From Turneriella sp. (GTDB lineage: Bacteria; Spirochaetota; Leptospiria; Turneriellales; Turneriellaceae), in NCBI GenBank assembly GCA_965279515.1, contig CBDIID010000003.1, positions 3,200,001 through 3,264,000 on the forward strand: a stretch of 64,000 nt of DNA, read 5' to 3'. Position 1 is the first letter of the stretch, and every line of letters starts with the position of its first letter. Under the pieces are notes generated by a model. It was not told the origin of the DNA, made no database searches, and saw only the letters and a list, made by a program, of their open reading frames with translations. A program made the translations under genes and the position numbers. Shown here in pieces: positions 1 through 64,000 of the stretch.

Positions 1-489
1 ACCCTGGTCGATACCGGCAGTCTGCAAGTGCGAGTAGACGGGCAAGAACGGATCGCGTTCGATGATACTGCCGCCAAAGAGCGTGCGGCCTGTAGCGTCC
101 TTACTGTTGGCGATATCGATGAGTGCGAGTAAGTGCTGGTTGATCTCTTTCGCCACGGCTTCTTTGAGTTCAAAACCACTGTTCGTGCCGTTCGCCGCCT
201 GAATTGTCAGGTAGCGCATGCGCTGGAAAATTTCACCGACGCGGTCGATCTCGCCGTCCATGACATTGAGGCGGTCTTTCGCTTCACCGATGTTGCGCTC
301 GTACTGGTCGAGCTCGGTGAGGCGTGTGCGGTAGAGCATTTGATTCGCCGCAGCAACCGGGTCTGACGAGGGCAGCTGGATTTTGGAACCCGTCGCGAGC
401 TCGCGTTCGGTTTTTTCGAGAGCAACCTGATGCCTGTTCAAAGTCGACAGCATCGTGTTATTCTGCATGATGTTGGTTACGCGTATCAT
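1..489 (-). CDS. flgL: Flagellar hook-associated protein 3 (5' part; runs off window)
   Basis: Manual translation from ATG at 489: MIRVTNIMQNNTMLSTLNRHQVALEKTERELATGSKIQLPSSDPVAA...IQAANGTNS...IANSKDATGRTLFGG, a flagellin-N-type domain. Lies directly downstream of flgK. Confidence 0.88.
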   Translation of the reverse strand, partial: MIRVTNIMQNNTMLSTLNRHQVALEKTERELATGSKIQLPSSDPVAAANQMLYRTRLTELDQYERNIGEAKDRLNVMDGEIDRVGEIFQRMRYLTIQAANGTNSGFELKEAVAKEINQHLLALIDIANSKDATGRTLFGGSIIERDPFLPVYSHLQTAGIDQG

Positions 490-511
490 AATTTATCCTT
501 TCAAATTTCCC

Positions 512-2419
512 TTAACCCAGGTGATTGATTAACCTATCGAGCATATCGTTCATCGTCTGCATGATGCGCGCGGCGGCGTTGTAGCCATGCTGGAATGTCA
601 CCATCGCCGCCATCTCTTCGTCGAGGTTGACACCCATGACGGATTGCCGCAGGTTCTCGAGGTTCGTCAGAATCAACTTCTGGTTATCCACCTGTTCTTT
701 GGCGGTCTTGGATTCAATACCGGCTTTCGCGATGAGTGCGTTGTAGAACTCATCGCTGTTGCGGTGTTCCCCAACCATCGTTTCTTTGTGCCGCATTGCC
801 TGCGCGATGCGTGTGGCGTTGCCGCCGTCTTTGGCGCCGAAAGCCATGTTCGCATCGCCAGTACCACCGACGTCTTTACCCAGGCCCGCAGCGATGAGTG
901 CGGTGTTGCCCTCGACTTCATTCGACAGGTGCATTGCGCCAGCCGGATGGATGATCGAGGTCAGCGTAATGCGGTCGAGAGTCGACTGCAACTTATTGAT
1001 CTCGTCTGTGCGGCGGTAGTCAAAGGCTCCCGCGGCGCCCGAGTTCTGCAAGAGGCCTGAAAAGCCTGTCAAAAATTCACCCGAATCCTCAATGTGGCGG
1101 ATCATAAAATTGGTCAGGTAATTATCCGACGCTTCACGGCCCTTCAGCACCAGGTTGTTGTTGTGGTTGAGGTAGGCCACGACGCCGGCATCTGAGCGGT
1201 TGATCGCATGGATCACGTCGTTCAGCGACATGTCGGGGCGGTAGGTGACGTAGACCGGCGTATGCTCGGCGTCGTTCTTTACGAATGACATGGTACCCGC
1301 AACACCGATCGGGCGATCGGCAGTCAGCGCATTTTTACCCGCGACCTTGAATATCGCGCTCGTGTCATCGACGCCGTCGCCCGAGAGGTCGTAGTTGCCG
1401 CGGATGTTGCGCGATAGCGGATCGATGCGGAAGAAGTTGATATTGGTTTCTTTGGTGAGACCGAAACCGTCGCGGTGCACTTCGTTGACCGTGTCGTTGA
1501 GGTTGATCGCAAGCAAATCCATCTTCTCGATGTTCTCGCGGATCGTAATATCGCGCATTTCCAGGAGGCCCTGGGCGCTGCCCGAACGGAATAGTGCTTT
1601 TTGACCGTTATGCTCCCAAGTGGCCTTTTTCATGCCTTCATTGGCAGCATCACCCTGGATCAGAATTTTGTGCTGCACCCGGCCCTGCACGAGCATCTCA
1701 CCGCCGAGGTAGACGATGAATTCGTCGGGGTCTTGTTTTTCGAGCGTGATGTCGGCGAGCTTCGAGAGTTCCTGCACAATCGCGTCGCGTTTGTCCATCA
1801 GGTCATTCGGGCGATCGCCCACGGCCTGCGACTTCATGATGCGGTCATTGAGATCGCGCAGCTGTGATGCCATGTCGTTGATGCGGCCGACAGTGACTTC
1901 GAATTCGAAGTCTGCCTGGCGGCGCAGGTCTGAAAGTTTATTGAATGTGTCGCGCATGCGGAATGTGACTTCGCGGCCGCGTGTACGTACGAGCTCACGG
2001 TGGCTCATCTCTTCCGGGAACTGCGAGAGTTCCTGCCATGATTGCCAGAAGCGGTCGAGCTGCGCGCGCAGGGAGTCATCCGACGGTTCGTTGTAGATGA
2101 CTTCGACCTGGTGCAGGTATTTCTCACGGGTTTCCCATTGTGACTTTGTCTGCTCGGCGTTGTGGATGCGGCCATCGACAAACTCGTCGCGCATGCGCTC
2201 AACGGCGCCGGCTTTCGGGCCCTGACCCAACTGGCCCGCGCCCGCAGCGCGGTTGAGTGACGGTTCATAGAGAGGATGCATCGTCTCCATGTCGACACGC
2301 TGGCGTGAGTAGTTCTTGTTATCGGCGTTCGAGATGTTGTGGCCAGTGGTGGTCATGGCCTGCTGGTGCGTGGCGATTCCGCGCCGCGCGATCTCGATGC
2401 CCATGAAGGTAGATGGCAT
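512..2419 (-). CDS. flgK: Flagellar hook-associated protein FlgK
   Basis: N-terminal GHNISNADNKNYSRQR, C-terminal GVNLDEEMAAMVTFQHGYNAAARIM; SD AGGAG upstream. Confidence 0.96.
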   Translation of the reverse strand: MPSTFMGIEIARRGIATHQQAMTTTGHNISNADNKNYSRQRVDMETMHPLYEPSLNRAAGAGQLGQGPKAGAVERMRDEFVDGRIHNAEQTKSQWETREKYLHQVEVIYNEPSDDSLRAQLDRFWQSWQELSQFPEEMSHRELVRTRGREVTFRMRDTFNKLSDLRRQADFEFEVTVGRINDMASQLRDLNDRIMKSQAVGDRPNDLMDKRDAIVQELSKLADITLEKQDPDEFIVYLGGEMLVQGRVQHKILIQGDAANEGMKKATWEHNGQKALFRSGSAQGLLEMRDITIRENIEKMDLLAINLNDTVNEVHRDGFGLTKETNINFFRIDPLSRNIRGNYDLSGDGVDDTSAIFKVAGKNALTADRPIGVAGTMSFVKNDAEHTPVYVTYRPDMSLNDVIHAINRSDAGVVAYLNHNNNLVLKGREASDNYLTNFMIRHIEDSGEFLTGFSGLLQNSGAAGAFDYRRTDEINKLQSTLDRITLTSIIHPAGAMHLSNEVEGNTALIAAGLGKDVGGTGDANMAFGAKDGGNATRIAQAMRHKETMVGEHRNSDEFYNALIAKAGIESKTAKEQVDNQKLILTNLENLRQSVMGVNLDEEMAAMVTFQHGYNAAARIMQTMNDMLDRLINHLG

Positions 2420-2441
2420 AGTTCCTCCTATTCCTTAGATA

Positions 2442-2987
2442 TTAGCAGTTCGCGTCGACGAGCATCGGGCGAGAACCGACACGCTCATGGTGCGGATGTT
2501 TCCCGGCGAGACTCGATAACATCGTTTTGAAAAGATCGCGGCTATCAATCAGCATGCTGGCGTTGAGTTCGCTAAGGCGCTTGAGTTCGCTGAGTGCGGC
2601 TTTAAGCGCCGTCTGGTAGCGGCCGAGCTCGGTTTTTTCCGGCGCGCTCACGGCGGCCGATTCGATGATTTCTGCGAGGCGCGGGTCTTGGTCGGTGTGC
2701 ATGATTTGGCGCGCGAGCTTGTCGCGCCGGCTTTCCAGAAGATCAATTTTATGGAGTTCCTTCGCCTGCTCCCCCGCGGATGTCTTCAAGAGCTCGCCGT
2801 TGCGGGCGATGATGGCCTCTTGCTTGGTCATCTCAAGCTGTATCAGCTTATGGTGGGCTGCCAGCTCATCCCTCAGAACCTCAACCAACTCGCCTACCGT
2901 AGGAGTTACGTCTGCCGCAAAGACGCCATCCTTGGCGGCGTCAGATCCTGCGCGTCCTTGCGCCTGGGACATAATCTGGGTTTTCAT
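2442..2987 (-). CDS. flgN: Flagellar export chaperone FlgN-like
   Basis: All-helical ~180 aa protein (KQEAII...LKRLSELNASML) directly upstream of flgK-flgL. Start uncertain. Confidence 0.7.
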   Translation of the reverse strand: MKTQIMSQAQGRAGSDAAKDGVFAADVTPTVGELVEVLRDELAAHHKLIQLEMTKQEAIIARNGELLKTSAGEQAKELHKIDLLESRRDKLARQIMHTDQDPRLAEIIESAAVSAPEKTELGRYQTALKAALSELKRLSELNASMLIDSRDLFKTMLSSLAGKHPHHERVGSRPMLVDANC

Positions 2988-2994
2988 ATCTTAA

Positions 2995-3021
2995 TATTCG
3001 GCGAATTTCGAAAGTACATAA
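2995..3021 (-). promoter_or_regulatory. Possible sigma-28 promoter of flgN-flgK-flgL
   Basis: Minus strand TTAT-N15-GCCGAATA, an imperfect match to TAAA-N15-GCCGATAA. Confidence 0.35.
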
Positions 3022-3033
3022 GGAAATTAACTT

Positions 3034-3067
3034 TCCCTTGCCCCGGAATTAATTCCGGGGCAAGGGA
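3034..3067. repeat. Perfect 34-bp palindrome (REP-like)
   Basis: TCCCTTGCCCCGGAATT|AATTCCGGGGCAAGGGA, 17 of 17 pairs, no loop. Confidence 0.9.
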
Positions 3068-3077
3068 GTGAAAACAC

Positions 3078-3109
3078 TTGACGACTTAAAGAGCCTTAGC
3101 TAAGCTTAG
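3078..3109 (+). promoter_or_regulatory. Sigma-70 promoter with overlapping operator of the TA operon
   Basis: TTGACG-N17-TAAGCT-N6-ATG; overlapping palindromes CTTAGCTAAG (3095-3104) and CTAAGCTTAG (3100-3109) cover the -10. Confidence 0.65.
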
Positions 3110-3112
3110 TCT

Positions 3113-3349
3113 ATGTTACTATTTAACATCCACGATGCAAAATCTAATCTTTCGGGCCTGGTGGCTGACGTCGAAATGAAGCATGAAATCGTGATGCTCT
3201 GCCGTAACGGTAAGCCAGTCGCCCAGATCGTGCCGATTCAACCTCTGGGGTCGGCGCTAAAGCACAGCCCTAAACTCGGGAAGCTGAAGCTGCATTATAA
3301 TCCCATGGAAGGCCTTGCCGCTGACGAATGGCCGACCGAAGCCCGCTAA
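3113..3349 (+). CDS. Phd/YefM-family antitoxin
   Basis: NIHDAKSNLSGLV...IVMLCRNGKPVAQIVP; 78 aa, upstream of a PIN toxin. Confidence 0.92.
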   Translation: MLLFNIHDAKSNLSGLVADVEMKHEIVMLCRNGKPVAQIVPIQPLGSALKHSPKLGKLKLHYNPMEGLAADEWPTEAR

Positions 3350-3361
3350 GTCGATCCACAA

Positions 3362-3748
3362 ATGCTGTTGCTGGATACCTGTGCGTTACTCTGGCTGGTC
3401 CAGGATTATAAGCAGTTACCGAAAAAAGTGCAATCGGCCCTGGACAAGCGGCAGGGTGCCATCTATGTTTCTGCTATTTCGGCATTTGAAATCGGCATAA
3501 AACACCAGAAGAAAAAACTGTCCCTGCCGCTGAAGCCGCAGCAATGGTTCGATGAAGTCCTTGACTTCCACGGTCTGACAGAGCTTCCCCTGACGGCTAA
3601 AATCCTGTTTGCTGCAACAGCATTGCCGCCGCACCATAACGATCCGGCCGATCGTATTTTGATCGCAACGGCGGCGTTTCACAAACTGACTCTGCTCACG
3701 CCCGACGAAGAGATTCATAAATATGCGGGAGCCAAACTTCTCTGGTAA
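3362..3748 (+). CDS. vapC: PIN-domain VapC-family toxin
   Basis: LLDTCALLW, SAISAFEI, HNDPADRILIATA, LLTPD acidic PIN motifs. Confidence 0.93.
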   Translation: MLLLDTCALLWLVQDYKQLPKKVQSALDKRQGAIYVSAISAFEIGIKHQKKKLSLPLKPQQWFDEVLDFHGLTELPLTAKILFAATALPPHHNDPADRILIATAAFHKLTLLTPDEEIHKYAGAKLLW

Positions 3749-3788
3749 AAAACGGTTTGCTTCATCGGTGTAAATCCCACAGCAACCC

Positions 3789-5939
3789 ATGCCGGTCATC
3801 GAAGTAACCCCCGGGGTAAGCGTTCTGGACGCCGGGGGCAAAACCCTGCTGTTCGGTTGCCCACCCGAAGTCATCAAGCACCTGATGCTGAAGGGCATCA
3901 AGAGCCCCGAAGTCATTGTGATTCCCGATACCCCGTATCGTTTCGATGTTTTGCAAAACTGCACCGAGTTTCCGCTCTATTATTTTCTCTTCGTCGAGCG
4001 CAATTTTATGGCGGGCAAGAAGCTGACGATTGTTGGTACGGCCGCGCATCTCAAGGCGAACCGTAAGCTGTTGCGGCTGACCCTGCTGGGTCCGACGCGC
4101 GCAGAGTATGATGCGCTCGGAGCGAACCCGGCCTTCGACGAACTCTTCCGTGAATCACGCGCGCTGGCGATCAAAAACAAAGAAGGCCGCGAGCTGACGA
4201 TCGATGATTTTGTGAACTTCATTCCCTTCAAAGAAGGTATCGCCGATGTCGACGGCGTGCGTATCGAGCATGCCGGCAAAAATATCTACCGCGCCGGCGG
4301 CGAAAAGATCGACATCAACTTCAACACGCCCCAGCTTCCGCCCTACGACCTGCGCTATGACTTCGTGACGACGCATCCGATTCACTTCGGTGCGACGGTC
4401 TTGGGGGGCGCTTCGGGTTTTATCGCCGACAAGCCCTGCTCGGGTCTTTTGCTGCACTACAACTCAGAAAACATGCTCGTAGACTGTGTGCCCTATCTCG
4501 AGCAGGCGTTGAATGCCAGGGGGATGTCCACCACCGAGATCCGTTCGATTTACCTGACGCATATCCACGACGACCATTGCAATATTTTTCCCCTGCTACG
4601 CCTCTCGAACCGTGTGCGTTTTCTCGCCACCAAGGAAATCTTTTGGATGGCCATGACCAAACTCTCGCTGCAGACGATGTTGCCTTACGAAGACCTCAAG
4701 GACATGTTTGAGTTCACCGAGGTGCACCCCGGCAAAACCACCGAATTTTTCGGTATGTCGATCGAGCCGCACTACACGGTGCATTCGATTCCGACGATCG
4801 GCGCCACTTTCCGTATGAAAGAAGGCAACCAGACGCGGAGCATTGTCTTCATCGGCGACAATAAATCTTTTGCCGACATCGAGAAGATGGTCGAGGGTGG
4901 GATTGTCCGCCCTGAAAAATTTGAAATCCTGCGCAGCCGTTATACCGACCGCCACGACGTACTCTTCGCCGACGGGGGCATGGGCATTCTGCACGGTGAC
5001 CCGCGCGATGCGCTGGGCTCTCACTCTGACCGTATTGTCTTCATGCACCTGGAGAAATTGCCAGCCGAATTCGACGCCACGTTCTCGCATGCCGCGCACG
5101 GCAAGCGCTACAATATCATCCAGGGCAGCTATGACTCTTACATCATCCGCACGATGCAGATTCTGACCGATTCGTTCCGCAATATCTCGCATGAGTGGAG
5201 CGCGGCGCTGATGAATAATTTCCGCATTGTGACTTTTAATTCGGGTGACATTATCTTTAAACAGAACGAAGCCTCGAAGGGGCTCATCTACATCATTCTC
5301 GCTGGTTCGTGCAGCGTCATGGTGCATGACGGCAAGACGCTCTCTGAAAAGGCGCGCAAAGAGGCAGGCGACTTTGTGGGCGAGATGGCCGTGCTCGATG
5401 AGAACAAAGTCCGTTCGGCCTCGATTGTCGCCGCGACGCCGGTAACGCTCTGTGCCATCGATGAAAACCTGTTCCACGAATTTCTCATTGCCGAAGACCG
5501 CACTGAAGAGATGCGGAACCTCTGGCGTTCGCGCTCTGAACTCGAACGTTTTGCCCCCTTCAATGAGTTTTCTGATAACGTCAACGACCGCATCGCACGT
5601 AATTCTATCCGCATGCGCGTTGCGGCGGGTGAAACCCTGGTAGAGCAGGGCAAAAACGACGGTGAGTTTTTTATCATTCTCTCCGGATCTTTCCGCGTCA
5701 CGCATAACGGGGTGGAGGTCAACACGCTGAAACCGGGTGATATGTTTGGCGAGTACGGCTCGCTGGCTGATACCGCCCGCAACGCCACCGTCACGGCAGT
5801 CGTCGACAGTATCGTGCTTGAAATTGCGCGCGGGGAGATCCGCAAGGTTGTCGAATCGGCGCCGATCTTTCACTTCTGTATGCGCGAAATCATGATCGGG
5901 CGTTCGAAAGAACTCAAACGCATCAAGGCTTCAGCGTAA
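3789..5939 (+). CDS. Metallo-beta-lactamase-fold hydrolase with two C-terminal cNMP-binding domains (putative cyclic-nucleotide phosphodiesterase)
   Basis: THIHDDH, HSIPT and DGG...HG motifs; two cNMP cassettes GDFVGEMA..RSAS and GDMFGEYG..RNAT. Confidence 0.85.
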   Translation: MPVIEVTPGVSVLDAGGKTLLFGCPPEVIKHLMLKGIKSPEVIVIPDTPYRFDVLQNCTEFPLYYFLFVERNFMAGKKLTIVGTAAHLKANRKLLRLTLLGPTRAEYDALGANPAFDELFRESRALAIKNKEGRELTIDDFVNFIPFKEGIADVDGVRIEHAGKNIYRAGGEKIDINFNTPQLPPYDLRYDFVTTHPIHFGATVLGGASGFIADKPCSGLLLHYNSENMLVDCVPYLEQALNARGMSTTEIRSIYLTHIHDDHCNIFPLLRLSNRVRFLATKEIFWMAMTKLSLQTMLPYEDLKDMFEFTEVHPGKTTEFFGMSIEPHYTVHSIPTIGATFRMKEGNQTRSIVFIGDNKSFADIEKMVEGGIVRPEKFEILRSRYTDRHDVLFADGGMGILHGDPRDALGSHSDRIVFMHLEKLPAEFDATFSHAAHGKRYNIIQGSYDSYIIRTMQILTDSFRNISHEWSAALMNNFRIVTFNSGDIIFKQNEASKGLIYIILAGSCSVMVHDGKTLSEKARKEAGDFVGEMAVLDENKVRSASIVAATPVTLCAIDENLFHEFLIAEDRTEEMRNLWRSRSELERFAPFNEFSDNVNDRIARNSIRMRVAAGETLVEQGKNDGEFFIILSGSFRVTHNGVEVNTLKPGDMFGEYGSLADTARNATVTAVVDSIVLEIARGEIRKVVESAPIFHFCMREIMIGRSKELKRIKASA

Positions 5940-5992
5940 TTTTTTTGACGGTTAAAAAATTCCATGATATTTTTCCTGACGGAGGTTTGAAA

Positions 5993-6475
5993 ATGAAAAA
6001 ACTGGTTATCTTTACAGTCTTAGCACTTGGGCTTGCATTACCGCTATCGGCCGGTCCTAAAAGTCGCGTGGCGGGCGACCTGCAGAAGCTGCTGGCCCTG
6101 CACCAGGCAGAAATGCAGTCACTTTTTGCCGGTATGGGCACGGCCGAAACTGCGCTGCCGGCTTTTTTCTGCGATGTTTCGTTCACCGGCGAAAAGCAGG
6201 TAGAGAGCTTCCTGAGAAACGTCTCGGCTTCAGCGCCGCAGGGACAGATGTACAGCCAGGTGAGCTTTACGCAGTTCGTGTCGATCAATGGCAATATGCG
6301 CAGCGTGTCTTACAATCTTGTGAATAACGGCGGTAACGTGACGTTTGTGAAGAGCGCAAACATTAACGGCCAGATGCTGAAGGCAGTCTATGAGTTTGAT
6401 GCGGCCTCGCGCAAGCTGAAGACCGGCACCTTTGACGGCAAAAAGCCGATCAAGAATTCGGAATATTCGATTTAG
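5993..6475 (+). CDS. Exported hypothetical protein
   Basis: SD GGAGG before ATG 5993; signal peptide MKKLVIFTVLALGLALPLSA. Confidence 0.75.
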   Translation: MKKLVIFTVLALGLALPLSAGPKSRVAGDLQKLLALHQAEMQSLFAGMGTAETALPAFFCDVSFTGEKQVESFLRNVSASAPQGQMYSQVSFTQFVSINGNMRSVSYNLVNNGGNVTFVKSANINGQMLKAVYEFDAASRKLKTGTFDGKKPIKNSEYSI

Positions 6476-7101
6476 TAGCGATAACTAAAACTCATCCCCT
6501 GGATGAGCTCACTGTTGCGCCCCGCCAGGCTGAAGTCGGTGATCTGTTTCATGTAAACCTGCGCGCGCGCGTCGGCGAAATAATCGAAGAGCAATAGTAA
6601 CACCGCGTCGATGGCGAGGCCAATACCAATGCCCGTGGTGAGGTCGGCCTTTTGTGTGACGCCGATGACGGTTGTAGCGACGCCGCCGGCGAAAATGGAA
6701 ACTTCAGCGAACTTGAGAATTGTGAACTGGGTAATCACCCGGTCCATGCGCACACCCTCAAACCTCTTATAATCGGCTGGCGTGTTCTCGAGTTGTTTCT
6801 CCAGCTTTTCGAGCTGGCTGTCCGTGCGCAAATAAACGCCGCCCCCAACGGCAAGGCCGATGGCGCCGATACCGATGAGCGAATAGCCGATGCCCTTGCT
6901 CATGTCGCCCTGTGTCACGAGATAAGCGCCGGTACCACCCGCAACTAGGGCTCCACCCATGCCGACGAGCGCCGCGGTCTTTTCCTGGTCGAAATAAGAG
7001 CGCATCGCCTCGCGCATCGTGTCCTTGCCGGTGGCTGGTTTCTCTTCAGCGACGAGAGCCGAGCAGCAAATAAGGCTCAGGAAAACAGTTCTAATCGTCA
7101 T
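6472..7101 (-). CDS. Hypothetical membrane protein (signal peptide plus ~4 Gly-rich TM helices)
   Basis: ATGA overlap with the upstream ligase; hydrophobic segments. Confidence 0.75.
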   Translation of the reverse strand: MTIRTVFLSLICCSALVAEEKPATGKDTMREAMRSYFDQEKTAALVGMGGALVAGGTGAYLVTQGDMSKGIGYSLIGIGAIGLAVGGGVYLRTDSQLEKLEKQLENTPADYKRFEGVRMDRVITQFTILKFAEVSIFAGGVATTVIGVTQKADLTTGIGIGLAIDAVLLLLFDYFADARAQVYMKQITDFSLAGRNSELIQGMSFSYRY

Positions 7102-8681
7102 GTATTGCCTCCGGAAGTGGCCTGATGCTGCTCGACAATCTTATTCTTCTGGATCTTGCCCGTCGCCGTTTTCGGAAAAGCTGTCACAAACTCAATCACC
7201 TTGGGCATCTTGTAGTTGGCAATTTTCTCCCGCAGGTAGGCGCGGATGTCCTTCGCGGTCAACGCCATGCCTTCTTTAAGAATGATAAAGGCGCCGACGA
7301 CTTCGCCGTAGGATTTATCCGGTATGCCGACAATCGCACACTCAGAGATAGCGTCATTTTTATAGAGAACTTCTTCAATCTCTTTCGGGTAGATATTTTC
7401 GCCACCCTGGATAATCATTTCTTTTTTGCGGCCCGTGATGTAGTAGTAACCCTCACTGTCGCGATGGCCTAAATCCCCTGTATGCAGCCAACCATCGACG
7501 ATCGTCGATTTGTTGGATTCTTCTTTTTTATAATAGCCCGTCATCATGTTGGGGCCCTTGATGACGATTTCGCCAATTTCGCCATCGGGCAAAAACTCAT
7601 TTCGGCCTTCGACGTTCGCGCTCACGATTGCCATCCCTTGCCCCGGAATCGATAAACCAATCGAACCGATCTTGCGCTTGCCGTGCATCGGGTTCAACGA
7701 CGAGACGCAGGTGCCTTCAGAGAGACCGTAACCCTCGATGATCTTGCCTTTGAACTTTTCTTCAAACTTGTTGAAGACCTCGACCGGCATCGGAGCCGCG
7801 CCGCAGATGCAAGCTTTGAGAAAGGAGAGATCTTGCCCTTCAGCTTCCTTGAGTTCGTTGAGAAAATTATAGATTGTTGGCACGCCGCTAAATGTTGTAC
7901 AACGGTATTTTTTCAGCGTGTCGATGAACGAGCGCGGTTTGAATCCCTCTTCGAGCACGACGGACGCCCCGGCCCACAGCGTCGCCATCATCGAGGCGAT
8001 CTGGGCATTGACATGGAAAAGCGGCATGATACAAAGCGCAGTGTCGTCCTTGGCGAGGTCGATCATCTGGTGGCAGACATAGCTGTTATAGAGAATATTG
8101 CCGTGCGTGAGTATGACGCCTTTCGGGTGCCCCGTTGTGCCCGAAGTGTAGATCATCGAGGCCTTGTCGCTGCTCTTCAGGTCGGTGCAGGTATAACGGG
8201 GGGATTTCTCCATCTGCTGATTCAGGATTTTTGCTTGCGGTGAGGCCTCGTCGGCAGCGGTGAGCACGAGGTGTTTTATTTTGCCGAGCTTTGCCCACAC
8301 CGGCTCGAGCACCTTGCGGAACTGCGGCGTCGTGATGAGAATCCCGGCGTCTGAATCGTTCAGAATATATTCGAGCTCATCGGCCTTGAGCAAGGTATTG
8401 ATCGTGACGGCGGTAAATCCGCCTTTCATGGCCCCGAACCAGGCGAACAAAAATTCGACGGAGTTGGGTATGAGCACGGCAATATGGTTGCCCTTTTGCG
8501 CACCGAGCGCCTGCAGCATTCCCGCGGCCTGGTCAGAGAGGGCGTCGAATTCTGCATACGACCAGGCTTTCTCATTGTAATAAAGATAGGTTTTGTCCGC
8601 ATGCTGCAGCACGCGCTCTTTCCACAGGGCGGCGATGGTCGGGCAGGGGGGGACGGTCTGGATATGGGCAAACGGGTTCAT
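7098..8681 (-). CDS. Long-chain fatty acid-CoA ligase (FadD-like)
   Basis: IYTSGTTGHPKGV, EGYGLSE, GWLHTGDLG, PKTATGKIQK AMP-binding motifs. Confidence 0.93.
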   Translation of the reverse strand: MNPFAHIQTVPPCPTIAALWKERVLQHADKTYLYYNEKAWSYAEFDALSDQAAGMLQALGAQKGNHIAVLIPNSVEFLFAWFGAMKGGFTAVTINTLLKADELEYILNDSDAGILITTPQFRKVLEPVWAKLGKIKHLVLTAADEASPQAKILNQQMEKSPRYTCTDLKSSDKASMIYTSGTTGHPKGVILTHGNILYNSYVCHQMIDLAKDDTALCIMPLFHVNAQIASMMATLWAGASVVLEEGFKPRSFIDTLKKYRCTTFSGVPTIYNFLNELKEAEGQDLSFLKACICGAAPMPVEVFNKFEEKFKGKIIEGYGLSEGTCVSSLNPMHGKRKIGSIGLSIPGQGMAIVSANVEGRNEFLPDGEIGEIVIKGPNMMTGYYKKEESNKSTIVDGWLHTGDLGHRDSEGYYYITGRKKEMIIQGGENIYPKEIEEVLYKNDAISECAIVGIPDKSYGEVVGAFIILKEGMALTAKDIRAYLREKIANYKMPKVIEFVTAFPKTATGKIQKNKIVEQHQATSGGNT

Positions 8682-8773
8682 TCAGGCCAGAACCGCCGCG
8701 AAAACGACTCCGTCAAGGAAGCTTAGGCAAAAAAAGTTGAATGCAAATTCCGCAAAAACCTGTCTATACTGCT

Positions 8774-9244
8774 ATGAGTCCGATTCGAACTTCACGCATT
8801 GCGCCCGTAGTGGCGCAGATGGGCTTTCGCGGGGTACTTGAGGCGGCCTATCTTTTTCGCCTGCTGTTGGAGCAGAAATCGAACCTGGCGACACGCACGG
8901 CGATGGCAAAGCTGTTTGGGTCGTGGTGGGGCGCAGCCACCCAGGAGAAGCAGTATTTCGAGCTCATCAGCACCTATGTGCTCTGCCACCATCAAAAAGA
9001 GTATTATGGTTATTTAAAGACGGAACGGATCAAGTACAAGTCCAACGATCTGCGCGCTGCGCGCGGGCATTTGATCCGCTACCTGAATGAAATACAGAGT
9101 TTGGGAAGTATGAGCGATGTCATCAACGACCTGACACCGCTGCAAAGCACCGCCGCTAACGCCCCATGGCCTGCCACAGCAATTCCAAATTATCTTTATC
9201 GAGCGAGTGCCCCTGATTCGGGAACTCATGATAGGTTACCGTAA
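8774..9244 (+). CDS. Hypothetical protein
   Basis: The only substantial ORF in the gap; helical composition. 3' end overlaps the convergent gene by 89 bp; start uncertain. Confidence 0.45.
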   Translation: MSPIRTSRIAPVVAQMGFRGVLEAAYLFRLLLEQKSNLATRTAMAKLFGSWWGAATQEKQYFELISTYVLCHHQKEYYGYLKTERIKYKSNDLRAARGHLIRYLNEIQSLGSMSDVINDLTPLQSTAANAPWPATAIPNYLYRASAPDSGTHDRLP

Positions 9245-10001
9245 TACCGAGCTGCCCCTCAAGAAACTGCTTTGCCTCGGGCTGCTGCTCTTGCACACGC
9301 GGTGCGTCCTTTTTGCCGCCGACAGTGAGGATAACCGCCTTACCCTGTGTCAGGCGCGCGTATTCGGCCTTGCGCTGTTCGGGTGAAAGCATCGGGTTCG
9401 GCATAAAATACTGGCCATAGAAATTGCCCTTGAAGCTCGCCATGCCCGCATAATTAAAGAATATTTTATCGCGCTCGCCAGGTATGCCGGGGTCGATGCT
9501 CTGCACGAAGGTGAGTAACGCCGTGAGCCCGCCCGCCGAAAAACCGGTGACAAAGACTTTATTGGTATCGCCAACTTTTTTTTCGGCGAGGCGGGTCAGA
9601 ATGAGATTTGTACCCTGCCGCGAATCTTCGGCGGCTTCGACCATATTGCCCGAGAGCGGCCACCAGTTCTGTACGCTCAGCACCAGGAACTTCTTATCGG
9701 TCGCTGCCTTGTGCAGCACATTGCCGGCGTTTTTATAGAGCTTTTTGTCCTTACTGTTGCCGTGGTAAAAGACCACAATCGGTGCCGAAGCAAGTTCGGC
9801 GGGTGTCACCGTGGCGGGGATAAACAGCAGCGCGCGCACGCCGTCGGCGCCTGCAAAACGAAAAGATTCGCCGCGTGCCTGGATCTCGTGTTTGCCGGCC
9901 TTGCCATCGTCCAAAACCTTGGGAAACAGCACGTCGGCGGTCTGCGCCGAAAGGCTAAAGACCGCCAGCAAAAACAGTGGGACATAATTTTTAAGGGCCA
10001 T
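9156..10001 (-). CDS. Exported alpha/beta hydrolase (esterase/phospholipase-like)
   Basis: Signal peptide; YHGN oxyanion segment, GFSAGG nucleophile elbow, C-terminal FPNQGH. Confidence 0.85.
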   Translation of the reverse strand: MALKNYVPLFLLAVFSLSAQTADVLFPKVLDDGKAGKHEIQARGESFRFAGADGVRALLFIPATVTPAELASAPIVVFYHGNSKDKKLYKNAGNVLHKAATDKKFLVLSVQNWWPLSGNMVEAAEDSRQGTNLILTRLAEKKVGDTNKVFVTGFSAGGLTALLTFVQSIDPGIPGERDKIFFNYAGMASFKGNFYGQYFMPNPMLSPEQRKAEYARLTQGKAVILTVGGKKDAPRVQEQQPEAKQFLEGQLGITVTYHEFPNQGHSLDKDNLELLWQAMGR

Positions 10002-10086
10002 AGAGTATAAACAGGGGGAAATCCCACCTACGTCAAGTATAAGCGAAAATCACATGACGGGGCATGCGGCAAAAAGAGGATAACCC

Positions 10087-10536
10087 ATGGCTCTCGTCAA
10101 AAGCTCGCAGGAAATCACCAATTCGACCATCGGGCCGAACTCTTATTTTACCGGCCGTTTTTATATCAACGGCTCGCTCAAGATCGACGGTAAGTTCGAA
10201 GGCCGCGCTCTGCAGGCAGACCAGCTCTACATCGGCACCACTGGCAAGGTGAAGACCAGCGTCGCGGCGAACTCGGTGTTTGTCGAAGGCGTCATTATCG
10301 GTAATATTGCGGCGAAGAGCCGTGTGATGCTTTTGCCCACGGCGAAAATTTTCGGCGACATCAAAACACCCGAACTCATCATCCAGAACGGTGTGATTCT
10401 CGAAGGCCGCTGCGTGATCGCGAACGACCTCAAGGCATCGGCGAAAGACGTCATCGAAGCCGAGTATCTGAAAGACAACCTCAACGAAGGCATTCTCTTC
10501 CCGAAGAGTGCGCGTCCTGAGAAAGAAAAAGCATAA
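10087..10536 (+). CDS. Bactofilin (polymer-forming cytoskeletal protein)
   Basis: STIGPNSYFTG...GSLKIDGKFEG...GDIKTPELIIQNGVILEGRC; SD GAGG. Confidence 0.92.
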   Translation: MALVKSSQEITNSTIGPNSYFTGRFYINGSLKIDGKFEGRALQADQLYIGTTGKVKTSVAANSVFVEGVIIGNIAAKSRVMLLPTAKIFGDIKTPELIIQNGVILEGRCVIANDLKASAKDVIEAEYLKDNLNEGILFPKSARPEKEKA

Positions 10537-10569
10537 GCTGGTTTTCAGCTATTAATAGCTTCAGAAAAT

Positions 10570-10661
10570 AACCGCAAAGGACGCAAAGTTTCGCAAAGTA
10601 ATCGGAGCAGGCAGGAAAGCTTTGATATCTTCCTTTGCGTTTCTCTGCGTACTTTGCGGTT
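10570..10661. repeat. Intergenic inverted-repeat element built from CGCAAAG units
   Basis: AACCGCAAAG-GACGCAAAG-TTTCGCAAAG ... CTTTGCG-TTTCTCTGCG-TACTTTGCGGTT. Confidence 0.8.
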
Positions 10662-10695
10662 GATTCTTGCAGTTCCTTAATTTCAGGAGATTAGC

Positions 10696-11745
10696 ATCGC
10701 TTCCCCAAATGCCACCTCTCCGGTTATTGTATCTCAGGGCGACGCCGCTGGTGCCGGCTGGTACGCCTTTAAAGAAATCATTGCATCGCATAAGAAATTC
10801 TTTCCGGTAAAAAAGAAGGATTTCCCCCTCATACGCCGCCTTGTTACAGTCGGTGATCTCTTCGACACCGAAGCCGACTTTGTCGAAAAACATTTCCATG
10901 TCACCGATTTTTCGGCAAAACCAGCAGTCATCGACGCGCTGCTCGCCGATAAAAAAATAAAAAAACCGATCTTTCTCGCCGTCGCGCGCGGCAAAAACCT
11001 CGAACCCGGCAAGGGCAATTCGCTGATTGCGCTGCGCTCGTACCACGCCTTCCAGAAGGCGATGAAACTGTTCCAGGAACATGCATCCTCTTCGCTGGTG
11101 ACCCTGCCGGTTTCGAAAGAACTCATCATGAAGGCCGGCATGACTTTTACCGGGCATACCGAAGAGCTCGCCGCGGCTTTTCAGAAAAAGGTCTTCATGT
11201 GCATGTACCACAGGAAGTTTTCCGTAATCCCGCTGACCAACCACATTCCCTTGGCGATGGTTTCGCGCAAACTCTATGAGGTCTCTATTGAAGATCTCGG
11301 GGAAACGCTGCACCAGTACACGGCAATATTCCAGCCTAAAGCCAAAACCGCGTGGTGCGGGGTGAATCCCCATTGCGGCGAGAACGGGCGCATCGGCAAC
11401 GAAGAAGAATTTGTACGCCGGGGAATTGACCTTTTGGCGAAAAAGGGCATCCCCGTCGACGGCCCGATTTCGGCTGACGCGGTCTTTACCAAGCACGTGC
11501 TCGGCAATTATTCCCTGGTGCTTGCCAACTACCACGACCAGGGGCTCATTCCCTTTAAGTCGCTGGCGGGCATGGCGGGCGTCAATACGACGCTGGGGTT
11601 GCCGCGGCTTCGGGTTTCACCCGACCACGGCACGGCGTTTCAGCAGACCGCCGCAAAACAGGTGGACGTGACAGGCGTGCTCGCGAGTTTGCGGTTTGCT
11701 TTTGGGTACGCGGAAAAATGGCAGCAGGCATCTCAGCAGCATTAG
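10696..11745 (+). CDS. pdxA: 4-hydroxythreonine-4-phosphate dehydrogenase (probable non-canonical ATC start)
   Basis: VTLPVSK, TGHTE, LTNHIPL, NPHCGE, GPISAD, YHDQGLIPFK, RVSPDHGTAF. The frame is open back to 10681 and contains the N-terminal VIVSQGDAAG motif. Confidence 0.88.
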   Translation: MASPNATSPVIVSQGDAAGAGWYAFKEIIASHKKFFPVKKKDFPLIRRLVTVGDLFDTEADFVEKHFHVTDFSAKPAVIDALLADKKIKKPIFLAVARGKNLEPGKGNSLIALRSYHAFQKAMKLFQEHASSSLVTLPVSKELIMKAGMTFTGHTEELAAAFQKKVFMCMYHRKFSVIPLTNHIPLAMVSRKLYEVSIEDLGETLHQYTAIFQPKAKTAWCGVNPHCGENGRIGNEEEFVRRGIDLLAKKGIPVDGPISADAVFTKHVLGNYSLVLANYHDQGLIPFKSLAGMAGVNTTLGLPRLRVSPDHGTAFQQTAAKQVDVTGVLASLRFAFGYAEKWQQASQQH

Positions 11746-12074
11746 CACTCGGCGCTCTCGCGCTGCTTTTTTTGACCTTTCGTAGCGGCGTTGCGCTCTA
11801 CCAGAAAATATTGGGCTATGCGACCCTGGCCGGGCTCGTTTATTTTTATTTTCCCGAATTGCAGCTGACGTATAAGCAGCTTACGGCGGGGGATTACAAG
11901 ACCGCGCTCAGGGAATTTGTTTCTGTTTTGCAGGTCGCCCTGCCGGTGCTCGCCTTCGCGCTGTTCTGGATGGCGTTTGTGGTCTCGTCGGCAATGGACG
12001 CGGGCAAAATACTTATTTTTCTCTTTATTCTTTTTCTCGCGTCGAGTATTGCGAAGATTATCTACCTGGTTTAA
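11718..12074 (+). CDS. Small hypothetical membrane protein (~4 TM)
   Basis: Strongly hydrophobic 118-aa ORF overlapping the pdxA 3' end. Confidence 0.7.
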   Translation: MAAGISAALALGALALLFLTFRSGVALYQKILGYATLAGLVYFYFPELQLTYKQLTAGDYKTALREFVSVLQVALPVLAFALFWMAFVVSSAMDAGKILIFLFILFLASSIAKIIYLV

Positions 12075-12208
12075 TTCAGGTCTTCTTTTTTCCAGGCCGC
12101 AGTACGCTTATAGGTTTTACGGGAAATATTCTGCGCTTTCGGGCGCTGGCGAATGAGCGTGCGGGGGGCTCTTTGTTTCACTTTGACGGTAATCTTCTGC
12201 GTTTTCAT
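12071..12208 (-). CDS. Small very basic protein (45 aa), possibly ArfA-like
   Basis: AGGGA SD before ATG 12208; MKTQKITVKVKQRAPRTLIRQRPKAQNISRKTYKRTAAWKKEDLN. Confidence 0.45.
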   Translation of the reverse strand: MKTQKITVKVKQRAPRTLIRQRPKAQNISRKTYKRTAAWKKEDLN

Positions 12209-12296
12209 CAAAATCCCTGAGTTAAGTACGTAAGAAAACGCAGCTCCGGACATTTTTTAGGAAATCCGGGTTTACAATTTCAAAATACACAAACTC

Positions 12297-13910
12297 GTGC
12301 CCATAAAGCCGATGGATGCCGAGGTACTCAAGCATGAATTTTTCTTCGAGCACTCCCTGGATCTGTTAGCCATCGTCGGCAGCGACGGTTATTTTAAGCT
12401 CGTTAATCCGGCTTTCGAGCGCGTACTCGGTTACAGCGCCGCGGAAATGTATGCCAAGCCGGTGGTTGATTTTTTACACCCGGATGACGTGGCTAAAACC
12501 AAACGCGGTATTGCAACGCTCACGGGGGGATCTCCCACCATTGCTTCGAAAAACCGCTATCTCTGCAAAAATGGCGAGTACAAATGGATGTCGTGGAATT
12601 CAGCCCCGGTCGGCCCGAACTTTTATACAATTGGCAGGGATGTCACGGCTCAGGTCGCATCTGAAGAACAGATTCAGCTTCTTAACCAGGGGTTGCAGCG
12701 CAATAATGCCGACCTGGAGCAAGAGATTCAGGCCCGTCTTACAGAACTCAAACAGACCGAAGCGCAGGTTCAGCAGTTGCAGAAGATGGATGCGGTGGGC
12801 AGGCTCGCAGGTGGCATTGCCCATGACTTCAACAATATGTTGGCGGTCATCATGCTCAGCTGTGAACTCCTGAAAGAAGATCATGCGGATGGCGCAGCGG
12901 TCTTAGACCACGTCGAGTCGATCAGGGAAGTTACCGACCGTGCGGCAGCGCTGACGCGGCAGCTGCTCGTTTTCAGCAGAAAGCAGGTCACCCAGTTGCA
13001 GGCAGTCGATGTCAATGCATTGCTCATGCAACTGGAGAAAATGCTGAAACGGCTCATCGGCGAAAATATCCAGATTGTCCTGAAGCTTTCGGCCGATGCC
13101 AAACACGTCAGCGGCGACCCTAACCAGATGGAGCAGATCGTGATGAATCTCGTCGTGAATGCCCGCGATGCGATGCCTAATGGGGGCAAAATTACTATCG
13201 AAACGGCGAATGTGTATCTCGATGAAACTTTCACGAACAAACATTTGTCGGTCAGCGAAGGCGATTATGTGCTTTTCAGTGTCGCCGATGAAGGTACGGG
13301 CATGGACGCAGAAACCGTATCGAAAATATTCGAGCCCTTTTTTACGACAAAGCCGCCGGGCAAAGGTACGGGATTAGGTTTAACGACAACATACGGCATC
13401 GTCAAACAAAGCAACGGCACCATTTGGGTCTATAGCGAACCGGGACGGGGTACGGTTTTTAAGATTTATTTACCGATCGTCGAAAAAGCTGCGGCCGATC
13501 GCAGAGAGCTTTCCCTTACCGAAGCCAAGATTACCGGTAACGAAATCATTTTGCTCGTCGAGGATGATAAAAATCTGCGCAATGCATTCATGGCGATGAT
13601 GAAGAAAAAGGGCTATCAGGTGCTCGTTGCCGAAAATGGGCTCGAGGCACTAAAGATTGTCGAAACGCAGGGGGAAAAAATCGATCTGCTTCTGACGGAT
13701 ATCATCATGCCGGATATTAGCGGTTTTGAGCTGGCGAAGAGGGCAAAACTTGCTCAGCCTTCGCTGCGGGTGCTCTATATGTCAGGTTACACAAGCGATA
13801 CACTGGAAAGCTCTGGCATGGATCGTGTCGAAATTCTCGAATTCATCCAGAAGCCGTTCGGCATGGATACGTTGACGGCGAAGATTGCCGCGATTCTTAA
13901 CCCGCGCTGA
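12297..13910 (+). CDS. PAS-domain hybrid sensor histidine kinase (PAS-HisKA-HATPase-REC)
   Basis: FLHPDD PAS, GGIAHDFNN H-box, NLVVNARDAM, GKGTGLGL, LLTDIIMP receiver. Confidence 0.95.
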   Translation: MPIKPMDAEVLKHEFFFEHSLDLLAIVGSDGYFKLVNPAFERVLGYSAAEMYAKPVVDFLHPDDVAKTKRGIATLTGGSPTIASKNRYLCKNGEYKWMSWNSAPVGPNFYTIGRDVTAQVASEEQIQLLNQGLQRNNADLEQEIQARLTELKQTEAQVQQLQKMDAVGRLAGGIAHDFNNMLAVIMLSCELLKEDHADGAAVLDHVESIREVTDRAAALTRQLLVFSRKQVTQLQAVDVNALLMQLEKMLKRLIGENIQIVLKLSADAKHVSGDPNQMEQIVMNLVVNARDAMPNGGKITIETANVYLDETFTNKHLSVSEGDYVLFSVADEGTGMDAETVSKIFEPFFTTKPPGKGTGLGLTTTYGIVKQSNGTIWVYSEPGRGTVFKIYLPIVEKAAADRRELSLTEAKITGNEIILLVEDDKNLRNAFMAMMKKKGYQVLVAENGLEALKIVETQGEKIDLLLTDIIMPDISGFELAKRAKLAQPSLRVLYMSGYTSDTLESSGMDRVEILEFIQKPFGMDTLTAKIAAILNPR

Positions 13911-15009
13911 TCTCGTTATACCACTGCTGTGCATAACGATCGGTCATACCGGCGATGAAATCGGCAATGACCCTGTGAGCGCCCAGGATTTCCGTTCGTT
14001 CGAAAAAATCTTCCGGTAGCTTTTGAGGGTTAGCGACCAGGTAGTCGAAGATAGCGTGAATCATTTGCGTCGCGCGTTCGTTCATGCCGACTACATCTTT
14101 GTGGCGATAGAGATGGTGGAAGAGGAATTTTTTGAGCTGTTTTACACGCGCATCCATCGTCTCTGAGAATGTGATGAGCGGCGGTTTTGCAATATCGGCA
14201 TTGTATGCGAGAACGTCTTCGAAAGCGGAGAGCCCCGCCTTTGCGATGTGTGCCTGGGAGGTTGCGATGAGATCGCCTGCCATGCTATTGATGAGTTCAC
14301 GGATGGTCGCCCGGATACAAATTTTATCTTTTATCTGCGGGTATTTGCTGCGGATCATCGTAAAATTTTCCCGCCAGATATCCACCTCGTCGAGTGCTTT
14401 GAGTTGCAAATGGCCGCTGTCGAGACCATCATCGATGTCATGGTTATTGTAGGCGATCTCATCGCAGATGTCGACGATCATCGCCTCGAAGGCATGGCCT
14501 CGGCCCGCAGGCAGCGAGGCGTGCTTTTGCAGACTGGAACGCGTACCCTGAGTCAGGTTGAGCCCGGCGAACGCGGGGTAACGTTCTTCGAGCGTCGTTA
14601 CGATTCGCAATGTCTGTTCGTTGTGATCGAAGCCGCCATGCTCGCGCATTTTCTCATGCAAGGCGCGCTCTCCCGCATGACCAAAAGGGGGATGCCCCAT
14701 GTCATGCGCTAATGCTACGGTTTCGGTCAAATCTTCGTTGAGGCCGAGCGTGCGGGCAACAGTGCGTGCAATCTGCGCCACCTCGATCGAATGCGTCAGG
14801 CGTGTGCGGAAGTTGTCCCCCAAGTGGTTTACGAAGACCTGCGTCTTGTATTCAAGACGCCGGAAATATTTGGAGTGCACGACGCGGTCACGGTCGCGCT
14901 GAAAATCATTGCGCAGCGGGTGCGACTCTTCGGGAAACTCGCGGCTCTCGAAATATTTGCCTTGGGCGGCGAGCGGTGAGAGTACAACTAAAGTATTAGG
15001 CCGTATCAT
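13897..15009 (-). CDS. dgt: Deoxyguanosinetriphosphate triphosphohydrolase (HD domain)
   Basis: FQRDRDRV..S.FRRL..KTQV, RTRLTHSIEV, AHDMGHPPFGHAGE, DFIAGMTD. Confidence 0.94.
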   Translation of the reverse strand: MIRPNTLVVLSPLAAQGKYFESREFPEESHPLRNDFQRDRDRVVHSKYFRRLEYKTQVFVNHLGDNFRTRLTHSIEVAQIARTVARTLGLNEDLTETVALAHDMGHPPFGHAGERALHEKMREHGGFDHNEQTLRIVTTLEERYPAFAGLNLTQGTRSSLQKHASLPAGRGHAFEAMIVDICDEIAYNNHDIDDGLDSGHLQLKALDEVDIWRENFTMIRSKYPQIKDKICIRATIRELINSMAGDLIATSQAHIAKAGLSAFEDVLAYNADIAKPPLITFSETMDARVKQLKKFLFHHLYRHKDVVGMNERATQMIHAIFDYLVANPQKLPEDFFERTEILGAHRVIADFIAGMTDRYAQQWYNEISAG

Positions 15010-15097
15010 GATCTATCATCGGACAGTAATCAGGGTCTGGCCGCAGCTGCGAACCTATTTCCTTGACGATCACCGCTCCTGAGATTATTGTTAAGGC

Positions 15098-15622
15098 ATG
15101 CCGAAAGTCTACCGTATCATACTGATCATCTTCGCGCTGGCTCTTTTGCAAAGCTGTAAAACGCCAAAACCTGTACATAAAAAACCAAGACCCGTACCCA
15201 CGGATTTTGTGGAACTGGCCGCGTTGGCCTTTCCCCCTGAAGGCGGAGTCAAAATGGAATACAGCGATGTTTTATGGGGCGAGCTTTATCAACTGCCGCG
15301 CTGGTATTTCCTGAAAATACCAGCAAGCGCCGCTGAGCAGGCCCCTTCGCCTCAAACCGTCGGGGGCAAAGCCTGGTACCTTGCGTTTACCGACGCGGGC
15401 AAATTGAAATATTATGCGAAGAAAAATCAGCACCTGGATGCAAAAGGCCAGGCACTCTATCTGACGATGACTCCGGGGCAGGCTGTCGAGTTTGCCCGCA
15501 CACATAATAACGGTCAGGTCGTCGGCGTGCGCTTTAATGAAGGGCAAAAGGCTGGCTGGTCCGGGCCGATGCATAATCTGACGTTGCTGCCTGAATATCT
15601 GAAAGCAAAGGGGTTGTACTGA
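15098..15622 (+). CDS. Hypothetical lipoprotein
   Basis: Lipobox LQSC; promoter TTGACG-N17-TATTGT-N6-ATG. Confidence 0.75.
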   Translation: MPKVYRIILIIFALALLQSCKTPKPVHKKPRPVPTDFVELAALAFPPEGGVKMEYSDVLWGELYQLPRWYFLKIPASAAEQAPSPQTVGGKAWYLAFTDAGKLKYYAKKNQHLDAKGQALYLTMTPGQAVEFARTHNNGQVVGVRFNEGQKAGWSGPMHNLTLLPEYLKAKGLY

Positions 15623-15676
15623 GCCGGTAACGGCCACTTTGTCTTGACTTCACGCGGCAATTGCAGATTCTTTACC

Positions 15677-16966
15677 ATGCTGAAATATTCCCGAGTTTTG
15701 TTTTCTTTCGCTGTTTTAACGTTGTTTGCCAATGCGACCTATGCGTGGCAAAACCATTACCTCTTCAACAGGGCTGCCCTCGAAGTTTTGCCTGAAGTTG
15801 CCAACGCGCCCAAGGTTCCCGTCGAGCGGCTCGAAGATTTTCTTCTCAAAGAACAAGAAGGCCTCGTTAAGCTCATGGCGCAGATTGAGGCCGATGCAAA
15901 ACTGACCTATGCCAAGGCGGCCCCGCAACCCGATGCACTGGCTTTTAAAGGCGGCGATGCCGCGACGATACGCAATAATTTCATGCGCGCGCTGCGCCTT
16001 AACCCCGGTACACCGCTCGGTTATTTTTTGCAAGTCGCACCTGGTCGTCCCTTGCCCGGTAAAAAATCCAACCCCGATATTGTCAGCATCTTTGGTGAAA
16101 AAGATCTCAAGCGCGCCTATGTATTTTATGATATCAAAAAGGGCGAGATGGTTGCCCCGCTCGAGGTGCTGGCAACCGCAGGCGATGAGCCGGATTTCGG
16201 CCTGGACATCAATCTCTTTACCGATAACAATCAGGATTTCAGCAAGAACTATGGCTTTGGTGAGCAGTCATTCGGCGACCCAAAACTTTATTACGGCTCA
16301 CAGGCGCCTTTCCACATCGGTTATTACCACGAATCGGGCATTATTTTTATGGCCGCTGGTTTTTTAAAACGCACCTACCCACGCTACCGTGTGCATCAGA
16401 ATCTGAGTCTTGCGCGTTACGCGTTCAAGACCGGGCATCCTTACTGGGGTTATCGTTTTCTCGGCTGGGGATTACACTATGTCGGCGACCTGACGCAACC
16501 CTACCATGCGCGTGTTTTGCCCAACTATGGCACGATGGGCATGCTGTGGATTAACATCAAGGCGATGATGGGTTTTGATACGGCAAAGAAAGAAGCGATC
16601 GAACGTATTTCAAACCGGCATACGACCATCGAGAACTATCATTTCTCGGTGCTGGCGGCGGCGTATGCGGAAAATAACCTCAAGCACCCTTTTCTGCAGG
16701 CAGTTATGGCAACGGATAAAGATAAAGGTTATGGTGCATTCGACGATAACTATGTCGTCGAGGTTTTAACTAAGGATAGCTACGGAATTTCCGATCGCAT
16801 CGATACGCTGATCGACGAGTCAAACCTGCTCAAAGGGTTTGCCGATGGAAACCTTTTGCCTGAAGTCAATAAGAAGGCGCTGGCAGAACTCGATACGGCT
16901 ATTACGGAGCATATGCGCGGCGTTGGCTCGCACCTGCGTAACTTCGTCCGGGCCGGGGTAAACTAG
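15677..16966 (+). CDS. Secreted zinc-dependent phospholipase C/P1-nuclease-fold protein
   Basis: Signal peptide then W-x-x-H (WQNH) at the mature N-terminus; DEPD, PFH, HYVGDLTQPYH, HxxxE. Confidence 0.8.
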   Translation: MLKYSRVLFSFAVLTLFANATYAWQNHYLFNRAALEVLPEVANAPKVPVERLEDFLLKEQEGLVKLMAQIEADAKLTYAKAAPQPDALAFKGGDAATIRNNFMRALRLNPGTPLGYFLQVAPGRPLPGKKSNPDIVSIFGEKDLKRAYVFYDIKKGEMVAPLEVLATAGDEPDFGLDINLFTDNNQDFSKNYGFGEQSFGDPKLYYGSQAPFHIGYYHESGIIFMAAGFLKRTYPRYRVHQNLSLARYAFKTGHPYWGYRFLGWGLHYVGDLTQPYHARVLPNYGTMGMLWINIKAMMGFDTAKKEAIERISNRHTTIENYHFSVLAAAYAENNLKHPFLQAVMATDKDKGYGAFDDNYVVEVLTKDSYGISDRIDTLIDESNLLKGFADGNLLPEVNKKALAELDTAITEHMRGVGSHLRNFVRAGVN

Positions 16967-16984
16967 GCCCGGACGCGAAACGGG

Positions 16985-19093
<2,109 letters not shown>

Positions 19094-19143
19094 TCACAGA
19101 AATTACCGACGGGAAGCCGAACTGCCGATATTTAGAAAGGCCT

Positions 19144-20346
19144 ATGCCCGAAATCAAGATTAAAGACTATAAAGCGGGATCCACCGTCATTATTCAGAAT
19201 GCCCCGAACCCGGGGTTGTTTTATATTGTCAGAAAAGGCGTGCTCGCGATCGATACGGAGCACCGCCTCAACGATAAGGTGCTCTCGCGTTTTGAGGCGG
19301 GTGACAGCTTTGGCCTGGTCTCGGCGCTCACCGGGCACCATTTTCTCGTCACCATCTATGCGGCGAACGACGCGCAGGTTGCGGAGATTCCCATCACCAT
19401 GATCGGCAGTTATCTCAAGGCCCAGCCCGAACTGGCGCTCAAGATGCTGCGCCTCTATTCGCGGGAGCTAAGGACCATACAGTTGCATCTCTCAAGGCTC
19501 GATACTCCCGAAGACCGCAATGTGAGTCCGGAGATTCTGCTCGCGCTGGCGCAAAAGTATATCGATTGGGAAAAACCGCAGTACGCCGCGCGCGCGATCA
19601 AATCATACATCAGCTGGGCCGAGAAGAACAATGGCGTTCATCTCGATACCGCCCGCAACCTGTGGAAAGATGTTGAGGGTGCACATAAGTCGATTGAATT
19701 TTCCGGAAAGGGCACCCTGGTTCCGGCAGATACCATGCTCTTCTCCGAAGGCGAAATGGGGCGCGATATTTTTGTCATACTCGCCGGCTCGGTAAAGATG
19801 ATGCGGATTGTCCGCGGCGAAGAATTCATCATCGATGTGTTGGGTGCGGGTGAGCTGTTCGGCGAAATGGCGTTTATCGAAAGCGCGCCGCGCATGGGTT
19901 CGGCGATTACCACACAGGATTCGCAGCTTATCCGCATTAGCCCCGAGCAGCTTGTTTCGAGCGTGGGTGAGGGCGTGCTGCAGAAAATTTTCGAGAACAT
20001 GGCGCGGCGTATCTGGTTTTCGCACCAGCGGCTCATCATCTTCAAGATCACGGACCCCCTGGTGCGCATGTATGCCTTTCTCTATAACCTGGTGCGTAAC
20101 CAGAATATGCGGATGAAGGATAAGAGCGGACAGGATCGTTCATATAAATTCGATATTACTTTGAGTGAACTCAAGACGATGTGCGGCATTATGCGCCTGA
20201 AAGATTCCACGGAGTCAGCACTCTCCGGGAACACGAATTTTATCATCGCCCCGGACAGCATCACAGTCAAGAGCCGCAAGAAGCTCGAAGACCAGGTCGC
20301 CTATTACCGCGCCAAGTCGGGCCAGATCATCGCTGAGACGAAATAA
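19144..20346 (+). CDS. Crp/Fnr-like protein with tandem cNMP-binding domains
   Basis: AGDSFGLVS and AGELFGEMAFI..PRMGSA cassettes, helical linker, C-terminal ITLSEL segment. Confidence 0.85.
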   Translation: MPEIKIKDYKAGSTVIIQNAPNPGLFYIVRKGVLAIDTEHRLNDKVLSRFEAGDSFGLVSALTGHHFLVTIYAANDAQVAEIPITMIGSYLKAQPELALKMLRLYSRELRTIQLHLSRLDTPEDRNVSPEILLALAQKYIDWEKPQYAARAIKSYISWAEKNNGVHLDTARNLWKDVEGAHKSIEFSGKGTLVPADTMLFSEGEMGRDIFVILAGSVKMMRIVRGEEFIIDVLGAGELFGEMAFIESAPRMGSAITTQDSQLIRISPEQLVSSVGEGVLQKIFENMARRIWFSHQRLIIFKITDPLVRMYAFLYNLVRNQNMRMKDKSGQDRSYKFDITLSELKTMCGIMRLKDSTESALSGNTNFIIAPDSITVKSRKKLEDQVAYYRAKSGQIIAETK

Positions 20347-20362
20347 GATTCATCAGGTTTTT

Positions 20363-20464
20363 TCATTTGTCTTTGCGGTTACCCAGGTATTGAATAATGG
20401 ACAAAACACCGCCAGTCGTAGCGATGATAGCGGCACCAATCAGGAATAGCAGCCGTTCACCCAT
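20363..20464 (-). CDS. Putative single-TM micropeptide (33 aa)
   Basis: MGERLLFLIGAAIIATTGGVLSIIQYLGNRKDK; start overlaps the stop of the upstream micro-ORF. Confidence 0.5.
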   Translation of the reverse strand: MGERLLFLIGAAIIATTGGVLSIIQYLGNRKDK

Positions 20465-20576
20465 GGCGGCGCGATTTTTCTACTTCGCGGGCAACCATGC
20501 GTGACAACCCCACGCCCATCAGATACAAACCTGAGGTTATTGCGACAATGCTTGCAATAATCATGAGGGGGCTCAT
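20457..20576 (-). CDS. Putative single-TM micropeptide (39 aa)
   Basis: MSPLMIIASIVAITSGLYLMGVGLSRMVAREVEKSRRHG; preceded by TTGACG-N17-TAGCTT-N6. Confidence 0.55.
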   Translation of the reverse strand: MSPLMIIASIVAITSGLYLMGVGLSRMVAREVEKSRRHG

Positions 20577-20582
20577 GTGGTT

Positions 20583-20611
20583 AAGCTAAGCCTGATTTCC
20601 TGCTGCGTCAA
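20583..20611 (-). promoter_or_regulatory. Sigma-70 promoter (leaderless geometry) for the micropeptide pair
   Basis: TTGACG cagcaggaaatcaggct TAGCTT aaccac ATG. Confidence 0.55.
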
Positions 20612-20617
20612 TTAAAA

Positions 20618-22708
20618 TTAGGGATACTGCCACGTCGTTCTCAGATCGAGCGACATGAGAAAGATCGAGGCGTTATAAAAATTCTGCGCGCTTTCGAGAT
20701 AAAAATAATACCAGCGGTGGCTCATGGTAAAAGTGAGCGGATCGGCTATTGTGAAGATGACGGAGTTACCAATATCGATGCGGTGCCGCCATAAATTCTG
20801 GTAGGTCAGCGACGAGAATGAATCGAAGCCAAGCTTATATTTAACTCCCGGGTAGAACTCCCACAGCATTGCCACGGTCGCCTCAAAACCCCAGTTCGGG
20901 CTGTTGACCGGGTCAAGGATTTCCTTTTCGAGACCGGCACCGAGGCGCCCGGTAAAAAGTTTCCAGGAAAATTCGGCACCTAAGGTTTCCCGCAGAAAGC
21001 TGGGTTTAAGCCCCGTTACGGGGTCGGCGATGACGACGGTATCGATGCGGTTTTTTTGGTACGGTTTAATATACCACTCGGTATTGTAGGTATAGGTCAG
21101 GTCGCCGCGGAGCAAGTTGCGGATCACCTGGTCGTTCTGTCGCACATAGAAGATGTAGGGATTAAAAGAGATATTGTGCCGGCGGTTGTAGAGTATGAAG
21201 TTGACGTCGTTTTCGAGGCCCCATTTAAAATACGATGTTGTGGCCTGGCCCGGTGGTGTATCGATGCCGCCGGTGTTCGAGACGTTCCCCGTTTCATAGA
21301 CATTCGAAAGATTGAAGATGGTCAGCAGGCGAAACCGGTTATCCGCCGCGGCTTCGGGATTCTGAATGCCGCGTTCGAGAGTGCTTGTGATAGCGTCGCT
21401 GATGCCGAACCATTGGCTTTCTCCCTGCGGGCGCTTCTCTGCTTGTTTTGCGGCGAATTCATAGCCGCGCTGCGTGGCGCAGACACGGTAGCGCACGTTG
21501 TCGCGTATCGGGTAGCCGGTGATGGTGTCGGCGGACATTCCGGAGAAGACGAGGTGAGGGTTCGCCTTGTAAAATTGCCGCATCGCTGCGCCGGAAAGCC
21601 GGAACGAGAAAATATTATAATCGTTCTGCACAGCATAACGAATCTGGTGCGGCCGCGTGAGCTCGCCGAAATTGGCGGTGTCGACGTCGGCCGCTTCGAC
21701 AAAGGCTGCGTCGCAACGCGCGGCATCGCGCACAGAGGCCGCGGCGAATTGCGGGGTTAACTTCAGGGGCTCGAAGACTTTTCCACCACCCGCACCATCT
21801 TCATCTGCGGCATACCATTTCTGCCATAACGACAGTCGCCGGATAAATGACGGCGGCGGTGCAGTAAACTTCCCGGTATCAAAGATATCGAGAAGTTCGC
21901 GCTCGGCGATATCCCAGGTGCGGCCGCTTTTTTTCAGCGTCAGTTTCATGAGTGAGGTCGCTGGCGGCATCGCTATGACGCGCCGGCCATCGGGCAGTTC
22001 GATCGCACGCACACTGTCTGTGCCGAGCGCAGCTTCCGCATCGCCGCCGCAGATGAGAATGTCTATGCGCGGGTTCTGCGCCAGCAGCGGCACCGCGTCG
22101 CGCACCGAGACGCTCGTCAGGGCAATGGTGAGATCGGGTTTTTCGGCGGCTGTGCGTTCCACGGTGGCGGTGAGAGTGGCTTCCGTGGGGTCGAGGCGCA
22201 GGTCGAGCAGCTCTGCCTCTTCAAAGGATACCAGCGAGCGCGCCGAGGTGATGCCGATCACCGCGGTTTTTAATCCCCCCTTGTTGAGGATTGCATATGG
22301 TTCAAAGAGCGGCAGCTTATCGCGCATGATGTTCGCCGAGATCAGGCGAATGCCGCGCGCGCGGCGGATGTACTCTAAACTTTCGGCACCGATGTTCAGG
22401 TCGGCGGCGGCGACAATGCCGGCATCGAGGCGCAGCATCTGCAGGTAGTCGGCGGTGATCGAACCAAAGCTGAAGCGCGACAGCCGGCCGGGATAAAAGG
22501 CATTGCCGAGATCGAAATGGTATGCCGCGGGGTTTCTGTCTTTGGCCGAACGCAGCAGCGAAGCGATGCGCATCATGTGGTTATCCGCAAGGTTCTGGTC
22601 GAGGGGAAAGCGCCCCGCGAGATTCGACGTCAGGTAGATCGTGACCTCTTTGGGCGCGGCGGCGAGCGGCAATACGCCGAAGCAAAATATTACCAGTAGT
22701 CGTTTCAT
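20618..22708 (-). CDS. Degenerate 5'-nucleotidase/metallophosphoesterase-like domain fused to a C-terminal outer-membrane beta-barrel
   Basis: Signal peptide; TSNLAG / DLGNAF / ISANI / IDILICGG scaffold; C-terminal alternating aromatic beta-strands ending LDLRTTWQYP. Confidence 0.75.
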   Translation of the reverse strand: MKRLLVIFCFGVLPLAAAPKEVTIYLTSNLAGRFPLDQNLADNHMMRIASLLRSAKDRNPAAYHFDLGNAFYPGRLSRFSFGSITADYLQMLRLDAGIVAAADLNIGAESLEYIRRARGIRLISANIMRDKLPLFEPYAILNKGGLKTAVIGITSARSLVSFEEAELLDLRLDPTEATLTATVERTAAEKPDLTIALTSVSVRDAVPLLAQNPRIDILICGGDAEAALGTDSVRAIELPDGRRVIAMPPATSLMKLTLKKSGRTWDIAERELLDIFDTGKFTAPPPSFIRRLSLWQKWYAADEDGAGGGKVFEPLKLTPQFAAASVRDAARCDAAFVEAADVDTANFGELTRPHQIRYAVQNDYNIFSFRLSGAAMRQFYKANPHLVFSGMSADTITGYPIRDNVRYRVCATQRGYEFAAKQAEKRPQGESQWFGISDAITSTLERGIQNPEAAADNRFRLLTIFNLSNVYETGNVSNTGGIDTPPGQATTSYFKWGLENDVNFILYNRRHNISFNPYIFYVRQNDQVIRNLLRGDLTYTYNTEWYIKPYQKNRIDTVVIADPVTGLKPSFLRETLGAEFSWKLFTGRLGAGLEKEILDPVNSPNWGFEATVAMLWEFYPGVKYKLGFDSFSSLTYQNLWRHRIDIGNSVIFTIADPLTFTMSHRWYYFYLESAQNFYNASIFLMSLDLRTTWQYP

Positions 22709-23297
22709 TACCGGGCAGGTTGTTTGCTCTTGAGGGCTGCCAATTCGCGGCGCAAATCTTCGAGTTCTTTCTCTTTTTCGGCGAGGCGCTGGCGGAAATC
22801 CTGGATCTCTTTGCTTTGTGCAAACTGTTTCTCCGCGGCTTCGCGTGTGAGCTGTTCCTTTTCACGCGCCGCGCTGACCTGCAGGTGTGAAATTTCTTCC
22901 TGTAGTTTTTTTGCGTCTCGGCAGCCTTTTCGGCGACCTGTTGATTCAGTTGCGTCAGTTGTTTGATTTTGCCGCCGCTGTCCGATTCGAGAATGGTGAG
23001 CTTCTCCGTCAGGTTCGCGACATTGGCCTCGGTCGCTTTGAGTTGCGCGGCCCGCTTCTCTTCTACGGCCGTGAAGGTGGCCTGTCGTTTTTCAAAGTCG
23101 GCTTTTTGCAGCTCTGCAGCACGCGTCACCTCGAGATTCTCTTCGCGCAATACCTGGTTTTCGCGTTCGAGCAGGGCGGTTTTTTTCGCGATCAGGGCAC
23201 GCTCTGCGGCTATCTGGTCAGCGGAACGGTCGGGGCGGCCGAAACTGACGCAACCAAAGGCGGATATCCCCCATAAAAACAAGCTGAGTCGGTGCAT
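22708..23297 (-). pseudogene. Coiled-coil lipoprotein interrupted by a -1 frameshift (real or assembly error)
   Basis: Lipobox AFGC. The coiled coil continues in the -1 frame after T7 at 22906-22912 (QKKLQEEISHLQ...KSKQPAR*), ending in a TAATG overlap with the next gene; span is 590 nt (3n-1). Confidence 0.75.
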
Positions 23298-23397
23298 GGG
23301 CGGCATTTTCCACGTTGGAAGTACGGGGTCGATACGTTCTTGACGCGGTGTGCAAAAATCCGTTTTTGGCCGGGAAATCGTATTCCCACGAGGTCTG

Positions 23398-24060
23398 ATG
23401 CAAGCAACCGCTAAGAAATCTCTGAAAGAAGCCATGGCAACCAGCGAAACGATTCGCATGTTCAAGTGGGACTGGATGGAGAAACTCTCGCATGTGCATC
23501 CGGCAACGCCCTTCGTTATCTATATTCCCGTTGTATCGGTCGCTATGTATTTTGCATTCATGCAGGGCAATGTGACGGTGCTGTCGGCGCTTGGGTATTT
23601 CGGCATTGGCATGCTGATCTGGTCGCTGATTGAATACCTGATGCACCGCTTCTTTTTCCACATTCCACAGACAAATAAGGTCTTTAAAGCGATTTATTTC
23701 TATTCGCATGGCATCCACCACGATGCGCCGAACGATGCGACCCGCCTGGTGATGCCCCCCGGAGCCAGCGTACCGCTGGCAATTCTGTTCTTTTACGGTT
23801 TTAAGGCCTGGGGTGGCATCTATTACCTGCCGCTGTTTTCGGGTTTTGTGACTGCGTATATGATCTATGACTTCATCCACTTCGCGACGCATTTTTTTAG
23901 CTGGAAGGCCGCCTGGTTCCGCAAGATCAAAGAGAACCACATGCGCCACCATTTTCTGACAAATAAATACAATTTCGGGCTGAGTTCACCGCTCTGGGAT
24001 TATGTCTTCTTCACGTTTTTCAAGGGCAAAGAAAGCCTGACCGAAAAACGGGATCATTGA
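23398..24060 (+). CDS. Fatty acid hydroxylase/sterol desaturase family (FA2H/Scs7-like)
   Basis: EYLMHRFFFH, HGIHHDAP..RLVMPP, YDFIHFATH, HMRHHF, SSPLWD His boxes. Confidence 0.9.
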   Translation: MQATAKKSLKEAMATSETIRMFKWDWMEKLSHVHPATPFVIYIPVVSVAMYFAFMQGNVTVLSALGYFGIGMLIWSLIEYLMHRFFFHIPQTNKVFKAIYFYSHGIHHDAPNDATRLVMPPGASVPLAILFFYGFKAWGGIYYLPLFSGFVTAYMIYDFIHFATHFFSWKAAWFRKIKENHMRHHFLTNKYNFGLSSPLWDYVFFTFFKGKESLTEKRDH

Positions 24061-24228
24061 CGCGGCGAATGCCCCGCCGGCTTGACGAAAGGCTTTTAAA
24101 ATAGCAAAATAAATTGACATTCTGTGACTGAATTGCGTCTCGCAGTTAAGTCTCATACTGACAAGGGTCGATACTTGAAAGAGTTACCCTTGCAGTTGAA
24201 TTGCAACGTTAAAATTAGAGAGGAAAAA

Positions 24229-25440
24229 ATGTTACCGAATATGACACGCACCATTAAAGTAGCGCTCGTGGTCATGATCGCATCAGCTTCATGGCTGATC
24301 GCACAAGACCTGCAGCAACCAGCTATTGACTCGGCAGATAAAGCCGCACAAGACGCAGAAAAGAAAGTAGATGAAGCTGAAAAAGCAGCCGACGGCAAAG
24401 TCGACGCTCCTGCAGCTACAGACCGCGCAGCAGACAAGCCGGCTGACAAGCCCGCAGACGCTGCAAAACCCGCAACTGCGGATAACCAGGTTGGCAATAT
24501 CTACAACGACGGCAAAAACACTTACGCTACATCACAGGCGAAGTTCGAGCTGACGGCTACAGATAATATCTCAAACCTCGACTTCATCGAATACAAAATC
24601 GACGACATCACTAACCAGTTCAGCGTTTACGGTCATCCGTTCGGCCTCGAAAAAGAAGGCCCGCACAAAATCGTATACCGCTCCGTTGACCGTGTAGGTA
24701 ACCGCGAAGAAGATAACATCTTTAACGTAATTATCGATAACACCGGCCCGGTAATGAATTTCGCGCTCAACAAAGCGCCGATCATCATCGATGGTAAGCG
24801 TTACCTCGCTCCCGGCACAAAACTCGAAATCCGTGCGACAGACAACTTCAGCGGTGTTAAATCCGTTGAGTATTCAGCGAACGGTTCAGACTGGCAGCCA
24901 TACAAAGACGGCATCGTCCTCGACAAGCCAGGTGCAGCGCAACTGAAATACCGCGCGGTAGATAACCTTGGTAACAAATCAGAAAACCTCAGCGGTTTCT
25001 CAACAACCAGCCCAGGCCAAGGCGCAAGCCCTGAAGACCTCGCTGTTATCAATTCTCTCTATGTTGAAAATACTCCGCCGATCGTGATGATTACTCCATC
25101 ACAGCGCTGGATCAACGTTGATGGCAAAAAATACGCCCGCCGTGATAATACCTACCTCGTTGAGGCGCAAGACGCTGAATCGGGTGTGGCGAACATCTTC
25201 GTAAAAATCGATAACGCGGCAGAATGGCAGATTTACAGCGGTAAACTGGTATTCCAGACAGAAGGCCCGCACAGCGTCGAAGCTAAGGCGACAGATAAAG
25301 TAGGCAACGAATCACAACCCGTTAAGGTTGAATTCATCGTCGACGATAACCCGCCGAAATCTACGATCCGTCCAGTGGGTGGCGCTACAGCGCCCGCACC
25401 AGCGGCTCCAGCACCAGCACCAGCACCGGCGAACCCATAA
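24229..25440 (+). CDS. OmpL47-like exported protein with repeated Ig-like beta-sandwich domains
   Basis: SD GAGAGG; signal peptide; three repeats of A(T/Q)D..S(G/N)....Y...G.H.(V/I).Y(R)A.D.(V/L)GN; Pro/Ala tail. Confidence 0.8.
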   Translation: MLPNMTRTIKVALVVMIASASWLIAQDLQQPAIDSADKAAQDAEKKVDEAEKAADGKVDAPAATDRAADKPADKPADAAKPATADNQVGNIYNDGKNTYATSQAKFELTATDNISNLDFIEYKIDDITNQFSVYGHPFGLEKEGPHKIVYRSVDRVGNREEDNIFNVIIDNTGPVMNFALNKAPIIIDGKRYLAPGTKLEIRATDNFSGVKSVEYSANGSDWQPYKDGIVLDKPGAAQLKYRAVDNLGNKSENLSGFSTTSPGQGASPEDLAVINSLYVENTPPIVMITPSQRWINVDGKKYARRDNTYLVEAQDAESGVANIFVKIDNAAEWQIYSGKLVFQTEGPHSVEAKATDKVGNESQPVKVEFIVDDNPPKSTIRPVGGATAPAPAAPAPAPAPANP

Positions 25441-25463
25441 GCCGGCATATAAAGCGAAACACG

Positions 25464-26111
25464 ATGTTTCGCTTCAAGGGCCCCGCATTTGCGGGGCTTT
25501 TTTTTGCCCTAATTCTGATGCCCGGGGTGGGATTTCCCGCTCAGGGCGCAAAACTTTCCGCGTCAGGCCAGCAGTACTTCCGCGCCTTTCTCGAAGCCTT
25601 CACCCCTTTGGTATTGAAGCGCGAGAAAAAAGGGGGAAATCCGCGCTGGGGTGGCAAGAACCGCGATTGCGCCGGGCTCGTCCGTTATCTGTTCTGGGAA
25701 GCCCTGCAGGCACACCGCGAAGATTTTCTCGACATATACCCCGCCGTGCGGTCGCTGAGGCGGCCGATGGCAGCCGAATTTTCAGCTATTGAATCGGATT
25801 GGTCGCGCGATAATTTCACTGCCTCGCAGCTCATCGCGCGTTCCGTTTTCGTGTCGCGTTCACCATCCAGGCTGCGCCTGAAGACAGGCGACCTGATGTA
25901 TTTCCAGTCGCCGGAGTTAAAGATCCGTCATGTCATGCTTGTTGTGCACGCAGGTTCTGAAATCTACCTCGTCTATCATACCGGTGATGCGCGCAATGAA
26001 CTGCGCATTCGCACTCTTGCTGACATCGCTGCACTTCCCGAAAGCGAATGGCATCCGGAAAGTTCCAACCCGGTTTTTCAGGGAATTTACCGGCCGTTAT
26101 TCCTCGATTGA
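25464..26111 (+). CDS. DUF1175/YfaT-like protein (papain-like Cys-His)
   Basis: DCAGLVRY, LKTGDLMYF, HVML, YHTG, W.P.S.NPVFQGIYR. Start uncertain. Confidence 0.8.
   Translation: MFRFKGPAFAGLFFALILMPGVGFPAQGAKLSASGQQYFRAFLEAFTPLVLKREKKGGNPRWGGKNRDCAGLVRYLFWEALQAHREDFLDIYPAVRSLRRPMAAEFSAIESDWSRDNFTASQLIARSVFVSRSPSRLRLKTGDLMYFQSPELKIRHVMLVVHAGSEIYLVYHTGDARNELRIRTLADIAALPESEWHPESSNPVFQGIYRPLFLD
25480..25505 (+). terminator. Rho-independent terminator after the OmpL47-like gene
   Basis: GCCCCGC-ATTT-GCGGGGC followed by T8. Confidence 0.85.
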
Positions 26112-26180
26112 CCGTCAAATTGACGTATGCCGATTCGTCTAAGTGATTGCCATTCTGTCTATGCCGCAAAACCTGATGGA

Positions 26181-26729
26181 ATGTTCAGGACTTTCACGGG
26201 TATATTATTAATCACCGCCGTAGTTTCGTGCGGTAAAAAGAAGCTTGATACGCCCGAGGCGGCACTGACCGCCGTTCAAGAAGCTTACATCAAACGCGAT
26301 GCCAAAGCCTTCATCGCCGTTCTTTCCAAAGAGACGCTGACTGAACTCGAAGAGAAGATCGAGCAGATGCGTTCGATGTTCCAGAATATCCCAGAGAACC
26401 CCCAGGCCGCCCAGGCCTTCGAACACATGGCTAAGCAGATGGGCATGCCGGTTTCCAAGCTCAAAGAGCTCACGATCGAAGATTTTATCGGCTATATGAT
26501 GAGCAATGAAGGGGCGAGCGGCAGCGAAACAACCCTGCTGCCGAAAGAAATGTTGCCTCCCGCGAAGATTCTGAAGCGTGTTGAGAAGGGCAATAAGGCG
26601 ACGCTTTATTTTGCCGACGATGAAAAGTTGTCTTTTATCAAGACAGATGCAGGTTGGCGCGTGACTCTCAATGCTGAAAATGTTACGGCTAAGGGTTTGC
26701 CCGGCCAGGGGCAAGAAGAGCCCGAATAG
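26181..26729 (+). CDS. Hypothetical lipoprotein (NTF2-like topology possible)
   Basis: Lipobox VVSC-GKKK; TPEAA...D.KAFI.VLS...LSFIKTDAGWRV. Confidence 0.75.
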   Translation: MFRTFTGILLITAVVSCGKKKLDTPEAALTAVQEAYIKRDAKAFIAVLSKETLTELEEKIEQMRSMFQNIPENPQAAQAFEHMAKQMGMPVSKLKELTIEDFIGYMMSNEGASGSETTLLPKEMLPPAKILKRVEKGNKATLYFADDEKLSFIKTDAGWRVTLNAENVTAKGLPGQGQEEPE

Positions 26730-26730
26730 C

Positions 26731-27264
26731 CTATTCGAGCGTTTCTAACGTCACCGATTCATTCGTATAGACGCAGATTTCCGCTGCAACTTTCAGCGAT
26801 TCTTTACAAATTTCAGCGGCGCTGAACTTGGTATGGCGCACCAGCGCACGGGCCGAGGCCAGCGCATAGTTGCCGCCTGAACCAATCGCGATAATGCCTT
26901 CTTCGGGTTCGATGACATCGCCGTTACCGGTTAGCAAAAAGATCTTTTCTTTATCAGCGGCAATGAGCATGGCCTCTAAGCGGCGCAGCATCTTGTCGGT
27001 ACGCCAGTCTTTAGCCAGCTCTACCGACGCGCGTGTCAGGTTGCCGCTATAGGCCTGTAGTTTCTCTTCGAGCTTTTCGAGCAGCGTAAAGGCGTCGGCG
27101 GTGGCTCCCGCAAAACCTGCGAGAATTTTGCCACTGAAGAGTTTGCGTACTTTAACGGCATTGCCCTTGAGAATGGTCTGCCCCGCGCTGACCTGGCCAT
27201 CGCCTGCCATGGCCGTCTGGCCGTCGCGTTTGACGCAGAGGATTGTCGTTGCATGCATTTTCAT
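26731..27264 (-). CDS. hslV: ATP-dependent protease peptidase subunit HslV
   Basis: [54 protein letters not shown] coupling to the upstream gene. Confidence 0.96.
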
Positions 27265-28238
27265 TACCAGACCGCCAGATGGTCTTCTGTAACGCCGTAA
27301 CCCGTAAACTTTTCGGTTTCGCCGCCAATCTTGACCTGGCCGTCGAAGACGCCGTAGGGCTGAACAAATTTGCTCTTGAGGAAACCCAGGTTCAGGTCTT
27401 CGCTGCGCGCGCCGAACGGGCGAAAGCGCGCTTCGAAAACATTGTCGCGCGTCAGGATGCGCCAAATGGATTTTTCGGCCGGACGGATATAGTGGAAGTG
27501 CGCTGAGCTGAGCCCCATCGGCTTGCCGTCGAGCCAGAGCGCGTTTTCAATGCCGTCATTAAATTTGTCGACGAGATTGACCGAGAGCGATTTGCCCGAT
27601 TCGGTCTTGCCGATCATCGACAGCCAGTTCCACTCGGTGCGGCGCGCCGGGTACCCCTTGGTGTAGTCGATCATGCCGAAATCGCCGGAGAATTTATGCC
27701 TGCGTGAGCCGAGGATAAACTCGCCTTCGCAGCTGAGCCCCATCTCTTTGTACGTAAAATTGAAAGGACGCTTGGCGGCCGGAGCGATAGTGCTGAGGCC
27801 GTTTCCGGTCAGTTTGAAGATTGCCGTGAAATCGTAGGCACCGCGGATGTTGACGACGACGCGGTCGCCTGAGGGCAGAATTTCATAACGGCCTAAACGC
27901 CAGCTATCCGAAAGCGTCGCGTTAAAATCGGAGTTGAAGCCCAGGGGCAGCGTGAGCTTATCTTCGACGAAATACTTTTCCGCTGGTATATAGACATAGC
28001 TGAATGCATTGCCGATATAACCGGCGTCGGCGATGGCAATACCCGCGTAGAAGTCGCGGCTAAAAATGCCGAGATAGATCCATGCCTTGCGCTCGGTGCG
28101 GCGGCGCGGAGCGAGCTTGCTGTTGAAATCCCATTCGGTGGTTGTCGTGTCGGCGATCGGCCCTTCATAGAGGCCGAAGATGTTTTTTTCGTCGGGGTGG
28201 GGAAGCGCCGGGCGCCTTGGCTTGAATTCGCTTTCCAT
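27264..28238 (-). CDS. DUF2804-like beta-rich protein
   Basis: [49 protein letters not shown]. Confidence 0.75.
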
Positions 28239-28281
28239 CGGGGTTATGGTATTTGCGGCTTCGGCGCTCAGGCTGTACTCC

Positions 28282-29721
28282 TTATTTCGGCTGCATCAGG
28301 TAGGCGTTTACAGCGTTGGCGCATTTACGCCCTTCGGCGATTGCCCAGACGATGAGGCTCTGGCCGCGGCGCATGTCGCCGGCAGCAAAGACCTTGTCGA
28401 CGCTGGTTTTATGCGCGCCCGCGTGATCGCCGAAGTCGGCCTTCACATTGCCGCGCGGGTCGAGTTGAAGACCGGCTTTCTCGAATTGTTCAATCAGACC
28501 GTTCTTTTGGGGGCCTAAAAAGCCCATCGCCAGCAGCACAAGCTCAGCTTTGAGTTCAAAATCTGAACCGGCAACATCGACGAACTTGCCATCTTTCATC
28601 TCGACTTTTTTACAGCTGAGGCTTGTGACATTGCCTTTGCCGTCGTCGTTGAATTTAACGGTGTTGATCGACCACATTCTCTCGGCCCCTTCTTCGTGGC
28701 TGGAAGAGGTTCTGAGTTTCATTGGCCAGTAGGGCCATGGTGTCGATGCTGCCCGGTCTGTGGGGGGCATTGGAAAGAGTTCGAGCTGTGTGACGGATGC
28801 CGCTTTGTGGCGGTTCGATGTGCCGACGCAGTCAGAACCGGTGTCACCGCCGCCAATCACGACGACATGTTTGCCTGTCGCTGAAATTGCATTGGCGACT
28901 TCAATCCCCGCGTTTTTACGGTTGTTCTGCGGCAGAAATTCCATCGCGAAATGGACGCCCTTGAATTCGCGGCCCGGAATCGGCAGGTCTCGGGGTGCTT
29001 CGGCGCCCCCTGAAAGGACGACAGCATCATATTCTTTGAGCAGGTCTTGAGCGGAGATGTCTTTGCCGACAGTGACGCCGGTTTTGATGACGACGCCTTC
29101 GGCGACCATCTGTTCGGCGCGGCGGTCAATCTGCCATTTTTCAAACTTAAAATCGGGAATGCCAAAACGGATGAGGCCGCCGATCTTCTCGTTCTTTTCA
29201 AAAAGCGTGACCGAGTGGCCCATGCGCGCCAGCTGTTGCGAAGCCGCCATACCCGCAGGACCTGAACCCACGACCGCTACCTTTTTACCCGTCTTGTGGT
29301 TATTGATCTGCGGTTTTACCCAGCCATTCTTAAAGCCGGTATCAATGATAAAACGTTCGATACCCTTGATCGCTACAGCCGGCTCATTGATACCGAGTGT
29401 GCATGCACCCTCGCAGGGTGCAGGGCAGAGACGGCCTGTGAACTCGGGGAAATTATTGGTTGAGTGCAGGTTCTCGAGCGCGTCTTCGTAGCGGCCGCGG
29501 AACACGAGGTCGTTAAACTCGGGGATATAGTTATCCACCGGACAACCGGTATCGCCATGGCAGAACGGGATGCCGCAATCCATACAGCGCGCACCCTGGA
29601 TTTTAGCGGTATCCTGTTCGAAGGTGTGTTCGAACTCTTTGTAATGTTTTACCCTATCAGCAACCGCATCGTAAGTTTGCGACGCGCGGTCATATTCCAT
29701 GAACCCCGTCGGTTTACCCAT
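28282..29721 (-). CDS. gltD: Glutamate synthase small subunit
   Basis: [50 protein letters not shown]. Confidence 0.97.
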
Positions 29722-32700
29722 TCTTCACACCCACCTTCAGTTTTGACTCATCGACCATTTCATTCTCTTTCTGCGCCTCATCTTCGAGCGCTGCAAGAGC
29801 CTTCTTATATTCGCCTGGAATGATTTTTTTGAAGTTCTTCAGCTGATTTTTCCAGTCGCCCAGAATCTCTGTCGCCCGTTTCGAGCCCGTGTGCTCTTTG
29901 TGGCGCGTGATCATATGCAAAAGTTCATCCGCATCGCGCTCGACCGTGACATCTTCGATGTCGACGAGCTCCATGTTGACGAACTTCTGGTGCACCTTGT
30001 TCGGATCCCAGATGTAGGCGATGCCGCCCGACATGCCGGCCGCAAAGTTGCGTCCGATAGAACCGAGTACGACAACGCGGCCACCGGTCATGTATTCGAC
30101 GCCGTGGTCGCCTGTGCCTTCGATCACCGCATGCACGCCTGAGTTGCGTACACCAAAACGTTCGCCGGCACGGCCTTCAAAGTAGGCTTCGCCCGAGGTC
30201 GCACCATAAAGGCAGGTGTTGCCGATAATGATATTTTCCGCCGCAGGATAGAGCGTCTTTTCCGGTGTGCGGACGACGAGCTTACCGCCCGAGAGTCCCT
30301 TGCCGCAATAGTCGTTCGCCTGGCCCGAGAGCTTGAGCGTCACGCCTTTCGCGAGGAAACAACCGAAGCTCTGGCCTGCATTGCCTTTCATCTGGATCTG
30401 TATGGTATCGTGCGGCAAACCTTCTTCGCCATAACGTTTTGCGACCTCGCCCGAGAGCATTGCGCCGACAGTGCGGTCGACGTTAGTCACGGGCAGCTGG
30501 ATCGTCACCGGTTCTTGTTTATCGAGCGCAGGTTTAGCCATCTCGATGATACGGTTATCGATCTGTTTATCGATTTCGTGGTTCTGCGCCTTCGTGCGGT
30601 AGAGGTCGGTCTTATAGACCGGCGTCTGTGACACTAAGAGTTTGGAGAGGTCGAGGCCGCGTGCCTTCCAGTGGTCTTTCGGGCGCGTGGTGACGATCTT
30701 TTCTGTGCGGCCAACCATTTCGGAAAGTTTGCGGAAGCCGAGCTTCGCCATGTATTCGCGCACTTCTTCGGCGATATAGAACATGAAGTTCACTACATGC
30801 TCTGGCTTACCGTTGAATTTTTTGCGCAGCTCGGGGTCTTGCGTTGCGACGCCAACCGGGCAAGTATTGAGATGGCACTTGCGCATCATGATGCAACCCA
30901 GGGTTACAAGAGGGGCCGTTGCAAAACCAAACTCTTCGGCGCCGAGCAGGGCAGCGATGACGACGTCACGCCCTGTTTTCATCTGGCCATCCGCCTGAAC
31001 ATAGACGCGGTCTCGCAGGCCATTGACCATCAGTACCTGGTGCGTTTCGGCAAGGCCGAGTTCCCACGGCGTGCCGGCATACTGGATCGAGCTGATGGGC
31101 GATGCACCCGTGCCGCCGTCGTGGCCACTGATGAGAATGTGGTCTGCGTGCGCTTTTGCGACGCCCGCTGCGACCGTACCGACGCCACTTTCGGAAACCA
31201 GTTTCACGGAAATGCGCGCGCGCGGGTTGATGTTCTTCAGATCGAAGATCAGCTGTTTGAGATCTTCGATCGAATAGATGTCGTGGTGTGGCGGCGGCGA
31301 AATCAGTGTCACGCCTGGGGTGGAGTGACGGACTTTGCCGATGATCTTATCGACCTTAAAGCCGGGCAGCTGCCCACCTTCGCCGGGTTTCGCACCCTGC
31401 GCCATTTTAATCTGCAGTTCGTCGGCGTTGATGAGGTAACTCGCGGTGACGCCGAAACGTCCCGAAGCCACCTGTTTGATGGCTGAGCGTAAGCTGTCGC
31501 CGTTTGGCAACGTTACAAAACGTTCTGCGCCTTCGCCGCCCTCGCCGGTGTTAGATTTACCACCGATGCGGTTCATGGCAATCGCGAGGTTGGTATGCGC
31601 CTCCCACGAGATCGAGCCGAAGCTCATCGCGCCTGTGGCGAAACGTTTGACGATTTCTTTTGCCGGTTCGACTTCTTCGATCGGAATCGGCGTTGCTGCA
31701 TAATCAAAGTCGAGCAGCGAGCGCAACGTCACGCGGTGTTTTTCCTGGTTATTAATCGCGGCCGTATATTCCTTGAATGTCTTATAATCCGAGTTGCGCG
31801 TACTGATCTGCAGCTTGGCGACCGTCGTCGGGTTCCAGAGGTGGGCTTCGCCGTCGACACGGTAGTGGTAGAGACCGCCCGATGCCAGCATGCCTTCTTT
31901 CATGAGATCGAAAGCTGCTGTGTGGCGCTGGCGCGCCTCTTCTTCGAGCATCTCGAGGCTCATGCCTTCGACACGGCTCGGTGTGCCCGTGAAGTAGTGT
32001 TCGATCACTTCGCTGTCGAGACCAACTGCCTCGAAGATCTGCGCTCCGCAGTATGACTGCAGGGTTGAGATACCCATCTTGCTGAAGATCTTGAAGAGAC
32101 CCTTGCCGATGGCCTTGCGGTAGTTCTTCTCGATATAAGTCGACTCTTTGAGCTCGGGCATGAAGCCGATGGTGTAGAGGTCGTGCAGCGTCTCATAGGC
32201 GAGATAAGGATTGATCGCGTTGGCGCCATAACCCAGCAGTAAGCCAAAATGGTGCACCTCGCGCGCTTCACCGCTTTCGAGTACAATGCCCGTGCGTGTT
32301 CTCAGGCCCGCTTTGATGAGCGCGTGGTGAACCGCCGCGACTCCCAAGAGGCTCGGTATTGGCGCGATTTCTTTATTCACACCGCGGTCGGTGAGAATCA
32401 CGATATTCGTGCCTTGTTTGACTGCCTCGCAGACCGCCGCGCAGATTTTATCCATCTGCGTGCGCATGTCGTTCTTTTTCGCCGGATTGAAATGCAGCGA
32501 GAAAACTTTCGCCGAAAATTCGCCCTCGGCGATCTCTTTCAGCTGTTGCAGCTGGCTGTTTTCGAGAATGGGATGCGGCAGTTCGATGCGGTGTGCGTGC
32601 TGCGGCGTTTCATCGAGCAGGTTCTGCTCAGGACCGATATAGGTCGTGAGTTCCATGACCAGCTCTTCGCGTATCGCGTCGACCGGTGGGTTCGTGACCT

Positions 32701-34297
32701 GCGCGAACAACTGCTTGAAATAACGGTAGAGCAGCTGGGGCTTTTCAGAGAGCACAGCCAGGGCCGCATCGGTACCCATAGAGCCGATGGCTTCCTGACC
32801 CGTCACCACCATGGGTTTGAGGACAGTCAGCAAATCTTCTTTGGTGTAGCCAAAGATACGCTGGCGTTCCAGCATCGTCTTATGCTCGGTCTTTGTTTCT
32901 ACCTTCGGCTGGGGCAGGTCGGCAAACTTGATCATGTTATCTTTGACCCATTTGCCGTACGGTTGCTGCTTGACGATTTTGTCTTTCGCCTCGTCGTCAG
33001 AGATAATGCGGTGCTCTGAGATATCGATGAGGAACATCCGCCCCGGTTCCAGTTTGCCACTCAGAACAATTTCTTCGGGCGGCACGGGGAGTAATCCCAC
33101 CTCTGAGGCCATAATGACAATGTCATCTTTGGTCTTGATGTAGCGCGCGGGACGCAGGCCGTTGCGGTCGAGCGTCGCGCCGATGATATTGCCGTCTGTG
33201 AAGGCGACGGCTGCAGGGCCGTCCCATGGTTCCATCATCGTCGCGTGGTATTCGTAGAAGTCGCGGCGTTCTTCGCTCATGAGGTCGTTCTTCGACCACG
33301 CCTCGGGGATCATCATCATGATCGCGTGCGGTAACGAGCGCCCGCTCATCACCAGAAGTTCGAGCACGGTGTCAAAGGTCGCAGAGTCGGATTGCCCTTC
33401 CATGACGATCGGCAGCATACGCTTCAGGTCGGGGCCGTAGTGTGGCGACTCCATCACTGCTTCGCGTGTCTTCATCCAGTTGATGTTGCCGCGCAGCGTG
33501 TTGATCTCGCCGTTGTGCGCGATCATGCGGAACGGGTGTGCGAGATCCCATGTCGGGAAGGTATTGGTCGAGAAGCGCATGTGGATCAGCGCGAGCGCCG
33601 ACTTCATTTCTTTGTGGCGCAGGTCTTTGAAGAATGCGGGCACCTGGGCGGCGAGCAGCATGCCCTTGTAGACGATGGTGCGGCTGCTGCATGACGGCAC
33701 GTAATATTGCGCGCGGTTGAGCTTGAGTTCCATGCGGATGCGGTGGTCAATCACACGGCGCACCAGATAGAGGCGGCGTTCAAAATCGTCTGCGCTGCCC
33801 TTGAACTTGCCGCGGCCGATGAAACCGTGTACAACGTAAGGCAGGGTCAGCTTCGCGCCATAACCGGGCACGTTGTCATCGACCGGCACTTTACGCCATC
33901 CCAGAAATTCCAGGTCTTCGTCGACGACGATTTTTTCGAAAATATTTTCAGCTTGTTTGCGGAGTGCCTTGTCTTGTGGCATGAAAATGAATGCCACACC
34001 GTATTCGCCCTCTTTGGGCAGCGTGATCTTCGCTTCGGCGGCGGCGACCTTCATGAAGTCGTGCGGCATTTGCATCAGAATGCCAGCGCCGTCGCCGGTT
34101 TCGGGGTCAGCGCCCACCGCACCGCGGTGTTCGAGGTTCATGAGCATCGAAAGTGCCTTGTCGACAATGTCGCGGCTTTTACCGCCTTTCAGGTCGGCGA
34201 TAAAACCGACTCCACACGAGTCCTTTTCGAACTGTGGGTCATACATACCCTTTGCGCCGGGAATGTGCGGGTTTGGCTGTATTTCTGTATTGCTCAT
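29714..34297 (-). CDS. gltB: Glutamate synthase large subunit
   Basis: [49 protein letters not shown] before ATG 34297. Confidence 0.97.
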
Positions 34298-34406
34298 GTT
34301 CCCTCCGTCTACATGCATTTTCACGCGATCAAACCTTATCATAAAATGCTTTTGACACACCGCGTCAATCGGTTGAAAGCCGATATGCCGGGGTAAACCA
34401 GTCGCC

Positions 34407-34423
34407 AGCAAGGTTTGTACCAA
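34407..34423 (-). promoter_or_regulatory. Putative sigma-54 (-24/-12) promoter of gltBD
   Basis: Minus strand TTGGTACAAACCTTGCT (GG-N10-GC), close to TGGCACN5TTGC. Confidence 0.55.
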
Positions 34424-34476
34424 GCCTTGCCCGTGCGCATACCCAACTTATTTCGGGTGCGCCTGAGTAGAACAGG

Positions 34477-36429
34477 CTAAGCCTTTTGAGCCGGAACCAT
34501 CAAACCGTATTTGAGCATTTTGGCTTTGAGCGTATTGATGGTTATTCCGAGCTCCCGGCGGGTGCGGTTTTTGTTGAAATTATTCTTTGTCAGAAACTGG
34601 GCTATCAGTGTCCGCTCGCCGGCTTCGAGGGGACTTAGCTGCCCCTCTGTAGCCGGCAGGCGGCGCAACAGCGGAATCTCGGCGATTTCCCGGGACACTG
34701 AAGTCGCAACGGCGATCTCGATACTTTCCCGCAACTCGGCGATATTCCCGGGCCAGGAATGTCTTCTGAGTTTTTGCATCACCGCCACAGAAAACTCCGG
34801 CGGCGTATGTCCCGTTGCCTGCGCGGCTTTGCGCGCAAAGAGAAGCGCGAGAAATTCCGTATCCTGGGGGCGACTGCGCAGGGGGATGGATTTTAGTGCC
34901 AGAGTGTCTAGCCGTGCAAGCAGACCCTGCTCTGTGATTTTTGAACTGAGATTTTCGGAGGCCGTCAGGTAAAAACGTATCTGATCCGAAAACATATCGA
35001 CGAGTGTCCAGAGCGTTTTCATTCCCTCCACACCAAGTTCATCGCAATGGCGGATCAGCACTGCGGTATCACCCGTTTTCGCTGCGGTGATTGCTTCGAG
35101 GCTTTTCTGATGGATTGTTTCGACGGTGTCGAGTCTGCCGGAGCGCTCCAGAAGTTTTTTTCCACCGCGCCGATGGTGCAGGGCGCGGCAAAGCATCGCC
35201 TTACCGGTTGACGCTTCGCCGGTGATAACGACCGGTTGGGTCAGCGCCTGGCGCCTGGCCAGTTGTTGCAGCAGTTGAAAAAACTCTGGCGTCGCGCAGA
35301 TCATTTCCTGTCCCCAGAATTCTGAGAATTCCGCGAGGTTTTCATCGACAGCTGCGTAGGTTGACATGCCTGGTTGCCCGACTTTAGGGGTCCTGGCTAT
35401 TTCGTCACTCAGCCATTTTTCCTGTAGCAGGCTCTCTGCGCGTATCAGGGAAAAAAACATTCTCTGGTTCTCTGTATAAAGATGCTGCAACGAATTGGTG
35501 AGGCTCCGCGCGACCACAGAGTGGTTTGGCGATTCCAGCCTGTTTCCCGCGGTATGTTCGAGAGTTACCTGAATCAACGTCCCCGGTTTGACGCGGAAGG
35601 TAATCCGCCGTGAAATCTGTTCAGCACCTTTATGCAGCAGGCTGCGCAGGCCCTGGATGACTTCGCGGAGAGCCACCTGATTGTCTTCGTGCAGGCTTAA
35701 CCCTTGACCCAGCAGGCGTGCAAATTCGCGTTTCAGGCTAATCGCCTCACTATTTGCAAGCAGGTAAAGCACCGTGGCGAAAAAAAGCATGGGGAATATG
35801 CCGCCCAGAATGGAAAGGTAGGATTTTTGGGTGATCGCGGGAATAAGCCCGTTGGTGATCGTCATGCAGACAAAAATGAAACCACTGACTGCAAGCGTCG
35901 CGCCGATCTGGAATTTTTGAAACGGGATGCGACACCTGCGCCAGGAAAGGTAGAAGAGTCCGATAGCAGTAAGGCCCACCGTGGCAAGAAATGCAATGAG
36001 GGGCAGATGGAGTATTCCATGTACCGCCTGGAATTTCGGATAATGATCCAAAATCGCCACATCTACGATGATGAGCGGCGTCGCCATGGCCATAATCGCC
36101 GCGGCAAGTAGTGATGCCTGTATGAAACGGAAGACCAGGTGTTTGCTCCATGCCGGATTACCTCCGAAGGCAACGACAAAGAAACCAAAAGCACTGTGTA
36201 TCAAGATTCCCGAGGTGAAAATAACCCTCGTCAATAAGAGGGGATTTGAGTCACCCAGCGGGCTTAACCATTTTGCGAACAAGGCGTTGAAGTAAATGGC
36301 TCCGGCGCCCAAAAGATACAAAAAGGCAAACCTGAGATTCCGGTTTGGAATTTTCCTGATTGCCCATAAAAAGAAGAGGGCAGAACAGAGGTCAAAAATA
36401 ATCCACCAGCCAAATGCAAGTAAATTCAT
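34477..36429 (-). CDS. Membrane-anchored regulator: 7TM (HisKA_7TM-like) sensor plus degenerate sigma54-type AAA+ domain plus Fis HTH
   Basis: ~7 N-terminal TM helices; ITGEASTGK, IPLRSRPQD, HSWPGNIAEL; C-terminal NNFNKNRTRRELGITINTLKAKM; no GAFTGA. Confidence 0.8.
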   Translation of the reverse strand: MNLLAFGWWIIFDLCSALFFLWAIRKIPNRNLRFAFLYLLGAGAIYFNALFAKWLSPLGDSNPLLLTRVIFTSGILIHSAFGFFVVAFGGNPAWSKHLVFRFIQASLLAAAIMAMATPLIIVDVAILDHYPKFQAVHGILHLPLIAFLATVGLTAIGLFYLSWRRCRIPFQKFQIGATLAVSGFIFVCMTITNGLIPAITQKSYLSILGGIFPMLFFATVLYLLANSEAISLKREFARLLGQGLSLHEDNQVALREVIQGLRSLLHKGAEQISRRITFRVKPGTLIQVTLEHTAGNRLESPNHSVVARSLTNSLQHLYTENQRMFFSLIRAESLLQEKWLSDEIARTPKVGQPGMSTYAAVDENLAEFSEFWGQEMICATPEFFQLLQQLARRQALTQPVVITGEASTGKAMLCRALHHRRGGKKLLERSGRLDTVETIHQKSLEAITAAKTGDTAVLIRHCDELGVEGMKTLWTLVDMFSDQIRFYLTASENLSSKITEQGLLARLDTLALKSIPLRSRPQDTEFLALLFARKAAQATGHTPPEFSVAVMQKLRRHSWPGNIAELRESIEIAVATSVSREIAEIPLLRRLPATEGQLSPLEAGERTLIAQFLTKNNFNKNRTRRELGITINTLKAKMLKYGLMVPAQKA

Positions 36430-37682
36430 AAGCGTACCTTCTCTATGATCAGACTTGAATTGATGCCGCCAATACCGTGCGCGTTGATGAGCACTCCGGA
36501 AACTTCGCTGGGCCTCGATTGCTTTGAAACGTTCATTTCACAGGCAGGGTCGGGATGCTCCAGATTGAATGTGCCAGGGATGTTTTGATGCTCTATCGCC
36601 AACGCAGAGGCCGCTACCTGCATAGCACCTGCCACGGAAAATCCCTGACCGACCGCTCCTTTGATCGAGGCCGTGGGAATCGTTTTACCCTTACTGCCGA
36701 AAACCATCCCGATGGCAGTGGCCTCGGCGGCATCCGAATGTTTATCTGATGGCGCATGCGCGTTGATAAAGTTTATTTCCGTTCCTGAACCCTGGCCATG
36801 AAACAGGTTCTTTAGGTGCTCTGCCCAGCGCTGTCCCGTAGCGTCGAGCATGTAGAGCTCGTTGACATTCTCTGCCGATTGCCTGTAACCGGTGATTTCA
36901 GCGTAGATGCGGGCGCCCCGCGAAATTGCGTATTCCATATCCTCGAGAATAAATACCGCCGCCCCTTCACCGAGGGCCCTTTTAGTCCTGCGCTCATCAA
37001 ACGGGCAAACAGCATCTTCGGCCGTGAGCCCGGTAGTGAGGAAGCGAGCAGCGCAGAAGGCTCCGTATACCATGCGATTGATCGGTGTGTCGACCGAGCC
37101 GGAGATTGCAATATCTGCCTCCCCTGATCGGATGCGATGGTATGCGTGCCCGAGAGCATTAATCGCGCTGGCGCAGGCTGTAGTTACTGTTGTCACATAG
37201 GATTCGACGCCGTGGGTAAGGGCAATAGCGCAGGCGGGGGCATTTGCGAATGCTTTCGTCATGGCCAGGGGATCGAGAATGCCGGGATCGTACCTGCTTC
37301 CCCGGGAAGGACTTTTCATAATTTCCTTTTCGATCACGTCGAACGCGCTCGTGCCCGTGCCCATGATCACGTCGGTGCGATAAGGATCAAACCCCTTTAA
37401 TCCCGAATCGCTGATCGCTTCTTCTGCCGCAATCAGCGCGAACTGGGTGGCGCGCGAAAAACGTTTTGCCGTCTTCGCCGGCAAGTAACGCGTCGCATCG
37501 AAATCTGAAATCTCACCCGCGAGCCGGCTGGGATACGTTTCCGCGTCGAATAGTGTGATCGGCTTAATGCCGGTTTTGCCCGCGAGCAGGTTATCCCAGA
37601 ATGGCTGTTTTCCGATACCGATTGGCGAAACAACACCGATGCCCGTCAGGGCGACGCGAATCGGTGATGTTAACTTACCCAT
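36426..37682 (-). CDS. Divergent FabF-like beta-ketoacyl synthase
   Basis: RVALTGIGVVSPIG, TTACAS, PFD, GEGA, INAHAPS, SIKGAVGQ, NAHGIGGINSSL. Confidence 0.9.
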   Translation of the reverse strand: MGKLTSPIRVALTGIGVVSPIGIGKQPFWDNLLAGKTGIKPITLFDAETYPSRLAGEISDFDATRYLPAKTAKRFSRATQFALIAAEEAISDSGLKGFDPYRTDVIMGTGTSAFDVIEKEIMKSPSRGSRYDPGILDPLAMTKAFANAPACAIALTHGVESYVTTVTTACASAINALGHAYHRIRSGEADIAISGSVDTPINRMVYGAFCAARFLTTGLTAEDAVCPFDERRTKRALGEGAAVFILEDMEYAISRGARIYAEITGYRQSAENVNELYMLDATGQRWAEHLKNLFHGQGSGTEINFINAHAPSDKHSDAAEATAIGMVFGSKGKTIPTASIKGAVGQGFSVAGAMQVAASALAIEHQNIPGTFNLEHPDPACEMNVSKQSRPSEVSGVLINAHGIGGINSSLIIEKVRL

Positions 37683-38578
37683 TACCTAAAGAAGAGTTTC
37701 ACCGAGAGCGACGTCAAAAGCGACAGGGGGATGCCCACCGAGAGCATCGCGGCCACGAGGGGCGGGTTGAGGTTCCTCTGCATCGCGATGATGCCACCCG
37801 TAATCATGGGGCCCATCGCGGCTTCGAGAACGACGATCTTTTTCAGGTCAAGGTTGTAGGCAAAGGCTGTGTAGATAAGGTAAATCGCGACAGGCGCCAG
37901 TACGAGTTTAAATCCTAAGCCGTAGCTGAGCTCTTTGACAAATTTTTTCAGTTGTTTGGCTTCCCATTGAAAGCCGACCGAAATCAGCGCCAGGGGGGCG
38001 AGGGTGTCTGACAGGCGCTCAGCCACGGTGAAGACAAGTTCAATCGGGCGCAGGCGCTGGAAGATAAACGCAAGAATCAGCGCGATAAAGGGCGGAAAAA
38101 GCAGCAGGTCTTTGACGGCAGTCTTCAGGTTGAACTCGCCGATGCGCAAAAAATCCACCAAAGGAATGACGACGACCGCCAGCAGGAGAAAAGTTCCCAT
38201 CTGGTCGATGATGACTGCTACGGGAATATACTGCTTGCCGTAGAGGGCTTCGATCACTGGAATTCCGACGAACGAGGTATTGGCGAGACCAGCCGTAAGA
38301 ATGAGAGCCAGCGTTGTATTGCGGTTGAAAACCTTCAGGCGCTCCAGCGCAAGAAAGATCAGAGCCGCGAGACCGAACATAATCCAGGGCATGAGCGCAG
38401 CGCTGAAGTATGCGGGCGTCATGGGAATAATGCGCAGCGATTTGATGACGAGAGCCGGCAGTGAGACATAGATGATGAAGTTGTTGAGGACGAGATGAGC
38501 ATTCTCGGGCAACTTCTTGAAGCGACGCAGGACAATACCGGTCAGAAAACTGACACCGATCAGAACGAGTACAGGCAT
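37682..38578 (-). CDS. AEC (auxin efflux carrier) family transporter
   Basis: LNNFIIYVSLPAL, NTSFVGIPVIEALYG, PLALISVG, KLVLAP, LEAAMGP. Confidence 0.9.
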   Translation of the reverse strand: MPVLVLIGVSFLTGIVLRRFKKLPENAHLVLNNFIIYVSLPALVIKSLRIIPMTPAYFSAALMPWIMFGLAALIFLALERLKVFNRNTTLALILTAGLANTSFVGIPVIEALYGKQYIPVAVIIDQMGTFLLLAVVVIPLVDFLRIGEFNLKTAVKDLLLFPPFIALILAFIFQRLRPIELVFTVAERLSDTLAPLALISVGFQWEAKQLKKFVKELSYGLGFKLVLAPVAIYLIYTAFAYNLDLKKIVVLEAAMGPMITGGIIAMQRNLNPPLVAAMLSVGIPLSLLTSLSVKLFFR

Positions 38579-38579
38579 A

Positions 38580-39683
38580 TCAAGTTAACGAATCGTACTG
38601 CGCGGTCTGCGCGATCAGAAACTGATCGACCAGCACAAGCGCGAGCATCGCTTCGACAATCGGCACCGCGCGGGGCAGCACGCAGGGGTCGTGACGCCCC
38701 TTGACCTTCAGCATCACACTCTCGCCGCGCTCATTGACAGACGGCTGTTCGTGGCTGATCGTCGCGGTCGGCTTGAAGGCGACGCGGATATCGATCGGCA
38801 TACCGTTCGAGATACCGCCTTGTATGCCACCCGAGTAGTTGGTCTTTGTGCGCACCTTGCCATTCTGCATTTCAAAAATATCGTTGTGTTCGCTGCCAGT
38901 CATCGCCGCCGAAGAAAATCCGCTGCCAATCTCGATACCTTTCGTCGCGGGGATTGCCAGCATCGCGCGCGCAATGAGTGCGTCGAGGCGGTCGAATACC
39001 GGGTCGCCCCAACCGGCAGGCACACCGACCGCATGGCAGGTCACGACGCCGCCCAGGGAGTCACCCGCCTGGCGGGTGTCTTGAATCAGCCGCGTCATTT
39101 TTTCCGCGAGCTCGGCGTCGGGCACACGCACGGCATTCGCTTCAATCTTTTCACGCGCCGCCTCGACCTGGGCGAGATCGACAGCGCCCTTATAAAGAAG
39201 ATCTTTGATTTGTGAAACATAGCCGACGATTTCAACGCCTGCCTTTTCGCGGAGGATCTTCTTCGCCACGGCGCCCGCAGCGACGACGCCAATCGTGGCG
39301 CGCGCCGAGGAGCGCCCGCCGCCGCGCCATGCGCGGTGTTTGTAACGTTCGTGGTAGGTGAAGTCGGCGTGGCTGGGACGGAAAACTTCTTTGATATCGC
39401 TGTAATCTTTTTCGCGCGCGTTTTCATTAAAAACAGCCACCGCAATCGGGCTACCCACGGTTTTGTCTTCAAAGGTGCCCGAGAGAATTTTGACGCGGTC
39501 AGGTTCGTCGCGCGGCGTTGTGATGCGGCTCTGGCCGGGTCGGCGGCGGTTCATATCGGGCTGTATATCTGCCGCGGTGAGCGGCATGCCCGCCGGGCAG
39601 TTCTCGATCACACAGCCCAGCGCTTCGCCGTGTGATTCACCGTAGGTCGTGACGCGGAAAAGCCTTCCGATCGAGCTGCCCAT
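38580..39683 (-). CDS. aroC: Chorismate synthase
   Basis: [47 protein letters not shown]. Confidence 0.97.
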
Positions 39684-39770
39684 GGGGCTTTGTCGCGAAG
39701 CGCGAGAGGTTGTAAAACACTCCGCTAAAGCCGTGACCGAATATCTGATAGTGCGAATCTTGCCGCAGGC

Positions 39771-40895
39771 ATGCACCTGACTCCCTATATCTCGGCGATC
39801 AGCCTCGGCGTTTTAGTCTTTCTTGCGGTATTATTGCTGATCGACAGGCAGCGTGCGCCGGGGACGCGTTATCTTTTCGCGCTACTCGTCATTCTCGGTT
39901 CGATCATCGCCACACGGCTGGTTTTTCACCTGGGGAGCGAGCTGCTGATTTACATGCCATTTTTTGTTTTCCCGGCGATTTTTTCCTATGCGCCGAGCGC
40001 CTACCTTTATTGCGAAGAGGCGCTGTTCAACCGCCGGCCGGGCAAGACACTTTGGCTGGGATTAACCATTGCCCCGCTTTCGGCGCTCTGCGTGCACCTT
40101 TTTTTCCACTTCAGATTTGCAGAGCTGCGCGACGTGGCCCAGGTCACTACACAGGGCGGCGTCATCGCTACCTACAGCCGTATTCTGTTTGGGGCCGCCG
40201 TGCTCTACAATGCGGTTTTTTTAATGCTCACGTGGCGCAATATCCATATCTACAACCGCGCCTATAAAGAAAATTTTGCGGGGGCTGACCGCGATCAGCT
40301 GCAATGGTTCCGCATCTTTTTGCTGTTGAACCTGTTTCTGGTCGTTAGTTTTTTGTGTAGCCTCTTCGTGATCTGGTTCTACGATCTCAGGATTCCGTCG
40401 ACGCCGCTCGAGGGCTTCGTTGCACTGATCCTGATTTACGTCATTCTCTATTATTTTATCCGCAAACCTGCGATCTTCACATTGCCGGCAGTCACGCAGG
40501 AAACAAACAAGAGCGACAGGTCGGCAAAATACCGGAAGCAGAATTTATCGGATGCCGAACGCAAGGTATACCTGGCAAAGATCGAAAAATACCTGGCGGA
40601 AGAAAAACCCTTTCTCGATGACAAGGTGACACTCGCCTCGTTGTCGCGGGAACTCGGTATTCCGGCGCACCATTTTTCGATGGTCATCAACATCGAACGC
40701 AACACGAATTTTTATCACTTCATCAACGCCTACCGCGTCGAAGAAGCCAAATCACTGCTGACGCGTGCTGATATGGATGACGAAACTGTGCTAGACATCG
40801 GCCTCATGGCAGGGTTTCAGTCGAAGGCGGGGTTCAATAAAGTCTTCAAGGAAATCACAGGGAAAACGCCGAGTGAATTCAGGGAAAAAAAATGA
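39771..40895 (+). CDS. Membrane-anchored AraC-family regulator
   Basis: Multi-TM N-terminus; [49 protein letters not shown]. Confidence 0.92.
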
Positions 40896-41341
40896 ATCTA
40901 CGTCCTGCTGCCCGGGACGATTTGCCGCGACTAGCGCAGATGAACAAACAGCTCATCGAAGACGAAGGTCATCGCAATGCCATGGATCTCGCTGATTTGC
41001 AGAAGCGTATGGCTGGCTGGGTCGATTCGGTAGAGTATACGGTACAAATTTTTGAAGCGGACAGCACTACGGTGGGTTATTGTGTCTACAAAGATGCGGA
41101 GGACCATATTTATCTGCGGCAGTTTTTCATTGGCCGCGAATTTCGTCGCCGCGGATTCGGTACCGCGGCGCTCGCGCGGCTGGCGCAGATCTGGCCTGGG
41201 CGCCGTCTGCGTCTCGACGTTCTGTCGGGGAATGAGACAGGAATCCAGTTTTGGCAGGCGAGCGGCTTCAGTGAATATGCCTACATTCTCGAGCGTTTAC
41301 TTCCGGGAGAATCGGTATTCCGGCACCTAAAGAAGAATTGA
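40892..41341 (+). CDS. GNAT-family acetyltransferase
   Basis: FFIGREFRRRGFG motif A; N..GIQFWQASGF; ATGA overlap. Confidence 0.9.
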   Translation: MNLRPAARDDLPRLAQMNKQLIEDEGHRNAMDLADLQKRMAGWVDSVEYTVQIFEADSTTVGYCVYKDAEDHIYLRQFFIGREFRRRGFGTAALARLAQIWPGRRLRLDVLSGNETGIQFWQASGFSEYAYILERLLPGESVFRHLKKN

Positions 41342-41371
41342 CGCCGCCCGGTAGCGGCTAAAGCCACCGGT

Positions 41372-42043
41372 ATGAGAAAGATTTCCGCGCTTTACGCAAT
41401 CCCCCTTTGCCTGACTCTCATGGCGGCGCATTGCAAAGAAAAAAAAGATCAGACCCCGGCATTTGATAAACCCGGAGCGACGAACAGCGGACCAGCGGTA
41501 CCGGACGTTGCTGGTGGTAAGCGCTGGGTCTGGTCGTCAGATGGCGTGATTCTGCGCGACGCCCCGGCTAAGAATGGAAAATCGCTGGCCTTGATTCCGC
41601 GCGGTGAAGAAATCGAAACCTTTTCGGCCGCGGCGGCGCCGCCCGTTGCCGATACCGTGTCAGGCGAGGCCGGGCATTGGGTGAAGGCAAATGTCAAAGG
41701 TAAATCGGGTTGGGTGTTCGATGTATTTCTTTCGTCGCCGCCACCTGCAGACGCTCTTGAATATGGCTCGCCCTATAAAATGAAATCGGGTGAATATTCG
41801 GATGAACAGTTTTTTACCTTCAAGGCGAACGGCTCAGTCAGTTATGCCCGCAATGTCTGCGAGGGGTTCCAGACCTCTGACGACAAATTCACCATCCGCA
41901 AGGGTCAGGTCTTTTTTAAGGGCGACGCCATGAAGCTCGAGATCCATGGGCGCACGAGCCTCTTAATGCCCTCGGGAGCCGAGGATTTTACCTGTAACAA
42001 TGTTACAGGCGCCGCGCATTTTGAAATCCGCCCGAAAAAATAA
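41372..42043 (+). CDS. SH3b-domain lipoprotein
   Basis: Lipobox-like AAHC; GVILRDAP...LIPRGE...WVK...GKSGWVF. Confidence 0.82.
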   Translation: MRKISALYAIPLCLTLMAAHCKEKKDQTPAFDKPGATNSGPAVPDVAGGKRWVWSSDGVILRDAPAKNGKSLALIPRGEEIETFSAAAAPPVADTVSGEAGHWVKANVKGKSGWVFDVFLSSPPPADALEYGSPYKMKSGEYSDEQFFTFKANGSVSYARNVCEGFQTSDDKFTIRKGQVFFKGDAMKLEIHGRTSLLMPSGAEDFTCNNVTGAAHFEIRPKK

Positions 42044-42047
42044 CCAG

Positions 42048-42119
42048 TTAACCGTCCGGTTAAAATGGTGAACAAATGTTCAAAAATAAGTTGACGCATT
42101 GTTCGTCTTTCATTATCTT
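42048..42119 (+). promoter_or_regulatory. Promoter with two operator-like inverted repeats
   Basis: TTAACCG-TC-CGGTTAA (42048-42063), TGAACA-AA-TGTTCA (42069-42082), TTGACG-N17-TATCTT (42091-42119). Confidence 0.65.
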
Positions 42120-42162
42120 TTAAAAAGACTAGAGTGCACCGCACTACTGGCCAGGAGGATAT

Positions 42163-43035
42163 ATGGGAACAAATAATGTCATTTCGATGAATATGCCGCA
42201 GGTACGGCGGCCGGATTTCGGTCTCGAGAACAATTTCACCAAGTATTACGCCGATGGTAATGTTTTCTTAACGCAGCTGCTGAATAGCCTGCACGTGGTG
42301 TTTCCCGAAGGCGAAAAGCTCTTCATCCGCGCAGTGAAAAACTATGCCGACGAGATCACCGACCCGCAGCTGAAGGCACGCGTCAAAGGCTTTATCGGCC
42401 AGGAAACCCAGCATATGGCGCAGCACGAACGCATCTGGGATACGCTCGAAAGCCAGGGTGTCAAAGCGCACGAGTATGATGCCTGGTATTCGAAGAATGC
42501 TTATGAAACTGTCGAGGGCACGATTGCGAAAATCTTTGGACCCGAGATGTATAAAAAACTGCAGCTTTCGGTAACCTGCGCCCTCGAGCACTACACGGCG
42601 ACGCTCGCCGAAGTCGCGATCGATCCTGAAATCAATGCGCTGCAGGGTTTTGATGAGAAAATGAAGGCCCTGCTCATGTGGCATGCGGCAGAAGAGATCG
42701 AGCACAAATCGGTCGCCTTCGATGTCATGCAGCAGGTCGACGGCAGCCAGCTTACCAAGAATATCGGTATGGTTGTGGGTACCTGGGCGCTGTTGTGGTA
42801 TGGCGCGGTGGGTACGGTCAAATTTCTTGCCGAAGATAAGGATGTCAAACTCACAGACATTCCCGGTTCGATTGCAGACAAAGCTCCGCACCTCGCGAAG
42901 ATCGTGGCTGCGATGGTGCCGAAAATTCTCCAATACTTCCGGCCGGATTTTCATCCCGACCAGATGAACAACGATCGGCTCGCTACAGACTACTTTGCGG
43001 CGAACCAGAAGTTCTTCGAGAAAAAAGCGGGTTAA
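42163..43035 (+). CDS. Predicted metal-dependent hydrolase (ferritin-like diiron; PF10118-like)
   Basis: FPEGE..FI, FIGQE..H..QH, ALEHYTA, WHAAEEIEHKSVAFD, YFRPDFHP. Confidence 0.9.
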   Translation: MGTNNVISMNMPQVRRPDFGLENNFTKYYADGNVFLTQLLNSLHVVFPEGEKLFIRAVKNYADEITDPQLKARVKGFIGQETQHMAQHERIWDTLESQGVKAHEYDAWYSKNAYETVEGTIAKIFGPEMYKKLQLSVTCALEHYTATLAEVAIDPEINALQGFDEKMKALLMWHAAEEIEHKSVAFDVMQQVDGSQLTKNIGMVVGTWALLWYGAVGTVKFLAEDKDVKLTDIPGSIADKAPHLAKIVAAMVPKILQYFRPDFHPDQMNNDRLATDYFAANQKFFEKKAG

Positions 43036-43042
43036 ACCCTTT

Positions 43043-43085
43043 CCCCTCCGCCACCTCCCCCGTTTACGGGGGAGGCCCGGAGGGG
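43043..43085. repeat. GC-rich REP-like hairpin
   Basis: CCCCTCCG-cca-CCTCCCCCGT-TT-ACGGGGGAGG-cc-CGGAGGGG. Confidence 0.75.
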
Positions 43086-43094
43086 GACAATCTT

Positions 43095-43189
43095 GGCATC
43101 ACCCAGCGGCGTGATGATGGTGGTAAAAACACCCATGACGATCAGCGTCGAGAATAACCCCTGAGAAATGAAACCGCGTTTGTAGGCGA
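43095..43189 (-). repeat. Direct-repeat copy of the antiporter 3' end (44212-44320)
   Basis: 95 bp matching 44212-44320 with 2 substitutions and one 14-bp deletion. Confidence 0.92.
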
Positions 43190-43282
43190 CCAGGGCGACA
43201 ACAATTCCAAATTACGATGAACCAGATTCAGCCAGAGATGACTAATGCCGAGGCGGTCAGGATCATCAACCAGTTTCTCTGA

Positions 43283-43480
43283 CTATCCACTCTTGGCTCG
43301 TAGAGCCTCCCGAACCCGCAGGGCCTCAATTTTCAGTTTTGGGTGATCGCTTCCCTCTAAGATAACCACCGCCTCGTTGGCTGAAATAATACTGCTTCCC
43401 GTAGCCAAATACAAGATGTCATCCCCGGCGCCTGCATAGGCCCAAGAGATACAAAAAATACTGAATACGGTGTTCTTCAA
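43283..43480 (-). CDS. Short, probably truncated exported protein
   Basis: TTG start overlapping the upstream stop, GGAG SD; signal-like LKNTVFSIFCISWAYA. Confidence 0.35.
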   Translation of the reverse strand: MKNTVFSIFCISWAYAGAGDDILYLATGSSIISANEAVVILEGSDHPKLKIEALRVREALRAKSG

Positions 43481-44004
43481 TTTCTTATCTCCGCGTTTAT
43501 GGCGCGGCAAATTTCGAACTTGCTATTGCCGACTTTGCGCGGCATATCGGGACCGATATAAAAATTAAATCCGGCAGAACCGCCGGTTCCGGCATTTTCA
43601 ACGCGGAATTTTTCTCCGTTTACTGAGTAGATGAAATAATAATCGGCGTCAATCAATCGAACATAGCAAGACGTGCATTGGCCTGACTTGAAGAAAGTAA
43701 CGCGAACGCACGAATTTCCCAGTTTTAAGGGTTTGTTGTCCGAAGAATCAAGACCCGGCCATTCAAACCCAAAATCCCCGAAGTGTATGTATTGTTTCAG
43801 ATCGTTAAACACTTTCTCTGCGAGATTTTCATCTATCGCCATCCATCTTTTCTTAAATGCATTCTGATTGTTTGATTTGACATTCAAAAACGAGGCCCGG
43901 ATTTCGGTTTCGATTTTTGTCCTCTGATACGTCGCGCAGTGGCTAAGAACACAGAGAGCAAGCAGAGGCGTAACGCTCTTTTTGAACGTTAAAATGCTCA
44001 ACAT
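43477..44004 (-). CDS. Hypothetical lipoprotein inside the ~1-kb insert
   Basis: Lipobox-like LSHC; AT-richer than the flanks; CxxC (CTSC). Confidence 0.65.
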   Translation of the reverse strand: MLSILTFKKSVTPLLALCVLSHCATYQRTKIETEIRASFLNVKSNNQNAFKKRWMAIDENLAEKVFNDLKQYIHFGDFGFEWPGLDSSDNKPLKLGNSCVRVTFFKSGQCTSCYVRLIDADYYFIYSVNGEKFRVENAGTGGSAGFNFYIGPDMPRKVGNSKFEICRAINAEIRN

Positions 44005-44192
44005 AAATTACTCTTCACTGGAGCATACGGACCCCTAATCTCGCAGGCGTAAAGCCTGTTTTCGGATGTGTCAGAATGACAAGTTATGGGTGGTTAGGGC
44101 CATAAAGCACATTATTTCATCGTTGGCACTTGGGCGTTGCTCTGGTGTAGCGGCGCTGGCAAGTACGCCCTGTCGAAAACGAATAACTGGGA

Positions 44193-45392
44193 TTAGGTTT
44201 TTTGAAGGCGCGGCATCACCCAGCGGCGGAACATCAGCGGCGTGATGATGGTGGTAAAAACGCCCATGACGATCAGAGTCGAGAATAACCCCTGAGAAAT
44301 GAAACCGCGTTTGTAGGCGATCGAGGCAATCACCAGTTCCATGATGCCGCGCCCGTTCAGGATAATACCGATGCCGAGTGATTCTGCCGGGCCGAGGCCA
44401 ATGATTTTTGCGCCGAGCCAACCCGAGGCCATTTTAGAAACAACTGAAACAGCGAGTACGACCGCGACAAAGTCGATCGATTTGACCGAGCCGGCGTTAA
44501 ATTCGAGCCCCAGCGTCGCGAAGAATACCGGGCCTAAAAAGCCGTCGGTAATCGAGCGTAGCGTATGGTCGAGTTCATCGTAGCGCGAAGCGAGAAAAAA
44601 TTTACGGTCGATGAGGAGTGCACCGAAAAAAGCACCGATGACAAATTGAAATCCCAGGGCTTCGCTGACCGAGCCAAACGCCAGTACGAAGACGATGAGA
44701 ATGCCGAACAGTGCTTCGGTGCCGAGCACTTCGACCAGCTTCTCAGACCAGCGGTGAATATGCACGCCGCGCCCGATCAGTTTTTGCAGGGTCCAGTTGA
44801 AGCCGAGAATAAAGGCGAGCAGCGCCAACAGTTTCCAACCGGTATTCAGAATCGAAAAGCCGATCGAGTCGAGTGAAAGAGTTGCGGGCAGATTCAGGAT
44901 TACCCCCAAAATGAGCAGCGCGGTGATGTCGTTGAGGATTGCCGTGGCGACCGAGTAGCGAGCAATATCGGAATCGAGCAGGTTGAATGTCTGCAGAATG
45001 CGCACCGCAACCGGCAGCGCGGTGATCGAGACGCAGAGCCCCAGAAAAATGACACGCATCGGGTCGAGCTGGTACGCCAACCCGACGGCGATGCCGGCCG
45101 CCATCGGGATAAAAAAAGCCAGCAGGGCCAGAATCAGTCCCCGGCCCTTGAGCGCGTTCAGGATATCCTGGAACTGCATCTCGAGCCCGGCAGAGAGCAC
45201 CACGAGAAAGACGGCAAGATCGGAGATTCCCGACAGCGCGGGGCCGGTGTGGATAAAGTTGAAAACGCTGGGCCCCAGAAGCACCCCGGCAATCATTTCA
45301 CCGACGATGGCCGGCTGGCCGAATTTCTGGAAAAGCCGGCCGATGAGGCGTGCTGAGACGATGAGGATTAAGAGCTGGGTGAGAAGCGACAT
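44193..45392 (-). CDS. Cation:proton antiporter (CPA2 family)
   Basis: QPAIVGEMIAGVLLGPS, SITALPV, GAFFGA, LNGRGIMEL; ~13 TM. Confidence 0.92.
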   Translation of the reverse strand: MSLLTQLLILIVSARLIGRLFQKFGQPAIVGEMIAGVLLGPSVFNFIHTGPALSGISDLAVFLVVLSAGLEMQFQDILNALKGRGLILALLAFFIPMAAGIAVGLAYQLDPMRVIFLGLCVSITALPVAVRILQTFNLLDSDIARYSVATAILNDITALLILGVILNLPATLSLDSIGFSILNTGWKLLALLAFILGFNWTLQKLIGRGVHIHRWSEKLVEVLGTEALFGILIVFVLAFGSVSEALGFQFVIGAFFGALLIDRKFFLASRYDELDHTLRSITDGFLGPVFFATLGLEFNAGSVKSIDFVAVVLAVSVVSKMASGWLGAKIIGLGPAESLGIGIILNGRGIMELVIASIAYKRGFISQGLFSTLIVMGVFTTIITPLMFRRWVMPRLQKT

Positions 45393-45481
45393 GCCTAGGG
45401 GGTCAAAATTACGCCGCGAAACGTTACGTACAGAAAAGGCCGGCTAAAAGACGCCCCCGATATCTGGATTATTTTCCTGCG

Positions 45482-45513
45482 AGCGGGAACTGCGTCGTCG
45501 GGTTTACGGTTTA
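45482..45513 (+). promoter_or_regulatory. Putative ECF-sigma promoter (copy 1)
   Basis: AGCGGGAAC-N15-ACGGTTTA. Confidence 0.55.
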
Positions 45514-45534
45514 CTATGTATCAAGAGAGGTAAC

Positions 45535-46029
45535 ATGACAGAAAAGAAAAACAAGTTTCACATCGCGGGTGCTCTGCTTTTTGCGGGGATTTTAGCTGCG
45601 TGCGGTTCCGCCCCCGCCAAAGAAAATACGGCGCGGTCAGCAGGTGACGGCCTGGCGATCGACGCGGCGAACGCGCAATTGGCGAAAATTCCTATCGTCG
45701 GATTTCCGCCATTCGCAACGAAAATGCCCATCACACAATTTGATAAGTACGGCGAGGAAGCTGCCACGGTAGCGAAGACGGTGGTTGCTTCCATGCCGGC
45801 TGGCTATCAGCTGCAGGTCGTTGGTCACGCAAACCAGCATCCCGCGAAATCGACTGCGTACACAAAATCGCTTTCTCTGCAGCGGGCCAAATATGTTTAC
45901 GATTATTTCGGCCGGAAAGGAATCGACAAGAAGAAAATGACTTATACCGGCGTCGGGAACTCTGAACCGGACCCCAGTTTATCTCACAGTGACAACCGGC
46001 GTGTCACATTTAAATTAATTGCGAAGTAA
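45535..46029 (+). CDS. OmpA-domain lipoprotein (Loa22-like)
   Basis: Lipobox LAAC; VVGHAN, LSLQRAKYV, GVG..P, NRRVTF. Confidence 0.88.
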   Translation: MTEKKNKFHIAGALLFAGILAACGSAPAKENTARSAGDGLAIDAANAQLAKIPIVGFPPFATKMPITQFDKYGEEAATVAKTVVASMPAGYQLQVVGHANQHPAKSTAYTKSLSLQRAKYVYDYFGRKGIDKKKMTYTGVGNSEPDPSLSHSDNRRVTFKLIAK

Positions 46030-46088
46030 GGGTGCGTGATGCTCGGGCCGGCTTCATCGCCAAATGACCCCGGATCACGTCTTAATAT

Positions 46089-48407
46089 TCAGGATATGCC
46101 ACCGCTCGCGTCGCCGTGACTGGCAATATCCCAAATTGCTGCGGATGCTGGCGACATTCGCAGGCGTTGGTGCAGCTCGCGAATCAGGTCGGGATCGCTG
46201 ATTAGCAGGTTCTGTTGGGCTTCACTGATTGCCAACGGTCCCTCGGTTAGGGCCCGCTCGACCAGCTCTCTGCGCCGACGCCGCAGGGCGACGGGCAATT
46301 GTCTGGGCCGACCAGCGGCGTATACTACCGCCTGTGTCGCGGGGTCGATGGCTGCGCGTCTGAAGCCGTTACCTGGCGCCGGCTGACGCCGTACAGCGGC
46401 GCGCGTCCAGCGCAGTTCGCGTGGCGGCTGGGTCTCCTCTGGGATCAGGCACAGCCGCATTTGCCGAAAGCGCCGGCCCAACCCTACACGGCTCGACCAA
46501 ACCGACAACGGAATAGAGACGATCAGGCTCCCAACGATGGGTAGCAGCCACCAGAGAAATCCCGGACTCAGCCAGTATGCACCGGCCGCCCAGACGATAC
46601 CGAGCAGGCTGTCACCGGCATGCCGTCGGATCGCTTCTGGCCAGGGTGTTTCGGCATCTTCGCGGGGCGGTGAGGTCCAGCGTACGGCATAGCCTAGCAA
46701 GGCCACGAGCACGTAGCGCGCGTGAAAGAGCATACGAATCGGTGCAAGCAACATTGAGAATAGTGACTCCAAAAGTAAGCTGCCTACCAACCTACCGGGT
46801 CCTCCATACAATTTCGCCAGGGCTGGTCGCAATAACAAGCGCAGTGTTGCCAGTATTTTGGGCAGGAATAGCAAACCAGCAGTTGCGCTGAACAGCGACA
46901 CCGCCCATTCAGGATGCCATTGCGGCCAGATAGGAAACAACTGGTAGGCCTCCGTGAAATATGCCGGCGGTACTAAAGTGTGTACCGCGAGCAGTGCGGT
47001 AGACAGCGCCAGAAACAGTAGCCACAGGGGTGCTGACAGATAAGCCATCACACCCGTCATGAAGACGGCGCGGTGAGCAGGATGCAGTCCTTGCGTCAGG
47101 AATAGGCGGAAATTCTGCAGATTGCCCTGGCACCAGCGCTGGTCGCGGCGTAACTCGTCGAGAAGCGTGGGCGGCATCTCCTCGTAGCTGCCTGGCAGAT
47201 CATGGGCCATCCATACAGCCCAGCCCGCGCGGCGCATCAAGGCGGCCTCCACGAAGTCATGCGACATGATCTCTCCAGCCAGTGCACCACGCCCAGGCAG
47301 GCGACCGAGGGCGCAGTGCTCCATGAACGGCGCCACGCGCAGGATCGCGTTGTGTCCCCAGTAATGCGACTCGCCCAATTGCCAGAAATGCAGGCCGGCG
47401 GTAAACAGCGGGCCATAGACGCGGGTGGCGAACTGCTGAATTCGCGCGTACAGGGTTTCGCGGCCGGAAGCTTGCGGGGCGGTCTGGATAATCCCGGCAG
47501 TTGGATTCGATTCCATCAGTTGCGCGAGCTTTAGCAGACAGCTGCCACTCATGACGCTGTCGGCGTCGAGAATGATCATGTAGCGATAGGCTGAACCCCA
47601 GCGACGGCACCAGTCGGCGATGTTACCGCTCTTGCGTTTGAGGCGTAGTTGGCGTCGCCGGTAGAATATTCGTCCGAAACCTTTGACCTCTTCGCACAAC
47701 CTGAGCCAGGCCTCGATCTCTGCCACCCGGATGTCGGGATCGGAACTGTCGCTTAAGACAAAAAAATCAAAATGCGCCGACGCACCGGTGCGCGCCAGCG
47801 AGGTGTATGTTGCACGCAGTCCCGCAAATACGCGCGCGACGTCTTCGTTGCAGATCGGCATGAGGATCGCGGTGCGTGTTTCATCACTGAGTGGTTCGAG
47901 GGTGCTGCGTGAAATCGCATGACGGTCCCGGCCTGTGAGCAGAATCAAAAATCCCGAAACAGCCGTCCAGAAACCGGAAGATATCCAGGCAAACAGGATT
48001 GCATAAATGACCAGCAGAATTTTTTCCAGCCAATGCGTGCCATGGTAAGGCAGCACCGCAGTCATGAACCAAGTCGCCAGCGTTGTCTGGCTGAGGATCA
48101 GCACCAACAGCGCCAGGCGTCTCCGCAGGCCCTGCGCATGCCAGGGGGGATGCTCTGCGGTTGGTACGAAACCGGGCTCGCGCGGTGCAAGGAGGTGCCG
48201 GCGGCCCAGCAGCAGTGTTTTGAGCCAAGTACCCATTCGGCGAAACAGATGTCGGTTGAGAGGTTGCGGGTGCATACGGCTGCGCGCCAGCGGTGGCGTC
48301 GTGACCAGTCGGGTTCGCCCAAAACGATCGACCTGGAAAGGAGCGTTGGGGTATATTAAAGCAAGTTGTGAAGTCGCTAAGGCGCGGGCCGACGGGTCTG
48401 TGCTCAC
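46089..48407 (-). CDS. opgH: Glucan biosynthesis glucosyltransferase H
   Basis: MPICNED, LSDS, RKSGNI, LDADSVM, HYWGHNAI, SHDFVEAA, RDQRWCQGN. Confidence 0.95.
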   Translation of the reverse strand: MSTDPSARALATSQLALIYPNAPFQVDRFGRTRLVTTPPLARSRMHPQPLNRHLFRRMGTWLKTLLLGRRHLLAPREPGFVPTAEHPPWHAQGLRRRLALLVLILSQTTLATWFMTAVLPYHGTHWLEKILLVIYAILFAWISSGFWTAVSGFLILLTGRDRHAISRSTLEPLSDETRTAILMPICNEDVARVFAGLRATYTSLARTGASAHFDFFVLSDSSDPDIRVAEIEAWLRLCEEVKGFGRIFYRRRQLRLKRKSGNIADWCRRWGSAYRYMIILDADSVMSGSCLLKLAQLMESNPTAGIIQTAPQASGRETLYARIQQFATRVYGPLFTAGLHFWQLGESHYWGHNAILRVAPFMEHCALGRLPGRGALAGEIMSHDFVEAALMRRAGWAVWMAHDLPGSYEEMPPTLLDELRRDQRWCQGNLQNFRLFLTQGLHPAHRAVFMTGVMAYLSAPLWLLFLALSTALLAVHTLVPPAYFTEAYQLFPIWPQWHPEWAVSLFSATAGLLFLPKILATLRLLLRPALAKLYGGPGRLVGSLLLESLFSMLLAPIRMLFHARYVLVALLGYAVRWTSPPREDAETPWPEAIRRHAGDSLLGIVWAAGAYWLSPGFLWWLLPIVGSLIVSIPLSVWSSRVGLGRRFRQMRLCLIPEETQPPRELRWTRAAVRRQPAPGNGFRRAAIDPATQAVVYAAGRPRQLPVALRRRRRELVERALTEGPLAISEAQQNLLISDPDLIRELHQRLRMSPASAAIWDIASHGDASGGIS

Positions 48408-48417
48408 GGCATGCCCA

Positions 48418-49926
48418 TCAGGGGAGAACGTAGCTCCAGGTTTCAGACACGATTTTGTTTTTCGCGCGCAACGTTACGCGCATTTCGACCGGTTCTTCAT
48501 TCTTGCGCTTCAGCCGGAAGGATACCCGCCAGCCGCCGCTAACTTCGTTTTGGAACGACTGTTTTTCCAGAACTTCGGCGTTGTTGCCGGCCCAGATTGC
48601 TGCTTCGGGTGTTTCGTTACGGGCTAATGGCTTCAGCGCAGTTGGGTCGAAATCCACCACGAAGCGCAGACTGTCATCCGGCTCACGGCGATAACCATAA
48701 CCACGCCGGGTCTGCGCGGTCCAGGCCAGCGGCGGCAGGGTCAGGTTGTTCAGTTGCCAGAAGAGTTGATACTCCAGTTCCAGCGTTTTACCCGGCTCGG
48801 GCGGGTGCTCGGGCACCCAATAGGCCACGATGTTATCATTGGTCTCGTCCGGTGTTGGAATCTGCACCAGTTCGACGCGACCCTTGCCCCAGTTGCCTTT
48901 GGGGGTAACCCAGACGCTGGGCCGGCGTTCGTAGCGTGCCTCCAGGTCTTCATAATGATCGAAGTCGTGGTCACGCTGCATCAGGCCAAAACCCCTCGGG
49001 TTATTCAATCCAAAGGCCGTCACCAGAAGCCGCTGCGGGTTAACCAAGGGTCTCCACAGCCATTCGCCTTCTTGCGTATGGAGCAACAGGCCGTCGGAAT
49101 CATGTACCTCGGGGCGGTAGTCTTCAGTTTCTGAAGGTTGGTTCTCGCCGAATAAGAACATGCTGGTAAGGGGAGCGACACCCAGTTTTTCGATCTGGTT
49201 GCGCGGGAAGAGCTTCATCCGCACGTCCATCCGCGTATCGTCGCCTGGCCGCAGCATAAACCGGTAGGCGCCAGTCAAACGTTTCGATTCCAGCAAAGCG
49301 TAGATTTCGAGTTCGTGCGCGCCGGCTGGGGGCGATACGATCCAGAATTCGGTGAACGCCGGGAATTCCTCACCTGACATCAGCGCTGTGTCCACTGCCA
49401 GTCCCCGAGCGGACGATCCGTAGAGCTGTTTCTTGCCGAGCGCGCGGAAGTAACTTGCACCGAGGAACACGGCAAGCTCATCTTTATATTGCGGCCGGTT
49501 TACCGGGTAGTGCACGCGAAAACCGGCATAGCTCAGGTCTTTGAAAGTATCTTTGTCAAACTTGTTGGCACCGTAGTTGAAGTCCCCGGGCCGGAATTGC
49601 AGCTTCTTTACATTTTCATGTGTAACGATATTAATCTTCACCGGACGATTATGCCGGAAGCCGGGATGAAAAAATTGGATCTCGAACGGCGAGCCGCTGC
49701 CGCGCCAGAGCGCGCGCTCCGGAAGAAAGCGGATGTCGCGAAACTGGTCGTAAGACAACTCTCGCAATACCTTGGGCAGTTCGTTCTTGGGTTCGCGCCA
49801 GGGTTTTTCTGACAGCGCCTTCGCCTGCAAGACAACCTCGTTGAAACTAAAGGCCTGCGCGGCGTTTGGGAATATTAAGGTAAGGGCGATAGGGGCCGTG
49901 ATAAATAGCCTATGGAATATCTTCAT
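48418..49926 (-). CDS. opgG: Glucan biosynthesis protein G
   Basis: YDQFRDIRF, FLGASYFRA, RPEVHDSDGL, ETNDNIVAYW, SETWSY. Confidence 0.95.
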   Translation of the reverse strand: MKIFHRLFITAPIALTLIFPNAAQAFSFNEVVLQAKALSEKPWREPKNELPKVLRELSYDQFRDIRFLPERALWRGSGSPFEIQFFHPGFRHNRPVKINIVTHENVKKLQFRPGDFNYGANKFDKDTFKDLSYAGFRVHYPVNRPQYKDELAVFLGASYFRALGKKQLYGSSARGLAVDTALMSGEEFPAFTEFWIVSPPAGAHELEIYALLESKRLTGAYRFMLRPGDDTRMDVRMKLFPRNQIEKLGVAPLTSMFLFGENQPSETEDYRPEVHDSDGLLLHTQEGEWLWRPLVNPQRLLVTAFGLNNPRGFGLMQRDHDFDHYEDLEARYERRPSVWVTPKGNWGKGRVELVQIPTPDETNDNIVAYWVPEHPPEPGKTLELEYQLFWQLNNLTLPPLAWTAQTRRGYGYRREPDDSLRFVVDFDPTALKPLARNETPEAAIWAGNNAEVLEKQSFQNEVSGGWRVSFRLKRKNEEPVEMRVTLRAKNKIVSETWSYVLP

Positions 49927-49941
49927 TCTATTAACACCTCT

Positions 49942-49973
49942 TAGACCGTCGCTGCAGAGGGATGGTTCCCGCT
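49942..49973 (-). promoter_or_regulatory. Putative ECF-sigma promoter (copy 2) of opgGH
   Basis: AGCGGGAAC-N15-ACGGTCTA on the minus strand. Confidence 0.55.
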
Positions 49974-50095
49974 AAGAGCTCAGTTCCGGGCCGGAAACGG
50001 CAATGCTTCAGCAAGAGTTCGAAACTTACCGGCGAGCGAAAAAAAACAATTTTGGGCCGATTTTCCTCAAAGGGGCGTTGCTCCGAAAAGATTTC

Positions 50096-50911
50096 TCATG
50101 GGGGTGGATGGGGCCGCTCCATGCGAGACGGGTATCTACCCACGAGGGGTTCGACCATCTGCCAAAACCAACCCTGCCGCACAGGCTCTGTCGTGCCGTA
50201 CTTTTGCGGACGCTCTGGCGGGCTAAAGTATGTGCCAAAGGCGAGATCCATCAGCGGTGAAAGATTGGCATAATTGCATAGGCCCCGCTTGTCGAGCTCG
50301 TGGTGCCAGTGGTGCAGGTGCGGTGAACCCAGCAGTACTTCGAGGAATCCCAATCGTATCGTCGTGTTCGAATGGATAAAGAGCGCCCACAGCCCGCGGA
50401 ACGTGACGAAACCCGCGATCAGGTTCAGGTCGAGGCCGAGCAGCACTGCTGGCAAGGTCTCGATGCCGCGCGTATAGATGTTGTCGAGCGGGTGCTCGCG
50501 GTATGCAGCGATGTAGTCGACGTGCTCTGCGGTATGGTGCACACGGTGAAAGCGCCAGAGAATTTTGAATTTATGCTGCGCGCGGTGGCCCCAGTAGATG
50601 AAAAAGTCGCTCATTAAAATTGCGCAGATAATTTTCAGCGGCACCGGCAGTGTTGTGAAAAATGCCGGTGCAAGCGACGCCGAATCGATGAAGCTGAAGA
50701 TCCCACCCAAAACAAAAAGCGTCAGCGAATTGAAGAGCAGTACCTGGCCGAGGTAGAAGGTCAGGTCATTCAGCCAGCCGCGCCTGAGCCACGTAATCCA
50801 AGTGCCGGGTTCGGGCCTGTCGGCCCTCCAGAAATACTCAAGGGGGATGAAGGCGAGACTGATCGCCGCCAGGAATAAAGTCGCCTGCGCAACAAGCTCA
50901 AAAAACCACAC
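50096..50911 (-). CDS. Sterol desaturase family protein
   Basis: YWGHRAQH, WRFHRVHH, FIHSN, HHWHH, NYA; GTG start. Confidence 0.9.
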   Translation of the reverse strand: MWFFELVAQATLFLAAISLAFIPLEYFWRADRPEPGTWITWLRRGWLNDLTFYLGQVLLFNSLTLFVLGGIFSFIDSASLAPAFFTTLPVPLKIICAILMSDFFIYWGHRAQHKFKILWRFHRVHHTAEHVDYIAAYREHPLDNIYTRGIETLPAVLLGLDLNLIAGFVTFRGLWALFIHSNTTIRLGFLEVLLGSPHLHHWHHELDKRGLCNYANLSPLMDLAFGTYFSPPERPQKYGTTEPVRQGWFWQMVEPLVGRYPSRMERPHPPP

Positions 50912-50913
50912 CG

Positions 50914-51249
50914 TCAGGTCGGCGGTGGTGGCGGCTTTTTAGCCGGTGGTCCTGGAACCATGGATTTCGAACTCGGCATGATTTTCTTTTCCTTGTCGTT
51001 TTCGGTTGCCTCAGGTTTTTTTTCCGGTTCTTGTTTGGGTGACTGCTTTTCGTCTACCTTGCTCGTGGGTTTTTTCTTGATTGCCGTTGGACTTTCTTTG
51101 TCATCGGGCCAAGGCGTCGGCGTGCCCGATTTGCTCGACTCGAATACGGGTTTTACTTTTTGCCCTTTTTCGGCCTTATTTTGCGCGTAGATGACCGCCC
51201 CGACGAGGGCGCCTGCGGCGAGAAGCAGAGTCAGTATTTTTGCCAGCAT
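50914..51249 (-). CDS. Hypothetical membrane-anchored Lys/Pro-rich protein
   Basis: N-terminal hydrophobic helix, low-complexity body, repeated SSKS motif; 2 nt upstream of the desaturase start. Confidence 0.6.
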   Translation of the reverse strand: MLAKILTLLLAAGALVGAVIYAQNKAEKGQKVKPVFESSKSGTPTPWPDDKESPTAIKKKPTSKVDEKQSPKQEPEKKPEATENDKEKKIMPSSKSMVPGPPAKKPPPPPT

Positions 51250-51328
51250 GGTGTCATATCCACCGGCTATGCCCGGCCGAAAAGTAAACTTTGAAACCGG
51301 GGTAGACAAACACCCCGGCTGCAATCGA

Positions 51329-52711
51329 TTAACTCGTAGGGCCTGTATCCACCGCAGCCTCGATGGTATTTTGCACCGTGGGATTTACCTCGGATAAGAG
51401 GTCGTAACCCGTAGCAGCTTCAATGGAATTCACGGTGACGCGGTACGTCCCCCAGTTCACAGAGCGGATGCCCTGCGTATTCGGCATGTTGACCGCGATG
51501 ATCCGCGTTGAGGTGGTGACGCGCGTCGCGTCGTTGGAGCCTGTGGGCAACACGACGATGACTTTCCATGTACGGTTCGGTACTTTGACACGGCCGCTGT
51601 CGATCGTGGTCTTTGCGCCGTTGGAGCCTGTGCCGCCGCTACCGTAGCTGCCTGCGTAAATGTAAAGTTCATAACCCGCGTCGACGAGCGAGCGCTCATA
51701 ATCTTCGAGCCGCGCCCATGGTCCCTGGTTGTTGTCGGGTGCCTGCGGCATCATGTTTGTCATCAGAAACGTCGACGAGTTCACGGCGACGGAGCTGGTG
51801 CGGTCGGCCGACGGACAATAATGCCCGCGGTCAAATCCGCTCGAGGAAAAACTGCTGCCGCCCACCTGGTACCAGCCCGAAGGCAAAGTGGTATCAGCAC
51901 GGAAGTCGTCCTGCCGTGCGGCCGAACCGATCCACGAAGGGTCTAGGTGCCATGCTACCCAGTTCGCCTTGCCTTCGTCGCGGCTGTAAGACATCGCGTA
52001 CTGTGATTTTACCATCAGGTAATTTGAATACGAGCCTGTGCTGGTGACAGCGCCGCTGGGATTTCCCATCGTGATATGTTCACTGAGGCCCGTGTCTGAG
52101 CCAACATACGAGGTGACCGCGATGTCATCGAGGTTCAGCCGTGCCGTGCCGCCTGAAATCTTGCGGATCTCGAAGCGGATTGTGCCGCCCTGGTTGACCG
52201 TGAAAGTCGCGGTTGCAAGCGTCGTCGAACTCGTTGTGACAGTGCCGCCGACCTTGGTCCATGAACTTCCGGAATTGGAGGATTTCCAGAGTTCCCAGCT
52301 ACTCGCCGCATCAGTGCCATAGACACCGTGCTTCACAGTCACGGTGCCGGCGCCCGTTGTCAGATTGAAAAGCATCGTGAGCTTTCCCACCTGTTGCAGG
52401 CGCACAGCTTTTGTGCCCGCTTTACGGTCGTTCGTCGCTGTGCCGATGAGGGCATCGTCAAGCGTCCATGATCCGGTTTCGAGTGCGACAGAAGCTGCCG
52501 CGTAGCTTGTTTTCGAACCGTTTTCAAACGGTTCTGTTGTTGTGGTAACTCCACCCGAAGTCGTTACCAAATTTGCGGGATTGTTTAATCCCAGATTCAC
52601 ATCGGGGGCTTCCTGGGTGATGGAGCCACCGGCGCACGAGCTGACCAAGATTGCCGTGAGGAAAATCTTAGTCAAGGGTCTGGCCGTGCGAACCAGAGCG
52701 ATAAGCGTCAT
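51329..52711 (-). CDS. DNA/RNA non-specific endonuclease, lipoprotein with N-terminal beta-sandwich
   Basis: Lipobox VSSC; NWVAWHL, FDRGHYCPSADR, TNMMPQ..NNQGPW..LE. Confidence 0.92.
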   Translation of the reverse strand: MTLIALVRTARPLTKIFLTAILVSSCAGGSITQEAPDVNLGLNNPANLVTTSGGVTTTTEPFENGSKTSYAAASVALETGSWTLDDALIGTATNDRKAGTKAVRLQQVGKLTMLFNLTTGAGTVTVKHGVYGTDAASSWELWKSSNSGSSWTKVGGTVTTSSTTLATATFTVNQGGTIRFEIRKISGGTARLNLDDIAVTSYVGSDTGLSEHITMGNPSGAVTSTGSYSNYLMVKSQYAMSYSRDEGKANWVAWHLDPSWIGSAARQDDFRADTTLPSGWYQVGGSSFSSSGFDRGHYCPSADRTSSVAVNSSTFLMTNMMPQAPDNNQGPWARLEDYERSLVDAGYELYIYAGSYGSGGTGSNGAKTTIDSGRVKVPNRTWKVIVVLPTGSNDATRVTTSTRIIAVNMPNTQGIRSVNWGTYRVTVNSIEAATGYDLLSEVNPTVQNTIEAAVDTGPTS

Positions 52712-52883
52712 AAAAAACTACCTTTTAGGTATTGGGGGAGGTAAGCAAAAGGTGCGCCAAAAAGTAAATTACTTATTTATTTAGCATAATGACGAATTAT
52801 AAGAGTGTGGGATTGCTCCTGAATACATGGCATTCATTCCTGTTTCAGATCGTATGCGTTGCAGCAGCGTCTAATACAGACCT

Positions 52884-54227
52884 ATGAAATTTACCCATCA
52901 AAACATCTTGGCTCTCACGAGTATCATTCTCTTCACGTCCTGCCAGGGCTTTGGCCGCTTTTGGGAGGTCGGCCCTTATGGACCTTCGATTACTGCCCTC
53001 AACCCGGCGTCGGGCGCTGTGGGCGATAGCGTCGAAATTCTCGGCGAAAGGTTTGGCAGCAACCCCGCCGAGCTCAGGGTGAAATTCGGCACAAAGGATG
53101 CGGTCATTTCCGCAGCGAGCGATGCAAAAATTACCGTGGGCGTGCCGGCAGGTGCGGTCACCGGAACTGTCACCGTGTCGAACGGCAGCGGCACTGCGTT
53201 ATCGCCGGCACCATTTACGGTGGTGAAATATTTTGTCTATGTCGCCAATGGCGGCGCCTCGAGTTTTTCGGGTTATGCGCTTGATATGAGTTCGGGAGCT
53301 TTAACACAGATTGCGGGTTCGCCCTTTGCGCTGACCTCGTCGCCCGAAGGTTTACAACTTCACCCCACGGGAAAATTTATCTATTCTACTCTCTCCGCTT
53401 CAGGCGTCGTTGGGTTTGCTCTCAATGGCTCGGGTTTTCCGACGATGATTGGCGGCCCTAATGCCGCGGGTAACGGACCCGTGAGTGTGATGATCGACCC
53501 GGCAGGCAAAAACCTCTTTGTGGCGAGCACAACTTCAGATACTGTTTCGCCTTTTTCCATTTCCAGCTCGGGTGCCTTGACTGCCAACGGTGCGAATTTG
53601 CCGACGGGCTCAAATCCGGAAAAAGGTGTTATCGATCCCACAGGAAGATTCCTCTACATCGCCAACGATAATGTGGCGAGCAATAACCTGAGCGGCTTTG
53701 CGATCAATGCGACCGCCGGGACCATCACGGGTTTGGGTACGTTCCCTGCCGGCACAAATCCGTGGGCCGCGGCGATCGACCCTTCGGGGTCATATCTCTA
53801 CAGCACCAATTCCGGGAACAATAATCTTTCCGCTTTCACGATAGATAAGAATACGGGGGCTTTATTGGCTGGTACCATTCCCGGCGCCCCTTTTGCCGTC
53901 GGGGGAAATCCGCGCGGTGTTACAGTCTCGCCTTCTGGAAAATATGTCTACGTCACAAACAGCGGCGGCGCTTCGATCTCCGCATTTTCGATGAATGCCG
54001 GTGTGTTAACCCCGATTGCCCTATCACCCTTTGCCGCGGGTACCAATCCGGAGACGATTGTGATTGATCCGAAAGAGAAATATCTCTATGTCTCGAATTC
54101 CGCGAGTGCGAATATCTTTGGTTATGCGATCAATGCGGCAACGGGCGCGCTGACCCCCTTACCCAGTTCTCCCTATGCGACAGCCAATAGCCCCACCGGG
54201 CTCACGCTCGGCGGCGTGCCGCAATAA
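52884..54227 (+). CDS. Lipoprotein: IPT/TIG domain plus lactonase-like 7-bladed beta-propeller
   Basis: FTSC; PSITALNPASG..GDSVEILG; repeats of P....DP.GK(F/Y)LYV.N. Confidence 0.88.
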   Translation: MKFTHQNILALTSIILFTSCQGFGRFWEVGPYGPSITALNPASGAVGDSVEILGERFGSNPAELRVKFGTKDAVISAASDAKITVGVPAGAVTGTVTVSNGSGTALSPAPFTVVKYFVYVANGGASSFSGYALDMSSGALTQIAGSPFALTSSPEGLQLHPTGKFIYSTLSASGVVGFALNGSGFPTMIGGPNAAGNGPVSVMIDPAGKNLFVASTTSDTVSPFSISSSGALTANGANLPTGSNPEKGVIDPTGRFLYIANDNVASNNLSGFAINATAGTITGLGTFPAGTNPWAAAIDPSGSYLYSTNSGNNNLSAFTIDKNTGALLAGTIPGAPFAVGGNPRGVTVSPSGKYVYVTNSGGASISAFSMNAGVLTPIALSPFAAGTNPETIVIDPKEKYLYVSNSASANIFGYAINAATGALTPLPSSPYATANSPTGLTLGGVPQ

Positions 54228-54359
54228 AGCGGCCGAAACCTATTCGCGTCGCTCTGATGCCGTCGGGTTTCTGGTATAAGTAGGATTTCCTACGGAGCAC
54301 GAGTATCTGCCTTCGAAAAATACATTTCAACAGAACCTACACTCGCCGGTCCAGTCGCA

Positions 54360-55409
54360 TCATTCAGAGAGAAATTTTTCGTAGAGGGCGTCGGTGACTT
54401 TGCCGCTCTCAAAACCGTCATAGTTTGAAATTGTGATAATCCACGCTTCGCGTGCCGGGTAGTAGATGACGCTGGAGATATAGCCGCCCCAGCTGCCGTC
54501 ATGCGTGAATGAAATTTCGCCGTCGTCGTCGTATTTTTCAAGCCCGTACGCATAGGCGGGGCCGCCCTTTGCGGTGAGCGGCGTGAAATATTTCTTCATA
54601 TTCTTCGCATCCGTGAGTTTCGCGCGGTGCAGAGCCGAGAACCATTGATGCAGGTCGAAAATATTCGCAATGACGCTGCCGTCGCCGACCATGGTGTCGC
54701 AGCCTGAAAACACATACGGGCCTTCTTTCCAGCTTTCATAATGGCCCACCACAGGCAGGCTTTGATATTTTTGCAACGACGCGGGAGTCAGAATAAACGA
54801 ATCCTTTAAACCTGCGGGAGTGAAAATCCGCCGGGCCATAAAATCTTCAAAGGGCATTCCGCCCACGCGCGCGACGATTTCGGCGAGCAGCCCGTAACCC
54901 GAATTCGAATACTGGTATTTTTTGCCCGGCGCAAACTGTGCCTTTTTTGTGGTCTTGAGAAAGTCGACGAGCGCCTGGTTTGTCATCGGCGCGTCGTTAC
55001 TGCCGCAGATACCCTCGTAGTCCGGCAATCCGCCCTGGTGGTGAATCAGGTGGCGGATGGTAATCGGCGCAGTGTATTTCGGCAGTTCGGGAATATATTT
55101 GCGAATCGAATCCGAGGCGGTAATTTTTCCATCTGCCTCAAGCAGCAGCACGGCCATCGCGGTAAAATGTTTCGAGGCCGAAGCCATGTTGAAACGGTAT
55201 TCGGGCTTCATGGCGATCTTCTTATCGATATGCGCATACCCGGCCGCGCCGGAATAGACGATTTTGCCCTTAATGGCAACGAGCGCCACGATGCCAGGGC
55301 CGTTTTTGGGTACAAAGGAAGCGAGCGGAAAGTCTGCAGCAGAAGCGGAAATGACGGGTGTGATCAGAACTATAGCCGTCAGAAGCGCCGCCGCGAATTG
55401 TGTTGCCAT
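54360..55409 (-). CDS. Serine hydrolase, class C beta-lactamase-like family
   Basis: FNMASASK (SxxK), YSNSGY, HDGSWGG; signal peptide. Confidence 0.9.
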   Translation of the reverse strand: MATQFAAALLTAIVLITPVISASAADFPLASFVPKNGPGIVALVAIKGKIVYSGAAGYAHIDKKIAMKPEYRFNMASASKHFTAMAVLLLEADGKITASDSIRKYIPELPKYTAPITIRHLIHHQGGLPDYEGICGSNDAPMTNQALVDFLKTTKKAQFAPGKKYQYSNSGYGLLAEIVARVGGMPFEDFMARRIFTPAGLKDSFILTPASLQKYQSLPVVGHYESWKEGPYVFSGCDTMVGDGSVIANIFDLHQWFSALHRAKLTDAKNMKKYFTPLTAKGGPAYAYGLEKYDDDGEISFTHDGSWGGYISSVIYYPAREAWIITISNYDGFESGKVTDALYEKFLSE

Positions 55410-55475
55410 GGGGTGGCAGCAGATATCGCTGTGGGCGGGCGTAAATTCGGAATTCAAAAGGAAGTTTATTCAACC

Positions 55476-55928
55476 ATGCAACATTTCCAGAAAAAATCCC
55501 GCATGGCGGCCAGTGCGGCGCGGGTCTTTGCGTTCCATGAAGCGCCGGATGCCTTTGCGCGCCTGCAACCGCCCTGGCAAAAATCACAGGTCATCTTGCC
55601 GCCCGTATCGCTGGCTGTGGGAACGCGGGTTATCCTGCGTACGAAAATCGGTCCTCTGTGGCAGACGATCGAATCAGAACATACGGAGTACGAGCCGGGC
55701 CGCATGTTTGCCGATCGCATGGTGAGGGGACCGTTTCGTTATTGGTTGCACCGGCATATTATCGAACCGGTGGGCGCAAATGAATGCACGTTGGTCGATG
55801 ACATTTCCTATGCGTTGCCCTTAGGTGTATTGGGCGATCTATTCGGCGGTGGCTTCGCCCGACGCGAACTCGAAAGACTTTTTGAGTTCCGGCATGCGGT
55901 GACGCGCGAGATTTGTGAAAAGGATTGA
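55476..55928 (+). CDS. SRPBCC/cyclase-family protein
   Basis: VFAFH...L.PPW, F.D.MVRGPF..W.H.H, D.ISYALPLG, FEFRH. Confidence 0.88.
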   Translation: MQHFQKKSRMAASAARVFAFHEAPDAFARLQPPWQKSQVILPPVSLAVGTRVILRTKIGPLWQTIESEHTEYEPGRMFADRMVRGPFRYWLHRHIIEPVGANECTLVDDISYALPLGVLGDLFGGGFARRELERLFEFRHAVTREICEKD

Positions 55929-55942
55929 GGTTGTGCTTTTAG

Positions 55943-57034
55943 CTACCGCAGCTGATACCCAACGGCGACAGAAAAACTAATTCCGGTAAGATTGGGTGAA
56001 ATGACTTTGCCGCTGTCGCCATTAACGAGCGCCGCAGATCCAGCTTCGACCTTGCGGCTTTCGGCGAAGTAGAAAGGTATGCTGAGCATCAGCAGCACTT
56101 TTCCAAGTTTGTAAGAAATTTCCGGTTTGGCGATTCCTGCGGCGCTCCACGCAGTATAACGCGTTGCTGCGCCGTTCTCTTCGTATTTCACTGAGGTATG
56201 CATGATTCCGGCGCCTAGGCCCAAATTCAGGGAAAAACTTGCGGATAATGGCAGGGTGTAATAAAAAATTAAGAAAGCTGGGACAAAATAACCACTGAGA
56301 TTCAGGGTTACCGTATTCGTATGGTTGGGTGAGCTGACGAAACCCGTGATTTTCTGGAATCCGGCATAACCGATATTCAGACCGACCGCAAATTTATTAT
56401 ATGCCAAGCGTGGTTCCGCAAATACCTGATACTGTAGTTTTGCGGCATCCTGAGTGAGTTGGCCGGAAAAGCTGTTTGTGCTGTTTGTTTGATTCTGTGA
56501 TTTTGCAATGAAAGCGGAAAGTCCGTTCACATATTCGCCGGAGTCTGAGTTCTGGGCCAGATGTAATACGCTACCACCGGTTATGAAAAAATTGAAGGAA
56601 GTTTTTTTTTCTACCGGAGGAGGTTCTTTGGGTTTAATTTCTTCCGTTACGATCTTTGTGGGTTCTTTAAGTTCCGTTTTTGCCGGCGTAAAAAAACGGT
56701 ACTCTCCATTTGCGCGGCGCAGAAAGTGGAGATTCTGGAGCGGCATGCGCGTCTCTACCGCCGAGCCGTTTTCTTTGTAGATGATTTCTTTGTCTGTAAC
56801 ACTGATTATCTTACCTTTGATAACAAGGCTGATTTCGTCTTCTGTTATCGGCCCTTCGGCCGGGTTTTTATTCTCCGAAACCGACGCCGGTCTGTCGTTG
56901 CTGTTTTGACTGCGTTCTTTATCCGGTATCGTCTGCGCGTTGAGATGATTGGCGTTAAAAATTTGGACCGCAATTAAAGACGGTAGACTAAGGAAGAGAA
57001 AAGCGAAGTTTTTTCTTCGCGTAAACCAACGCAT
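55943..57034 (-). CDS. Outer-membrane beta-barrel protein with small N-terminal domain
   Basis: Signal peptide; amphipathic beta-strands (LNLGLGAG); C-terminal FSVAVGYQLR. Confidence 0.75.
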   Translation of the reverse strand: MRWFTRRKNFAFLFLSLPSLIAVQIFNANHLNAQTIPDKERSQNSNDRPASVSENKNPAEGPITEDEISLVIKGKIISVTDKEIIYKENGSAVETRMPLQNLHFLRRANGEYRFFTPAKTELKEPTKIVTEEIKPKEPPPVEKKTSFNFFITGGSVLHLAQNSDSGEYVNGLSAFIAKSQNQTNSTNSFSGQLTQDAAKLQYQVFAEPRLAYNKFAVGLNIGYAGFQKITGFVSSPNHTNTVTLNLSGYFVPAFLIFYYTLPLSASFSLNLGLGAGIMHTSVKYEENGAATRYTAWSAAGIAKPEISYKLGKVLLMLSIPFYFAESRKVEAGSAALVNGDSGKVISPNLTGISFSVAVGYQLR

Positions 57035-57058
57035 TCGTAGAGAAGATATGCAAGTTAC

Positions 57059-58645
57059 TTACTGGTACCGAACTATAACAGCTGTATAACTTGCTCCTCC
57101 TGCAATATTACCCGTAGCCTCTACACCCGGCAGATACGTTATGGGTTCGTTGCCATTTTGATAACCGCAACCGACTAACAAGCCATTATTCGCCGCCACG
57201 ATAGCGCCGAAGTTGGATCCAAAATCGCCCAGGACGGTTGTTTTGGCCCATTGCGCGGTACCGCTTGCGTTATATTTGACGATCAGGGCATTATCGTAGG
57301 GGGTCGTGCTTTGCGCCGTGACACCGGTTCCATAGGTATATGCAGCGTTAGCCGCTTGATATCCGGCAACGTAAATGTCGCCCGAGCTAAGAACTGCAAT
57401 AGTGCGAAAAACCTGCGACATGGTGGCGGTAACAACTGTTTTTGCCCACTGCGGAGTGCCATCCGGTGCATATTTGAGTAATACGGCATTGGCGGCGCCG
57501 GCAGCGGGGCCCGTTGCCGTAACTCCGTTGCCATACGCAAATGCAGAGTTCCCGTTTTGATTTCCGGTTACATAAATATTACCCGCGTTGTCTTTCGCAA
57601 TGCTTGAAAAAGCCGAGGTGGATGCTCCGGAGTTGGCTGAGCGTGCCCACTGGGCATTGCCGGCCAAATCGTATTTTACCAAAACTGCATTAGAACCGGT
57701 CGCTGGCCCTGTCGCGTTAATACCAGTAGCGTAAGAAACAGCGGCGTTACCATTTTGATAACCGACGGCATAAATATTTCCTGAATTATCGACAGCGAGA
57801 TTTTCAAAACTAGACTGGTTCGTGGCACTGGTGATCGTTCGCGCCCACTGAGCAGTGCCATTGGAATCATACTTCACCAAAACGGCGTGAGAGCTTCCCG
57901 CTGACGGTGGAATCGAAACAACCCCGATTCCATACGTATGCGATGAATTCGCCGCTTGATTTCCGGCTGCATAGATATTGCCTGAACTATCGATGGCAAC
58001 TGCTTTGAATGCTCCCGATGCTCCCGTGCTTATGGTTCTCGCCCAAAGTGCGGTACCCGCCCCGCTGTATTTGACGATGACGGGATAACTCGAAGAGCCA
58101 GGACCTGTCGCCGATACGCCTGCACCATAAGTAAAAACACCGCTTTCCTGAAAACCAACAGCATAAATACTGCCGGAAGAATCCGCGGCCACACCGGGAA
58201 AATCCGACCCCATACCGTTCGCGCTACTTGGCACGCGCGCCCATTGTGGCGTGCCGCTTAAATTGTATTTTACAAGGACTGCGTTATAAGAAGCGCCATC
58301 TCCGGAGACAGTGATTCCAGGGCCAAAGGTATAAGGCGTGTTTAGGTCTATTGTGCCCGCGGCAAAAATATTATTGGAGCCGTCTATCGTGGCACCTTTG
58401 AAGAACGAGTCATAATCTCCCGATGCTGTTTTTGCCCATTGCATAGGGGTGATGCCGGTACCATTTCCCGAATGATTTGTATCTGAACAATTTTGCGAAC
58501 TGTAATATTGACACCGCCAAGCTGACGCTGAATCATTTTCCGTGTTACCGTGGACGCATGCCTGGAGCAGCAACCCGGAGGCTACAAAAGCACCGGCAAA
58601 CAGTCGGTTCATTATGGTACGCATATATCTACAGACAAACCCCAT
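57059..58645 (-). CDS. Beta-propeller (SBBP-like repeat) lipoprotein
   Basis: Lipobox LQAC; ~7 repeats of AVLVKY..G..QWAR...F..(V/I)A.D.SGNIYA.G. Start may be 58624 or 58612. Confidence 0.85.
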   Translation of the reverse strand: MGFVCRYMRTIMNRLFAGAFVASGLLLQACVHGNTENDSASAWRCQYYSSQNCSDTNHSGNGTGITPMQWAKTASGDYDSFFKGATIDGSNNIFAAGTIDLNTPYTFGPGITVSGDGASYNAVLVKYNLSGTPQWARVPSSANGMGSDFPGVAADSSGSIYAVGFQESGVFTYGAGVSATGPGSSSYPVIVKYSGAGTALWARTISTGASGAFKAVAIDSSGNIYAAGNQAANSSHTYGIGVVSIPPSAGSSHAVLVKYDSNGTAQWARTITSATNQSSFENLAVDNSGNIYAVGYQNGNAAVSYATGINATGPATGSNAVLVKYDLAGNAQWARSANSGASTSAFSSIAKDNAGNIYVTGNQNGNSAFAYGNGVTATGPAAGAANAVLLKYAPDGTPQWAKTVVTATMSQVFRTIAVLSSGDIYVAGYQAANAAYTYGTGVTAQSTTPYDNALIVKYNASGTAQWAKTTVLGDFGSNFGAIVAANNGLLVGCGYQNGNEPITYLPGVEATGNIAGGASYTAVIVRYQ

Positions 58646-58683
58646 GGCGTTTCATATGCAAAAATACCACGCCTTGCCCGATT

Positions 58684-59769
58684 CTACTCTGCATCGCGTA
58701 CATCCCGCAACAAATGACTCGCAACACGCACCGTGCCCTGTGGCGTGATGATCTGTAGCTGGTTACCACGCATTGTGAAAAAACCAACATACGATTTCCC
58801 ATTGGTCAGGTTTACCCGCGAAATCTTTCCGTATTTCCTGCGGATATCGGCCAAGGTCAATTTAGGTGCTGAGCCCTGATTCTCAGCCAATAAGATTTTT
58901 TCCGCCAGTGCGCTGAGCCCGGTCTGAGCCGTCGTGCGGGTCAAATCGTGAAGAAGGCGCAAAAAACCCAGCTCGCCTGCTGATAGTGCAGCAACAGTGA
59001 GTTGGCTGTCCTTTGGTGATACAAATATTTTCTGGCCGGCTTCGAGTAATGTAGGCTTTCCGGATGTTGGCTGTCCCGGATTCTGTTCCACTGGGCTTAC
59101 CTGTACAATGCCTTCAAGCACAGATACGTGTGTGCCTTGCTCGTCGGTCTGAACGCTAAAACCCGTGCCGATGACTTTAATTTCAGCAGAGGGTGTGATG
59201 ATCTTTAAAAGCGCCTGGCCCTTTGTCACGTCAGAGTAAAAGAGGCCTTTTTCCAGAACGAGTTCGATATCGGATTTTCCGGAAGTTAAAGTACTCTTGA
59301 CTGATCTCACGCGCGAGCCCGGTCCGAGGATCGTTTTAACGGAGTCACCGTGATGGATGACGGCAAGAGATCCTGCGCTTGTGGTCAGAGGCTGATCTTT
59401 AATCGCCGTTCCGGTTTGGAGGACCTGCCCACCGGCCTGTACGTCCCCTTTGCTGAAAACCAAATGTGCTTTCGGGCCGGTGGGTTGCCTGAGTATCAAT
59501 GTCAGGCCGGTCGCAACCATGACCATCGCTGCGATTCCCCCTGCTACCCAGGTCTTCATGCGGGCAGAGGCTTTGCGAGGTTGGATTATCCCCGTTTGAT
59601 TAAATTCTGCGAGAATGCTGTTCTTTTCACGGAGTAGTTTCTCCTTAAGAATTGACGTGCCTTCGACTGAAAGCCCCGAGAGCTCACCGGTCGCGCCTTG
59701 CTTTCTTCTCTCGATTTCAGTCAATCGGACGAGCATACTTTTTCCCGTGTTCTTTTGCTGGCCACTCAT
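58684..59769 (-). CDS. FecR-domain anti-sigma factor
   Basis: Single TM, LEKG, ITPSAEIKVIGTGFSV, VSVLEGIVQV; ATGA-type overlap with the sigma gene. Confidence 0.9.
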   Translation of the reverse strand: MSGQQKNTGKSMLVRLTEIERRKQGATGELSGLSVEGTSILKEKLLREKNSILAEFNQTGIIQPRKASARMKTWVAGGIAAMVMVATGLTLILRQPTGPKAHLVFSKGDVQAGGQVLQTGTAIKDQPLTTSAGSLAVIHHGDSVKTILGPGSRVRSVKSTLTSGKSDIELVLEKGLFYSDVTKGQALLKIITPSAEIKVIGTGFSVQTDEQGTHVSVLEGIVQVSPVEQNPGQPTSGKPTLLEAGQKIFVSPKDSQLTVAALSAGELGFLRLLHDLTRTTAQTGLSALAEKILLAENQGSAPKLTLADIRRKYGKISRVNLTNGKSYVGFFTMRGNQLQIITPQGTVRVASHLLRDVRDAE

Positions 59770-60356
59770 TTTAACAGACCATCCTCCGCGGCGGTTGTAT
59801 GCAAATCTTTTAGTTTGTCCCTGAGAATGTGGATTCCCCTCGTGTACCAGCTATTGACCGATCCCAACGGCTCGTCGAGAATCTCGGCAATTTCGGCGTT
59901 CGAATAATCCAGCAGCTTGAGCTCAACGACGCCCCGGTATTGGCTATCCAGCTGGTGTATAGCCGAGTTGAGCCGCGCCAGGACTTCTTTGCGGTATGCC
60001 TGTTCGTGGAGCGAATCGATTTCCCGGATAATCCGCCAATGGTTTGGATTTTCCCCATCGAAGGTTTCGAGCGCTTTGCTTGCGTTGAATTCCTTTTTCC
60101 GCCAGTTGGAAGAAAAATTGAGAGCAGAGCGCAATAAATAGGCCGTAAAAACCGCTTCGTTTTCCCCGGCGAATTTTGCGAACAGATTCGTTTTCAAAAT
60201 GTGGTAAAAAAACTCCTGCGTGGCATCCTCAACGTCGTTGGGATAAACATTCTTGCGGACATAGGCCTTGATTAGGGCCGAATATTCACCGATAAAAAAG
60301 TCCAATGCCTTCTCATCGAGATTGCGCAAACCCTTGAGTAGATCATGAAAAAGCAT
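59766..60356 (-). CDS. ECF RNA polymerase sigma factor
   Basis: DVEDATQEFF (region 2), YSNAEIAEILDEPLGSVNSWYTRG (region 4). Start may be 60416. Confidence 0.92.
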   Translation of the reverse strand: MLFHDLLKGLRNLDEKALDFFIGEYSALIKAYVRKNVYPNDVEDATQEFFYHILKTNLFAKFAGENEAVFTAYLLRSALNFSSNWRKKEFNASKALETFDGENPNHWRIIREIDSLHEQAYRKEVLARLNSAIHQLDSQYRGVVELKLLDYSNAEIAEILDEPLGSVNSWYTRGIHILRDKLKDLHTTAAEDGLLK

Positions 60357-60472
60357 GCGGGTCCGGTAGGCGAGACCGTGGCGAGTTTTGTTGGCGTAAA
60401 GTAGAATCGCTGTCATTTCGCTTTTCCAAAAATGCTTGTTCCCCTTTCAAAAGACAAATAACCAACCCGTGC

Positions 60473-61855
60473 ATGTTTCGCTGGTTTCTTGTGGCCTTGT
60501 TGTGCGGCGCCTGTTTTTTTCAGTGCCGCAGTTGGGGTAAATTCTGGCTCACCGGAGTCTCTTATCCGCAAAGCACGCTGTTGCTGACCCAGCAGGTCAC
60601 CATGAGCCCGGTAACACCGTCGCTTCCGGGCGTCAGCAGTTCGTGCTCCAGCGCACCGGCACTGCCAGAAGGCCTGTCTTTGGCGGCAGATTGCACGGTA
60701 TCGGGCACTCCGACGCGCGGGCAGGGAACTCTTACTTACCAGATCACAGCGAACATCGGTACAGATACGCTTTCTGTGGATCTCGGCATCCGGGTCTTTT
60801 TTCAGCCGCGGTTTGTCTATGCGGCGAATGTTGCAGACTCGAATGTGACCGCGTTTACGGTCAATGCATCGACGGGCGCGCTGTCGCTGCTGGCCAGTTA
60901 TGGGACTGGTACCGGCGCCCGTTTTGTTCTGCGCGACATGTCGGGTAAGTTTCTTTATGTTGCAAACCGTACTGCCCCGAGCATTTCGGGGCATCTAATC
61001 AACCAGAGCACAGGCGCCCTGACGCCGATCAGCGGTTCTCCTTTTACCGTGAGCAATTTACCGTATTCTCTCGCGACAGACCCCGAGGGGAAATTTTTGT
61101 TCGTCGGGCATGAAGATACTGCCGTCGCCGGAGTTTCCGCATTTGCCATCAACAGCACCACGGGGGTGATAACGCAAGTCAGTGGTTCGCCTTTTGCCGC
61201 AGCCGCGGGTGCATCGCCCGTCGCGGTGCAGGTTTCGCCCGATGGCAAATATCTCTACGCGGGTTCAAGCCAGAGTTCGCCGAATCCCAACACTTTTGCT
61301 TATGCAATCAACAGGCAGACGGGAGCTTTAACACAGCTGAGCGGCTCGCCGTTTGGCATGCTGCAGAACGGCATCTCGGTTTTTGCGCATCCCTCGGGAA
61401 ATTACGTCTATTATGCCCAATACTCCTCAAACAATGTGGTCGGATATTCCCGTGACACAATAACCGGAGCCCTCACATTGATGGCCAGTTCCTCTTATGC
61501 AGCAGGTCTTGCCCCAGGTTTCGTTTCGGGCGATATCAACGGCCGTTTTATCTTTGTAGCCAATAGCGGCGACGTGGTTGGCACATCGGGTGCTCACGGA
61601 TTTACCGTGGGGGCCAACGGTGCCCTGACTGCGATTCCCGGCTCGCCATTCACCACGGGGAAAAATCCGATCGGCATCGCCTTCGACGAGACCAGCCGTT
61701 TTGTCTACATTGTTGGTTCGGGCGAAACGAACCCGACTCCCGATCCGGTTTATGCGTACCAGCTCAACCAGCAGACTGGCGCCATCTCGCTTATCGGCAC
61801 CTATAACGCCGGCGTCGATACGACGGGTGTTGCCATAGCGGGCAGCAATCCCTGA
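60473..61855 (+). CDS. Lipoprotein: He_PIG-like Ig domain plus lactonase-like beta-propeller
   Basis: PALPEGLSL...VSGTPT; repeats TGALT.(I/L).GSPF and GKFLYV; paralog of 52884-54227. Confidence 0.88.
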   Translation: MFRWFLVALLCGACFFQCRSWGKFWLTGVSYPQSTLLLTQQVTMSPVTPSLPGVSSSCSSAPALPEGLSLAADCTVSGTPTRGQGTLTYQITANIGTDTLSVDLGIRVFFQPRFVYAANVADSNVTAFTVNASTGALSLLASYGTGTGARFVLRDMSGKFLYVANRTAPSISGHLINQSTGALTPISGSPFTVSNLPYSLATDPEGKFLFVGHEDTAVAGVSAFAINSTTGVITQVSGSPFAAAAGASPVAVQVSPDGKYLYAGSSQSSPNPNTFAYAINRQTGALTQLSGSPFGMLQNGISVFAHPSGNYVYYAQYSSNNVVGYSRDTITGALTLMASSSYAAGLAPGFVSGDINGRFIFVANSGDVVGTSGAHGFTVGANGALTAIPGSPFTTGKNPIGIAFDETSRFVYIVGSGETNPTPDPVYAYQLNQQTGAISLIGTYNAGVDTTGVAIAGSNP

Positions 61856-61902
61856 TCTTTGAATCCGCTCGTCGCGCGGTGATACCTGCCGGATGCGGCG
61901 GC

Positions 61903-62592
61903 ATGCAAGAAGATATCATCAAGCACATGAAAAGAGCGGTGGCGGTGATGAACGATCCGAATTCTTCGTTCTGGAAAAGGTGCCGCGAGATTTTACTGGA
62001 AGTGGTAATCATCATTTTTGCCGTCAGCGTATCCATCTCCTTCCATATTTGGAATACAAATAAGCAGCAACATGCAGAAGTGCGGGAATTCCTCACTGAC
62101 TTGAAACAAGACTTGCTTAAAGATAAAAATAACCTTATTGAAGAAAAGAAAATCCTGGATCGCGCGATGCTGGCGATTGCCGATATGAAATCGCTGACGG
62201 CTGCTAAATTGACTAACGTGAAAGCACTAAACCTGACCGTCCATCTTATCAACCGTAAAACGTTCAGCGGGAACTATGATGGTTTTAAATCGAGTGGGAA
62301 GATCGGCTACATCCGCAACAAAGGACTCAAGAACGCGATATTATCCTATTATCAGGAGAGTATGCCTTCGCTCGATCAGATAGAGCAGTTTAGAAACAAG
62401 CAGGGGTTGGAAATCATCGAGCTCGTGGGCGAATCTAATTTGCAGGCCAATCAGCTAACGACACCGCGTATCCGCACAAAACTCGGTTTCGTGGAGCAGG
62501 CGACGTCTTCGCTCATTGAAGCTTATTCAGGCTGTCTAACTCAGGCCGATCTGATTATTGCCCAGATTGATAAGGAACTCACAAATAGTTGA
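61903..62592 (+). CDS. Hypothetical membrane-anchored helical protein (DUF6090-like)
   Basis: EVVIIIFAVSVSI..WN, FL.DLKQDL..D, YDGFKSSGKIGYI.N..LK..I..YY. Confidence 0.7.
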   Translation: MQEDIIKHMKRAVAVMNDPNSSFWKRCREILLEVVIIIFAVSVSISFHIWNTNKQQHAEVREFLTDLKQDLLKDKNNLIEEKKILDRAMLAIADMKSLTAAKLTNVKALNLTVHLINRKTFSGNYDGFKSSGKIGYIRNKGLKNAILSYYQESMPSLDQIEQFRNKQGLEIIELVGESNLQANQLTTPRIRTKLGFVEQATSSLIEAYSGCLTQADLIIAQIDKELTNS

Positions 62593-62631
62593 AGTATTTG
62601 TGGACCTAAGCAGCCGGCAGCGATCCCTGAT

Positions 62632-63810
62632 TTAAGGGTAGGGATTGCTCCATTTCGGATCGATGTATACGTTGCTGCCTGCAAGAGTTTTTAAAAAGGC
62701 AATAAGAGCATTTTTTTCTGCCGTAGCCATATTCAGGTTTTGGCCCGAACCCGCAGGTTTCAGGCGGTTATCGAGAAACACATTATTGACAGCGCTGATG
62801 CTATTGTAGTGTTCAATCATTGTCAACAGCGTCGTTCGCGAACCATCATGCATTAGAGGCCCATTCAAATTTCCGTCGGTTTTTACCAGGTCACGCAGCG
62901 AAGGCGAGCGTGTGTTCGTCAGGTCTACGCTACCATTGAAAGAACCTGTAATACCATTGTTCGCCGAATTCGCATCAATATCGAATTCGGGTGCGCGGTG
63001 GCAACCACCGCAGCCCAAACCACCACCGACGCGTGATGAGCCACTGAAGACAGGAGCCTGAAGGAACAAAGTTTTACCGAGATTTTCTTCCGTAGTGAAA
63101 TTCGCAAAATCCCTGTTGTTGTTCTGAGCTGATGCACGGCCGGTATCGTACTTGGCGTCAAACGAGCTAATGCTGCGTACGAACTGCGCCAGCGCTAACT
63201 GCATTTTATTCTCGGTAATCTCTTCATTGCCATAGACGAACTTGAATAGCTCGCGGTAATAGCCGATCGAAGAAAGTTTGGCGATCACTGCGTTAAAATC
63301 CCCATCTCCGTTAGCGCCGCTGAACCCCATTTCTGTGTGGTTACGTATGGGCATTGTCGATTGCGCTTCGAGGGTTGCGGCGCGCTCATCCCAAAAAAAT
63401 TTCGCCTCCTGTCCAAAACCTGCATTCACCAGCCGTGGAGTGTGCCTGCCCGTTGTGCCATGGACTCCGGTGCTAGCCACCGCCGTGTCTCCGAATGCAT
63501 TTGCCTGTTGATGACAGCTTGCGCACGAGATGGCATTGTTGGACGATAGATTTTGGTCATAGAACAACACCCGCCCCAGCGTCGCACCTGCGTTGGTGAT
63601 CGGGTTGTTAGTGCTATTGGATTTCGTAATATACGCAGGTATTTTCTGTGCCGCATAGTTTGCCAGTGAATTCAAGTTGATTTTTCCTGAAAAGGCGGCT
63701 TCGGTGTATGGATAGGATTGTGTCGAATCCAGAGGAATATTGCCGATGCAGTTTGTCGCCGTCAGCAGCAGGGTTAAAAAAGACAATGTCGCAAGGCTTG
63801 TTATTTTCAT
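62632..63810 (-). CDS. Di-haem cytochrome c peroxidase/MauG family lipoprotein
   Basis: LGRVLFYD..LS, CASCH, FFWDERA.TLE.Q, CGGCH, PSLRD, MHDG. Confidence 0.9.
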   Translation of the reverse strand: MKITSLATLSFLTLLLTATNCIGNIPLDSTQSYPYTEAAFSGKINLNSLANYAAQKIPAYITKSNSTNNPITNAGATLGRVLFYDQNLSSNNAISCASCHQQANAFGDTAVASTGVHGTTGRHTPRLVNAGFGQEAKFFWDERAATLEAQSTMPIRNHTEMGFSGANGDGDFNAVIAKLSSIGYYRELFKFVYGNEEITENKMQLALAQFVRSISSFDAKYDTGRASAQNNNRDFANFTTEENLGKTLFLQAPVFSGSSRVGGGLGCGGCHRAPEFDIDANSANNGITGSFNGSVDLTNTRSPSLRDLVKTDGNLNGPLMHDGSRTTLLTMIEHYNSISAVNNVFLDNRLKPAGSGQNLNMATAEKNALIAFLKTLAGSNVYIDPKWSNPYP

Positions 63811-64000
63811 GGCTTTGCTATGCAGAGTAGTCAAAGCTCCTGACCGGACACGGCATTTCCCGGATGGCAGGGAAGCTCACAACGCAGCCAGCGCTCGCAT
63901 TCTCATTCCGCTTTTCGCCCTGTCTCACCCACCTCCCCTGACGTGTGGAACTGACCCGCACCGCGCAGGATAACTTCCAGTATTCGAAACACTACGACGC

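Follow-up and report, generated by a model that had tools for sequence, protein, structure and literature searches.

The window, a 64,000-nucleotide stretch of the genome of a Turneriella species, harbors a two-gene cassette encoding a FabF-fold ketosynthase (KS*) and a seven-helix (7TM) DNA-binding protein. The two constitute a conserved module that likely makes and senses a small acyl-derived signal. The specific reading favored here, with confidence slightly above even, is that KS* is a malonyl-independent acyl-signal synthase and the 7TM protein its cognate membrane-bound transcription factor. The original prediction of such a synthase/receptor pair is strengthened by gene context in other phyla, which fits a lipid signal synthase and its receptor. 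In the module, a HisKA_7TM-type sensor is accompanied by an enzyme that probably makes its ligand; the smallest form, seen in the window, has two genes, no kinase relay and a direct transcriptional output.

Organization of the locus

The genes and receptor domains are located as follows.

38580-39683: aroC, upstream neighbor of the AEC gene
37682-38578, minus strand: AEC-family transporter, a resident gene of the aroC-AEC-gltB region, outside the module
36426-37682, minus strand: KS*, FabF-fold ketosynthase of 418 aa
34477-36429, minus strand: one-component receptor of 650 aa (7TM, helical linker, degenerate AAA+, Fis HTH)
35755-36423, minus strand: seven-helix membrane domain, receptor residues 3-225, in which a beta-hairpin separates helix 4 from helix 5; HisKA_7TM-related via its relatives and GPCR-like in the model
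35314-35751, minus strand: linker, residues 227-372, modeled at low confidence with two helices, one hairpin and one long helix
34702-35289, minus strand: AAA+ domain of enhancer-binding-protein fold, residues 381-576, predicted inactive
34510-34632, minus strand: Fis-type HTH, residues 600-640, where conservation across the receptor family is highest

The AEC, KS* and receptor ORFs lie behind aroC, all on the minus strand, as first described, and both module ORFs are intact. A translationally coupled run of three genes had been proposed. The overlaps are present in the sequence (TAATG at the AEC/KS* junction, ATGA at the KS*/receptor junction), but the unit consists of two genes and excludes AEC. 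The suggestion that AEC exports the signal was rejected, as KS* is unlinked at 11 of 11 further AEC loci. The AEC gene was found in 12 of 14 genomes of the genus, and the KS*-receptor pair occupies a variable slot behind it. AEC probably contributes only read-through transcription to the pair, which in the window has no promoter region of its own; promoter and terminator scans stayed at chance level. No ACP motif, fab gene or PKS gene was seen among the ORFs of the window, in agreement with the original prediction.

Residues and fold of the ketosynthase

KS* retains Cys170 (codon 37173-37175), His309 (36756-36758) and Lys341. The second His of the FabF Cys-His-His triad is missing, its position being occupied by Gln346 (codon 36645-36647). 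The motifs TTACAS, NAHAPS and KGAVGQ, reported earlier, are present and can be aligned with the HGTST, KSMxGH, GFV and FGFGG motifs of FabF. The changes are HGTST to HAPSD, GFV to RAL, FGFGG to HGIGG and the conserved Glu to Gln355; both pantetheine-anchoring Thr and the gate Phe residues are also replaced. Among 70 KS* homologs, the Cys (70/70), first His (69/70) and Lys (70/70) are kept, and the second His occurs in a single sequence (1/70). The first His of a FabF-type enzyme has been proposed to activate a water. Residues of the malonyl/pantetheine site are absent family-wide in the alignment. In the accessible portion of the FabF literature, His340 is needed for condensation, and Thr305 and Thr307 hold the pantetheine arm. 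With the second His and the malonyl pocket lost, KS* is predicted not to elongate with malonyl-ACP. In the presumed ACP patch, two of three basic positions remain basic and the third is mostly non-basic.

The KS* model (pLDDT 95) has a thiolase/FabF fold with the catalytic Cys, and matches the FabF structures of B. subtilis (4LS5) and T. thermophilus (1J3N) with a TM-score of 0.95 at 32-36% identity. Against the curated fabF profile, KS* scored 318 bits, below the cut-off of 494. This score, with the loss of an essential His, bears out the earlier view that KS* is something other than a FabF stand-in. When the KS* motif region was searched against representative proteins, multi-module PKS dominated the output and no usable matches emerged. 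A Spirochaete-wide search with a short profile recovered mostly ordinary FabF, with family f8 at 0/45 at E 1e-15, and missed one of the genome's own paralogs.

Linkage of KS* to 7TM sensors across phyla

The gene-neighborhood search for co-occurring KS and 7TM genes showed that the pair is conserved far beyond chance. Among the fetched loci, a 7TM gene follows a His-less KS* in 85 of 88 cases and a His-keeping KS in 0 of 130. His status was assigned by alignment; 37 of the counted partners had served to build the 7TM profile, and Pfam independently confirmed 20 of 28. This split probably has one evolutionary origin. The KS* and 7TM genes overlap at 59 of the 85 junctions. Two of the three His-less KS that lack a 7TM neighbor pair instead with cytoplasmic PAS regulators and are accompanied by extra condensing enzymes.

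KS* and its sensor also diversify together. Across 34 loci, which are non-independent, KS* identity tracks that of the 7TM domain (partial rho 0.41) and not that of the kinase domain in the same protein (0.03), a pattern that either physical partnership or simple adjacency would produce. Kinases that are 72-90% identical accompany KS* proteins of 48-64% and 7TM domains of 28-46% identity. Synthase-receptor pairs are expected to be linked and to co-diversify, and both were found, on these non-independent loci.

The output behind KS*-7TM is exchangeable and may be a kinase cascade, a REC-HD domain, an AAA+-HTH or an HTH alone. Kinase cascades are the output in other phyla, where FadL and radical-SAM or methyltransferase genes are also present. 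Larger regions were examined for two other phyla, and 31 of the 40 encode a FadL-like channel. The B12 radical-SAM enzymes beside KS* keep CxxxCxxC in 13 of 13 cases; other loci have a SAM methyltransferase upstream of KS*, some with a REC-kinase hybrid downstream. The presence beside KS* of FadL-like channels and of intact genes for radical-SAM enzymes or methyltransferases points to production of a molecule that passes through the outer membrane. The module is frequent in uncultured lineages; in one of them, some 40 of the 65 genomes have it.

The receptor

The AlphaFold model of the receptor contains seven N-terminal helices, an AAA+ fold of the enhancer-binding type and a C-terminal HTH. 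Hydropathy agrees with the model on seven transmembrane helices (residues 3-225). The original prediction was of a 7TM sensor of the histidine-kinase type. The helices are present, and relatives match HisKA_7TM, but the receptor in the window itself has no match to this Pfam profile (PF16927). One of nine close relatives matches, and two proteins of the same architecture class (L046 and L294) score above the cut-off. The 7TM model aligns with GPCR bundles at Z 17.0 (rmsd 4.3, 228 residues aligned), although helical bundles can reach Z 13 through common arrangement alone. None of the solved structures matched the receptor 7TM by sequence, and ESM Atlas matches, all below 0.9, serve as leads only. 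When the receptor alignment was used in a word-limited homolog search, just two true relatives came up besides the query.

The GAFTGA loop, Walker B and sensor II are hallmark motifs of sigma-54 activators. Alignment with three intact activators revealed that the receptor AAA+ domain lacks GAFTGA, the Walker B Asp-Glu and the sensor II Arg, and it is predicted from sequence to be catalytically inactive. The enhancer-binding-like AAA+ fold and Fis HTH originally proposed are thus present in the model, but the AAA+ domain is degenerate, and a working sigma-54 activator is not supported. The AAA+ domain is absent from two receptor relatives, in which the HTH alone follows; the first ~340 residues, including the linker, are also found in relatives without an AAA+ domain. 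Receptor AAA+ domains form very long branches. Their descent from the final activator of the cascade is unsupported: cascade activators had no advantage, with a median of 80 bits against 85 for the others, and the branching in the tree did not resolve. An operator search gave a short motif common to the upstream regions of five related cassettes, which did not turn up at the cassettes of the window's genome.

Distribution in the genus

The KS*-receptor pair is patchy, occurring in 5 of 14 genomes of the genus; KS* was not found in the other 9, several of which are 98-99% complete. The near-complete genome containing the window encodes three divergent pairs, each receptor with one KS*, and one orphan receptor, which allows comparison of cognate and non-cognate combinations. 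Two of the three pairs have syntenic orthologs in genome G001, and close ortholog pairs exist (KS* 75-79%, receptor 56-57% identity). Orphan receptors without KS* occur in two genomes. FadL, modifying enzymes and exporters are absent from the loci of the genus, and the window's genome has no match to the FadL family and no FabF-type gene beside fabG-acpP.

Proposed mechanism and alternatives

In the favored reading, an acyl chain would move from the ordinary acyl-ACP of the cell to Cys170 of KS*. Without elongation by malonyl-ACP, the chain would be released to another nucleophile, either water or a second acyl unit. The product would be a diffusible lipid, possibly methylated by partner enzymes in other phyla, and its binding site would be the GPCR-like 7TM bundle. 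Through the helical linker, the change may reach the AAA+ domain, a scaffold predicted to lack catalysis, and the Fis HTH; the receptor, tethered to the membrane, would then regulate at the DNA independently of sigma-54. More tentatively, and at somewhat less than even confidence, the module may represent an as yet undescribed class of bacterial lipid autoinducers, with a FabF-derived synthase of new release chemistry, GPCR-fold receptors and specificity variants across several phyla. The spirochaete form would be a two-gene, one-component quorum circuit, present in three copies with an eavesdropping orphan in one genome, and would provide the first ligand for HisKA_7TM domains. If true, this would reveal a reaction new to ketosynthases, a new family of signals that is common among uncultured lineages, and a GPCR-fold receptor in bacteria whose ligand is a lipid.

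Alternatively, nothing is secreted and KS* is a cytoplasmic co-sensor. Acylation of Cys170 would reflect the acyl-ACP/CoA pool, or a thiol-reactive inhibitor of fatty-acid synthesis would bind KS*, and KS* would dock onto its cognate 7TM from the inner side. The strict adjacency with overlapping junctions, the one KS* per receptor in the three paralogous pairs, the co-divergence, and the loss of condensation machinery with retention of the Cys are all consistent with this, and there is a precedent in Xylella, where, according to the accessible part of the source, inactive RpfF supports signalling by contact. However, the FadL-like channels and intact modifying enzymes point to an exported molecule, the near-invariant first His and Lys exceed the needs of a binding protein, and orphan receptors occur; we regard a co-sensor as unlikely, though deserving serious consideration. 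A more doubtful option has KS* acting as an acyltransferase, with a product (an acylated lipid, a metabolite or the receptor itself) that is retained in the cell or membrane, giving an internal acyl-status switch without cell-cell signalling. The residues for transacylation are the only ones certainly intact, two loci join KS* to PAS regulators, and the genus has neither an export nor an uptake gene at its loci. Diversification of KS* and sensor against a conserved cascade, together with the FadL linkage, is better explained by an external, strain-specific cue.

The module could also be real elsewhere and decayed here, as a passenger cassette with a dead output retained by chance. The patchy distribution, the long-branched dead AAA+ and the missing promoter region fit decay, but the intact ORFs, the confident KS* model, the strongly conserved HTH, the retention of three divergent pairs and the close orthologs make it very improbable. 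Least credible is a role for KS* as a spare FabF in fatty-acid elongation, next to an unrelated receptor gene. The FabF fold and the lack of a FabF-type gene beside fabG-acpP are compatible with that role; the sub-threshold profile score, the lost His, the absence from most genomes of the genus and a receptor linkage that spans phyla are not.

Comparison with known systems

KS* shares with FabF (beta-ketoacyl-ACP synthase II) the fold, Cys, first His, Lys and gating-loop Asn, but has no fab neighbors and is tied to a receptor gene. DarB/PauR reportedly is a comparable signalling system of stand-alone ketosynthase and receptor. The photopyrone system PpyS/PluR, in the accessible text of its description (PMC4578411), likewise has a stand-alone ketosynthase, a proposed malonyl-free lipid signal and a dedicated receptor; PpyS is OleA-like, with a Cys-His-Asn triad and a Glu base, and signals via a soluble LuxR. 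The likeness to PpyS drawn originally does not extend to KS*, which is FabF-type (its best matches are FabF), with a 7TM-AAA+-Fis membrane protein as partner rather than a LuxR.

The DSF system RpfF-RpfC-RpfG, as far as the available text of PMC4504480 describes it, also has an enzyme drawing on acyl-ACP, a multi-helix membrane sensor and matched synthase/sensor variants, and its HD-GYP-type output recurs in some KS* loci (L126). It differs in that RpfF is a crotonase and RpfC has five helices, whereas KS* has a thiolase fold and its partner a 7TM bundle; the output in the window is a fused DNA-binding domain, with no kinase. Unlike the Ralstonia system PhcB-PhcS-PhcR, the module in the window has neither a methyltransferase nor a kinase. 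The Phc system is not known to include a ketosynthase. Its combination of a methyltransferase, a sensor kinase and a fatty-acid-derived signal (PMC8578825, accessible portion) recalls the KS* loci with a SAM methyltransferase and REC-kinase hybrid.

A literature search, mostly of journals open without subscription, found no description of the KS*-7TM pair in kinase or one-component form. The receptor shares the AAA+ fold and Fis HTH with sigma-54 enhancer-binding proteins (NtrC1, NtrC4, FlrC, NtrX), but differs in its 7TM input and missing motifs. Its seven-helix bundle is a feature also of HisKA_7TM kinases and of further GPCR-like 7TM proteins from prokaryotes (PMC5847659, PMC13581589). The accessible text of these papers already reports the GPCR likeness of HisKA_7TM-type domains and treats them as common sensors, naming no ligand or synthase partner. 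In contrast to those kinases, the bundle in the window is fused to a DNA-binding domain.

Results

The open reading frames, overlaps and quoted motifs of the AEC transporter (37682..38578, minus strand), the ketosynthase KS* (36426..37682, minus strand; the name also covers its family) and the receptor (34477..36429, minus strand; 650 aa) were as originally predicted, and the window showed neither an ACP nor a fab gene. Pfam matches were Mem_trans, ketoacyl-synt, and AAA_lid_14 and HTH_8 with weak sigma-54-activator matches, respectively. The proposed three-gene unit, however, shrinks to two genes, KS* and receptor: KS* is absent from all 11 other AEC loci of the genus within the 1.5 kb fetched. 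AEC is present in 12 of 14 genomes of the genus; the order in genome G007 is aroC-AEC-gltB without intervening genes, and other genes fill the same slot behind AEC in genomes G002, G004 and G011. Because AEC is resident, the slot variable, and third-position GC lower in the pair (0.60) than in aroC, AEC and gltB (0.69-0.70; gltD, 0.63), the pair is an insertion behind AEC and likely uses the aroC-AEC transcript. Divergent from aroC, window positions 39771-40895 encode a membrane protein of several helices that carries an AraC HTH, a second membrane-bound one-component regulator adjoining the cassette.

KS* occurs in 5 of 34 genomes of the order, all in this genus (5/14, against 0/20 in other genera). 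The receptor lies directly 3' of all eight KS* genes in these genomes, at unrelated sites. The Turneriella genome itself (G000) holds three pairs and one orphan receptor; the receptors of the loci listed here share a mere 24-26% identity.

KS* and receptor loci elsewhere in the Turneriella genome
G000:C3:3445395-3448596, KS*-receptor pair (L027)
G000:C3:1422567-1425891, KS*-receptor pair (L028)
G000:C3:1056079-1058088, orphan receptor flanked by valS and a PAS kinase, in synteny with genome G001 (L029)

De novo synthesis of fatty acids is possibly reduced in this genome, because no fabF was found beside fabG-acpP and only one fabD was found. The three His-keeping FabB/F-type genes (L337, L338, L339) belong to two biosynthetic clusters. 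By inspection, one of these looks aryl-polyene-like; the other includes a PigE-like aminotransferase and a radical-SAM gene of Tes/TrsS-like type.

The KS* model (pLDDT 95) superposes on FabF at TM 0.95, and its score falls below the curated fabF cut-off. All 70 homologues compared, three of them from the Turneriella genome, keep Cys and Lys; 69 keep the first His, and a single one keeps the second, a position otherwise taken by Ser (45), Gln (11), Gly (7), Asn (4) or Ala (2). In 80 KS* compared with 30 ordinary FabF (after removal of the query duplicate, the one His-keeping row and three rows that were partial or frameshifted), the HGTST Thr pair is replaced by Pro (94%) and Asp (94%), a conserved Glu is Gln in 100%, the GFV motif and gate Phe are changed throughout, and the Phe preceding the gate is His in 81%. 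According to two structural reports (10.1101/2021.02.13.431092, PMC7138838), condensation needs His340, two Thr anchor the pantetheine arm, and backbone amides form the acyl-transfer oxyanion hole. Since the changed residues map to these condensation and pantetheine roles, KS* has probably retained acyl loading and probably lost malonyl elongation. Two of three basic positions of the presumed ACP patch, mapped to E. coli numbering by inference, are still basic and the third mostly is not. In a quick tree, 33 ordinary KSs form one clade (SH-aLRT 99) separate from every KS*, three His-keeping sequences are intermediate (94), and spirochaete KS* fall inside a 27-row clade (100).

In the receptor model (mean pLDDT 66), seven helices (3-225) are followed by a linker of low confidence, then by an AAA+ domain and the HTH, which is the best conserved stretch. 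The sensor had been assigned to the histidine-kinase type; Pfam HisKA_7TM does not match the receptor itself, but it matches relatives that align with it. The 7TM model resembles GPCR bundles (GABA-B, Z 17.0, rmsd 4.3, 228 aligned; GPR156, Z 16.2), a likeness of fold that shows no function and that is already published for bacterial 7TM kinases (PMC13581589). The enhancer-binding-like AAA+ assignment holds for the activator fold, but GAFTGA, the Walker B acidic pair and sensor II are missing. Relatives at L039 and L046 are 7TM-linker-HTH proteins wholly without AAA+. Sigma-54 is encoded in the genome; the receptor is predicted not to activate it.

Discussion

The KS*-7TM module is real and widely conserved. 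Loci L021-L296 hold 224 distinct FabF-type genes, six of them without downstream room. A 7TM gene comes next behind 85 of 88 KS lacking the second His and 0 of 130 keeping it, by a profile built on 37 receptor proteins from the same loci. The co-occurrence across genomes that the original prediction proposed to check is borne out, and Pfam HisKA_7TM independently matched 20 of 28 downstream proteins tested. The exceptions carry a metallophosphoesterase (L114) or a second KS and PAS-domain regulators (L134, L156). Two other phyla have KS* matches at E 1e-135, one in 22 of its 251 genomes and the other in 44 of 65, where the four weakest matches may be ordinary FabF; in 52 of 52 examined (all 22 and the top 30 of 44) the second His is lost and a 7TM gene is next. 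In the phylum of genome G333 (65 small genomes), the module is present in about 40, together with a B12 radical-SAM gene and within a chromosomal region that is conserved, so that it is near-core there and not accessory. A locus in genome G637 (L267) has a single TAG stop inside KS* with neighbours intact, a pseudogene or an assembly error.

The usual order in these two phyla is FadL (divergent), KS*, 7TM-GAF-PAS kinase, REC-kinase hybrid, and REC activator or REC-HD protein; some loci have a B12 radical-SAM gene between FadL and KS*. Of the 40 larger regions, 31 include a FadL-like gene and some misses fall at contig ends; CxxxCxxC is kept in 13 of 13 radical-SAM proteins beside KS*. Across 34 complete, related loci, KS* identity tracks the 7TM domain with the downstream hybrid kinase allowed for (partial rho 0.41), and does not track the kinase domain that the 7TM protein itself carries (0.03); because of the relatedness of the loci, these values carry no probability. 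Five loci (L022, L023, L024, L112, L113) share a conserved motif 20-40 bases before the KS* start codon, in otherwise unalignable DNA; it is about 20 bases long, has a TTGAC(A) hexamer at its end, and is a possible promoter or operator.

We lean, by a little, toward KS* and receptor being a synthase-receptor pair for a putative self-made lipid cue, because Cys-His-Lys chemistry is kept, loci of other phyla carry intact modifying enzymes and an outer-membrane lipid channel, orphan receptors exist, and enzyme and sensor diversify jointly. Counting against it, FadL was not found in the Turneriella genome, and none of the accessory genes of the other phyla's loci was found in this genus. KS* may instead be an acyl co-sensor bound to the receptor, which accounts equally well for their tight coupling and has a precedent in RpfF (PMC4504480); we consider this rather unlikely, and the two models need not exclude each other. 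By analogy, the pair most likely operates like PpyS/PluR, RpfF/RpfC or PhcB/PhcS, and it belongs to none of them; some of the tested features of FabF, PpyS and sigma-54 activators are missing from KS* or the receptor. No description of the pair was found in the literature searched, whose coverage excludes most subscription journals, and the module is apparently undescribed so far. The window is of particular worth for carrying the minimal version of the module, which has no kinase.

Several loci depart from the common arrangement. L134:4981-11795 and L156:4761-9693 combine KS* with a second, His-less KS (L134 also has two FabH-like genes), and cytoplasmic PAS-activator or PAS-kinase proteins replace the 7TM receptor, possibly a biosynthetic variant with a soluble sensor. 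In L053 and L059 the KS is intermediate, still has the second His (CGHAHSS motif), and is preceded by an alpha/beta hydrolase gene; downstream of it, L059 has genes for a methyltransferase, a radical-SAM enzyme and a HisKA_7TM protein. This is possibly the ancestral state of the module. At L039:7956-13218, a KS* and 7TM-HTH pair lies directly 5' of ParA, ParB and a DnaA_N/HTH replication-type gene, with a Hint-domain protein adjoining, which suggests a plasmid or prophage. Finally, at L046:10515-12275 a tryptophan-halogenase-family gene immediately behind the 7TM-HTH receptor could encode a modifying enzyme of the cassette.
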